Shown: positions 1 to 64,000 of the stretch, piece by piece
Position numbering within the stretch: position 1 is the first letter of the stretch
How the letters are laid out: every line of letters begins with the position of its first letter
Assembly: GCA_951406725.2 (NCBI GenBank)
Contig: OX597814.1
Coordinates: 10,788,001 to 10,852,000, forward strand
DNA: 64,000 nucleotides
Origin: Octopus vulgaris
Taxonomy: Eukaryota
Direction: 5' to 3'
The notes under the pieces: model-generated
Told to the model about the DNA's origin: nothing
The model's input: the letters and a program-made list of their open reading frames with translations, nothing else
Databases searched by the model: none
Position numbers and translations under genes: made by a program

Positions 1-326
1 AGAATTTCCGGGGATTTTAAATATGTTGTTGCATTGATGTGATGGTTGAACTGTCGGTTCGGTGCGTTCACCCAAGTCTGTATATCTATTAACTTTAAAA
101 AATCACAGATGGAAAAGTTTTTGTAATGTCTAGTGAAACTTCACTCTGCCCCCAATAGATTGGATTTCGAAAATCTGCGTCAGTATATTTTGCTCCACCC
201 CCCCCGAAAAAAAAAACAAACAAGAATTTCTAGGTTTTTGTGTAAAATTGTGGTACATAACCTAATGCACCAGTGATAATAAATCCAAATGAGAATTTAT
301 TGTCAGGGTGCAAATGTTGAAAGTTC

Positions 327-364
<38 letters not shown>

Positions 365-787
365 GACACAGACACAGACACATATATACACACGCACATA
401 TGCGAACACACATTTATAGTTCTCTTAAGTAACATTGCATTAACCTCGTTAATCCGCTACTTCTAGAAACACGGAATACTGTTATGTTCCAGAAAGTTCC
501 GGAAAGTTCCGGATGTACATATACATCCGCTGGGCAGCTGACCCCTACAACAGTGCATGCCATTCGTTCCCTGTCCCATGGAACAACTTCAGGTTTTATA
601 TGCTTGTACCGAATTGCTGTATTTACGAGATTGCTTCACCAATATTCCTTTTTTTTTTTGTCTTTTTGTGGTATGAATACATCCTGGTTCTAAGATGCAT
701 TTAATGTACGAGCTATCCTGCAGGTGACAGTCAATGTATGTATGTACTATGAGTACCTATATATTAGCATATATACATACACAAGTC

Positions 788-982
788 AGATAGCTTGCAG
801 AATTGATTGCACGCAGTGCAAAATACTTGGCGGCATTTCGTCTGTCTTAACGTTCTGAGTTCAAACTTCGTTGAGATTCACCTTGCCTTCCATTGATGTC
901 CATAATATAAGAACCACTGGGGTAGATGTGATCGATTTACCCAGTTTCCTCGAAATTACGAACCTTGTGATAAATTTAAAAT
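788..982 (+). mobile_element. Old, diverged copy of SINE family B
   Basis: Retains ggcggcatttcgtctgtcttaacgttctgagttcaaa and actggggtagatgtgatcga, matching the young B copies at 61004 and 62759. Confidence 0.7.
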
Positions 983-1696
983 GGATAGAGCGATCGAGAG
1001 ATAGGTAGATAGATGCGTGTGTGTGTATGTGTGTGTGTGTGTGTATGTGCGTGCGTGTGTATGTGTGTGTTTGTGTGTGTTCGTGTGTAAGCATTGAAAG
1101 GTACCCAGCTTTATAAATCTAGATGCCTAATATGATACCATCATCTCCGACTACTGCTATCCCACCACATCACTCTGAACCTTAGGGTCCTTCACTCTCT
1201 CTCTCCACCCCTCTCTCTCTCTCTCCCTCTCGTTTTCGATCGTCCCATATATATGTGTATGCGTGCGTGCGTGTGTATGCGTGCGGACGTGTGTATGCGT
1301 GCGTGCGTGTATCTGTTTGTGTGTGTATGTGTGCGTGTGTTTGTGTGTGTGTGTTTGTACATGCATGCAGTTCTCCCCATTAGTCTTATCCCCTCCTTAT
1401 AATGCCATGTCTTTACGTCTCAACTGTGTTGGCACACTATTGGAACTTGACAGACATATTTCTATCTGGGTGGCTCCACAATATAAAGATTTTAAATCGA
1501 AATAAAACGAAGGGTAGAGGAAAGAGATTAGCTTTTATAATTCTTCCGTTATGTTTTTTTTTTGTAAGTTTTTTTAATATTTTTCATTTTTATTGTTTTA
1601 TGTTTATCAAATCTCAAAACATACAACAGCCAAGACAGCAAAATATATTAAGATAAATACAAAGAAAAAATGTCTATGTAGGCGTTTCCAGGGCGG

Positions 1697-1739
<43 letters not shown>

Positions 1740-1957
1740 TGTGTGGGTGTGTGTGTGTTTGTGTGTGTGTGTGTGAAAGAGAGCGAGAAAGAGAGAGACG
1801 TAATAAAATGTACATTAAACAGTTCTAATAAAATGATCGCGATCCTCCTCCTCATCATTATCATCACCATCATCGTCGTCATCATTAAAGTTTTATTTCC
1901 TCGACGTTATCAGCATCACACATCATAATTACATCATCATAGTCGTCGTCGTAATCG

Positions 1958-1988
<31 letters not shown>

Positions 1989-2129
1989 TAATAACAATAA
2001 CATGACCATTCTTCCCCTTCTGATTATTATATCGAGTACATTCCGTCTTCTCCACGCCATCATCAACAACGTTACCATCGCTATAATATCCCAGTTTTGT
2101 CACTATCATCATCATCGTCGATGGCATTG

Positions 2130-2825
2130 GAGAGAATAAAGATTAAAGGTGTCGTTGAGATAAAGTGAGCAGGCATGGAGAACTGAAAGCCATCTGAATA
2201 ATATCAGAAGAGAGTTACCTGCATCATGACGATGCACGTTGGGTGTCAAAATGTCGAGATCATAACTATTGCTCAGCACTCTAAGAACATTAAAAAGACT
2301 GTAAAACGTGATATGGTCTTCGTGAAAGCCAGGTTCCCCCAAATTCTGATGGTCATTTGGTGCCTTTTGTCGCCGAGCCGCCACACATTTTTGAACAGGT
2401 CCTTAAGACCAATTTGGGCAGCTATATGTAGCTAGAGGAGACTGTGGTCAAACCCTGACCGGAAAAGTTTGCTGCAGGAAGACCGTATGCGCGGTAGCAG
2501 GATTCAGATCCTTGTCATAAAGAATCAGAATTGGTTGTCTGAGAATTTATACGACTTCACCAGGCCCACTACCGAGTCTCACAATTATCCCCGATTTTAA
2601 TCCCATGGTTTACTATGTGTGAAGCGCAGTTGAGCAACGTATCAACTAATCTGCTGCAATAAAGGCCGAACTGGTGGAAAAAGATCAAGGACGCATCCGA
2701 AGATCTTCCCAAGGACACAGCTAGGATAGCATGTCCCAGGTGCTCGAGCCGCGTATAGGAATATTTCCTGTGTATTGTTTCCGTCAAATTTTCACTTTGC
2801 TGTCTTCTTTCTGCTCAACCCTTGG
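2130..2825 (+). mobile_element. Decayed Tc1/mariner-superfamily (maT/DD37D-like) transposase remnant
   Basis: Manual translation across stops and frameshifts gives KARFPQILMV..PPHIFEQ..ETVVKP..AGRPYAR*QDSDPCH..QNWLSENLYDF..SPDFNPMVYYV*SAVEQ. These match the QDxAPxH and SPDxNPxDY motifs of DDD/E transposases. Confidence 0.8.
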
Positions 2826-2846
2826 AATACACATATACGCACGCGT

Positions 2847-2908
<62 letters not shown>

Positions 2909-2931
2909 ACACACATACGCACACACACATA

Positions 2932-3346
2932 TATGGGTAGTGGACGTCACCAACAGTGAATAACATGAAATCCGAAAAAAATGAGTTAAATAGGCAAATA
3001 ACGAGAGAAAAACAGGACAAGTAATACAAAGAATGACCCTTCATCAGTTGTCGGCTGTCTATCTACTCCCCATTTCGAGCAATCAACGACAATAAGAGCC
3101 TTCGAAGACAATTGCTCCCATAAATATCAAAAGTGAATTTTGGATTTATGGAGGGTGAATGATGGGAACAAAACCAAGACAATTGAGACATACAGGGTAA
3201 CCGAACGAAAACATGGAGGGTCGTTAGACCAGAACGAGCGGAAAATAATGAACGCTGGGAGAAATATTTTCTTTGAAAAGAGAAAAGATAGAAGAGAGGG
3301 ATAAGAGGCGTCCAGTCTTTTGAGCGTCTCTGGAGGAAAACAAAGA
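2932..3346 (-). mobile_element. Unclassified microsatellite-embedded repeat (Penelope-like terminal fragment?)
   Basis: 2932-3160 is a diverged reverse complement of 3528-3742. Both are flanked by (CA)n/(TA)n and contain cgaaa...ctgatgaaggg. Confidence 0.5.
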
Positions 3347-3439
3347 TATATATATATATATATAAATAAGCTATATGTATGTATTTATGTATCTATGTAT
3401 ATATATATATATATATATATATAAATATGATAGTATATG

Positions 3440-3511
<72 letters not shown>

Positions 3512-3527
3512 TATGTATGTATGTAAA

Positions 3528-3742
3528 TGACCCTCCATAAATTCAAAAATTTATTATGGCTTTGAAGACTCATATTGTCGTTGATTACTCGAAACTGGGA
3601 GTAGATAGACAGCCAACAACTGATGAAGGGTCATTCATTGTATTACTTGTTCATTTTTTCTCTCGTTATTTGCGTATTCATTTGTTTTCGTATTTCGTGT
3701 TGTTTACAGTTGGTTTACTGTTGGTAACGTCTAGTACCCATA
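3528..3742 (+). mobile_element. Second, inverted copy of the 2932-3346 repeat
   Basis: ttgtcgttgattactcgaaactgggagtagatagacagccaacaactgatgaagggtcattc mirrors about 3031-3092. Confidence 0.55.
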
Positions 3743-3789
3743 TATGCATATATATATATATATAGATATATTTTATATAATTATATATG

Positions 3790-3868
<79 letters not shown>

Positions 3869-4602
3869 TGTGTGTATGTATATGTATGTATGAAAAATAT
3901 ACGCAAATGTCTGAGTGGATATATATGTGTGTAATAGTCCAGTCACTAAAAAAACTAACAGTAAAGAAGGCCAACAACAAATTCTATATCTAAAGATTTG
4001 AACGTTAACAACAACACATGCACATACACGTACATTTTTCACATATACACATTCATGAAACTTACCCATATACGATTGCTCACACACACATGCACACACA
4101 AAACACACACACACGCATATATACGTACATAGGCATAAGTCTATATTCATATGTGTATGCAAATATATTTGAATATATGTACAATAAGCAATGCACCTAT
4201 ATAAACCTAGATTTTGTGCATAATTGCTTTGCCTAGATGATGGTGCCGTACATAATCCTTCTTAAAAGTGATAGAAAATCTTGTACAGTTAATATAGAAA
4301 ACAAACATTCCAGACATAACAATAACAATGAAACTAGCAGTCTTAATGTATTATTAGCTGAGACATTACGTGGCACATTCTGTTGCACAGACACACAGAG
4401 ACACACACATGTATTTGTATGTATATATACATCTAGGTATATATATAGGGATGGGAGTAAATTTACTTATGCGTTTAGATTAGCATATATCATATATATA
4501 TATATATATATACATATATATACAGAGAGAGAGGGGGAGAGAGGAGAAGGAGAGGGAGATACATGCATAGATAGATAGATGGTAATCTCATGTACGTTCG
4601 TA

Positions 4603-4770
4603 GGCGCCGGCGTAGCTGTGTGGTAAAAAGCTTGCTTCACAACTGCATGGTTCTGGATTCAGTACCTCTCCGTGTCAGCTTGGACAAGTAGTTGTTACTA
4701 TAGCCTAGGGACGACGAATGGCTTGTGAGTGGATTTGGTAGAGGGAAACTGATAGAAGTCCGTCGTATAC
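4603..4770 (+). mobile_element. SINE family A, 5' part (diverged)
   Basis: ggcgccggcgtagctgtgtggtaaaaagcttgc...gtgagtggatttggtagagggaaactga, homologous to the copy at 7951. Confidence 0.75.
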
Positions 4771-4778
4771 ACACACAC

Positions 4779-4861
<83 letters not shown>

Positions 4862-4927
4862 CAGTTTAGGTGTAGCCCTGGAAAGAAAAACCTACATATA
4901 TATATATATATATATTCTACATATATA

Positions 4928-5280
4928 GTGCCAAGGAGTCCAAATTTGCCATCAAGATGTAGGACAAGATACTGCGGTAGCCTGGGCTTCAGAGCTCCAC
5001 AGCTCTTCAATATCCTCCCGAAGGACCTGAGAGACCTGCATGGGGTGGATGCAGATGTCTTCAAAATAAAGTTGGACCTCTTCCTGTCAGGTGTCCCAGA
5101 TGAACCAACTTCACGGCAGGAGGTGCGGATGAGGGCAGTTGCATCAAACTCTCTCATGCACCAAATGTCAATTGCTAAAAAGCATTTGTGAAGTAAAATC
5201 ATGTAGCAACACCGAATGGCAGTGCCCCAGCATGGCCACAGCTCGTGAACTGAAGCTAGATGAAATGGAATGAAAAACAA
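4928..5280 (+). mobile_element. 3' end of a CR1/L2-group LINE (ORF2 C-terminus plus 3' UTR)
   Basis: ORF 4928-5191 SLGFRAPQLFNILPKDLRDL..VFKIKLDLFLSGVPDEP..NSL resembles the post-RT C-terminus of CR1-group ORF2. It is followed by gtgccccagcatggccacag..ctgaa and a short repeat tail, and is 5'-truncated at (TA)n. Confidence 0.8.
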
Positions 5281-5357
5281 AAAGGAAATAAAAATATTTC
5301 TGTCTCTATATCTATCTATCTATACACAAACACACATACACATATACATATATATAC

Positions 5358-5440
<83 letters not shown>

Positions 5441-5618
5441 TGTATGTATGTATGTATGTATGTATGAATGTATGTATGTATAGATTTACTAAAATATCTC
5501 TATATATGAATAAATTAATATATATATTAATATATATATATGTATAATTAGTAATATATATAAATATGTGTGTGTATATATATTGAATATAGATATATAT
5601 ACATGTATAGATATTAAC

Positions 5619-5675
<57 letters not shown>

Positions 5676-6335
5676 TAGATAGAGAGAGAGAGAGGGGGAG
5701 AGTGAGAGAGAGAGAGGGGAGAAAGAGAGAAAGCTACAGAAGTGAGACAGAGAAGTTACAGGTTGAGATATAAGAAAACAAAAACAGCAACTGACAAACA
5801 TGCAATGGAAAAAATATTAGAACATTAAACTTTCGAGACACCCCCATTTCATCTATTTGTTAAAAAGACTTCCTTTCGACTTCAACTCTATACTTCTTAC
5901 ACCTTAACAGAAGCATTAACTAGCATAACATCATATGAATAACAAAATAATATTTCTGGAAATTACGAAAGCTCTTTCTGCTCCTATTTTTACTGTTTTG
6001 CTTTATGATATTTGCCCATTGTTGATTACAACGATTCATTGACAGGCGACATGTTCATGTAATCTTTCATGTAGTGAGCTAATATTTCATTGCAGATAGA
6101 AAGCCGTCACTTTACAGTGAAATATTGCTTGCTTTCACCTATTACCTAGCGACTCTGTATATGTATATATATGTGAGTGTGTGTGTGTGTGTGAGTGACT
6201 GTGTGTGTGTTTATGTACATGTATATTTGTATATATGTGTATATACGTATATGCATAGATATGTATATATATATATGTACATGTATATACACACACATGT
6301 TTATATATATATGTATATATATGTGTGCGCGCGTG

Positions 6336-6389
<54 letters not shown>

Positions 6390-6447
6390 CATATATATAA
6401 CGATAAAGATTGATAGAGGTAGATAGGTAGATAGATAAACAGATATT

Positions 6448-6498
<51 letters not shown>

Positions 6499-7210
6499 GC
6501 ATACATGCATATAAATATGCATAAGCGTACATATATCTGCTTGTGTATGCCTATGTAATATGTGTGTATTAGTATTCGTAATTCTTCAGTCATTCTGTCA
6601 GAAAAACAGCCATTCCATCATTTTTCCCTATTCCTTTTACCCTACTCTGTAATTCATTATGATTTTCGGCTGCCCGTAAGGAATCGAGATGTATTTACTG
6701 TGGAAGTGGTTCTTTCGTAACAAAAATCTTCCTTTGGGAATGGTTTTTATTTGCTGTATTCCATCATTGTATCAATGATAGCTGAGCACCATATTTCATT
6801 TTCAGCACCGTCTATGAATGGATTGAGGCATATTTCACTAATCAATCAACGGATGTGATAATTCTGAAGGGACAATTTTTCAAGAAACACCGGTCGATCA
6901 TTTTACCGAAAATGAGAGTCGTTAAGGCATGAAAACGTTATACTTGACAAATAAGCGAAAGAATTTGATTTGTCTAGCTATACTTATGTGAATATATCAT
7001 GTAGATAAAGATATTGATATATTATGTAGGCAGATCTTGATATATCAATGGATAGAAAGCCATTCGTTTGTAACATATATAAAAATAAATGATAAGTATA
7101 TTTTTCAGAGTTCCAGTGAAGCTATCTATTAACGTGCTTTTCCATCAAATAAGTGGATTTTCTTGCATCCATCTCTCTGCGTACATATAGAAGAGCGCAT
7201 TTGTGATGCA

Positions 7211-7264
<54 letters not shown>

Positions 7265-7268
<4 letters not shown>

Positions 7269-7425
7269 AATAAATAAATGGTACAACGAGGCACCGATAT
7301 TTACTGGAAAATAGCAATCGTAATAAGTACGACGCTATTGTATACCTTCACTGCGTATATACTAGCAAAGACGCGTGTGTGCAACAAACATGAAAAAAAT
7401 TTGTCTTACCTCTCGGAAGAACATC
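7265..7425 (+). repeat. Unclassified dispersed repeat (second copy inverted at 21151-21310)
   Basis: aaataaatggtacaacgaggcaccgatatttactggaaaatagc...cttacctctcggaagaacat is the diverged reverse complement of 21151-21310. Both copies abut (TA)n. Confidence 0.65.
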
Positions 7426-7917
7426 TGAAAAATGGAAAACCTAGAATCGGATAATGCAGGACCGGTTTCAGACTCTTCAAATACGTTTGACAACGTAGAT
7501 ATGATTTTACTTTTATATGTATAATTTTACCCTTACGGGCTATCTTTTACTGGAAAGCAATACTTTCGTATTGCATTATTATTTTCATATATATATTACG
7601 TTTTTGTATTCTTATTCGTGCTTTCCTTATTGTTTTCACGTATTTCTGTATTTTTATTCGTGTACATCGTTCGTTTTCCGTCCTTGTGTTGTCTACATTC
7701 GAAGCTTTCTTCCAAGGGATCTAATGCGCTTGGCTTAGATTTCCCTTGGGGGCTGCCCAGGTCGGAGCAATCTCAAGATTAATCAGCCGAAATTGCGAAG
7801 ATGATCCGGTTCTTGACTGACGACTGAGGGCTTCGAATGTCCCGTCCTGTGGTTCTTGTGTCGTCTTCTAGGTGTTTCACGTTCTTGTCCCAGTTTGTAT
7901 ATTTTTTTACTTTTTAC

Positions 7918-8523
<606 letters not shown>

Positions 8524-8927
8524 TTGAATTCAAGGAGGGACACATTTTATTCATGCATTAAGACAGATGCGTCTCAATTCTTGCATATAATCATGTACGT
8601 GCAAAATGGCTGAATATTCGAAAACACGTGTAACATTAATACAATTGTCAAAATGTATGCAGCACATGCACCAGAAGGCTGGTCCTGTGAAATACACTTA
8701 CAGCCCATCCAACGAGCTTCTACTCCGATTCTGTCTACCTAATTTCGCTCAGAAGGTTTGGGCCAACCAAAATGCCATGCAGCAGAATCGAACCCGATAC
8801 TTGTAATTGAACGCACATGGCTTAGTGGTTTGGACGCTGAGCTCGTGATTTCGATTACTGGATCGTCAGCACGCTATGTATTTAATCAAGGTACTTCGCT
8901 TCAGATTGCTTCAATGTGTATTAGCCG

Positions 8928-9335
8928 AAGGCGGTGTACTGGCAGAAACGTTAGCATGCCGGGCGAAAATACTTAGCGGTATTTCGTCTGCCGCTACGTT
9001 CTGAGTTCAAATTCCACCGAGGTCGACTTTGCCTTTCATCCTTTCGGGGTCGATTAAATAAGTACCAGTTACGCACTGGGGTCGATGTAATATACTTAAT
9101 CCGCTTGTCTGTCCTTGTTTGTCCCCTCTGTGTGTAGCCCCTTGTGGGCAGTAAAGAAATAGAAATAGGTATTTCGTCTATCTTTACGTTCTGAGTTCAA
9201 ATTCCGCCGAGGTCGACTTTGCCTTTCATCCTTTCGGGGTCGATAAATTAAGTACTAGTTGTGTACTGGGGACGATCTAATCGACTGGCCCACCTCACCA
9301 AAAATGTCGGGCCTTGCGCGTAGTGTAGAAAACAT
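8928..9335 (+). mobile_element. SINE family B nested inside another SINE B
   Basis: ggtatttcgtct is duplicated at 8978-8989 and 9168-9179. The inner copy has the young tail ccccttgtggg..aaagaaata; the outer copy resumes and ends in a different tail (ggccttgcgcgtag). Confidence 0.8.
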
Positions 9336-9949
9336 TATGTATTAGCCGAGTATCAGAGCCCGCTTCTTTCCTTCTAGTTCTCCCAAATTTGAGACCCTTC
9401 TGGGTCCATAGAGGGTGAACGGAGATTGTGTCGATATTTAGATTGTTCCTGATTATGTAAGCACCTGGCAGCCTGGTAATGCTACCAAGTCTCACACGCT
9501 TGCCCGTAATGGATATGATTTTATATAAATGTGTATGTGTGCGTGTGTGTGTGTGTGTATACATACATATGTGTGTGTATGTATGTATAGATATCCCTCC
9601 TGGCGATATAAACAAACAAGCGTGCATCCTGCAGCAAAAGCCTATATGAGAGTTTCTCTCATATACCGCAATAAAATTTGTTTTAACAGAACATCCACGT
9701 TTAAGTGGAAATAAATAAAATTTAAGTAAGCATCTTTTTATGGGATAACCGCAACCAAATCTTCTCTGAAATCGCATCTGAATCACAGACAGTTTAGCTC
9801 TTTTTTAACTCCCAGTGTTATGTTACCCCACTTAGTGTCTAACATTGTTAAACATCACACTGAAATTTCCTTTAATTTATTCCTACAAGACCGCTATCGC
9901 CACCACACCACCACCACCACCACTACCAACAACAACAACAACAACAGTA

Positions 9950-10170
9950 AAAATGGTTTCAAATACTGACACAAGGCCAGCAATTAATTCTAAAGGCGGA
10001 CGTCAGTGGATTACATTGATGCGAGTACTTGACAGGTATTTTAATTTATCGACCTCGAAAGGATGACAGGTAAAGTTGACCCCGGTTGAATTCGAACTCA
10101 GAACGTAATGACTCGGAAGAACTACCGCAAAGCGTTTTGTTCAACGTTCTACCGATTCTGAGGCATCAGC
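9950..10170 (-). mobile_element. Old SINE B-type copy with alternative 3' tail
   Basis: atttatcgacctcgaaaggatgacaggtaaagttgacc..gaactcagaacgtaa is the reverse complement of the B core. Confidence 0.7.
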
Positions 10171-10308
10171 TGAGTGGGAAATAATTTAAAATTCAGTTTA
10201 CAATTTGTGTGAAGGGTTACATAAAAGGTGAGAGGAAGAAAGGAAGAGGTGGGTGAAATGAGATAAACATATACACAGAAAACAAATTATGTGATCGCAT
10301 CTGTTATA

Positions 10309-10509
10309 CAAGTGGCTCCCAACCCCTTTCATTACTCTTCTAGTTTGCTGGACCCCTAAACCCATTCGGTGTTTAAAAGCTAGTTTTCCAGATGCTTCTT
10401 TCAAAATTCTTATTTTGTTTTTCAGATATTAATTTGTGTCTGAAATTAATCCAAATAACATTTTTATGGACCCCCCAGGGGTCATATGGAGCCCAGTTGA
10501 GAAACGCAG
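10309..10509. mobile_element. Possible hAT-like MITE
   Basis: Ends caagtggctcccaacc and agttgagaaacgcag resemble degenerate hAT (Charlie-type) TIRs, with internal ggacccc repeats. A similar left end occurs near 46828. Confidence 0.4.
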
Positions 10510-10902
10510 CATTATACAGTCTGTCTGCTACAGGATCTCTAACGAGGGCCAATCCATAAAACCTACAAATACAAAATTATTCTGACCTTTAAAGGCACCA
10601 GCCGTCACCCAACAGTCGCTCTCTAAACTATTTTGCGCATGCTTAGAGAAGGCCCATTCATCCTAACCGTTTTTGCTATAACCACTCACCTTTTTACAAA
10701 TTAAATGGGAGAGAGAGCACTTTTCTAACCATCCTTATTTTCCTTTCCAAGAGGACCTTGAAAAGTCGATAAGGGTTTAATTATTTCTGATATAGGTACA
10801 AGCTTGAAGTTTGTGGATTCCAGTAAATGACTGGTACTATATTTCATTCATGTCCGAAGAAGTACTCCAATGCAAATGGTCCGACTCACTACCGAAACCG
10901 CC

Positions 10903-11326
<424 letters not shown>

Positions 11327-11444
11327 GTTTCTTTTATTAGCCACAGGTGCCCAAGACATGGAGGACGATATCGAAGGACCAGTTAGACCACAGAAATCAA
11401 AACAAAAACAATAAAATACAAAAATGATAATAATCTTTTCTACT

Positions 11445-11656
11445 ATAGGAACAAGGCCTGAAATTTGGGTGAAGAGATAAGTCGATTACATTGCACCCCA
11501 CCCCGCACTAAATTGTTACTTATTTTATCGACCCTGAAAGGATGAATGAAAAGCAAAGTCAATCTCGGCAGAAGTTGAACTGAAAACGTAACGACGGACG
11601 AAATACCGCTAAGCATTTTGCCCGCCATGCTAACGATCCTGCCAACTCACCGCCTT
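11445..11656 (-). mobile_element. SINE B-type copy with alternative tail
   Basis: ttatcgaccctgaaaggatga..aaagcaaagtcaatctcggcagaa..gacgaaataccgctaagcatttt..ctcaccgcctt. Confidence 0.8.
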
Positions 11657-11657
11657 A

Positions 11658-11812
11658 GATTCCAGGATCATAAAGAAAGAGGAAGGAAAGATAGAATCCC
11701 TTAAAGTTTGAAATGGGAAGAATTTAGAGCATGCGAATAGTAAAGGTCGTGCCTATAATAATTGGTGCGTTGGGAACAGCTAGCCAAGATATAGATAAAT
11801 GACTGAAGGACC
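11658..11812 (+). pseudogene. Fragment of restriction-like endonuclease (RLE) C-terminus of an R4/NeSL-type non-LTR element
   Basis: Translates to DSRIIKKEEGKIES/LKFEMGRI*SMRIVKVVPIIIGALGTASQDI, with the VVPIxIGALG motif. Confidence 0.7.
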
Positions 11813-11903
11813 ATGGGATCGATTTGCTCGACTAAAGGCGGTGGTCCTGCATGGCCGCAGTCAAATAACTGAAACAAGTAAAAGAATAAAAGAATAAAAG
11901 AAA

Positions 11904-11946
<43 letters not shown>

Positions 11947-12387
11947 GCCATCCACTACTCCTGAAGGAGTCGTGTGGGGTAGAGCAATCAGCACCTTCTC
12001 TTTAATGTTCTTTGAGAAGCACTCGCCTTTGCACTCGTCGGCTGGATTCCTGAGTATGAACGGCTACGACTATAGCCATTATCCAATCATCTCGTTCATT
12101 GTCTAACCCTAACTCTTCTGCCGGTTGGTTCGGTTTGAAGAATCCATCTTCTGATTCGTTCCCACGACATGTTCCGTGGTACGGGTGCTGTGACCACGCA
12201 ATGCAGAGGAGTAGTGACTCGATCTGGAGAGGTTCTTTGATTACCGAGCTAAGCAACCTGACAGGTAACGTCATGACTACAGAGATCCACTTCGGTAGTT
12301 TGTGTTCGCCATCGTACACTTTTGGTCCTTACCCAGCATTCGTGAACAAGGTGCATATAGGTGTATGTTTGTATATGTGTGTGTGTG

Positions 12388-12435
<48 letters not shown>

Positions 12436-12639
12436 TGTGTCTGTATTTGTGTATTTGTGTATAAATGCGTAAACACATTTTCGCTTTTGAATGTAAATAC
12501 TGCAGAGTTTATTCGTTTTCCAATAAATGCGTATATATATAACACTTTGCGCTCGTTTGGACATTCAAATGCATTCCTGTGTTCTGAAGATGTATGGTGG
12601 GTGCATGCGTGCATGTGTTTGTTTAAGTGTGTAGGGGGA

Positions 12640-12678
<39 letters not shown>

Positions 12679-13729
12679 ATGTGCATGTGTGCTTATGTGT
12701 GTGAATACATAAGCGCGAGTGCATTTAAAGATGCAAATGACAAATAGACAGGCTGATAAACAGAGACAAATAGCCTGACAGCATCTCACATATACGTATG
12801 ATAATACATTCATGTATTAATATGGACATATATATGCCATCATTCATTCATACATACATATATACATACATGCATGCAAACATACATACATACATACATA
12901 CATACGTACATACATACATATATACATACAAGCCTGCAAACATATATACATACATACATACATACATACATACATACATACATACATACATACATACATA
13001 CATACATACATACATACATACGTACATACATACATATATACATACATATATACAGACATTCGTTCATGCATATATTGAAGCATACATACAGTATATATAT
13101 ATATACCTACATATATTCATACATAGAATCATTCATGCATATGTACATACATCGATGGATGAAAATAGATTAAGAAAAACCTGAGAGAAAAGTAATATCT
13201 GTCTGTATGTATTTGTGTGCACGTGCGATTATGTCTATTTTAGCTCGTGTAATATGTATACACACACAGACACACACACACACACACACTCACACACACA
13301 CACATACACATACACACACACACACATACACACACTCAACAAACATACATACATATATACGTAGGTGAACGTTCGCGCGTTTGCGAGGTTCTTCCCTGTC
13401 TTCCTAGCATCTTTATCTATCAGAATAAAACGCATATACAGGGACTTTGTATGAAATCAAATGAGATACAAGATGTAACATAGAACGATATATAAAATAT
13501 AGAATTGCAAAATGATTAAGCTATTTCGCTTTGACATGACCAACATATGCATATACATATACATATATACATGCATCTATATATATATGTGTGTGTGTGT
13601 GTGTATGGATTTACATATACATGTATATATATATATACACACACACATATATATACATATGTATGTATGCATGTATGAATAATTATATATATATACATGT
13701 ACATATATACGTATATATATATACATATA

Positions 13730-13771
<42 letters not shown>

Positions 13772-13923
13772 TATATATATGTGTGTGTGTATATATGTGT
13801 ACGTATATATACTTAAACACACACATATATATATAGATATATTTATGTAGATATGTATGCATGTATGTATGTGTTTTTGTATGCACATACGTACACACAT
13901 ATATATGTATATATACATATGTG

Positions 13924-13964
<41 letters not shown>

Positions 13965-13986
13965 TACATATGAATATACATGCACA

Positions 13987-14032
<46 letters not shown>

Positions 14033-14397
14033 TATGCTTGTGTATGTGTGCACGTTTGTGTCTATATACGTGAATGTGTGTGTGTGCCAAGCAAAACACA
14101 AGACTATATTGTAAACCAGCTATAAGAATATTTATGACCTGTGAGAGATCAGATGAGACGTAGACGCAAAGGTCTTCAGAATGCATCCGACACTTCAGTG
14201 GTTATTCTACAGATGTAGTAAATGAGGGGAGAGCCAAAATTAATGACCTCGGAGAGCTCAGAAGAAACAGTAGAAGGAAGAGCCGAGAAGATGTTTCTTA
14301 AGTTATTTCAGATAAAGACGTCGATACTGTTTAGAGAAATTTGATACTGTACAATGTCACGCATTGCCTTTTTATTTTCTATCTATCTATCTGTCTT

Positions 14398-14460
<63 letters not shown>

Positions 14461-14507
14461 CTCTGTCTGTCTGTATGTCTGTCTGTCTGTCTCTCTCTCT
14501 GTCTATC

Positions 14508-14603
<96 letters not shown>

Positions 14604-14732
14604 TCTATCTGTCTGTCTATCTATCAATCTATCTAGCTAGCTAGCTATCTATCTGTCTCTCTGTCAGTCTGTCTGTCTATCTACCTATCTATCTGTTTGT
14701 CTGTCTTTCTATCTATCAATCTATCTATCTGT

Positions 14733-14798
<66 letters not shown>

Positions 14799-14807
14799 GC
14801 CTGTCTG

Positions 14808-14851
<44 letters not shown>

Positions 14852-15199
14852 GCTAGCTAGCTAGCTAGCTATCTGTCTGTCCATTTGTCTACTATTCTAT
14901 CTTTCTTTCATTCTTTCTTTCTTTCTATCTCTCTTTCTTTTTGTATTTACTGTGGTCGAGTCAGTCTCTTGCTACACTGAGTGTCGTGTGGAGGTGGCAC
15001 TGATTCGCATACATAGACACACACATACATAGACACACGCCCATAGACACATGAGTACATAATACTACATGCATACACATAGACATGCATGCACACGTAC
15101 ACATAGACGCACGGACACACATACAGACACACACACAAACACACACACTTACGCGTGTATCATGTTAAAGTGTTGGAAAGATTTCACCAAAAATGCTTC

Positions 15200-15510
15200 C
15201 GCCACATACTCAAAATAAGCTGGTCCTTTCACATTCCTGACACTATGGTTCTTATCGTAGCTAGTATGACATCAATCTAAGGCAATTTCAGCCATATGTA
15301 CGATGTGCACATCCCCACGCAAATATTTTATGGTGAACTTATGCTTGAAAAGGGAAAAAAATAGTAAGCCAAAGAAAAAAATGACCCAAGGACTGTTTAA
15401 TATCAAATTTGAAACGTCTTGAATTATGTTACAAAAGTTTTGAATCAATTGTGACAGATAGGGATGCGTGGAGAGCTACGATTTGAAACAGTGTTAAATA
15501 TTTTGACCTT
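15200..15510 (+). pseudogene. RTE-clade LINE ORF C-terminal remnant
   Basis: LKISWSFHIPDTMVL..HIPTQIFYGELMLEKGKNSKPKK/KDCLISNLKRL..DRDAWRATI matches the RTE C-terminal pattern. Confidence 0.7.
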
Positions 15511-15939
15511 GACAAAGTTAAGTATTCTGAAAGGAAATCAAAAGTGCATGAAAATGAAATTAATAGCAATAACTTAGAATGTTTCTCATTTTCTAAAAAA
15601 AATGTTTCTTAAGCACAAAATTATGCATAATTCATGCTGGAATGAATTCGCACCACCATGCTCATGCGATTAGGGCACACACGAACCATTGGAATTGCAT
15701 ACTAAATAACCGGTTTCAATGACATGAATGTCAGCAAACCTGCAAGTCATATGAAGGATTGAAGCAGTACTTGAACATTCATAATAAACAAGCGAAAAGT
15801 GGAGCAAATGCTGGATTGAGACATTATTGCAGTATTTGTGATCAGTTCTTCAAACGCCTTTCAAGGCTCGAGAGTCATTTAAAATCTCACACTTCGAAAG
15901 AAGGGGTCATGTTCTGCTAGCTGAAGACAGCGGAGGTAC

Positions 15940-16485
15940 ATGGAGAATCTCTGTGATGTCTCGCGTTGTGTAACATGGGTTATTTTTATTTGTTCATTAT
16001 CAACAACTGTAGGCCTACCAGAACATTGACGATCTCCAAGTCAAAATTTTCGGCTCTAAACCTAGTGAACCACATACGAACAGTGCTTTCAGCTAAGACA
16101 CCATCTTCATAAAGAGCACATTTCTTCTTTTCTGTTTGTGCAGCGTTTTTAGCTTTCCGGAAATAAAAGAACATTAGATGACGAAAACGTATTTCATTTT
16201 CCTTCATTTTCAATTTTATCCCAAGACTAGCTGTTGTTGTTTGTTGTTGGTTCCTTCTCGAGCTATGCCTGATTCATAAGGGCCGGTTTTACGGCTTCAT
16301 TGGCGTACAAGTTCCCCACTTGGGCGGCACACCGGTCCATTGCACTTAAGAATATTAGCAGTAACTAATCCACACAAAATTCAAATAGCAAAATACGTTG
16401 AGATCTCTTTCAGAAAATATATGTCATGTTCCTATCACGTGATTAAATATCAGTTGAAAAACACTACGAACTTTTACCAAACGAT

Positions 16486-16487
<2 letters not shown>
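15940..16487 (-). mobile_element. Mariner element 5' part with N-terminal HTH of transposase
   Basis: ORF 16213-15986 FRHLMFFYFRKAKNAAQTEKKKCALYEDGVLAESTVRMWFTRFRAENFDLE is Mos1/SETMAR-type HTH. TIR-like end near 16465-16487; interrupted by another fragment at about 16230-16345. Confidence 0.85.
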
Positions 16488-16536
<49 letters not shown>

Positions 16537-16537
16537 A

Positions 16538-16695
16538 TACAGTGTGCGATAGGTAAATTATCGCCATTTTATTCTTTTTATTTCGCGCATGCACATTGTT
16601 TGTTTTTGATTTTGTCCACTACACAGTATGTAATTTTGATAAATATATCTGTCAAAATGAGATGTCAGCATTATTTTCATTTTTGCGTAATTTAG
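16538..16695 (+). mobile_element. Internally deleted Tc1/mariner-type MITE (same family as 34513-35270)
   Basis: tacagtgtgcgataggtaaattatcgccatttt and aaaatgagatgtcagcattattttcatttttgcgtaatt match the two ends of 34513-35270 in reverse complement. Confidence 0.7.
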
Positions 16696-16772
16696 ATTTC
16701 TATGTGTATGTATGTATGTATGTATGTATGTATGTATGTATGTATGTATGTATGCATGTATGTATATGTATG

Positions 16773-17326
16773 TATAGGATGGAGTAGAAAGGGCGGACAT
16801 CTTTGAAATGACAATTACTCAGCCTCAGAGGGAGGGACATATGTCCGAGAAGTACCATTCTATCCGTGGTGTTTTAGCATTTTTTTTTCTTTTCAGGTGA
16901 AGCCAAGGTGCTGTGGACGATAGAATATCGCGTGTTTACCTACGACAGTTACGTGAAGAATAACGAGTCTGTCACAGTGATTCAGCATGTGTTTCGGCGC
17001 CACTTCAACATTCACCGAAATCAGGCTGTTCCCACCTGTAACACAATCTTACGTTGGATGAAAACTCTTCGTACACGATGTACATAAATGAATAGGAGAC
17101 CAGTGGGTGCCCCAAGAACAGTACAGACCCCGGAAATGTGGAACGCGTCAGACAAGCTTTCAGAAATGCATCAATGAAAACGGACACCACATGATGGATG
17201 TTGTTTCGCACACTTGATGCTGACAAATGTTAATTCACTACGAGCACACTGATGCCAATAAAATTTGTTTGCAGCTAAAATTGATGGTTTTGTGAATTTT
17301 TCAAAAACGTCCTTCCCCAGCCTGTA
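16773..17326 (+). mobile_element. Deleted Tc1/mariner-superfamily element with DUF4817-like HTH remnant
   Basis: From 16908: VLWTIEYRVFTYDSYVKNNESVTVIQHVFRRHFNIHRNQAVPTCNTILRW..GAPRTVQTPE. Imperfect TIRs tataggatgg..ggacatctttgaaa and ttcaaaaacgtcc..ccagcctgta; TA termini. Confidence 0.75.
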
Positions 17327-17329
17327 TAT

Positions 17330-17440
<111 letters not shown>

Positions 17441-17524
17441 TCTCTCGGTTTACTACAGTGGCAAAGCAATGAATCATGAAACTCGTTTATCGTCACACGG
17501 AAGATCTGGTCTAAATCAATAGAA

Positions 17525-18412
17525 GCTTCAAACTTTGGCACTAGGCTTGAAATTTTTTAGTGGGGGATGATAAGTTGATCCTATCGAACTCAGTGCTCAA
17601 CTGATACCTTTTTTATTGACTCCAAAATAACGAAAGACAAAGTCAACGTTGTCGGAGTTTGAACAAAGAACGTAATGAGGCGAAAGATATATTGCAAATC
17701 ATTATTTTCGACGCTCTAACGATTCTGCCAGTTCGCCTCTTTAATGTTTCAAATTCTGGTACAAGACCAGGAATATTAGGAGAAGGGAAATACTTCACTA
17801 GTACTTTATTTTGTCGATTCCGAAAGGATAGACGATAATATCGACCGCGACAGACTTTGAACTCCGGACGTAATGAATGGGAAGAAATATCGCAAAGCAT
17901 CTTGTCCTGCGCTCTAGCCAGCTAATTCTGCTAGGTTACTGCCTAAATGTTTCGGATATTGGCACAAGGCCAGTTTTCCAGGAGTAGAGACCAAATGGGT
18001 TACATCGTTGCCAGTTCTCGATTAGGATATATTTTATCGAGTGCGAAATGATGAAAAGACAGAGTTAACATCCACAAGATTTGAACTCAGAACATAGAGA
18101 GCTGGAAGAAATACCGCTATGGATTTGAGCAGCAATCCAATAACTCTACCTGTTCGATGCCTTCTTGGTTTGATTAATTAATGGTTCCAAATTTTGGTGC
18201 AAGATCAGCAAGTGCAAGAGAGGAGTTAAATCAATTAACCGATTAATAATCGACCCCAGTAACCAACTAGCACTCATTTATCGACACCGAAAGGGTGAAA
18301 GGCAAAGCTGAGCTCAACAGAATTTGAACTCAGAAAATAAAGACAGACGAAATGCCGCTAAGCATTTCGCCCGGTGCGATAACGGTTCTGCCAGCTCATC
18401 GCTTCGGTTTGA
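17525..18412 (-). mobile_element. Head-to-tail cluster of about 4 diverged SINE B-type copies
   Basis: The unit (aaattttggcacaagg..ttatcgac..gaaaggatgaaa..tttgaactcagaa..ccgctaagcat) recurs at about 17525, 17745, 17950 and 18185. Confidence 0.7.
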
Positions 18413-19914
18413 TTAAGTAATACAGAATGTTATGTACTTCTCTGTATAGACTCAAAACCTGGTCAAGCCGATCTATGATCAGAAACATTCCAATCTTGAC
18501 CATCCTGTCTTTTTTTTTCCTTCAGGCATTTTTTGAGGAATTGTCTTTTCCGGACTTTTTATTTAAGAACATAGTGAACTGAGAGAATGTTACCAGCTAT
18601 TTTTAGCAAGTCGAACTACCACGTTGAAGCTACCTTGTTAGCTTGTTGCTTTATTTGTTGGTCCCCATTTATTGTAAAAAGAAATATTTTAATGTGTCAG
18701 TTACAATTTCACAGTGTGTCACGTAGATCACACACTCTCTCTCTCACTCTCTCTCTCTCCCTCGCCCTCTCTCTCTCTCTCTCTGTCTTCCTCTCTCCCT
18801 CTCCCTCTAACGGCAGCGATGACTTTCAAGTCTCACACATCTTGTTCAAACAGATGGTTTCATGTTGTTGGCGTGACTTAAGTCTGATTGAAGCCTTCCA
18901 CTTTCGATTTGACCTTTATCCTCATGTGCTTAATCTCTGCGTCAGCAAAATTCAAAGGATGAACAAAATATGTGTGTATAGGGGCCGTGAAAGGTGTCTG
19001 TGGCGACTATCACATTGTAGTGATCTTAAAACAAGATTCTTCTTAGAATTCTTGCCAAAGTTTCACAGTTACAACTTCAAAGAAAAGACTTAAAACCACG
19101 TGTTGCGATTTAGTATTTTGCTAAATGCTAAAGCGTATGTATAAGCTTGTAGAAATCTCAGGCAGCCAAACGGTTTTGGTCCCTGGTTACAGCCATTTGA
19201 ATTTTCCTTATCTCATTAATCGTCACGCAATCCCATTTATCCTTCTGCACATCTGTGAGTCATTGACTCTGTATTAATTGTTCGCATGGCGACGGATTTG
19301 CAGACATCAGTTGAATGTTAAGCCAAATATTTTACAACGGTGTTTAGTTATGCCCCTTTACTATTTGAGTTCAAATATAGCCGAAGTCAACTTTGTTCGT
19401 TTTCATTCTTATAGTGTCGATAAATGATAAAATAGATTACCAGTCATGTACTGGGGTCTACGTAATTGACTATATATCTCCCCGAAAACAAGCCTTTTGT
19501 CTCTGTTAATTCTTTGAATCCCTGACTATGCTTTAGCGAGAGAAATTTCATTTTGCTTTACTCTTGAAAGGTGCAAAAGTGTGTGAAAAGAGGAAACTTG
19601 GTTTTGTGGTTATAGATGGCAAATTGGTAGAAACATCCTTATTTTCTGCCTTAAACATGAAACAATATGACCGACCGCGTTTTCGTCGTCCAAATGAAAT
19701 CAGGCCCGTTAAAGAGTACTCATGAATTTAAAGCGCTAAAAGCCATTATTTGTCCAGCAATTCAAACAATTTATGAAAACAGAATTATCAAGTGTCTCTA
19801 TTGATAAAGTTTTGGACTAAGCTCATGGAAGCTACAAAAGCCGATGATGACGACGATGATAACGATGATGAATGATGGTGATGGTAATGATGACGACAAT
19901 GATGATGATTGATA

Positions 19915-19955
<41 letters not shown>

Positions 19956-20188
19956 CGACAACAACGAAGATGACGATGACGATGATTGATGATTGATGGA
20001 TGATGATGATTATGATGATGACGACGTCGACGAAGATGACGATGATGATATTAAGAATAAGATGATAAATATATAAACGGAATGTGCCTCAGATATCTTA
20101 GAGTTTTTTTCATATACAAAATATACATTATATACAATATATATTGTTTTTATGAACGTATGTATATGTATGTATGTATGTATATGTA

Positions 20189-20219
<31 letters not shown>

Positions 20220-20323
20220 GTATTACTTATTAAGAAATATTAGTGCCGAACAGACAACTGCATATCCTACTTAACGTGGTTGTACTGTAAGAATGCCATA
20301 TTGTTATGGTATTTGACTTGAGA

Positions 20324-20472
20324 TTCCGCCGAGGTCGACTTTGCCTTTCATCCTTTCGGGGTCGATAAATTAAGTACCAGTTACGCACTGGGGTCGATTA
20401 ATCGACTTAATACCTGTGTCTGTCCTTGTTTGTCCCCTCTATGTTTAGCCCCTTGTGGGTAATAAAGAAATA
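20324..20472 (+). mobile_element. 5'-truncated young SINE B with 16-bp TSD
   Basis: TSD ggtatttgacttgaga at 20308-20323 and 20473-20488. Confidence 0.9.
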
Positions 20473-20910
20473 GGTATTTGACTTGAGAAAACTTCCTGTA
20501 TATGCGCGTAGTGCTTTAAAAGCCCATCATCACATCGACCCATCAGGCTATCAGCCCATCGGCTCATCAACCCAGTCAGCCCATTGGCTATATGAAACGT
20601 CAGTGACTGATGAACAGTAGAGGGAAGTTTATTTAGTGTGTGGTGATATCGGATACCTGCTTATGATAATGTGCGAATGCACAGAAATGACGCAATTTAG
20701 GAGTTTTATCAACGGTGTTCACAAATTTTTGTCTGTTGTCCATACATTTCTGAGTTTTTAGCAGAACGCGTCTACACGACATGCTTTCTCAAGAAGAATA
20801 CTGCAAATTATGACGTTATTACAGTACATCGACGTTAAATTAGATATATTAAATATACTCATTGCTTTCTCACTCCCCTTCCATCTCTCCCTCCTTCTCT
20901 CTGTATCTCG

Positions 20911-21051
<141 letters not shown>

Positions 21052-21090
21052 GATGGATATATACAGACATATATATATATACTTATCTAC

Positions 21091-21155
<65 letters not shown>

Positions 21156-21307
21156 CTTCCTAGAGGTAAGACAATTTTTTTCATGTTTGTTGCACACACG
21201 CATCTTTACTAGTACATACGCAGTGAAGCTATACATTAGCGTCGTATTTATTACGTTCGCTATTTTCCAGTAAATATCAGTACTTCGTTGTGCCATTTAT
21301 TTACTTT

Positions 21308-21420
<113 letters not shown>

Positions 21421-21431
21421 GTTGTTGTATG

Positions 21432-21716
21432 TGTGAGGTATACTAGCCATCTCAATATGGCTAACCACTAAGGGTGGGTGTTACTGTAGCTTGTAGCCCC
21501 AGGATAACATCGTCTCCAGCTGGCTTTAGGCACACTTTCTGTTCTCTTATGGTATTTGCAAAGGGAGGTCATCCCTCCCTCGTCAACCTAAGTGATACGC
21601 ACGGACTGCAGTTTCTAGGTATTGACCTGTCGTCGGCGTACGACAATCACCGGTAGAAACTGCAGTCCGTGGTTAGTTAGTGGTTAGCAATATTGAGTTG
21701 GCTAGTATATCTCACA
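21432..21716. mobile_element. Fold-back MITE-like element with about 40-bp TIRs and an internal 18-bp perfect hairpin
   Basis: TIRs 21432-21471 and 21677-21716 (3 mismatches). Inner inverted repeat cacggactgcagtttcta at 21600-21617 and 21654-21671. Confidence 0.75.
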
Positions 21717-21793
21717 TTGTCGTGCAGTTACTGTTTACACCTCGTTCAGAGATTTATTATTGTGCTGTATGTATATGTATATATATACTTATA

Positions 21794-21842
<49 letters not shown>

Positions 21843-22034
21843 ACATATATGTGTCTATAAGTATATATATACATATACATACATTATATATATATATATA
21901 GAGAGAGAGAGAGGAGATGCGTGTGTGTGTGTGCTTCTGTGTGTGTGTGAGCGTGCGCATGCGTTTGTGCATACGTATTCATATATACATAAATATATAT
22001 TATATATATTAGTACACACACACACACAAACACA

Positions 22035-22089
<55 letters not shown>

Positions 22090-22239
22090 GCAAATATTTA
22101 TATATGTATATATGTGTATCTATCTATCTCTTTATCCATCTAACCCTTTATCTAGCGATATATGTACATATATAATATATGTATGTATATATACATATAC
22201 ATATATAAATTATATGTATGTATATATATATATATATTT

Positions 22240-22318
<79 letters not shown>

Positions 22319-22751
22319 CATGCTCTTATGTATACTTTGTATATTTTTATATTTACGATCTATATCCCTTATCTACAAAATTAGAAATATTGCATTTCTA
22401 AATCTCTCAAAGAGAGTTATGTAGTAGCAACGCAATAAAGTGATGGTTAATTTTGTAGATCAGTGAATTTATTTCACTTGAAATTCTCTAAGTTTTCTAC
22501 AGCGATTTAGCACCGACAGCTAGCCGGGCCAAGCTACATCAGACTGATGAAGAACAATTACCCTGAAACTAGGGTTGAGGTTGTTGGGTGGAGGTGCTTT
22601 TCTTCCCTGTTTGAAAGCTTAAGGACACAGAACGCTTATGTCGTGTATCCAAATAGAAACGGTGTTTCTTGGGGCTAAACAGCAGTAGCATTCTTCCCTG
22701 TCGCAGGACTGTCACATTAAGTTGCCAACAAGCCATCTTTTTATATATATA

Positions 22752-22932
22752 CTCTTTTACTTGTTTCAGTCATTTGACTGCGGCCATGCTGGTAGTACTT
22801 ATTCTATCGGTCCCGTTTTGCCGAACCCCTAAGTTACGGGGACGTAAACACACCACCATCAGTTGTCAAGCGATGTTGGGGGACAAACACAGACACACAA
22901 ACATACACACACGCACACACATATATACATAA

Positions 22933-23012
<80 letters not shown>

Positions 23013-23175
23013 GACGGACTTCTTTCAGTTTCCGTCTACCAAATTCGCTTAAAAGGCTTTGGTCGGCCCGAGGCTATAGTAGAAGACAATTGCCCAAGGT
23101 GCCACGCAGTGAGACTGAACGCGGAACTATGTGGTTGGTAAGCAAGGTACTTACCACACAGCCACTCCTGCGCCT
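22752..23175 (-). mobile_element. SINE family A with expanded internal (TA)n
   Basis: Tail at 22752 (ctcttttacttgtttcagtcatttgactgcggccatgctgg); head at 23150-23175 (cttaccacacagccactcctgcgcc). Confidence 0.85.
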
Positions 23176-23309
23176 ATATAAATATATTGATATTGATATA
23201 GTACATAGATAAAGCAGAGTTCCAGCATGACCGCAATCAAATGATTTGAATAAGTAAAAGAATAAAAGAACACATACATTGTGTGCGTATGTATGTTCGC
23301 ATTTGCGTG

Positions 23310-23390
<81 letters not shown>

Positions 23391-24018
23391 CAAAAATAAA
23401 ACGTCTGAAAGGCGATAATATTGCCGAACAGAAACGTTGTTAGCATATTTCTCAATGAAAACTAAACTCTGATGAAACGAACGGATTTTAAAAGTAAATA
23501 CGAGAAGAAAAGAAAAGAGAAAGCCCTCCAGAAATAAAAAGCAACAAAAAAAAAAAGAAATACATAAAAGAAGCGAATAAAATAAACACATGTGATTAGA
23601 GTTGTGATATGTGTGATAATCTTATCTGATTTACTTGTCAGCTAAGTGTAGATGTACATATGTAAGTCCATTAAACTATTCATCTATAGATTTATTACTA
23701 AAGTATGCGTTGGTTGGAAAAACAAAAACAAAACATGGATGAAAAGCAGAAACAATAACCTCCGCCCCATCACATCCGAGTGAATACGGAATCAAACGAA
23801 CGGCTTGTAATATATGATGCTACAGTTGAAGTGTTACGTCGGTAAAAATCGGAGATACGCAGGTTTCGGTAAGTGGTTGATGTCGGATGGATGAGTTTTG
23901 GGGGATGTAGTGTTGGTATGTAAATGTTTTGAGAAGAATGTCATACATACACATCCTCACCATACATCCATACGAACAAGTGTATCAATACACACACATA
24001 TATAGGTATGTATATGTA

Positions 24019-24275
<257 letters not shown>

Positions 24276-25242
24276 TATGTATATATATATATATATACAT
24301 ACACACACACACACAAACACACACACACATTTCGGGAAGTTCATTTTTCGGTGGGGTGTCCAAGTAAACAAACGCACTTTATATTCGTTCTTTACTTCAG
24401 ATCTATTATTCTTCCTATTTTATGTCCTTTGCCTTGAAATCATTCGTCACACCTCCTGTGACCGCTTCAGCGATTCTCCATCCCATGTGCATCACCCTTT
24501 TCTGTTTTGTCCGATAGAATAGACTCGGTATATGTACCGGGAAAAGTTTGTAAATGCGTCAAATGTTTATATACATTTTTTTTTTTTTGTTTAATTGAAA
24601 CAATATTGACATTTTAATATAAGGAGTAAACAGTTGTATTCTATGAATTTATATGTCTTCCTTTTATAGTTTAAGGGAATATATATTGGTGTATGTATTC
24701 ATAAAGTACGTTTCAGAACCTAAAGAGCTGTAACTGAATACTGTAAACGCATTATATTTTACGATCTGACGATCCTATTAATTCTATAGTCTCTTATTTA
24801 GATCGAAGCTTAACAATTTGAAGGCAGGCTTAGTGAATTTAGTGGATTCTATTGACTCTTGTACTTGACTAGCATTTTTATCTTATCGAACTCGGAGAGG
24901 TGAAATGTAAAGAAGATCTTGCCAGGATTTCAACCCAGAACGGAGTAGGCCTGGAAGCAATATCGTAAAGTATTTTGTCTCAGGTATACCGTCTACGAAA
25001 GGTAAGTGTCCTCTCACAGCGGTTTTCTCTGGCTGACCTTATGGGGAAGTTGGTTCAAAACCTTGATTCCTTTTTGCCACACACCCGCGTTTCCACTCAC
25101 AGGAGTGAGACAGCTAGGCGCAACTGTTTAGACCCTGACAATTTGGCACTAGAGGCAACCACACACACATGCGTGGGCGCACACACACAATTACACACAG
25201 AGGAGTACGCACGAAATTATACGCTTAAATAGGGTGTGTGAG

Positions 25243-25550
25243 AGAAGCCCGTCGTATATACATATATATATATATATTGTGTGTGTGTATGTGTGTGTGT
25301 ACGCGGGCGTTGTGTGTGTGTGTGTGTGTGTGTGTGTATTTGTGTGATTGTGTTTGCCCCACCATCGCTTGATAACCGATGTTGGTGTGTTCACGTCTCC
25401 GTACCTTGGCAGTTCGGCAAAAGAGACCGATAGAATATGTACTAGGCTTACAAAGAATAAGTCCTGTGGTCGATTTGCTTGATTAAAGGCGGTGCTCTAG
25501 CATGACCGCAGTCAAATGACCGAAACAAATAATAGAATAAATGAATAAAA
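25243..25550 (+). mobile_element. SINE family A 3' part
   Basis: cggcaaaagagaccgatagaat..ggcggtgctctagcatgaccgcagtcaaatgaccgaaac. Confidence 0.8.
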
Positions 25551-26437
25551 GAATATACATGCCTGCATATATATGTAGGTGTGTGTGTGTGTGTGTGTTT
25601 GTCCGTGAATGTGTATACATACGTGTATACATACATATTTATACACACACACACTTATGTATACGTGTGTGTATGTATATACGCGTGTGAATGCGTTTTG
25701 ATAATTATTTAAATCAAATAATGAATAGCAAATTTATGTATATATTTCAATTTTTAAATATGTACCTTTATTTATAGTCAAGAATTGTAATCAACATGTA
25801 AGCTTAATGACATTATATTTATGGTTTTGTAACAGATGCTGGGGGAATCTGATAAATTCATAATACTCGTCGGACGAGGAGGAGAGAGCAATAATGTTTT
25901 ATACTGCTTTTGGTAATAATAAAATCGAAGTTCTGTTCTGTTTTGGATAGGTGTGTTGTTTGCCAATTGTTTCCTCTCTAAGTTTATTTCCGTTATGTAA
26001 TGTAATGTATTGCAATTGTTCCCCTATCAAAGAACCCCGCGAAGCCGCATTTTTAAAACAGTTTATTTGACCTCAACAGAAATCGAATTAGTACTATTAA
26101 AAATATAATAATGACATATTGAATGTATCATAATCAGCGATTATGTCAACGATATATTCACTGTATAGGACACCAGAACATGGATAAATTAAAGTAAGAC
26201 AAAGATAAACATTGAGTAATAAAAATCAACATCGAGAACAATACGAATAAAGCTCTCGATGATGCTATATTTCTATCTCGATTCTTACTTTCCAAAAGTC
26301 GCACAGTCCTCGGTATAAAAACACCTTACTATGAAATTTCAGGCAGTTAATATATCTATCATACTTTATCCTAGCCGTCCATCCATCCATGCATAAATAC
26401 ATACATACATACATACATACGGAGAAATGACTGCTGT

Positions 26438-26477
<40 letters not shown>

Positions 26478-26652
26478 GATACAAATTGAGATAGGGGTTG
26501 TAAATGCAACCCTCCATGGGATAACATATATCCAATATACTGCTAGTGAAGTACCCAACAAAGTTAATACATAAATGTTAAGAATTGCGATGCAATTAAT
26601 TCATTTACTGTATTACATGGGCAAAGGTAAAATGTTTTACCACAAATTCATA

Positions 26653-26853
26653 ATACAAAATAAGAAAATGGAGAAATACATCCAAATCAAATATCAATTA
26701 CCAGATAATACCCAATCACATACTTTATTAAACCATCACATTCTTAGTAAACCATCACATAAGAATGTGATGGTTTAATAAAGTATGTAATTGGGTATTA
26801 TCTGGTAATTGATATTTGATTTGGATGTATTTCTCCATTTTCTTATTTTGTAT
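26653..26853. repeat. Near-perfect 94-bp-arm inverted repeat with 13-nt spacer
   Basis: Arms 26653-26746 and 26760-26853 with one mismatch. Also visible as the shared peptide IQNKKMEKYIQIKYQLPDNTQ in ORFs on both strands. Confidence 0.9.
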
Positions 26854-26879
26854 ATATTTAGATATATATATAAACAACT

Positions 26880-27305
26880 TCCTCCTTATCATGGATACAT
26901 GCATAATCAGCAGGAGGAACATCACTGGAACGTACCCATCAAAACTTCTATCAAATGCAAACATAACAGACGTAACCTCGTTATTTGGGACAGGAAAGGA
27001 AAGTCATATACAGTCATAGAGGTCAGTTGCATTGAAAATGTGAACATTTACAAAATTAGCAAGAAGGAAAAAATATGTAAGGACACCTATTTCGAAATAT
27101 ACAACTCGACTAATTCGATTATATTATCTACATTCATATCAATAATCGTTGGTACGCTCAGTTATGAAGGTAAATGCCTAAGACACAATCTTGAGAAAGC
27201 TAGAATAGCAGGCAAAGAAAGAGGCTGGCTAACACAAACGTTAGAGATACAATCTGTAAGCGGCACAATAAAAATATTCAAGATTTTCTTTAAAGTTCGT
27301 ACATA
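26880..27305 (+). pseudogene. RLE endonuclease domain remnant of an R4/Dong/NeSL-type non-LTR retrotransposon
   Basis: WNVPIKTSIKCKHNRRNLVIWDRKGKSYTVIEVSC..KKEKI..IIVGTL is the degenerate NRPDxxxxD..xIEVxxP..K..KY..IIVGxLG pattern. Confidence 0.75.
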
Positions 27306-27344
27306 ACAATTATCGTTGGTGTTATCCAAACTCCAATCTTTTAT

Positions 27345-27762
27345 CTTTTATTCTTTACTTGCTTCAGTCATTAGACTGCGGCCATGCTGGAGCACCGCCT
27401 TGAATTGTTACTCGCATGAATCGACCCCAGGTACTTCATTTTTAAGCCTGGTACTTAATATATCGATCTCTTTTGAAAAAGGGGACGAAAACACAGCAAC
27501 ACCGATTGTCAAGCGGTGGTGGTGGTGGTGGTGGTGGTGGTGGAACAAACATAGGCACAAAGACACACACACACATTGGTACATATACACACATATATAC
27601 ACATTGGACGGGTTGCTTTCAGTTCCCGTCAACCAAATCCACTGACAAGAATCTGGTCGGCCTGAGGCTATGGTAGCAGACACTTGCCTATGGTGCCATG
27701 CAGTGGGACTGAACCCGGAATCATGTGGTTCGGAAGCAAGTTTCTTACCACAGAGCCGCGCC
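27345..27762 (-). mobile_element. SINE family A (diverged, full length)
   Basis: Tail at 27345-27400; head cagtgggactgaacccggaatcatgtggtt..cttaccacagagccgcgcc. Confidence 0.8.
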
Positions 27763-28091
27763 GATACGCTTTTATTTGTTTCAGTCATTTGACTGAGGCC
27801 ATGTTGAGGCACCGCCTTTAGACGAACAGATCGCCCCCAGAACTTATTCTTTGTAAGCCTAGTACTTATTCCATCGGTTCCTTTTACCGAATCGCTAAGT
27901 TACGGCGACGTAGACGCACCAACAAAGGTTGTCAAGCGATGGTGGCGTGGGGGGGTCAAACACAAACACCCAAACATATACATATATATATATATTTATA
28001 TAAATAAGGATAAGGTCGATATTTGAAATACCGATCATATCAAGTGGCTAGCATAGGAATAAAAACCTCGTAGGTAATAATTATTATTAAA

Positions 28092-28330
28092 ATTATGATT
28101 AAGGGTATCTAAAAGATACCATCATGTTAGAGATAGCTGTCAAAACTTGAATCTGAAACCACATCAAATATTGATACAGCACCAGGGGAGACAAAATATT
28201 TTTTTGCTAGTTTATTTTTTCCTCTTTGTTTTCTCTCCTGGTGCTGTATGGAAATTTTATGTGGATTTAGAGTCAAGTTTTAACTGATATCTCTAGCATG
28301 ATGGTATCTTTTAGATATTCTTAATTATAA

Positions 28331-28331
<1 letters not shown>
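28092..28331. repeat. Imperfect fold-back palindrome (about 105-bp arms)
   Basis: tatctaaaagataccatcatgttagagata..aaaacttga..atacagcaccagg versus cctggtgctgtat..tcaagtttt..tatctctagcatgatggtatcttttagata. Confidence 0.8.
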
Positions 28332-28380
<49 letters not shown>

Positions 28381-28385
<5 letters not shown>

Positions 28386-28610
28386 TGGTGTGGATTTGGG
28401 TTTCTTTAAAACTAAACTGGATCTCTTCTTGTCAGGGGTTCCAGATGAACCTACCTCTCGGCAGGAAACACAGATGCGGGCAACGGCGTCGAACTCCCTT
28501 GTTGACCAAGTGCCACGTATCAGAGGTGGTTTCACATACTAGAGTAGCTCATTCAACAGTGGTGCTCCAGCACGGCCGCAGCTTTCGAGCTGAAACATTT
28601 TAAAGGATTT
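28381..28610 (+). mobile_element. 3' end of CR1/L2-group LINE (same family as 4928)
   Basis: HGVDLGFFKTKLDLFLSGVPDEPTSRQETQMRATASNSL, then gtggtgctccagcacggccgcagctttcgagctgaaac. Confidence 0.8.
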
Positions 28611-28854
28611 ATATGAAAATGCATATATATATACGACGTGCTTCTTTCAGTTTCCGTCTACCAAACCCACTCACAAGGCTTTGGTCGGCCCCAGGCCATA
28701 ACAGAAAACAATTATCCAAGCTGTCATGCAGTGGGACTGAACCCGGAATCATATCGTTCGGAGGCAAGTTACTTACCACGCAGCCGCGCTAATGATGGAC
28801 TTTTAAAATCCAATGTTCTAGAAGTCAAGTCAATAAATATAATGAGTAGACAAA

Positions 28855-28884
28855 CACACATACGCACGTACATACATACATACA

Positions 28885-28918
<34 letters not shown>

Positions 28919-28983
28919 CATACATGCATACATACTTACATACATACATACATACATACATATATACATACATGCATACATAC

Positions 28984-29014
<31 letters not shown>

Positions 29015-29027
29015 CATACATACATCA

Positions 29028-29058
<31 letters not shown>

Positions 29059-29123
29059 CATACATGCATACATACTTACATACATACATACATACATACA
29101 TATATACATACATGCATACATAC

Positions 29124-29154
<31 letters not shown>

Positions 29155-29430
29155 CATACATCAATACATACTTACATACATACATACATACATACATATA
29201 TACATACATGCATACATACTTACATACATACATACATACATATATACATACATGCATACATACTTACATACATACATACTTACATGCATACATCAATACA
29301 TATATACATACACACATACTTACATGCATACATACATACATACATACATACATACATACATACATACATACATACATACATACATACATACATACATACA
29401 TACATACATACATACATACATACATACTTT
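28855..29430. repeat. (TACA)n tetranucleotide array with higher-order variant repeats
   Basis: Direct reading; recurring tatatacatacatgcatacatacttaca block. Confidence 0.9.
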
Positions 29431-29822
29431 TACACGTACACACATGCATACGTAAATACTCAGACACATTCACATATATACATATATATACATATACCTT
29501 TGAATAAACAGTATTTTGTACTCTCTTGCTTAACTGCAGGTCGCACCAGTATGAAACCACAACTATAATTCCAATCTGTGTACGCATGCGTGCATGTGTG
29601 CGTGTATGTGTGCATGTGTGCGTAAGTATGTGAGTGTTTATGCATGTATCATATGTACACTTACATTCACACTTAGATTGTAAACATATAGGCAGAAAGA
29701 TGAAACAAACGAAGTTATTTGTATATAGAAAAGGTATAGAGGAAATGATATATTAATACGATGAGGCGTACTCCCGCTGATCATATACATACATTATATA
29801 TGTATAAGCATATGCGTGTATG

Positions 29823-29907
<85 letters not shown>

Positions 29908-30071
29908 ATGCATATATATGTATATATGTACATATAGATATGTGTATATATGCATATATGTATATGTACATATACCAGAGTAAACACATAAATGCGAAAC
30001 AAGGTGGAAGAAATAGTACTCGAATACCACAGGTAGAGTAATAGGCTTTATTAAAAGAAGCAAAAATATAG

Positions 30072-30120
30072 CAAAAACTGTTACTCAGAGTTTCACGTGC
30101 CCGTTCTTCGAACATTTTTG
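30072..30120 (-). ncRNA. Type I hammerhead-like motif (variant core)
   Basis: Minus strand: caaaaatgt-TCGAAGA-acg ggca cgt-GAAA-ctctga-GTA-acagtttttg. Helices I (with one bulge), II and III all pair; the core differs from CUGANGA at two positions. Confidence 0.6.
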
Positions 30121-30250
30121 TTTATCTAAACTCCAATTCAAAACTGTCATGAACGTAAGTTTTTCTAATATTTTTGTTGCTTGTGTACCGTTGGCGATCC
30201 TTCCGGTTTTTTCCTCTGTCTTCCCTTCTCTGGATCTTTCCTTCTTCTAT

Positions 30251-30285
30251 GTTTCCGACGAAGAGCTCCGCTCGAAACGTTAAAC
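30251..30285 (+). ncRNA. Minimal type I hammerhead-like motif (Penelope-type)
   Basis: gttt-CCGACGA-a-gagc tcc gctc-GAAAC-GTT-aaac. Loopless palindromic helix III; U4C core change. Confidence 0.6.
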
Positions 30286-30424
30286 CCTCCTTCTTTCCTT
30301 CTTTCCTGAGCGTCCAATAATACTATATTTGTTCCACGTCCTCGCGTTATTGTGTTTTTTTTGTGCTTTCTTGTTTGGATTAACTATATATATATATACA
30401 CATACACACAGATACACACATACA

Positions 30425-30483
<59 letters not shown>

Positions 30484-31147
30484 GTATATATCTGTGTGTG
30501 TATACACATATACAGACACACACAAATATATATATACTTACATATACATAAATGCATGTACATAAATGTATATACATATGTGCATACATGAAACTATACA
30601 AACACAACTCGCTCCCTCTCTCTCCTTCTCTATATATAAATATATATACTTGCGTGCGTCTTATGAGGATACGTGTATATGCAAGTATATAATTTTCAAA
30701 CTCGTTATATTTACGTTTGTGTATACGTAAGAATGTCACTGTGTGTAAAGAGTGTGCATATGCGTGTACGTAGGCTAAGTCTGTATGGTTTTCTCTGTAT
30801 GTGTGTGTATGTTGGTGGCATACAAACTATGCAATGCATTTTTAAGCTGTGGCATACTTCATCATGTTACATCGGCTATAAAAATAAAAAATTAGAACAC
30901 TTTCATTTCCCGGATTCTAACGAAAAATGTTTGCCCACCCGGGCTGGTTGTAGAAGAAAATAAAGGAGAGAAAGAGAGAGATAGAGAGGTGAAAAAAAGA
31001 GGAAGAGGAAGATTAGAAGTGCGAAGTAGTAAACCCTTTTTTGAACAGTGTTGAATATTTGTTCTAAAATCACTTTTATCATGGGGATTTCTTTGCTCGT
31101 ATACACTCATACACTGTCTCACACACAGACATATATGCATGTGCATA

Positions 31148-31196
<49 letters not shown>

Positions 31197-31339
31197 AAAA
31201 AATTCTATAAACAAACGACCTAACGTATGCTGAATGTAAAAACGTACGGGAGACAAACAGAAAGTCCATAATTCTTCATCAGTTATCGACCATTGGCACT
31301 GTTCAGTTTCGCACCTTTAACGATAAGCTATATATATAT

Positions 31340-31648
31340 GGAGGTGCAACGGTCCAGTGGTTAGGGCAGCAGACTCGCGGTCGTAGGATCACGGTTTCGA
31401 TTCCCAGACCGGGCGTTGTGTGTGTTTATTGAGCGAAAACACCTAAAAGCTCTACGAGGCTCCGGCAGGGGGGGGGGGGTGATCCCTGCTGTACTCCTTC
31501 CCCACTCTTTCTCTCACTCTTTCTTCTGTTGGCCTGCTCGCTTAGCCAGCGAGGTGGCGTCATTTGAAGGCTAAAACAATGCGAATGCATTGTGACCAGC
31601 GATGTGTAGCAACATCTGATGGTCTGGTCGGTCACGTGATCATGTGAT
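31340..31648 (+). mobile_element. SINE family C (tRNA-derived head), full length
   Basis: A-box ggtccagtggttaggg, B-box ggtttcgattccc, tail gtcacgtgatcatgtga; highly similar to 57565-57872. Confidence 0.9.
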
Positions 31649-32910
31649 AACAATATATGGCTATAATAGTAATTACTGATGTCAAAACATTCGTCTAAAA
31701 ATTCTTAAAAGCGGTGCTCCAGCATGGCCGGTGTCTAATGACTGAAACATGTAAAAAATGAAGAGAAACGAAAAGAAAACGAAAAGAGAAAGATAGAACC
31801 GGAGAGAATAGAAGTGGTTAGGGAGAAATATGAAAGCCCGATACACTTGCAATATTTCTTGACTTACATTTACATACGTACTATTTGTTATGCGGAAATG
31901 AAAAGCTTTTTCAAGCTTTCAGTGTATGAGTTGAAACCTGTTGGCAAAAAAAAAAAAAGCAGAAAAATAAAAGGAAGAAAAACTGAACAGAAACACTTAG
32001 GTGTTTGCTAAAGCGAAGACTGCCATGCGGCTTGCTTCATGTCTTAAGTAGAAGTAAGAAGGTCTTCTTTTTAGTTGTTTCATGTTTTATGTAACGACTT
32101 GTCAGTGTTTGTCGATCAACCTTTCAATCTAACACCTCGGTCTATTCATACGTTTCTCATATATCTATCCATCTCTGTTTTTTTTCCAATATATGTTTAT
32201 ATTTTATATATATAGAATTATATTTGCATCTACATATATGTATATGTATGTATCTTGGCTTACATATATATACACACATACACATATACACACTTATGAA
32301 TATATATACAAAAACACATACACACTTATATATACATTCATATATACATACATGCATACATACATACGTGCATACATACATACAGACATAAAACACATAT
32401 ATAGTGAAAGGGAGAGACAGACAGAGGGAGCGTTATGAATTCATTCTTACATGCATACACACACAGTCGTGTGCTGTGTAATTTTATTTACATGTGTGTG
32501 TAATACGTATAAGTGAGTATGTTTTATAAGTTTACTAACTATCTTCAGTTATCTGTCGGTATGTCATTAAAGGTGTCCGTCTCTCTATAAGTATTTACGT
32601 TAATTCATACATTTGACGATAGCATTATATCTGTTTGGATATCTATCCATGTGTGCGTGTTTGTGTGTGTGTATGTGTGTATGCGTGCGTACGTGTGCGT
32701 GTGTGTGTGCGTGCGTGCGTAAACAGAGGATTCAATGTATCTAATCCATTTCTGCATCTATTCATATATTTCATTATGCATGTCTGGGCGTTTGTGTTGA
32801 TATATATATATATATTATATACCAATATCGAGCTTTTCCCTTTATGAATCTCTCTCACTCTCTCTTTTTCTCTCCCTCCTTCCTCCTTTGTGTGTGTGTG
32901 TCTCTCTCTC

Positions 32911-32941
<31 letters not shown>

Positions 32942-33767
32942 CACTCACTCTCTACCAATCTATTTATCTATCTACTTCGCTTCCGACCTCCTGATATTTC
33001 CTCTGCCTGCACAGATCCATCAATACGTTTATCTCCCTACCGGTTTATCTGTCTGACTGTCAATAGGTAGTTGTATGTATATCGCTCCCTCTCCATCATC
33101 ACCCCACTTTCATACCCGTACAATCACGTATACTATATAATTACTTACTACTTGTACAACACTATATATTGTTCGAATATCTTCCCCACTTTTTGCAGTG
33201 TTTTTCCCTATCTTTTACTTAACCTTTTTATCTGCTTCTTTTCGCTGTCCTATTTTTCTACCTTTCGCCAACAATTTTCTTAAAGCAATTTAGCAAAGCA
33301 TGCTTCAGCAGCAATACTTTGCAAGCAAAGATAATGTAGCGAAGTGAAAGGCAAAACTAATGGTGAAATGGGAGAAGTTTGACGGGAAATAAAAGACAAA
33401 AATGAAACAAACAAAATATACATGCAACATAAAAGACAGCTAAATAAATAAATAAATGAAAAGGTGTGTGATGGGCAATTCACATCCGGACGTACGTTTT
33501 GACAGCAAAAGTGTGGACGAGTAGGAAGCTCGCTGTCATGAAGGCGCGGAGCGATCTGTCAGTTGGCGCAAAGATGCAAAATAGGTCCGTAGACGTTTGC
33601 GCTAAAATTGCAGCCGACATTTCACTGTGATGTGAAAATGAAGTAGAAAAAAAGCAAAAACAAAAAAAAAAACAATACGAGGAGTGAAAAGGATAAAGAA
33701 CATCACAGGGGAAAATGTGGAAAGGTAGAAAGTAAAGCATAAACAACGACGAAAACAGCAATAAACC

Positions 33768-34000
33768 TATTTCTTTATTACCCACAAGGGGCTAAACATA
33801 GAGGGGACAAACAAGGACAGACATAGGTATTAAGTCGATTACATCGACCCCAGTGCGTAACTGGTACTTAATTTATCGACCCCGAAAGGATGAAAGGCAA
33901 AGTCGACCTCGGCGGAATTTGAACTCAGAACGTAACGGCAGACGAAATACCGCTAAGCATTTCGCCCGGCATGCTAACGATTCTGCCAGCTCGCCGCCTT
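33768..34000 (-). mobile_element. Full-length young SINE B with 18-bp TSD
   Basis: TSD cgaaaacagcaataaacc at 33750-33767 and 34001-34018. Confidence 0.92.
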
Positions 34001-34094
34001 CGAAAACAGCAATAAACCACGAAACGGAAGACCTATCATGTATACCTGCATAGACATACGCACACGCACATACATGCGTATGTATTATCTATTG

Positions 34095-34485
34095 TTTTAT
34101 TTGTTTCAGTCATTAGACTGCGACCATGCTGGGGCATTGTCTTGAGTGATTGCAGTCGAACGAATTGACCCCAATACATTTGTTTTTTCTTTTATAGACC
34201 GGATATTTTTTATCGCTTACTTTCGTTAAATCGTTAAATTATCGGAAGGCAAACACACCAACACCGGTTGACAAGTGTTGGTGGGGAACAAACATAGGCA
34301 CAGACACATGTGTGTATGTGTATGTACATATACTGCGAGCTTCTTGCAGTGTCCGTCTACTAAATCCATACACAAGGCTTTGGTTAACCTCAGGCTATCG
34401 GAGAAGGCACTCACCCAAGATGCTGCTATGCAGTGGGACTGAACTCGGAACCATGTATTTGGGGAAACAAGCTTCTTACCACACA
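34095..34485 (-). mobile_element. SINE family A (diverged)
   Basis: tttgtttcagtcattagactgcgaccatgctgggg ... gcagtgggactgaactcggaaccatgt..cttaccacac. Confidence 0.75.
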
Positions 34486-34512
34486 TCATTAAAGTAGTCA
34501 GTAATATATACA

Positions 34513-35270
34513 TACAGGGTGCGGTGAATAAATTGTCGTCGAAATTACGCAAAAAGGAAAATAACACTGCCATCTCATTTTAACAAATACATGAGGAATA
34601 CCGAATGTCTTCAGGTACTACCTGCTTGATAAGAAACTCAGACACTCCTATGTCCCCGGCGATGGACCTGATTCACTTAGAGGGATCGATGTCAATAAGT
34701 CTGGATCTCAGGAGTTCTTTTCCTAGTGAATTTTTCGAGGTGCTATATCTATTTCTTTATTACCCACAAGGGGCTAAACACAGAGAGGACAAACAAGGAC
34801 AGACAAACTGATTAAGTCGATTATATCGTCCAGTGCGTAACTGGTACTTAATTTATCCACTCCGAAAGGATGAAAGGTAAAGTCGACCTCGGCGGAATTT
34901 GAACTCAGAACGTAACGGCAGACGAAATACTGCTAAGCATTTCGCCCGGCGTGCTAACGTTTCTGCCAGCTCGCTATACCTTCGTAATCACCATTAGACT
35001 CATCAAACTCTTTCCGAATCCTCTGCACTGACCTCCGATTGAACCCAAACACTGAAATGTTCGTATTCGAGCTTTCGGTGCGAATGCCAAGCAGTACAAC
35101 ATGTTGTTTCTAAATTTCTGGCAGAGTGAATTGCGTGATGGTGCTGTATTTCTCTCTGGCTGTGCCCAACTGACCCTACTATACTGTGAAGCCGACAAAA
35201 TAAGCAACAAACAATGCGCATGCAGGAAATTAAAAATATAAAATGGCGATAATTTACCCATCACACCCTG
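34513..35270 (-). mobile_element. Tc1/mariner-type non-autonomous element carrying a SINE B insertion
   Basis: TIRs cagggtgcggtgaataaattgtcgtc and ggcgataatttacccatcacaccctg; SINE B at about 34749-34973. Confidence 0.7.
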
Positions 35271-35312
35271 AGTGCGTGCGTGACACAGACAAAAACAGGT
35301 ATACTAAATACC

Positions 35313-35545
35313 TATTTCTTTACTATCCACAGGGGGCTAAACACAGAGAGGACAAACAAGCATAGACAAACGATTTAAGTCGATTATATCGGCCCCAGTG
35401 CGTAACTGGTACTTATTTAATCGAGCCCGAAAGGATGAAAGGCAAAGTCGACCTCGGCGGAATTTGAACTCAGAAAGTAGCGACAGACGAAATACGGCTA
35501 CGCATTTCGCCCGGCGTGCTAACGTTTCTGACAGATCGCCGCCTT
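35313..35545 (-). mobile_element. Young SINE B with 16-bp TSD
   Basis: TSD aggtatacta(a/t)atacc at 35297-35312 and 35548-35563. Confidence 0.9.
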
Positions 35546-36219
35546 AGAGGTATACTATATACCAAATTTTTGAATTATTTGTATTATTTCAACCTCTAGA
35601 AGAGTGGGTATAATTATGATAGGGCGGTGGGGGCGGTGTTGTGGTAGAGCTGTTGGTGGTGTCAGCGACGGCGGCGGTGGCAGCGTTGATTGTAGTCATG
35701 CAAAATATGATTGTCATAAAATGGTGACAAAATAGTGTTTGCTGCTGTTGTTGTCCTTGACCAAATATATTCCAGATATGACCATCATGTCAGTCTCCTT
35801 CCGTGTAGAGGGAGTCTTGACAAAGTTACCCAAAGTTCCCATATCTAAAATGTCGAAAATATCCGGTTACTATTTCTAGCAGACCGAACAACCACATAGA
35901 GGCTTCATCATTAGCCCGTTAAACAGTGGTGGAGGGTAGAGATAGTATTTGTGTTAGAGGCAGCAAGAAGGAGTTAAGCAATTAGTCGTAGGATCGCCAA
36001 TGTTAGTGACAGGCTGTGATAAGAGTGTAGGTAAGGTGACAGTGGAGGGTGACACTACGTAGTTCAAGATGATGATGATGATGATTGTGATCGTGATCAT
36101 TATGGTGGTGGTGGTGGTGGCCACCGTTGTCGTCCTGTTGATAGTAGTGGTGCGGCGGGGGAGGAGGTGATGCTGATGACAACGATGATGATGACGGTGG
36201 TGATGATGATGATGATGAT

Positions 36220-36264
<45 letters not shown>

Positions 36265-36277
36265 GCGGTGGTGATGA

Positions 36278-36311
<34 letters not shown>

Positions 36312-36381
36312 GGTGGTGGTGGTGGTGGTGATGATGATGATGATGGTGGTGGTGATGATGATGATGATGATGATTATGATG

Positions 36382-36412
<31 letters not shown>

Positions 36413-36914
36413 CGACGTCAACAACGAGGGCCATTTTTGATGATAAAGAACGGGGTGGTTTATAAGGAAGGTGATTGGCGATGTTTTGTATTGTGATTAT
36501 TATTGGTGGTGTGTGGTCTGTAGTCAACTACTTGTTGTTTAAAGTGTAGGTGTGTATGTCCATGGTGTACGGTGCTGCTGCGTGGGTTGTCATTCCGACA
36601 TGATCCGTTGTGTAAAGTGTTAGAATTTAATCTATAAACTAGGGTGAAGCAGACAGATAGGGAGACAGACAAGTAGATATTGAGAATGAGAGAGGAAGAG
36701 ACAGAGAGAAAAAAAAAGAGAGAGAGACAGAGAGAGAGAGTGAGAGACAGACAGACTGGCTGACAAACAGACATACAGAGATTTCTTCAACCACAAACAC
36801 ACACACAGGTATATAACACATACAGGTGCATGCTTGTAAATACATGTATGCATTTATATATACACATGTAATTATAAACATACACACACGTACACATATA
36901 CACAAATGCATATA

Positions 36915-36945
<31 letters not shown>

Positions 36946-37009
36946 GTATGTATATATGTACATGTATATACATATATATATATGTATATATATACATATA
37001 TATATATAC

Positions 37010-37079
<70 letters not shown>

Positions 37080-37715
37080 ACCGCTCTACTTCTTAGAGTG
37101 TGCTACTCCGGATTTAAGTCTTTCTAGAAACGATATATATATATACATGGTGCTCCAGAATGGCTGCAGTCAAATGACAGGAGCAAAAGAAGAATATATA
37201 TATATATACATGTAGATGCTTACATATGCACGAGTACGTGTGTGTGTGTATGTGTGTATGCGCGTGTTTGTGTCTCTCTGTGTGTGTGTGTATGCACGTG
37301 TATGTGTATGTGTGCGTTGTGTGTACATACACATCGACACACGTGTATGTTTGTTTATGCAAGAGAGATACCGAGAGAGAAGAGAGAGAAAAGCAACATT
37401 AAAATATATACATTGAGAGAATGAGAGAAAGAAGGAATGATAGTAGAAAAAATACATTAAAGTTTGAGTTGGAGGTGTAGAGTGATAACTGCCGGAAGCT
37501 AGAGTTTATTTGGCTTATCCTTTGGGGGTAGTCAGTTGTCAGCAAGTTCCAGGTATGTTACCAGCGGAAGTGGCTTTAGGCCATGGTGAAGAAGGACCGA
37601 ACCGATAAAACCGAGATCGTCTGACGCCACTTACCTCCCTTGTAGTTGACATTGGCAGTTGCCTGGCACTTAGACACGAGTCTCACTCTAACGACCACAC
37701 GCACGCCGGACCAAA

Positions 37716-37798
<83 letters not shown>

Positions 37799-38174
37799 AC
37801 TTGTGGTTGTGTGTATGTTGTCTCGTCGGCCAGAATTAAAGTTAGAATTGTATGTATATATATATATATACACACAATACCGGGGCACAAACACAGTTTG
37901 TGCGAACAAGTTCACCCTGTCAACTCTCCGACAGGTGGCGTCATCATTTCGAGCTAAATTACAGGTTACTGGAATGTGTCCAAATCAATCCTTTCGTCGC
38001 CATATTTCCATTGTAACGCACCATTGTAACGCACCACCTTTCTTCATTTGAATTTTAAAATAATGAAGAATTTAGTAAATTAGCTGTCATCTCATTACAA
38101 TAACGTGGGGACGGCGATCTTGAAGAATCGTTAAAGAGTGGGAGAAAATGGTTTGCGGTATATTTGTTCTCCTT

Positions 38175-38636
38175 TTTCTTTTACTTGTTTCAGTCATTTG
38201 ACTGCGGCCATGCTGGAGCACCGCCTTTTAGTCGAGCAAATCGACCCCGGGACTTATTCTTTTGCAAGCACAGTACTTATTCTATCGGTCTCTTTTGCCG
38301 AAACGCTAGGTGACGGGGACGTAAACACACCAGCATCGGTTGTCAAGCAATGCTAGGGAGACAAACACATACACACACATACATATATATATATATACAT
38401 ATATACTTTGATACTTTGATAGGTTTCGGCCATTATTGGCCCAGGCCATGTCTAACTTAATAGCACCACCTGGTGCTATATACGACAGGCTTCTTTCAGT
38501 TTCCGTCTACCAAATCCACTCACAAGGCATTGGTCGGTCCGGGCTATAGCAGAAGACACTTGCCCAAGGTGCCACGCAGTGGGACTGAACCCGGAACCAT
38601 GTGGTTGGTTAGCAAGCTACTTACCACACAGCCACG
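38175..38636 (-). mobile_element. SINE family A containing a short LINE-type 3' end (about 38403-38478) in its TA tract
   Basis: A tail and head both present. The insert reads on the minus strand ggtggtgct..catggcctgggccaataatggccgaaacc(tatcaaag)2. Confidence 0.8.
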
Positions 38637-39175
38637 GGTATTTATGTTCTTAGTTTTAAATCCCGCCAAGAACATTTCTTTTCATCCTTTCATAATTCAT
38701 AATACGAAGTACTAATTAGCATAGTGGTGTCAATGTAACCGACTAACCTGCTTTCCTTTAAAAATTTCAGGCATTAAAACAGAATTTGAAACGGTTATTA
38801 ATCTGGTATTTTGGAATATAAATTGATATAAATTTGGATACAAGGTTTTAATATACATCATTTTAAAACATGGAATATGTGTCATAGAATCAGGGGAAAT
38901 GTTAAGCGTGTTCGTGTTAAAAGAGTTACACATACTAGTGATAGTCGAATAACGAACTATTAAAATTTTATTGAAATTCACAGATATTAAACTCGCTTTT
39001 AATTGGTGGTTAAGTTACTGGTCTGCTAAAAAGATACATTGTGAAAGTAGTGTTTGTAGGGCAGTATTGATAGTTATTTGTCAAAAAAAAAATAATATCG
39101 CGGGTACGATAATGTTCTAAAAACAATAATGTTTTTTGCACATGCACACTATGTGTGTATGAATGAATATATAAA

Positions 39176-39233
<58 letters not shown>

Positions 39234-39255
39234 TATATGCATACACATATGTGTA

Positions 39256-39306
<51 letters not shown>

Positions 39307-39329
39307 CTCTCCTTGTTTTTTCTGTGTCC

Positions 39330-39365
39330 CTTTCTGTAGAAGAGCATAGGCTCGAAACGTAAAAG
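39330..39365 (+). ncRNA. Minimal type I hammerhead-like motif (Penelope-type)
   Basis: cttt-CTGTAGA-a-gagc atag gctc-GAAAC-GTA-aaag, within a roughly 150-bp element between (TA)n tracts (39304-39455). A6 is mutated to T. Confidence 0.55.
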
Positions 39366-39869
39366 ACTTTTTCTATTCCTGAGCGTTATACTAATACATC
39401 TGTTTGTTTTGTACACCACCTGTCTTCGTCTTTTGTTTTTTTCGTAAACTCTCCCTATATATATATATATATATATATACACATACATACATACATTATG
39501 GCTGCCTCCTCGTTATCGAGTATAGCCATTGCACGAAGCTTAACTGTTACTGGTGCTGTGATCGAATGTGACATTTTAGCCCAGCTAAAGATCTACAATG
39601 TCTTGTACAGAATTGGCAACTAATACCTTTATACTGTTTTGGTACGTCATTGATTTTTTGCTTTTTAAGGCTACAGCCAGCCATTCAGTTGAGACTCACA
39701 GTGCCATCAACAATCATGAATTAGTTAATCAATTTAATCAATCAATCAATGATGTTATCGTGCAATGCTTGTGCAAGAAGATTTTTTTTAAATGAGGAAA
39801 GGCTGTGCACTGAGTCAATCCCACTCACTAAGCAACAGCAGCCATAATCCGAAAAGAAGAACAAGTCAA

Positions 39870-40195
39870 CATCATCGGTAACCACTGAGCCGCAGGTTTC
39901 ATGTCGTAGTTATCCCATTTACCTGAGTTACCTTCTCCTAGAGGGATGCCCTAACAAAGGCTAGGAGTCCTTCACTCCCAATGGTTTAACCGCGCGATCG
40001 GGTATTCAGTCCGATTATTTCTATGTCCCCGCGCATGATACATCCTTAAGACATTTATTGGATGGCCGTTGACTCTCAAAAGTTCCTCCGCCCTTTGACG
40101 GGTTTTGTTTTTCATCCCGCAGGGTGTCCAATAAACACCCTCCTCACCAAGCAAGCTTGGTGTGGTTGCCTGTTTAGTCGCCGACAACCCGACCA
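39870..40195 (-). mobile_element. Probable RTE-type LINE 5' UTR fragment
   Basis: Begins ggtcgggttgtcggcgactaaacaggca like 59538; contains gggcatccctctaggagaaggtaactc, resembling RTE/Expander 5' UTRs. Confidence 0.45.
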
Positions 40196-40932
40196 TAAAT
40201 ACATACATATGTGTGTCTGTGTGTGCGCAACACTGCATACATACACACACACACATACACATGCATACACCAGTCTATACAGATATCCACAGACCTCCAA
40301 GACTGTTTTGATTTAAACAAACAGAAACGCGCCAATTAGTTAGCGACTGACTTAATTCTGCAACGGAAAAGCGTTAAATAAATCAAAGAAAATTACAAAT
40401 ATACATTACACACACACAGACACACCTACGCGTAATGCTTATATATAGGCGCTAGTATCGCAATATGGTTAAGTTGCTCGCATTGCAATCTCGTGGTTTC
40501 GGATTCATTCCCATTGTGTGGCACCTGGGGCAAGTATCTTTTATTATAGCCCTAGGACGACCAATGACTTTTGAGTGAATTTGCTGGAAGGGGTCTGAAT
40601 GGAAGCCCTTGTATCTATATGAGTAATTGTGGTCCTGTTCCTTGTTCATTAGCCACCACCACTTGACAGCCGCTTGATTCTGGTATACGCACTTAGCAGT
40701 TCGGCAAAAGCATTTTGTAGAATACGTACCAGGTTAAAAAAAAGAAAATAGCGACAAGTGTTGATTTGTTCGACCAAAACCTTTAAGGCGGTTCCCTAAC
40801 AAGGCCACAGTCCAATGACTGAACAACTAAAAATAAGAGATGAAAGATGGAGGTTGTATTTCCTGGTGCTATGAAGATTAACTTGCAAATTAGATAAGCA
40901 ATAGCTGCATTGCAAGGATTGTCTGTAGTACC

Positions 40933-41131
40933 TATTTCTTTACTACCCACAAGGGGCTAAACACAGAGGGGACAAAGAAGGACAGACAAACGGATTAAGT
41001 CGATTATATCGACCCCAGTGCGTAACTGGTACTTATTTAATCGACCCCGGCGGAATTTGAACGCAGAACGTAACGGCAGACAAAATGCGGCTAGGCATTT
41101 CGCCTGGCGTGCTAACGTTTCTGCCAGCTCG
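40933..41131 (-). mobile_element. Young SINE B with internal deletion and TSD
   Basis: gattgtctgtagtacc at 40917-40932 and 41144-41159, plus an extra partial copy at 41131-41142. Confidence 0.85.
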
Positions 41132-41492
41132 TCTGTAATACCAGATTGTCTGTAGTACCTTTATGTAAAAGCCTTAAGCGCTTGCAAACTTTTCCAAAAA
41201 AAAAAAACCCTTGCAACAGACTGCAACAGAAACCAAAACCAGTGGCACAGCAGATACTCCCTCGAAAACCAAACACGAATACCACGAATACCACTACAAG
41301 AACCAAAGAGAAATTTAACGAAGAGCGACTCGTTAACCTACGCAGAAACATACTGGGACAACGTAGTCGCTCGGTGCATAGCGTGGATTTGAAAAAGTGA
41401 CATATTGAATCCTTACTTGAACACAACAATAATCAATATCATCCCACCCTTACACCTTCTCGCTAACTCGAAATTGTATCTTAGACGCATAT

Positions 41493-41883
41493 GGATGGAA
41501 ACACTCCGTCGGTTACGACGATGAGGGTTCCGGTTGATCCAAATCAACGGAACAGCCTGCTCGTGAAATTAACGTGTAAGTGGCTGAGCACTCCACAGAC
41601 ACGTGTACCCTTAACGTAGCTCTCGGGGATATTCAGCGTGAAACAGAGAGTGACAAGGCCGGCCCCTTGAAATACAGGTACAACAGAAACAGGAAGTAAG
41701 AGTGAGAGAAAGTTGTGGTGAAAGAGTACAGCAGGGATCACCACCATCCCCTGCCGGAGCCTCGTGGAACCTTTTAGATGTTTTCGCTCAATAAACACTC
41801 ACAACGCCCGGTCTGGGAATCGAAACCGCGATCCTATGACCGCGAATCCGCTGTCCTAACCACTGGGCCATTGAACCTCCACG
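41493..41883 (-). mobile_element. SINE family C variant with a different 3' half; 12-bp TSD
   Basis: Head and body match 31340 and 57565; the 3' region (41493-41685) is unrelated to their tail. TSD ttagacgcatat at 41481-41492 and 41884-41895. Confidence 0.85.
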
Positions 41884-42303
41884 TTAGACGCATATAGTAC
41901 CTCTATCAATTTACGAATGCAAATCAATGTTTGTTTATTAGTAAGTTTTTTTTTCCACTTGCTGAGCGAAAGGTCGTCTCATTATCAGCTCATCACTCGT
42001 TAAGCCTGTTTGTTTGTTTCCTGAAATCTCGCTGTCTACCCTCCATCTTGTAAACATGCTGTCGTCCAACCATGACACTCTACACCATTCCATCGTCCCA
42101 AACAGTAATTCTTCTGCCACCGTGTATTTATATTTGCATTTATCTCCTTGCTCTTACTTCTCTCTCTCTCTTTCCCTCTCTCTCTATCTCCCTCTCTATC
42201 TCCCTCTCTATCTCTCTCTCTCTCACTCTCGTTTTCCTCACCTCTTTCCCCCGTCCAATTCATAACAATTTCTATTTTCGTTTTTCTTTCTTATTCCAAT
42301 CTT

Positions 42304-42451
<148 letters not shown>

Positions 42452-42506
42452 CACCACCACCACCACATCACCACCACCACTACTACTACAACTACTACTA
42501 CTACTG

Positions 42507-42540
<34 letters not shown>

Positions 42541-42800
42541 TACTACTACTATTACTACTATTACTACTACTACTATATTCTTCTCCATCCCTATCATTAC
42601 ACTTCAATTCTTTTCTTTCAAATTGTTGTTATACTTAATCTCCTAAATCTGTCCCTTCTCTATCCCACTATCGCAACCAACACTACTACTGCCTCCTCCT
42701 TAAGAACACCATGACCACGATCATCATCATGATCATCATGAAATCCTTATTAATAGGCTACTAACCATCGCTGTCATCATATATACAATATACATATAGC

Positions 42801-42844
<44 letters not shown>

Positions 42845-42846
<2 letters not shown>

Positions 42847-43100
42847 ACAAAGGGTAAAATTAATTAATTAAGAAGTAATCAATAATTTCACCAAGTAGAA
42901 TTCGGCATGAAAAAGACCATTTCACGGTAAGCTTTAGTAATGCTTTATAATTAGGGTTCAGCAAAGATTTGCTTTACCACATACCGAAGTTTAGAAATAG
43001 CAGTTAAAAAGGAAAAGAAATAGCTAAGGTTTTTTGACTGCTATTTCATCAGAAACTTAGGATATGGTAAAGATCCAAAAAGGAAAACCTAATTATAATA
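42845..43100. mobile_element. Diverged dispersed homologue of the 594-bp array unit, in inverted arrangement
   Basis: 42845-43010 in reverse complement matches unit segment actgctatttctaaa..ttcggtatgtggtaa..catgccgaa..ctacttggtg..aattaattaattt.accct. 43012-43100 matches agaaatagcta..tttgactgctatttc in forward orientation. Flanked by (TA)n. Confidence 0.8.
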
Positions 43101-43111
43101 TATACGCATAC

Positions 43112-43232
<121 letters not shown>

Positions 43233-43245
43233 TTATATATCCAGT

Positions 43246-43317
<72 letters not shown>

Positions 43318-43805
43318 TATATATATATAATTATATATACACACATGATTGTAGTGTGTGTTTGGGTTTGTGGTTTCCTCTCCCACTCACTGCTTGACAA
43401 CCGGTGTTGGTTATTGATGTCCAGGAAACATAGAAATTCGACATTTAATGGAGTAAGCAACTCGTTGTGGTGCCCTTTACACAACCGAAGTCCAGAGTCT
43501 ATATGCATTTTTAGAGTAAAATGATGATGTGACTATGTGTGTGAATGGGTGCTTGTCCATATGAATGTTTGTATGTGTATCAGGCACGGCTAAATTCGAA
43601 CCTGTTCACACTAAAAGTTCTACTCAAGAAGACAACGAATACAGTATTGTATTTGGGAGAAACAACTATAACGTTCTAGATGGTAAACACTGCCAATTCT
43701 GAAAGCTATGGCGGTTATTTCTTGGCCAGGAAGGACTCAGGCATTTCAAAGATAAGTTTTTGGCCTTGAGACACAACTCTCTGCCATTATTATGTAAATG
43801 ATTGA

Positions 43806-43880
<75 letters not shown>

Positions 43881-44038
43881 AATCTTCATCATCATCATCA
43901 TCATCAACATCATCATAATCATCATCATCATTATCACTATCACCATCACCGCTCTCTCACTCACAAGCACACACATATGTATACACACACACATATATAT
44001 ATATATACACACGTGCATAAATACGTACAATATATGTA

Positions 44039-44078
<40 letters not shown>

Positions 44079-44263
44079 CATACATATATACATATATATA
44101 TATATGAGTATGCATGTATGTATATATGTGTATGTGTCTGTCTGTGTGTTTAAATGTATTCATGGATATATGCATATATACTAGATTTGTAATTTTAAAC
44201 ACAACGTAAGTATAGGCGCCCGTAGCTCTATAAATATACACATAGATATGCCGACACAAACAT

Positions 44264-44406
<143 letters not shown>

Positions 44407-44440
44407 GGCATATCTATGTGTATATTTATAGAGCTATGGG

Positions 44441-44553
<113 letters not shown>

Positions 44554-44579
44554 CATACATATATATATATATATATATA

Positions 44580-44950
44580 GGCGCAGGAGTGGCTGTGTGG
44601 TAAGTAGCTTGCTAACCAACCACACGGTTGCGGGTTCAGTCCACTGCGTGGCATCTTGGGCAAGTGTCTTCTGCTATAGCCCCGGGCCGACCAATGCCTT
44701 GTGAGTGGATTTGGTAGACGGAAACTGAAAGAAGCCTGTCGTATATATGTATATATATGTATGCGTGTGTTTGTGTGTCTGTGTTTGTCCCCCTAGCATT
44801 GCTTGACAACCGATGCTGGTGTGTTTAGGTCCCCGTCACTTAGCGGTTCGGCAAAAAGAGACCGATAGAATAAGTACTAAAAGGTGGTGCTCCAGCATGG
44901 CCGCAGTCAAATGACTGAAACAAGTAAAAGAGTAAAAGAGTATAAAAGAG
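44580..44950 (+). mobile_element. Young SINE family A
   Basis: Nearly identical to 7951-8360 with a short internal deletion; flanked by (TA)n. Confidence 0.9.
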
Positions 44951-45548
44951 TATATATATATATATATAAACATATCACATGCACACACTTCACGCTAAAC
45001 GTATACAATACCTGCAGTCACCCATTTTACAGACAGCGACACATATAAACAGCAAGTATTATCGCTAAAGCCTGTTATTACCTTTACATTAATTCTTACA
45101 ACTGGTATTAATGGTTTTATGTATTCTTTTTACATTCTGTTTCAATTTTTTTTTTTGTTCTGATGTGTTTGTTTGTGTATGTGTGTGCTTGTGAGTGAGC
45201 GTATGTGTGTGAGTGTGTGAGTGTGTGTGAGTGTATGTGTTTAGGAACTGTTTGTGTGTTTGTGTTACTTTAACATTTTTCACACTGTTTTTAATGGACA
45301 GACCAATGGCTGGAATTTCGCCCATATTGTCTTCCTGTGTGGTCGATAGAATTTCATTACCCTCAGTCGGTGCCATTGTGTCTGTTGGTTATGTTATATA
45401 TTCCGACAGTCTAAGCAATTGGTTGATAGCTTCTGATAACGTTGTTACTCAGAAGCCTAGATTTAAGAAGAATCAAAATAAAAGATAAAACTGGTTTCCT
45501 AAAAGATGCGCAATGTCACACATTTTGGGTGGGGAATAATAGTAGATT

Positions 45549-45596
<48 letters not shown>

Positions 45597-46156
45597 CGCT
45601 GTGTATATACATACAAGTATTTGACATTAGATAAAATAAAAAGCAAGTCCGACAGAAGAGATTTGAAATCAAGGCGCAAATAAACAGCGCATAAAAACGG
45701 AAGACACTTTCTCTGTCGATTCTCTTATCCGAGCCCTGAAACATTTCTTGATGAAGACCAATTTCCGCGTCAAGTGAAGTTGAACAATGTTGCTACCTTT
45801 ATTCTTTCATTGTATAACTGGCAAGGCTTTCATATATCTTTCTCTTTTACTTGTTTCACTCATTGTACTGTGGCCATGCTGGGGCTACAGTCTTCAAAGA
45901 TTTAGTGGAACGCAACAACACCAATGCTAATTTTTTTCATAGTCTAATATTTATTCTAAGTTATGATAGGTCATGTGTACGTAATCAAATTAACACCGGT
46001 TATCAAGCAGTGGCTGGATTATCATTGCGAACACTAACACAACACACTTACACACACACACACGCGTACATACATACATATATGGAAATTGGTGGACAAA
46101 TATACGAGAGCCTGGTCTCTCTCTCTCTCTGTCTCTCTCTCTGTATATGTATATAT

Positions 46157-46227
<71 letters not shown>

Positions 46228-46229
<2 letters not shown>

Positions 46230-46327
46230 TCCTTCTTCCTTACCTTTCCTGAGCGTCCAATAGCACTATATTTGTTCCACGTCCTCGCGTTGTTGTGTTT
46301 TCTCTTTGTTTTCATGTTTGGATTAAC

Positions 46328-46330
<3 letters not shown>
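46228..46330 (+). mobile_element. Fragment of the hammerhead-bearing element seen at 30180-30385
   Basis: ctttcctgagcgtccaata..actatatttgttccacgtcctcgcgtt..tgtttggattaac is shared; lies between (TA)n tracts. Confidence 0.75.
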
Positions 46331-46392
<62 letters not shown>

Positions 46393-47182
46393 TGACTGAG
46401 AGAGATACGCCAGGCTCCTGCACATTTGTCTACCAATTTCCCCATCACAAGGGTATAACGGAAGACGCCTAACCAAGGTGCCGTGCAGCAGGACTGTACA
46501 CATAATCGTGTGTTGGCGAAACGCGCATCTTAACCACACAGCCATGCTGCACCTATCTGATAGATACAAATAATAGATACAAAATTCAGTTTTCTCCCAC
46601 GTCCTCTCTCAAACCATTTTTTCCCCCATTTATATTTACTTAACACTAAATTTCAGTTATGCAATATAAGAAAATCTTTAACATAAGTATGACAATATGT
46701 ATAATACACATTTACAAAACTTATTTGTTCGGTAAAAAAAAATCTTCATTCACAGTTTGTCCTATGATATTTCCAATTTCTATCCAGCACTGAGAAGCAT
46801 CGGAGCGATATGCTTACGTTGCTTTAAAGCAGGGTGACTCAACCGGGATCCATATCGACCCTGAGCGCCCATATAAGATTTTGGGGGGTCCACTATAGTA
46901 AATCGAGGGGTCCACGGTAATTTTTCAGGGACCATGTTAGAATTGTGCTTCAGACCAGTATATGACGGGCTTCTTTCAGTTTCCGTCAACCAAATTCACT
47001 GACAAGGCTTTGGTCGACCCGAGGTTATAGTAGTAGACACATCTCCAGGGTGCCAAGTAGAGGTATTAAACGTGGAACCATGTGGTTAGGAAGCAGACTT
47101 CTTACCACACAGCCACGCCTATGCATATAAATATATATATGTATGTGTATGCGTGTCTGTCTGTCTGTGTCTTTGTGTGTGC

Positions 47183-47314
<132 letters not shown>

Positions 47315-47877
47315 GGTGTGTGTGTGTGTATGTGTATGTATGTATATATGTATGTATATTATATTATATTATATACACTTACCTTCGCGTCTGTGTATAT
47401 ATATATGTACGTGCTTATGTTCACCTTTCGGTGCGTTGCTTCACATCACATATATGTACAACGGACGTACGCATGAATATTTCTACTTCATATTATCTGT
47501 AATTCCAATAAAAATCTATGAAGCTTCTCATCTGAGTTGCAGTGAAACCGGATAAAGCAGTGATGAGAAGTATACAGTAAGGAAATGAAGTATCAATAGA
47601 TCGGATTACAAGGGTTGATCACCTGTGATCAAGTTGGCACTAGATTCTTAAATCCTACTCGCGGATTTTTAGCTGAAATCTGTGAAAAGCCGAGGTGACA
47701 GAAGATTTTGTAGGTGAAGTAGATGTATGTAAGATATACGTAACGAAAGCAAGAAAAGTAAGAACAGAAGAATCGAAAAAAAAGGTAAAATAAATAAGAA
47801 ATATGAAATTTTGAAATGTAATAATAATAATAATGCTAAGAATCCTCTGTGCACGTAATACGCGTGTGTACACGAGT

Positions 47878-47914
<37 letters not shown>

Positions 47915-48157
47915 ACTATGAATACATATGTATATTCAAGTACATGTGTGTGTGAGAGAGAGAGAGAGTGAGAGGAAGAGAGAGAGAAAGAGTGTGCGCA
48001 TGTTTGTGTGTATGTATATTTGTGTGTGTGTGTGCGTAAGTATATATATGTATATATGTTTATATGCGTATTTATGTAGTGGGTACAGAGGTGGGAAGAA
48101 CAAGAAGAGGAAGGAGGAGGAGAAGAAGAAGAAGAAGAAGAAGAAGAAGAAGAAGAA

Positions 48158-48221
<64 letters not shown>

Positions 48222-48767
48222 CAGAAGAATCGTGTGTGTATGCACACATACTTACATGTATATATATATATATATAACTTAAAATTGTATGATAGATTGC
48301 CGTCAATTCATTCCCTCTTACCTGTTTGTGTCTGCCTTCCAATTGCTGTTTTTACTGAGATCTCCCTTTTTAGTAGAAGAAATAGCTATAACTCTTTGAC
48401 TGCTATTTCTAAATTCGGTATGTGGTAAGGCAATTCGTTGCCAAACCCTTTATTGCTTAGTATTACTTAAATTTTCCTCGAATGAGGCTTTTACATGCCG
48501 AAGACTACTTGGTGTAATTGATAATTATTCCAAATTAATTAATTTCACCCTTCATTATTACGGATAACCATATTTTATCTCAGTAGATGACCACAGCATC
48601 TTGTTTTGGCTACACGCGGGTGGGAAGGGGCTGGTGACACAATCTTTTCATTCACACATTGAATTTGGTGATACTAGTTGCGGATTCTAGCTCGCTCTGA
48701 TACTGAGTTGAGTTGATGCCTTCTAGTATCTCAAAATTCAATATATAATCATTTATGATTATAGTAT

Positions 48768-48868
48768 TCTACGCTGAAGAGAAAAGAAGTTCTTGGTAAG
48801 ATAGAATTATTTAATATTTAATTCTTATGCTTTCCTAAAAACTTGATTTCGAAACGTACGTCCGTAGA
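48768..48868 (+). ncRNA. Type I hammerhead ribozyme, copy 1 (predicted cleavage after C48862)
   Basis: tctacg-CTGAAGA-gaaa[62 nt]tttc-GAAA-cgtac-GTC-cgtaga. 6-bp helix I, intact CUGANGA/GAAA/GUC core, G-C closing pair of helix II, palindromic ACGTACGT helix III. Confidence 0.85.
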
Positions 48869-49361
48869 TAACTTAAAATTGTATGATAGATTGCCGTCAA
48901 TTCATTCCCTCTTACCTGTTTGTGTCTGCCTTCCAATTGCTGTTTTTACTGAGATCTCCCTTTTTAGTAGAAGAAATAGCTATAACTCTTTGACTGCTAT
49001 TTCTAAATTCGGTATGTGGTAAGGCAATTCGTTGCCAAACCCTTTATTGCTTAGTATTACTTAAATTTTCCTCGAATGAGGCTTTTACATGCCGAAGACT
49101 ACTTGGTGTAATTGATAATTATTCCAAATTAATTAATTTCACCCTTCATTATTACGGATAACCATATTTTATCTCAGTAGATGACCACAGCATCTTGTTT
49201 TGGCTACACGTGGGTGGGAAGGGGCTGGTGACACAATGTTTTCATTCACACATTGAATTTGGTGATACTAGTTGCGGATTCTAGCTCGCTCTGATACTGA
49301 GTTGAGTTGATGCCTTCTAGTATCTCAAAATTCAATATATAATCATTTATGATTATAGTAT

Positions 49362-49462
49362 TCTACGCTGAAGAGAAAAGAAGTTCTTGGTAAGATAGAA
49401 TTATTTAATATTTAATTCTTATGCTTTCCTAAAAACTTGATTTCGAAACGTACGTCCGTAGA
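49362..49462 (+). ncRNA. Type I hammerhead ribozyme, copy 2 (cleavage after 49456)
   Basis: Same sequence as copy 1. Confidence 0.85.
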
Positions 49463-49955
49463 TAACTTAAAATTGTATGATAGATTGCCGTCAATTCATT
49501 CCCTCTTACCTGTTTGTGTCTGCCTTCCAATTGCTGTTTTTACTGAGATCTCCCTTTTTAGTAGAAGAAATAGCTATAACTCTTTGACTGCTATTTCTAA
49601 ATTCGGTATGTGGTAAGGCAATTCGTTGCCAAACCCTTTATTGCTTAGTATTACTTAAATTTTCCTCGAATGAGGCTTTTACATGCCGAAGACTACTTGG
49701 TGTAATTGATAATTATTCCAAATTAATTAATTTCACCCTTCATTATTACGGATAACCATATTTTATCTCAGTAGATGACCACAGCATCTTGTTTTGGCTA
49801 CACGCGGGTGGGAAGGGGCTGGTGACACAATCTTTTCATTCACACATTGAATTTGGTGATACTAGTTGCGGATTCTAGCTCGCTCTGATACTGAGTTGAG
49901 TTGATGCCTTCTAGTATCTCAAAATTCAATATATAATCATTTATGATTATAGTAT

Positions 49956-50056
49956 TCTACGCTGAAGAGAAAAGAAGTTCTTGGTAAGATAGAATTATTT
50001 AATATTTAATTCTTATGCTTTCCTAAAAACTTGATTTCGAAACGTACGTCCGTAGA
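49956..50056 (+). ncRNA. Type I hammerhead ribozyme, copy 3 (cleavage after 50050)
   Basis: Same sequence as copy 1. Confidence 0.85.
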
Positions 50057-50548
50057 TAACTTAAAATTGTATGATAGATTGCCGTCAATTCATTCCCTCT
50101 TACCTGTTTGTGTCTGCCTTCCAATTGCTGTTTTTACTGAGATCTCCTTTTTAGTAGAAGAAATAGCTATAACTCTTTGACTGCTATTTCTAAATTCGGT
50201 ATGTGGTAAGGCAATTCGTTGCCAAACCCTTTATTGCTTAGTATTACTTAAATTTTCCTCGAATGAGGCTTTTACATGCCGAAGACTACTTGGTGTAATT
50301 GATAATTATTCCAAATTAATTAATTTCACCCTTCATTATTACGGATAACCATATTTTATCTCAGTAGATGACCACAGCATCTTGTTTTGGCTACACGCGG
50401 GTGGGAAGGGGCTGGTGACACAATCTTTTCATTCACACATTGAATTTGGTGATACTAGTTGCGGATTCTAGCTCGCTCTGATACTGAGTTGAGTTGATGC
50501 CTTCTAGTATCTCAAAATTCAATATATAATCATTTATGATTATAGTAT

Positions 50549-50649
50549 TCTACGCTGAAGAGAAAAGAAGTTCTTGGTAAGATAGAATTATTTAATATTT
50601 AATTCTTATGCTTTCCTAAAAACTTGATTTCGAAACGTACGTCCGTAGA
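50549..50649 (+). ncRNA. Type I hammerhead ribozyme, copy 4 (cleavage after 50643)
   Basis: Same sequence as copy 1. Confidence 0.85.
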
Positions 50650-50833
50650 TAACTTAAAATTGTATGATAGATTGCCGTCAATTCATTCCCTCTTACCTGT
50701 TTGTGTCTGCCTTCCAATTGCTGTTTTTACTGAGATCTCCTTTTAGTAGAAGAAATAGCTATAACTCTTTGACTGCTATTTCTAAATTCGGTATGTGGTA
50801 AGGCAATTCGTTGCCAAACCCTTTATTGCTTAG

Positions 50834-50864
<31 letters not shown>

Positions 50865-50952
50865 ATACACACATGCGCATATATATTGATATATCTATCT
50901 ATCTATATACATATATACATATATATATATATATAGATATATAGATATATAG

Positions 50953-51013
<61 letters not shown>

Positions 51014-51014
51014 G

Positions 51015-51175
51015 GGCGCAGGAGTGGCTGCGTGAAACGAAACTTGCTTCCCAAACACATGATTCTAGGTTCGGTCCCATTGCGTTGCATCTTGGGCAAA
51101 TGTCTTCCACTATATCGTCGAGTCGACGAAAGCCTTGTGAGTGAATTGGTAGAAGGAAACTGAAAGAAGCCCGTC

Positions 51176-51271
<96 letters not shown>

Positions 51272-51406
51272 ATGACGGGCTTGGCCTGCTCGCTTAGCCA
51301 GCGGGGTGGCGTCATTCGAAGGCTAAAACAATACCAACGCATTGTGACCAGCGATGTGTAGCAACATCTGATGGTCTGGTCGGTCACGTGACGTGATATA
51401 TATATA

Positions 51407-51437
<31 letters not shown>

Positions 51438-51645
51438 AGATATAGATATAGATATAGATATATGTATCTGTGTTTGGTCCCCGCACCATCGCTTGATAAC
51501 CGATGTTGGTGTGTTTACGTCACTGTAACTTTGCGGTTCGGCAAAAGAGACCGACAGAATAAAGAATAAGTCCTGGAGTCGATTTGTTCGACTAAAGGCG
51601 GTGCTCCAGCACAGCCGCAATAAAATGACTGAAATAAGTAAAAGA
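51015..51645 (+). mobile_element. SINE family A with a 5'-truncated SINE C (51281-51395) nested in its microsatellite
   Basis: A head at 51015, C 3' half ttggcctgctcgcttagcc..ggtcacgtgacgtga, A tail at about 51598-51645. Confidence 0.8.
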
Positions 51646-51723
51646 ATAATACACACGCACACACACTCACACACACATACACACACACACATATATATCA
51701 TATTATATTATATTATATTATAT

Positions 51724-52166
51724 TGTCTCCTTGGTTAGCTCATTAAGATAGTGCTTTTGTTGGCTATTGAGCTGTTTTGACTCTTATTTCTAGCAATACC
51801 GGTGCTGATTAGTACCCTTGTTCACTTTCATGACTTTAAGTTGTAAAATTGTGAATTAGCCACCCGTATTATTTATAATTTTCACTTTTACCGTTTTTGA
51901 AATCAGCGTATGATCTCAACGGAAATCTTATAAGCTGACAAGACGCAAGGAGTTTAACCTTAGGCTCGGGAGAGCCACTGATGAACGTTAAGACGCATTA
52001 AGCATCAGAACGCGAAATCATCGGTGATTGGCTATATCTGTGACCATAGGGAGCGTGTCTCCCTTGCCAGCTCATTATGATCGCGCCTTTGCTGGCTCTT
52101 GAGTTGTTTTGACTCTTATTGCTAGCAATATCGAAACTGACTTGTGCTCTTGTTCACTTTAGTGAC
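51724..52166 (+). mobile_element. About 332-bp monomer plus about 110-bp terminal direct repeat with central hammerhead-like motif
   Basis: Diverged direct repeats at 51724-51834 and 52056-52166; AT-rich simple-repeat flanks. Confidence 0.65.
51973..52033 (+). ncRNA. Type I hammerhead-like motif (slightly decayed)
   Basis: agcca-CTGATGA-acgtt[19 nt]aacgc-GAAA-tca tcgg tga-T-tggct. The first helix II pair is A-C and the cleavage-site base appears to be missing. Confidence 0.6.
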
Positions 52167-52293
52167 GTATATATCTTTGCCTTTATGCTCTAAAATTGAA
52201 CGGACGTATGGGTGTGTGTGTGTGTGTGTGTGTGTATCTTTGTACTTGTGTTTGTCCCCCATATACAAACACATACACACACACATGAACACG

Positions 52294-52334
<41 letters not shown>

Positions 52335-52584
52335 ATATATATTTATGCATATATGTATATACGATGGGCTTCTTTTAGTTTCTCTTTAAGGCACTTGCCC
52401 AAGGTGTCACGCAGTAAAAATAAACGCAGAACCATGTGTTTGGGAAGCTGACTTCTTACCACACAGGACGGTTAAAAAAATTACCTTTGAAAGAATAACC
52501 TCCCGATTTCGATTCCACTGTGTGACATCTCGGGCATATATCTATTACCATAGATATGAATCGATCGGAGCCTTTTAGATGAAA

Positions 52585-52968
52585 CTAGCAGTATCGCCCG
52601 GCGTTGCTCAGGTTTGTAAGGGAAATAACTATAAAGCATTTTTAGAGAGTTATAGCCAAAAAATAGCAAAAAACTGGAAAAAAATGATGGCAAATTTTTT
52701 TGAGAGTTAAAAAAGGTGGAGTTGCATCCCCCAGACAGTTTGTGGTTCGTGTTTCTGATTCTCGACCCCATGTCGAATTTATCAATTTTTTCAGAACTGG
52801 GGGAACTTTTCAAAATTTTCGCTGCGTTAGTTTTGAATTATGACATTGGGCTATGTGTGTGTCAAGTTTCATCAGAATCGGTTGAAAGCCGTGGTCAGGG
52901 TGAGGGTACAAGCAAACAGACACACAGAAACACGCACAGACAAACTGCCGTTTATATATAGAGAGAGA
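52585..52968 (-). mobile_element. Non-autonomous Helitron
   Basis: Minus strand starts TCtctctctatatataaa and ends in a GC-rich hairpin followed by ..gCTAG. Inserted between A and T with no TSD. A related end occurs at about 57385-57500. Confidence 0.8.
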
Positions 52969-53444
52969 TAACTTGGATGGACAGAAACTTTTATGAAGCA
53001 TGTCGAATGGATTCTACAAACAATTCTAAGGTACAGCTTTGTCGTGCCGTTTCTGCGTAAGTGGCCTTACTCAGAGGATCTCCTGTATAATAAAACTATA
53101 TAAGCCATGTATTCATACATAGTTCTTGTCCTGTGGTTACTTTTTCTCTCCACGCATTGTAACCTGTCTTCGCAACGTCACTTTCATTCGACGCCCTTTT
53201 GACAAATAAATGGAATCATCATCGTCACCATCGTCGTCATCATCATCATCATTGTCATCAACATCATCATCATCATCACAACCACTACCACTCATTTCGG
53301 AAAGCACCGATTTGATGCTCTTAGGAATGCGCGCCAATCTACGAAATTGCATTGCATGTGAGTGTAGGACAACCCCGTTTCCACCAACTAGAACAAAAAC
53401 CCCTCGGACAAAACTCCACACGTTAAAGAGCGAAATATATCCCT

Positions 53445-55228
53445 CCCGGTTATATTTAGCACACTTATCAAGGCCAAAGTCCATCCCGATGTCATTACTA
53501 AATTCTTTAACAGTTGTTAGCAGCCCTACTAGTTCTTCGTCATTACTAGCAAACAGCTTCACAGTGTCCATATAAAACAGATGGTTTATTATCATATTGT
53601 AAACTTTGAACCCATACCAAGTGTTATTTAGTTCGTTTGAGAGTGGGATCAGTGCTAATGGGGAGAGGGAAGTTACCTTGAAAGATGTCCATTTGATGTT
53701 GATATTGTTAGCTTGGCTCATCTCATTACTATGGTTTAGAAGGAAAAGTGTGTTCCACTTGGCCATGCTACCTTGTAAGAATTTGGAGATGACATGAGAG
53801 ATCTTATATATCTCAAGGGCCTTGAGTATCCAATTACGTGTAACACTATCAAACGTATGAGTAATTGATCTTTGCACCCATAAGAATTCCTTTTACAGCC
53901 TTTTTTAAGCTTGTGGAAGGATAGATTTCTGTTCAAGGAAAGCGTATTTTCTATCAGTTGATATGGATGTATCTTGTAGATGGTGTTGAAACAGGTTAAG
54001 GGTCAGTAGTTCTTCTGATTTTTTGTGTTTCAGTTTTTGGTAGTAGGTATGCTGTACCTTCTGTCAGCCAGGCAGGTATTTGCTCTGTGTTCTGGAGGAC
54101 ACCACTCAGAGATGCATCGAAATTTTGGTGAACTTTTGTCAGTTGATTTAGCCAGAAATTAGGAATTCGGTCCAGTCCTGGAGTTTTCTATTTGTGAAAC
54201 TTCCTAAGAACACATCTTACCTCTTCTATTCCTATTGCCTCCCATTTCTACTCTTCAAATTCACCTAGTCTCACTTTCTCACGCTCTATCCAGTTAGCTT
54301 TAGCATTTTTATTATTTTTGTTGCTTCATATCTTCTTCCAGAACTCTTCAATTTCTTCAGTCATTGGTGGCTTCTTTACTTCTATTTTCCTTTTGCCAAT
54401 TTCCTTATAATATTTCTTTGCATCCGTCTTCAATATCTAGTTTTGTCGATAAAATTTAATTCGTTTGCCATACCTTTTAAGCCGTTGGGCTCTCAGTTGT
54501 ATTCGCTGTTACAATTGTTCCTTGGTTGCAGGGAGGTTTATAAAATCTTTGATTTTATAGTTTTGCTTGATTTTTCTGGCTCGTTTCGTCTTAACATTTA
54601 CACTTCTAGCAAGTTCATTGAGAACTAATACATCCGCCCGCAGACATTCAATTTCTTTTCGTATTGCTACTTTCCACTTAAGAGGTGTATTGACACGGCT
54701 GGTCTTTTTCTGTGTCATCCTGATACCCAGTTGAGCAGTTACAACTTTAGCGGTAGAATAGATGAGGTTATTTAAGATTGTTAGGTCATTTCCCTTATTA
54801 AGATCTGTCTAAGACCAACATTATATATCATGATTATGTTGTTATTTTTTATGCTGTTTGAAAACTTTGGTAGAGGTTCTCAATTGATGAATTTAGTGAA
54901 CTCAGTCTTGCTGAGTTCTCTCATAAAATATTCATTTGCTTCTGTATCATACTTATTTTGATGTACTTAAGGTAGGTCTCCTTTCTTCTCTCTTCCCGCA
55001 TATCTGTTCTTCGTTATTCTTTCTTCAGCTTCCTCGTTGGAATGCACTGCTCGTACACTGGGTTCTGTGCATCTGTTACCTATTTTATCTGCATTGTTGC
55101 TGTTTTCATTTGGTCTACAAAGAGATTATTTGTGTCCTAATTTGGCTAATTTCAGCGTCACTTTACCTTTTATTCTTAACGATGCCTCAACGTTGATTAC
55201 TTAATTTATTTGCGTCTATATACCAGCG
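53445..55228 (-). mobile_element. Decayed R4/Dong-clade non-LTR retrotransposon (N-terminal region and reverse transcriptase)
   Basis: Motifs across frameshifts: DANKLSNQR, PGLDRIPNFWL, IPAWLTEGTAYLLPK, KGCKRNSYGCKDQLLI, FDSVTRNWILKALEIY, INHLFYMDTVKLFASN..FSNDIGMDFGLDKCAK. Confidence 0.88.
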
Positions 55229-55229
55229 T

Positions 55230-55376
55230 ATTGTTATTATTATTATAATTATAATTGTTGCTGTTGTTGTTATTGTTGTCGCTGTCATTCTTCTTCTTCT
55301 TCTTTTTCTTCTTCTTCTTCTTCTTCTTCTTCTTCTTCTTCTTCTTCTTCTTCTTCTCCTCTTCTTCTTCTTATAA

Positions 55377-55457
<81 letters not shown>

Positions 55458-55483
55458 TTATTATTTTTATTATTATTATCATT

Positions 55484-55514
<31 letters not shown>

Positions 55515-55517
55515 TTA

Positions 55518-55552
<35 letters not shown>

Positions 55553-55574
55553 TTTATTTTTATTATTATTATTA

Positions 55575-55609
<35 letters not shown>

Positions 55610-55631
55610 TTTATTTTTATTATTATTATTA

Positions 55632-55677
<46 letters not shown>

Positions 55678-55736
55678 CATTATTATCATTATTATTATTA
55701 TCATTATTATTATTATTATCATTATTATTATTATTA
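55230..55736. repeat. (TTA)n/(TTC)n trinucleotide array
   Basis: Direct reading; abuts the 5' end of the R4/Dong element. Confidence 0.95.
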
Positions 55737-56167
55737 GTGACAGCTTTGCATCACGAATGACTAGAAGCTTGTATTCACTTGTGCCGGATCCCCTGACTTC
55801 ATTCCCTGCCCTTAGCTGGAGCTACACGTCGTCTAAAAACAGACGAAATTCTACATTTTCATTTATCTATTTATTTATTTATTTATTTATTTATTTCCTT
55901 TTACCGTATTTTATCGGATGCGAGAAACGAAGACGACATTGTGCAGTATACTCGTACACTAATAATTGGGTGATGCTGTAGCTTAGATAAGGAAAGCCAG
56001 ATGACAAGTACTGTGATATAGACTCACGAACTCCCTTCAAGAATGCTGAATACATGTGTAGGAAGTTTGCAACGTTATATTACACGTACTGAGTTCATGG
56101 CACACACTCTTGTACATTGAGACAAACAAACGAAGATTTAGCATTTAGCATTGTACGTATGAAGTTT

Positions 56168-56199
<32 letters not shown>

Positions 56200-56457
56200 T
56201 AATATGTACATTTTTATATATATACATATATGCACACACATTTATATATGTATATATACATACACACACACACACACACTCAAATATATATATATACTCG
56301 TGTGAATAAATATATGTTCACATACACACGCACATGCATACATATTCATATATACATATATATATATATACATGCACACATATATATATACATATATACA
56401 TATACAGATATATGTGTATATGTGGATAAGTAGAAGCAAACATATACACCGTTCATA

Positions 56458-56533
<76 letters not shown>

Positions 56534-57266
56534 TTTATATATGACTGTATGTATCTGTAGTGTATCTAAATGTGTGCTTGTATATACATACATACATATA
56601 TGTATATATGTATGTATATATGCATATTGTTTAGTTAAGGAAGAATCAACTGTCTTTTCATTCATTTCGAAAAGGATATAGAGAGGGAAAGAAATTATAC
56701 CCCACAGCAGTTGGTCAGAGACTGAGAATGCTTTTGAAAGCAAAATCAGAGGAGAACTAGAAAAAAGTTGCTGATAAGAAAAAAAAATTTATGATGGAGA
56801 AGATAATTTTTAATGATTTATTATGAAATTCATTGAAATATCAAACCAGCGCCATACAATCTCAAAATAGTTTTTATGTTTAAACGTGCGGTTGAAACAA
56901 ATATACTTGAGTGTTTGAAAGAGTTTCTGGTCTCTTCGACACTTGGTGCTATGGTTATGCATGATCTTGTTGATGCCATCGTTGTCGTCGTTGTTGCTAC
57001 TGCTCTTGTTGTTGTTGTTGCTTAGAATATCCAAAATGTATCTTGGACTGGCATCATCCAATATGGTTGTCGACTAGTGGGGCCATCAGATAGAATGCGT
57101 TGCGATAGAACACCAAGTTCAAGTCGCACCATTGTCCTGTTTGCCTTTCATTCTTTCTGGGTTGAAGACATGCCAGCCAATAATTTTACACTACCCCTAC
57201 CTCTCTCTGTCTGTCTGTCTCACACTGTCTCTCTCTCTATCTCTCTATCTCTCTCTCTCCCTCTCT

Positions 57267-57337
<71 letters not shown>

Positions 57338-57495
57338 CGCTGTTATCGATTTTCTCAGCAACGAGTATGCCATGAGGATTCCAGACATGAGTTCTACTCA
57401 CGTGTCAAGTTTCATCAAAATCGATAAAACGATGTAGGAGGAGTTAGCTAACAATGCCACAAACTCACCCACAGACAGAATTTCCTACACATGTA

Positions 57496-57563
<68 letters not shown>

Positions 57564-57564
57564 A

Positions 57565-57872
57565 GAGGCGCAATGGCCCAGTGATTAGGGCAGCGGACTC
57601 GCGGTCGGAGGATCGCGGTTTCGATTCCCAGACCGGACCTTGTGTGTGTTTATTGAGCGAAAACACTTAAAAGCTCCACGAGGCTCCGGCAGGGGGGGGT
57701 GGTGATCCCTGCTGTACTCTTTCACCACTCTTTCTCCCACTCTGTTGGCCTGCTCGCTTAGCCAGCGGGGTGGCGTCAGTCGAAGGCTAAAACAATGTGA
57801 ACGCATTGTGACCAGCGATGTGTAACAACATCTGATGGTCTGGTCGGTCACGTGATCACGTGATCACGTGAT
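57565..57872 (+). mobile_element. SINE family C, full length
   Basis: Same as 31340; tail (tcacgtga)3. Confidence 0.9.
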
Positions 57873-58508
57873 ATATATATATATATCAAGTTTTACATCC
57901 TGAACGTTCTTCAGTCAAGGATGGGGGCACTGGAAGAGCATCCGAGTCAGTTAAGCATTTCTCAAACCATTCGCAAAAGACAAGATGGCTATGAGAGTCG
58001 ACAGAGATTAACAGAGATGATAAAATTGTAGTTGCAGATGTTAATGAAGAGGATAACAAGATACATTCACATTTGTGTATTTTCTGTAGTATATGTGTTA
58101 TAAGCTGGAGAATAACTACGTTATATATATATCTTTGGTTTTCTGATCAACGCTTTTTGTGCATAAATATTCATTTATTGACGCCGGCTATTAATGCGCA
58201 ATATGCAAATTAGCTTAGCCTCTTCAACTAGATTCTAGTTTGCGTTTGATTTAAACAGCGATTGCCAATGTTATCGGATTGAGAACCTTCAGTTGTTTGT
58301 CCCGAATCTGTGCTCTGAGATTAAATCTGAGATCAAATTTGAGATCATAAACAAATTTGTTGAAACTTTTGTCAGATGTGAGCGATAGGTAGTATCAGCC
58401 ATTTAAAAACACAATAGAAACAGTTTATTTGATTCGATCAAAACTTCGGTTGTGATGCAGCGATGTTGGTGATGACGATGATGACAATAGTGATGGTGAT
58501 GATGATGA

Positions 58509-58540
<32 letters not shown>

Positions 58541-58634
58541 TCTTTATATAGATAGATAGACATACATGTATTTACATACATGCATTTAAATATGCATATG
58601 TGTGTATACACACACACACACACATATATATACC

Positions 58635-58862
58635 TATTTCTTTACTACCCACAAGGGGCTAAACGCAGAAAGGACAAACAAGGACAGACAAACGGACTAA
58701 GTCGATTATATCGACCCCAGTGCGTAACTGGTACTTATTTAATCGACCCAGAAAGGATGAAAGGCAAAGTCGACCTCGGCGGAATTTGAACTCAGAACGT
58801 AACGGCAGACGAAATACGGCTACGCATTTCGCCCGGCGTGCTAACGTTTCTGCCAGCTCGCC
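58635..58862 (-). mobile_element. Young SINE B
   Basis: Flanked by atatatatacc on both sides (ending at 58634 and 58876). Confidence 0.88.
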
Positions 58863-58884
58863 TATATATATATACCGTTTGAGG

Positions 58885-59520
58885 GACTCTCTCAGACATA
58901 CACTCAGTTATACAGTGACCCACCTTCACCAGCTATGCTGACGATACGCAAGTATCACAGGCGGTCAAGAATTCTGATGACATCCTAAAACTGCAGAAAG
59001 GCTCGAATACAATATACAAATGGGTCGATGAAAATAACATGCACTTCAATGCTAAAAAGTTTGAAGCACTACTCTATCGGTCCACAAACAGACTACAATG
59101 GCGAACGCTCAAAACCATGTGGTAGTGCAAACTCAGAGTCAGGTTCGGTGGAACGTGACTTGGGAATCCACAAGTGTAATAATGCAAATGGTGAGTACCA
59201 CTGCATGGTACCAATCTCATGTGTTCTTCATCTAGAATAAGGACCCAGTACTGTAACAGCTTGTAATCCAAGGCTCCAAATCTATTTAACATTTTACCGA
59301 ACAGCCTCTGAAATTTGGGAGGTGTAGATGTGAAGATCTTAAAAAAACGTCTCTATAAATTTTTACCTGAGATAAGAGATGAACGGCAGGAGGCACAAAC
59401 AAAATCAACTCTAACTCGCTACTTCACCAGAATCAATACAGAAAGAATTCCAATCACACTGGAAGGTGGTGCCCCAGCATGGCCAGAACCTCTGACTGAG
59501 ACGAATAAAGTAATAAAGCG
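58885..59520 (+). pseudogene. CR1/L2-group LINE remnant: RT catalytic region joined to C-terminus and 3' tail
   Basis: From 58922 TFTSYADDTQVSQAVKNSDDILKLQKG..KWVDENNMHFNAKKFEAL (YADD at 58934-58945), then ERDLGI and APNLFNILP; tail ggtggtgccccagcatggcc..ctgag. Confidence 0.85.
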
Positions 59521-59537
59521 ATATGTGTTTGTGTGTG

Positions 59538-60040
59538 TGGTCGGGTTGTCGTCGACTAAACTGGCACTTATACCAGGCTGTTCACAAGTGCTACAGGTAA
59601 CATGGAATCCAGTAGAACCTGTTGCATGGTCGGATTGACAGCGATTAAACCGGCACCCCAACCAGGCTACCCTGGTGAGGAGTGTTGTTAGAAACCCAGC
59701 AGGGTTAAGAACAAGACCTGTTGAAAGGTGAGATGAACCTAGGGCAACTTCAACGGTTATCTAGCAATAGCACAGATACGCAGAAATTCCTGGATTGTGT
59801 CCGGCGTGCTAGAAGGCCACTGGGAAGGAGGCACCCCTCAACTTCTGTTGAAGCATGTCTCAAGGAGAAGGCCACACTGATATAATACCAGATATGCAGG
59901 GAATGGCATTGGGTATTTTGAGGATCTTTGGCATTGCTGATCTCTGCTCGATAGGTGCTGCTTCCCCACCCCATATCCTACAACGCACAACGTTCCTGAA
60001 GGTCTGCAATGGTCTTTCTCGGTCACGAGTGGACGGCCAT
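59538..60040 (+). mobile_element. Probable RTE-type LINE 5' UTR fragment, related to 39870-40195
   Basis: Shared start ggtcgggttgtcgtcgactaaactggca and shared ggtgaggag and aggagaagg blocks. Confidence 0.4.
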
Positions 60041-60041
60041 C

Positions 60042-60700
60042 ATGTATATATGCATGTATGTATGTATGCATGTATGTATGTATGCATGTATGTATGTATG
60101 TATGTATGTTTGTATGTATGTATGTATGTTTGTATGTATGTATGTTTGTATGTATGTATGTTTGTACGTATGTTTGTATGTATGTATGTATGTATGTTTG
60201 TATGTATGTATGTATGTTTGTATGTATGTATGTATGTATGTATGTATGTATGTATTATGTATGTATGTATGTATGTATGTATGCATGCATGTATGTATGT
60301 ATGTATGTATGTTTGTATGTATGTATGTTTGTATGTATGCATGTTTGTACGTATGTTTGTATGTATGTATGTATGTATGTTTGTATGTATGTATGTATGT
60401 ATGTATGTATGTATGTATGTATGTATGTATGTATGTATGTATGTATGTATGTATGTATGTATGTATGTGTGCAGATTTATAAAGAGGGTATTTTTGAATG
60501 TATGTATGTATTATGTATGTATGTATGTATGTATGTATGTATGTATGTATGTATGTATGTTTGTATGTATGTATGTATGTATGTATGTATGTATGTATGT
60601 ATGTATGTATGTATGTATGTATGTTTGTATGTACGTATGTATGTATGTATGTATGTATGTATGTATGTATGTATGTATGTATGTATGCATGTATGTATGT
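60042..60700. repeat. (TATG)n tetranucleotide array
   Basis: Direct reading; source of the MYVC-repeat ORFs. Confidence 0.95.
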
Positions 60701-61003
60701 GTACACGTATACGTATGCTTGCAATGTGTGGACTTGTATTTTTTGTTCGTGGATTTCAAAAAGTAAATCTGATTGTGTGTTTAAAATCTTTTCATATAAC
60801 GAAAGAATGATTAGAGACAGACAGAAAAGTATGTTATCTGCTGATGAAGAGGCTTTGATTTACAAGCATTTTATAGATAGCTGTTCTCTGTCCACCGATA
60901 GAGAACCTGCTATAGATCTGCTTGCAAAATGTATTCAATAAACCTTGTTTTGCGTGACACGTCTTCGCTAACCTATATTTAACACTATATTTAACCTATA
61001 TTT

Positions 61004-61236
61004 AAGGCGGCGAGCTGGCAGAAACGTTAGCAAGCCGGGCGAAATGCGTAGCCGTATTTCGTCTGCCGTTACGTTCTGGGTTCAAATTCCGCCGAGGTCG
61101 ACTTTGCCTTTCATCCTTTCGGGGTCGATAAATTAAGTACCAGTTACGCACAGGGGTCGATATAATCGACTTAATCCGTTCGTCTGTCCTTGTTTGTCCC
61201 ATCTGTGTTTAGCCCCTTGTGGGTAGTAAAGAAATA
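61004..61236 (+). mobile_element. Full-length young SINE B
   Basis: aaggcggcgagctggcagaaacg..gttcaaattcc..ccccttgtgggtagtaaagaaata; TSD tatatttaacact at 60974-60986 and 61237-61249. Confidence 0.9.
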
Positions 61237-61572
61237 TATATTTAACACTCCCATGAGGTATTTGAGGCTGTATATGATTTAAATAACATCTCATAGAACA
61301 AGGTTTGACTTGATCTACTTCCAAAATAAACCAAGATAATGAAAACAGTTAAAAAACAAACATAGGGTACATTTGAAGAACATGATTTTATCATTCAAAA
61401 GCGATACTCTTCTCTCTCTCTCTCTCTCATTATGGCTTTCTCTAAATACATACATACATACGGACATATGTATACATACATTCAGACATACATACATACA
61501 TACATATATACATACATACATACGTAAATATATACACCTATCTATCTAATTATCTATCTATCTACTATTATC

Positions 61573-61620
<48 letters not shown>

Positions 61621-61823
61621 GTGAAATAGAAAGATGAATAATCTTGTTGCAGATTTCTTCAATTCACTAATAATATATACATATATATATATATATATGC
61701 ATACATGCATACACACACATGCTTAAATATATGTATATGTACATATATATATTTATATATAAATGTGTATATATATTCATATATATATGTATATATATAT
61801 ATTCATATATAAGTATATATATG

Positions 61824-61893
<70 letters not shown>

Positions 61894-62498
61894 AGAGAGA
61901 GAGAGAGAGAGATACATACATACATACATACATACATACATACATACATACATACATACATACATACATACATACATACATACGTACATACATACATACA
62001 TGCAGAGGATTTTTCTAAAAGATGGACAGATTTTTCTAGTTAACTAAACAATTTGAAACTTCGTATACTGGTAGGATGTGTCAAAAGAAAACATTAATTT
62101 CAACTAGAAATTTTGAGAAAATTGTATTTTGTAACTCTTACGTAGTTTAATTCTTCGAATTTTAACCAATGAAATCCCAGCATTTGTCCTAAATTCATTT
62201 GCTGCGTCTAAGTAAACAGCACACACATACACACGCACACGTGTTATTCATCCATCACTTCTGTCTTCTGTAGGTGCTAGAAATAACAGCTATATCTCTT
62301 AAATCGATGAATTTCGTCGCCCAATAAAAATATTAACGATATTTTTGGACTTTTAAAACATGTTCGTATTCGTTCCGCTTTCGCAGGACATCAATTTTTT
62401 TGTGGTTTCCACGCATTGTCTTGTTATTTCCTATAAAGTCATGCCTAACGCACCACTTACATACTTCACACGCACACACACACACACACACACAACAA

Positions 62499-62530
<32 letters not shown>

Positions 62531-62758
62531 AACAAACACACACACACAGGTAATCGTTCCGTAAGTCAGGGATGACATTTAAATAAACATGGGTACCTGT
62601 AAGTGTATGTTTTTGTTGTGTATGTGTGCGTGTGTGTGTGTTTGTTGTGTGTATGTGTGTTATTGTTGTGTATGTGTGTGTGTGTTTTTTGTTGTGTATG
62701 TGTGTTTTTGTTGTGTATGTGTGTGCGTGTGTGTGTGTTATTGTTGTTTTGTTGTTTT

Positions 62759-62990
62759 AAGGCGGCGAGTTGGCAGAAACGTTAGCACGCCGGGCGAAAT
62801 GCTTAGCGGTATTTCGTCTGCCGTTACGTTGTGAGTTCAAATTCCGCCGAGGTCGATTTTGCCTTTCATCCTTTTGGGGGCGATAAATTAAGTACCAGTT
62901 ACGCACTGGGGTCGATGTAATCGACTTAATACCTATGTCTGTCCTTGTTTGTCCCTTCTATGTTTAGCCCCTTGTGGGTAATAAAGAAAT
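62759..62990 (+). mobile_element. Full-length young SINE B
   Basis: Near-identical to 61004; inserted in a TG/TTG microsatellite. Confidence 0.9.
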
Positions 62991-63577
62991 GGGCGTGTGT
63001 GTTATTGTTGTGTGTATGTGTGTGTGTGTGTGTTTTTTTTTTTGTTGTCTATCATCGTCATTGTTCCCAGTCCTCCTCACAACATCAGTACAATATCATT
63101 CACGAAGAAGTTGGCGAAGAGAAGAAAATCAGAGACTATCTAATCAACAACATCGTTTCGTTTATCTATTATCTATCATGACACGTTAATGATTTCCCCA
63201 TTGCTTTAGTTTCTGGCTATTGTTCCTTTTTAATTGTGTTTAATGTGCTCTTTTCAACAGAAAGGAAAGTGACGTGAGATAATCCCAATACACTATACAT
63301 ACATATATACAATATATATAAAAATATATAACACGCATTGAGTTGAAACAGGGGCAGCTGAAGAAGGGGAATGTTCCTTGTATTGTTTGTCTTGTACTCT
63401 GTTTTTTCGTTGTTAAAAAAAGTCCGTTTCCTTGTTTGATTTTATGTTTTCGTTTCTCGTTATGTTCTACGTTTATTTGTGGGGCCCTGTACTCATATAT
63501 GCATGTATATATACATATAGATTTAGGTATGTACATATATGTATGTATGTATGTATATGTTTTATTTATCAAATTGT

Positions 63578-63611
<34 letters not shown>

Positions 63612-63615
<4 letters not shown>

Positions 63616-64000
63616 GTAGGAGTGGCTGTGTGGTAGGTAGGTTGCTTACTAACACATGGTTCAGGGTTCAGTCCCACTGCGTGGCACCTTGGGTAAGTGT
63701 CTTCTGCTATAGCCTCGGGCAGACCAAAGACTTGTGAATGGATTTGGTAGACGGAAACTGAAAGAAGCCCGTCTTATATATATATATATATATGTAAGTA
63801 TATATATGTGTATATTTATATGTATATATTTGTGTGTATGTATGCATATGTTTGTGTGTCTGTGTTTGTCCCCCCAACATCGCTTGACAAACGATGCTAG
63901 TGTGTTTACGACCCCGTCATCTAGCGGTTTGGCAAGAGTCACCGATAGAATAAGTACTAGGCTTACAAAGAATAATAAGACCAGGGGTCGATTTGCTCGA
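63612..64000 (+). mobile_element. SINE family A (runs off the window end)
   Basis: ggagtggctgtgtggtag..ggttcagtcccactgcgtggcacc..ccgatagaataagtactaggcttacaaag. Confidence 0.88.

Follow-up and report, generated by a model that had tools for sequence, protein, structure and literature searches.

A dispersed 594-bp retrozyme of Octopus vulgaris that joins (TA)n repeats at two fixed 3'-end sites and whose predicted hammerhead seldom sets the 5' end

The window, i.e. the whole 64,000-nt stretch of Octopus vulgaris DNA that was analysed, contains a tandem array whose left boundary lies within a few nucleotides of the position at which a hammerhead ribozyme, predicted in the repeat unit, should cut the RNA. 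Was this boundary made by the ribozyme and, if not, what determines where such an array begins and ends? The array (48274-50836; Table 1) is single-armed and comprises, as read from sequence and alignment, 4.3 head-to-tail units of 594 bp, namely four full or nearly full units of 594/593 bp and a 195-bp part, at an identity of at least 99.5%; a homopolymer is shorter by one C in each of the two 3'-most units. A search for ORFs of at least 150 aa within the units found none. The first-pass annotation had the array start at 48274, equivalent to 48868 and hence 5 nt from the predicted start of the 3' cleavage product at 48863, and had it stop mid-unit while merging into (TA)n, and both descriptions are accurate: the first unit-matching base (48274, ATAAC...) aligns with 48868, i.e. 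unit +6, and the last one (50836) is unit +195, with TAT in common with the adjoining TA run. The 5' junction is ambiguous over 48274-48276, where ATA is shared, and extends from 48271 if one mismatch is allowed. The TAT at the other side is likely the priming end of the array.

Table 1. Coordinates of the array and of related features in the window
Feature	Position	Strand	Remarks	Basis
Retrozyme insertion	48274..50836	+	5' end at +6, 3' end at site A (+195)	alignment
Left (TA)9 target remnant	48259..48276	.	last 3 nt (ATA) in common with unit +6..+8	sequence
Right (TA)14 target remnant	50834..50861	.	first 3 nt (TAT) in common with unit +193..+195	sequence
Predicted type I hammerhead, copy 1	48769..48867	+	predicted cut between 48862/48863	motif and constrained fold
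Predicted hammerhead, copy 2	49363..49461	+	predicted cut after 49456	alignment
Predicted hammerhead, copy 3	49957..50055	+	predicted cut after 50050	alignment
Predicted hammerhead, copy 4	50550..50648	+	predicted cut after 50643	alignment
Structured module, first-unit copy	48395..48573	+	repeated in each unit; contains site A and most of site B	
Site A, first unit	48450-48472 (unit 182-204)	+	inside the module	
Site B, first unit	48553-48578 (unit 285-310)	+	mostly inside the module	
Second retrozyme family, short two-armed insertion	42844..43098	.	minus arm at the B-equivalent, diverged plus arm at the A-equivalent	

The core 18-mer of the unit has 1334 exact copies in the 2.8-Gb genome, and exact genome-wide searches returned 255 matches for the pattern at unit 169-188 and 539 for the pattern at unit 21-40. 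We mapped 151 distinct loci on many contigs, of which 81 are single-armed and 70 consist of two arms placed head to head; L177 and L192 were dropped from this set as segmental duplicates. The 594-bp element is dispersed and young, and its copies lie in (TA)n. Being non-coding, without LTRs and dispersed as monomers to multimers, it qualifies as a retrozyme; the array in the window is one of its copies, and the element joins the animal non-LTR retrozymes as a further family. It shares with these the AT-rich tandem units that code for nothing and contain a single type I hammerhead, the dispersal as monomers to multimers and a host genome that has Penelope-like elements. Unlike the first-described retrozymes (150-450 bp) it has a 594-bp unit, a length that falls inside the 51-972 bp range given in the available text of a recent preprint (Li, Clavereau and Pollet 2026, bioRxiv 10.64898/2026.07.22.740005), and it also differs from the animal retrozymes in its 70-nt helix II arm.

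Two loci that were considered as autonomous elements have been rejected. L176/L177 (G000:C1:216171500-216188500) reflects local segmental duplication, by which one two-armed insertion was amplified several times along with the LINE fragments beside it and TA tracts of kilobase length; the 3' end of the inverted arm lies at +5. L199 has no long ORF. The 1.8-unit copy at this locus (L199:1700-3350) lies outside (TA)n, between imperfect direct repeats of ~270 bp that show weak matches to Penelope-like loci.

The type I hammerhead motif is present in all four complete units, and its core and stems I and II fold under a constrained prediction. Its parts are a 5-bp stem I, CUGAAGA, the 70-nt helix II arm, GAAA, a palindromic loop 3 and GUC, and among the fetched loci the stem I of this family is intact in 164 of 179 motif matches. 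The unit is thereby predicted to cleave itself. Rfam returned no hammerhead match to the array, neither at the gathering score nor at E up to 10, likely because of the long helix II arm. According to the predicted fold, two copies can pair with each other through the palindromic loop 3 (-11.2 kcal/mol); dimeric minimal hammerheads are described in the accessible part of PMC4209133. Loop 3 is non-palindromic in 56 of the 179 motif matches. A subfamily of ~596 bp (96%; L147, L149, L155 and others), in which one A>G change makes the loop non-palindromic, has spread nonetheless, a hint that cleavage need not be efficient.

The 5' ends were sampled from the loci behind the first 100 matches of each of two internal patterns, i.e. 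unit 169-188 (74 loci) and unit 21-40 (57 loci), which gave 111 loci with 128 arms in total, each arm being counted only upstream of the pattern by which it was found. The first 40 loci, in which long hits are over-represented and ends near +1 thereby inflated, were left out of this test; 11 of them re-entered through the internal patterns. By a first count 116 copying passes entered +8, of which 111 continued past the cut site and five stopped within +1..+8 (2.3 expected). With a distance-dependent hazard there are six ends in +1..+8, one of them shifted by hand from 593 to +2, against 2.8 expected (P 0.066), and 110 of the 116 passes read through; without the copy in the window the numbers are five against 2.7 (P 0.14). 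Widening the interval to +1..+20 gives 12 ends where 7.4 are expected (P 0.07, or 0.11 without this copy). The 5' ends occur all along the unit, and the 8-nt stretch +99..+106 holds more of them (nine) than +1..+8. The ribozyme cut thus seldom sets the 5' end, and about 95% of the copying passes the site. R2-like elements have a 5' end that is set by ribozyme cleavage, so that their full-length copies begin at the cut, which is not what the 110 read-through passes in 116 display.

The proposal of the first-pass annotation that the template owes its 5' end to hammerhead cleavage finds no support in this read-through or in the scatter of the 5' ends, which track microhomology to TA. The mean microhomology at TA-joined 5' ends is 1.98 nt against 0.94 under the null (n=40, of which three were picked by the +6 pattern and one is the copy in the window; 0 of 20000 draws). 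A linear template RNA with a hammerhead-cut 5' end, on which the reverse transcriptase (RT) stopped within 5 nt of that end, is still worth weighing for a part of the copies. Genome-wide, five independent loci end exactly at +2, where a rough estimate expects ~1-2 for a position that was chosen after looking, and seven loci join (TA)n at +2..+8 against three at a control site beyond the ribozyme, the search for which used a longer pattern and covered fewer passes. One of the five loci that end at +2 is the two-armed L221 (G000:C25:14675469-14678487), both 5' ends of which lie within ~2 nt of the predicted cut; no other locus makes as good a case for a template cut by the ribozyme. There may therefore be a weak excess of 5' ends at the cut site, up to about twofold. 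This excess is, however, not significant by any of the four P values given above, the array in the window itself reads through four intact hammerhead sites, and its 3-nt TA junction (ATA, +6) recurs in five other loci. We consider a cut template unlikely as the origin of this boundary; its nearness to the predicted cut is likely a coincidence, and it likely arose by ordinary truncation, with TA microhomology at the joint, rather than by ribozyme cleavage.

The opposite holds for the 3' ends. Of 221 such ends, 205 fall in site A (unit 182-204) or site B (unit 285-310), which together make up 8% of the unit and are centred at ~+195 and ~+298, i.e. about 100 nt apart. TA-rich DNA adjoins 214 of the 221 3' ends against a background of 13%, and 127 of the 162 exactly mapped ends have 2-4 nt in common with the TA run, with 65 ends at 192-195. 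Nevertheless, the TA run at unit 473-479, the best that the unit offers, is used by none of the 162, which means that something other than homology sets the 3' position and that homology only fine-tunes it. The notion that reverse transcription was primed at a TA microhomology in the target is therefore borne out as far as insertion into (TA)n and the shared nucleotides are concerned, and falls short in that the choice of the 3' end takes more than microhomology. Contigs from other public runs also have TA-joined ends, at +195, +292/293 and +305; as to an empty allele, these contigs skip the TA junction. A satellite that spreads by crossover would have ends without a fixed phase or target; the 3' ends here are fixed at two sites and flanked by TA, and the first-pass annotation's argument against ordinary unequal crossover is upheld for the family. 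An ACCCTTYATT-like motif precedes both 3'-end sites (unit 178-187 and 280-289; window 48446-48455 and 48548-48557) and is kept in other families; it may be a priming signal.

How the two sites are used becomes apparent from the two-armed insertions. Of the 70 loci, 59 have one arm ending at A and the other at B, none has A twice or B twice, and the other 11 have an end elsewhere; one arm per site is thus the rule in 59 of 59 classifiable head-to-head insertions, and the same site never occurs twice. For Penelope-like elements, head-to-head arms have been proposed to arise by fold-back self-priming, with the one-end 'tail' trimmed by the endonuclease (PMC3846280 and PMC8557442, in their accessible parts). 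Such an origin predicts that one arm is contained in the other, whereas in 22 of the 55 simple two-segment AB loci the arms are not nested; neither arm was copied from the other there, and fold-back is excluded for those loci. Several B arms, moreover, do not reach A, and the A arm of these loci covers a different stretch. On the side of fold-back, both 5' ends lie at most 12 nt apart in eight of the 55 AB loci, where 2.3 are expected. We regard fold-back as a highly improbable explanation of the two-armed structure as a whole, and it could be true for a minority of loci. Rare variants, 20 of them in eight loci (11 of the 20 come from one locus), recur in all laps of the two arms, and no variant was confined to one arm. 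In 11 of the 55 AB loci both arms exceed one unit, up to 3.2 + 5.9 units. An apparent correlation between the arm lengths (rho 0.62 in all 55 pairs) was rejected as ascertainment, as it drops to 0.24 (P 0.24) in the 25 pairs that were ascertained by pattern.

The arrangement is reminiscent of the twin priming of L1, in which both ends of the cut target prime on one RNA, giving an inverted 5' segment and microhomology at the joint. The second primer site of L1 is variable, whereas both sites are fixed and internal here and the two arms often correspond to overlapping parts of the template, an overlap that needs strand displacement or a circle. Taking the above together, we think it probable that this element was inserted into (TA)n by a borrowed Penelope-type RT-endonuclease that starts at two fixed RNA sites, and that the 5' boundary is a truncation joined to TA. 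A Penelope-type RT-endonuclease would cut (TA)n, after which one DNA end would prime at A and the other at B of the same RNA. When both ends are extended and the cDNA ends are joined, a head-to-head insertion would result; when one end is extended, its cDNA end would anneal to the other TA end at a TA-like spot, which in the array of the window would be the ATA at +6..+8. Later crossover may add units. Given the read-through, the template would have to carry an intact cut-site junction, i.e. to be a ligated circle or an uncut multimer, and we somewhat favour the circle.

The variants by lap point to a bottleneck at the monomer stage, as 34 of the rare variants occur in all laps and 120 in one lap, and only five in some laps; a stable circular fold is also predicted for the unit (z -4.9 against 40 shuffles). 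Divergence within loci was tried as proof of a circle and dropped: its median (0.235%) is not below that to the nearest other locus (0.165%), and in so young a family the test is uninformative. The read-through of the cut site is accounted for equally well if the template is a linear transcript of a source array, multimeric and left uncut by a ribozyme that is slow or idle during mobilisation. Several reports, as far as their accessible text goes, agree with such a template: in vitro, cleavage by minimal metazoan hammerheads is poor (PMC4209133) and RNA that had not been processed served as the main substrate (PMC11167929), and eight of nine Xenopus dimers showed no cleavage (bioRxiv 10.64898/2026.07.22.740005). 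The two-armed loci in which both arms exceed one unit, the monomer bottleneck and the stable circular fold speak against such a transcript, which we hold to be a serious possibility, though not the one to which we lean. Alternatively, short insertions of 1.x units may have been expanded to arrays by later unequal crossover, a process discussed in the available text of the same preprint (bioRxiv 10.64898/2026.07.22.740005). Crossover would likewise spread variants to all laps, and the C-deficient homopolymer in both 3'-most units of the array could reflect nested amplification, or else a sequencing error. It does not account for the fixed 3' ends, for the A+B rule or for the read-through in copies of 1.x units, and arm lengths fall off smoothly, at a hazard of 0.0013-0.005 per nt, and partly shared variants are rare (five). 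We therefore judge expansion by crossover decidedly unlikely as the source of the arrays, and return to a Penelope-type enzyme that acts at A and B on a circle or multimer.

The ~200-nt module that spans A and B has an identity of about 75-87% with other families and a conserved multi-stem predicted fold (37 predicted pairs, of which four have two-sided changes; covariation term +0.38), so that the covariation weakly supports a conserved structure. A second retrozyme family, with its own hammerhead and its own unit (2240 candidates in a first look at the genome), has this module in common and is also represented in the window (Table 1). An inverted arm is found in 20 of 30 B-ended loci of this family, of which 16 end exactly at the A-equivalent, four just short of it and none at B. 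The version of the ACCCTTYATT-like motif at its A site resembles AACCCUAA, which we take to be telomerase-template-like; the resemblance may be due to chance.

The genome has many intact elements that encode an RT with a GIY-YIG endonuclease, i.e. possible donors of the enzyme. One family of these (781 aa; L252-L264, e.g. G000:C16:20835000-20841000) is very young, has a ~4.8-kb unit and many intact copies, and inserts in (TA)n. A distance of 40 nt separates its two 3' ends, and it carries a hammerhead-like motif whose core is of the U3/A8 type; of its 28 ends at (TA)n in 27 loci, 20 lie at +72, one at +69 and seven at +112, positions that are counted from the hammerhead-like motif as placed by eye. 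The single two-armed locus of the family has one of each end site. The repeat of this family resembles the unit at chance level (score 23 versus a shuffle mean of 22.7), and the A-B module was found in the own repeat of none of 50 fetched GIY-YIG stretches (from 150 scored matches among 6136 candidates). These two results, like the uncorrelated arm lengths, count against the insertion mechanism proposed above.

The 594-bp copies have a Penelope-type anatomy: 5' truncation, an inverted upstream arm, two 3' end points and a microsatellite target. With the endonuclease-bearing (EN+) Penelope-like elements they also share partial tandems, (TA)n as the particular target, a hammerhead and microhomology at the 5' junction, the 'tail' there being often present at one end only; unlike these elements they have no ORF, and their two sites are ~100 nt apart instead of 30-40. 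For animal non-LTR retrozymes, circular RNA templates have been proposed with Penelope as a candidate source of the enzyme (Cervera and de la Pena 2020, PMC7229834), and a link between retrozymes and Penelope pseudo-LTRs has been made in the 2026 preprint; neither paper, in its available text, maps breakpoints or describes fixed priming sites or a two-armed structure. In vitro, the RT of the Penelope-like element Poseidon PAc starts at two internal sites that are equal to the 'tail', and the available part of that report gives no difference in start site between strands, in contrast with the strict A+B rule found here (59/59), and describes ribozyme cleavage as dispensable (Frangieh et al. 2024, PMC11167929). 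For Penelope, Neptune and Naiad, the accessible parts of PMC8557442 and PMC3846280 ascribe the one-end 'tail' to resolution by the endonuclease and the inversions to self-priming. The accessible part of PMC13282606 mentions neither ribozyme nor retrozyme, and a search by titles and term counts, with subscription papers outside its scope, found no paper on twin priming at two fixed sites for Penelope-like elements or retrozymes.

How the tandems and inversions of Penelope-like elements arise, and which enzyme and template retrozymes use, are stated as open in the available text of PMC8557442, PMC7229834 and the 2026 preprint. The genomic evidence from hundreds of copies of a young family is clear in two respects: 5' ends set by the cut are rare, and each DNA end has one priming site. 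The two fixed end points, one per side of the two-armed insertions, likely show how Penelope-type enzymes write elements into DNA. A more general reading is that these enzymes prime at two fixed, structurally defined sites on a single RNA, one per DNA end, and that a ribozyme-made circle gives both arms; to us this could as well be wrong as right. If true, the two-site rule would account for the long-puzzling restriction of the Penelope 'tail' to one end, for the inversions with head-to-head arms and for the tandem arrays of retrozymes, and the A-B module would be a portable cis signal for the insertion of cargo into (TA)n. A defined RNA module of ~200 nt and a (TA)n target suit the existing in vitro assay. 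Elsewhere in the window, a degraded LINE-like coding fragment, judged by eye, lies on the minus strand at ~53300-55150, with a 251-aa frame at 53137-53892.
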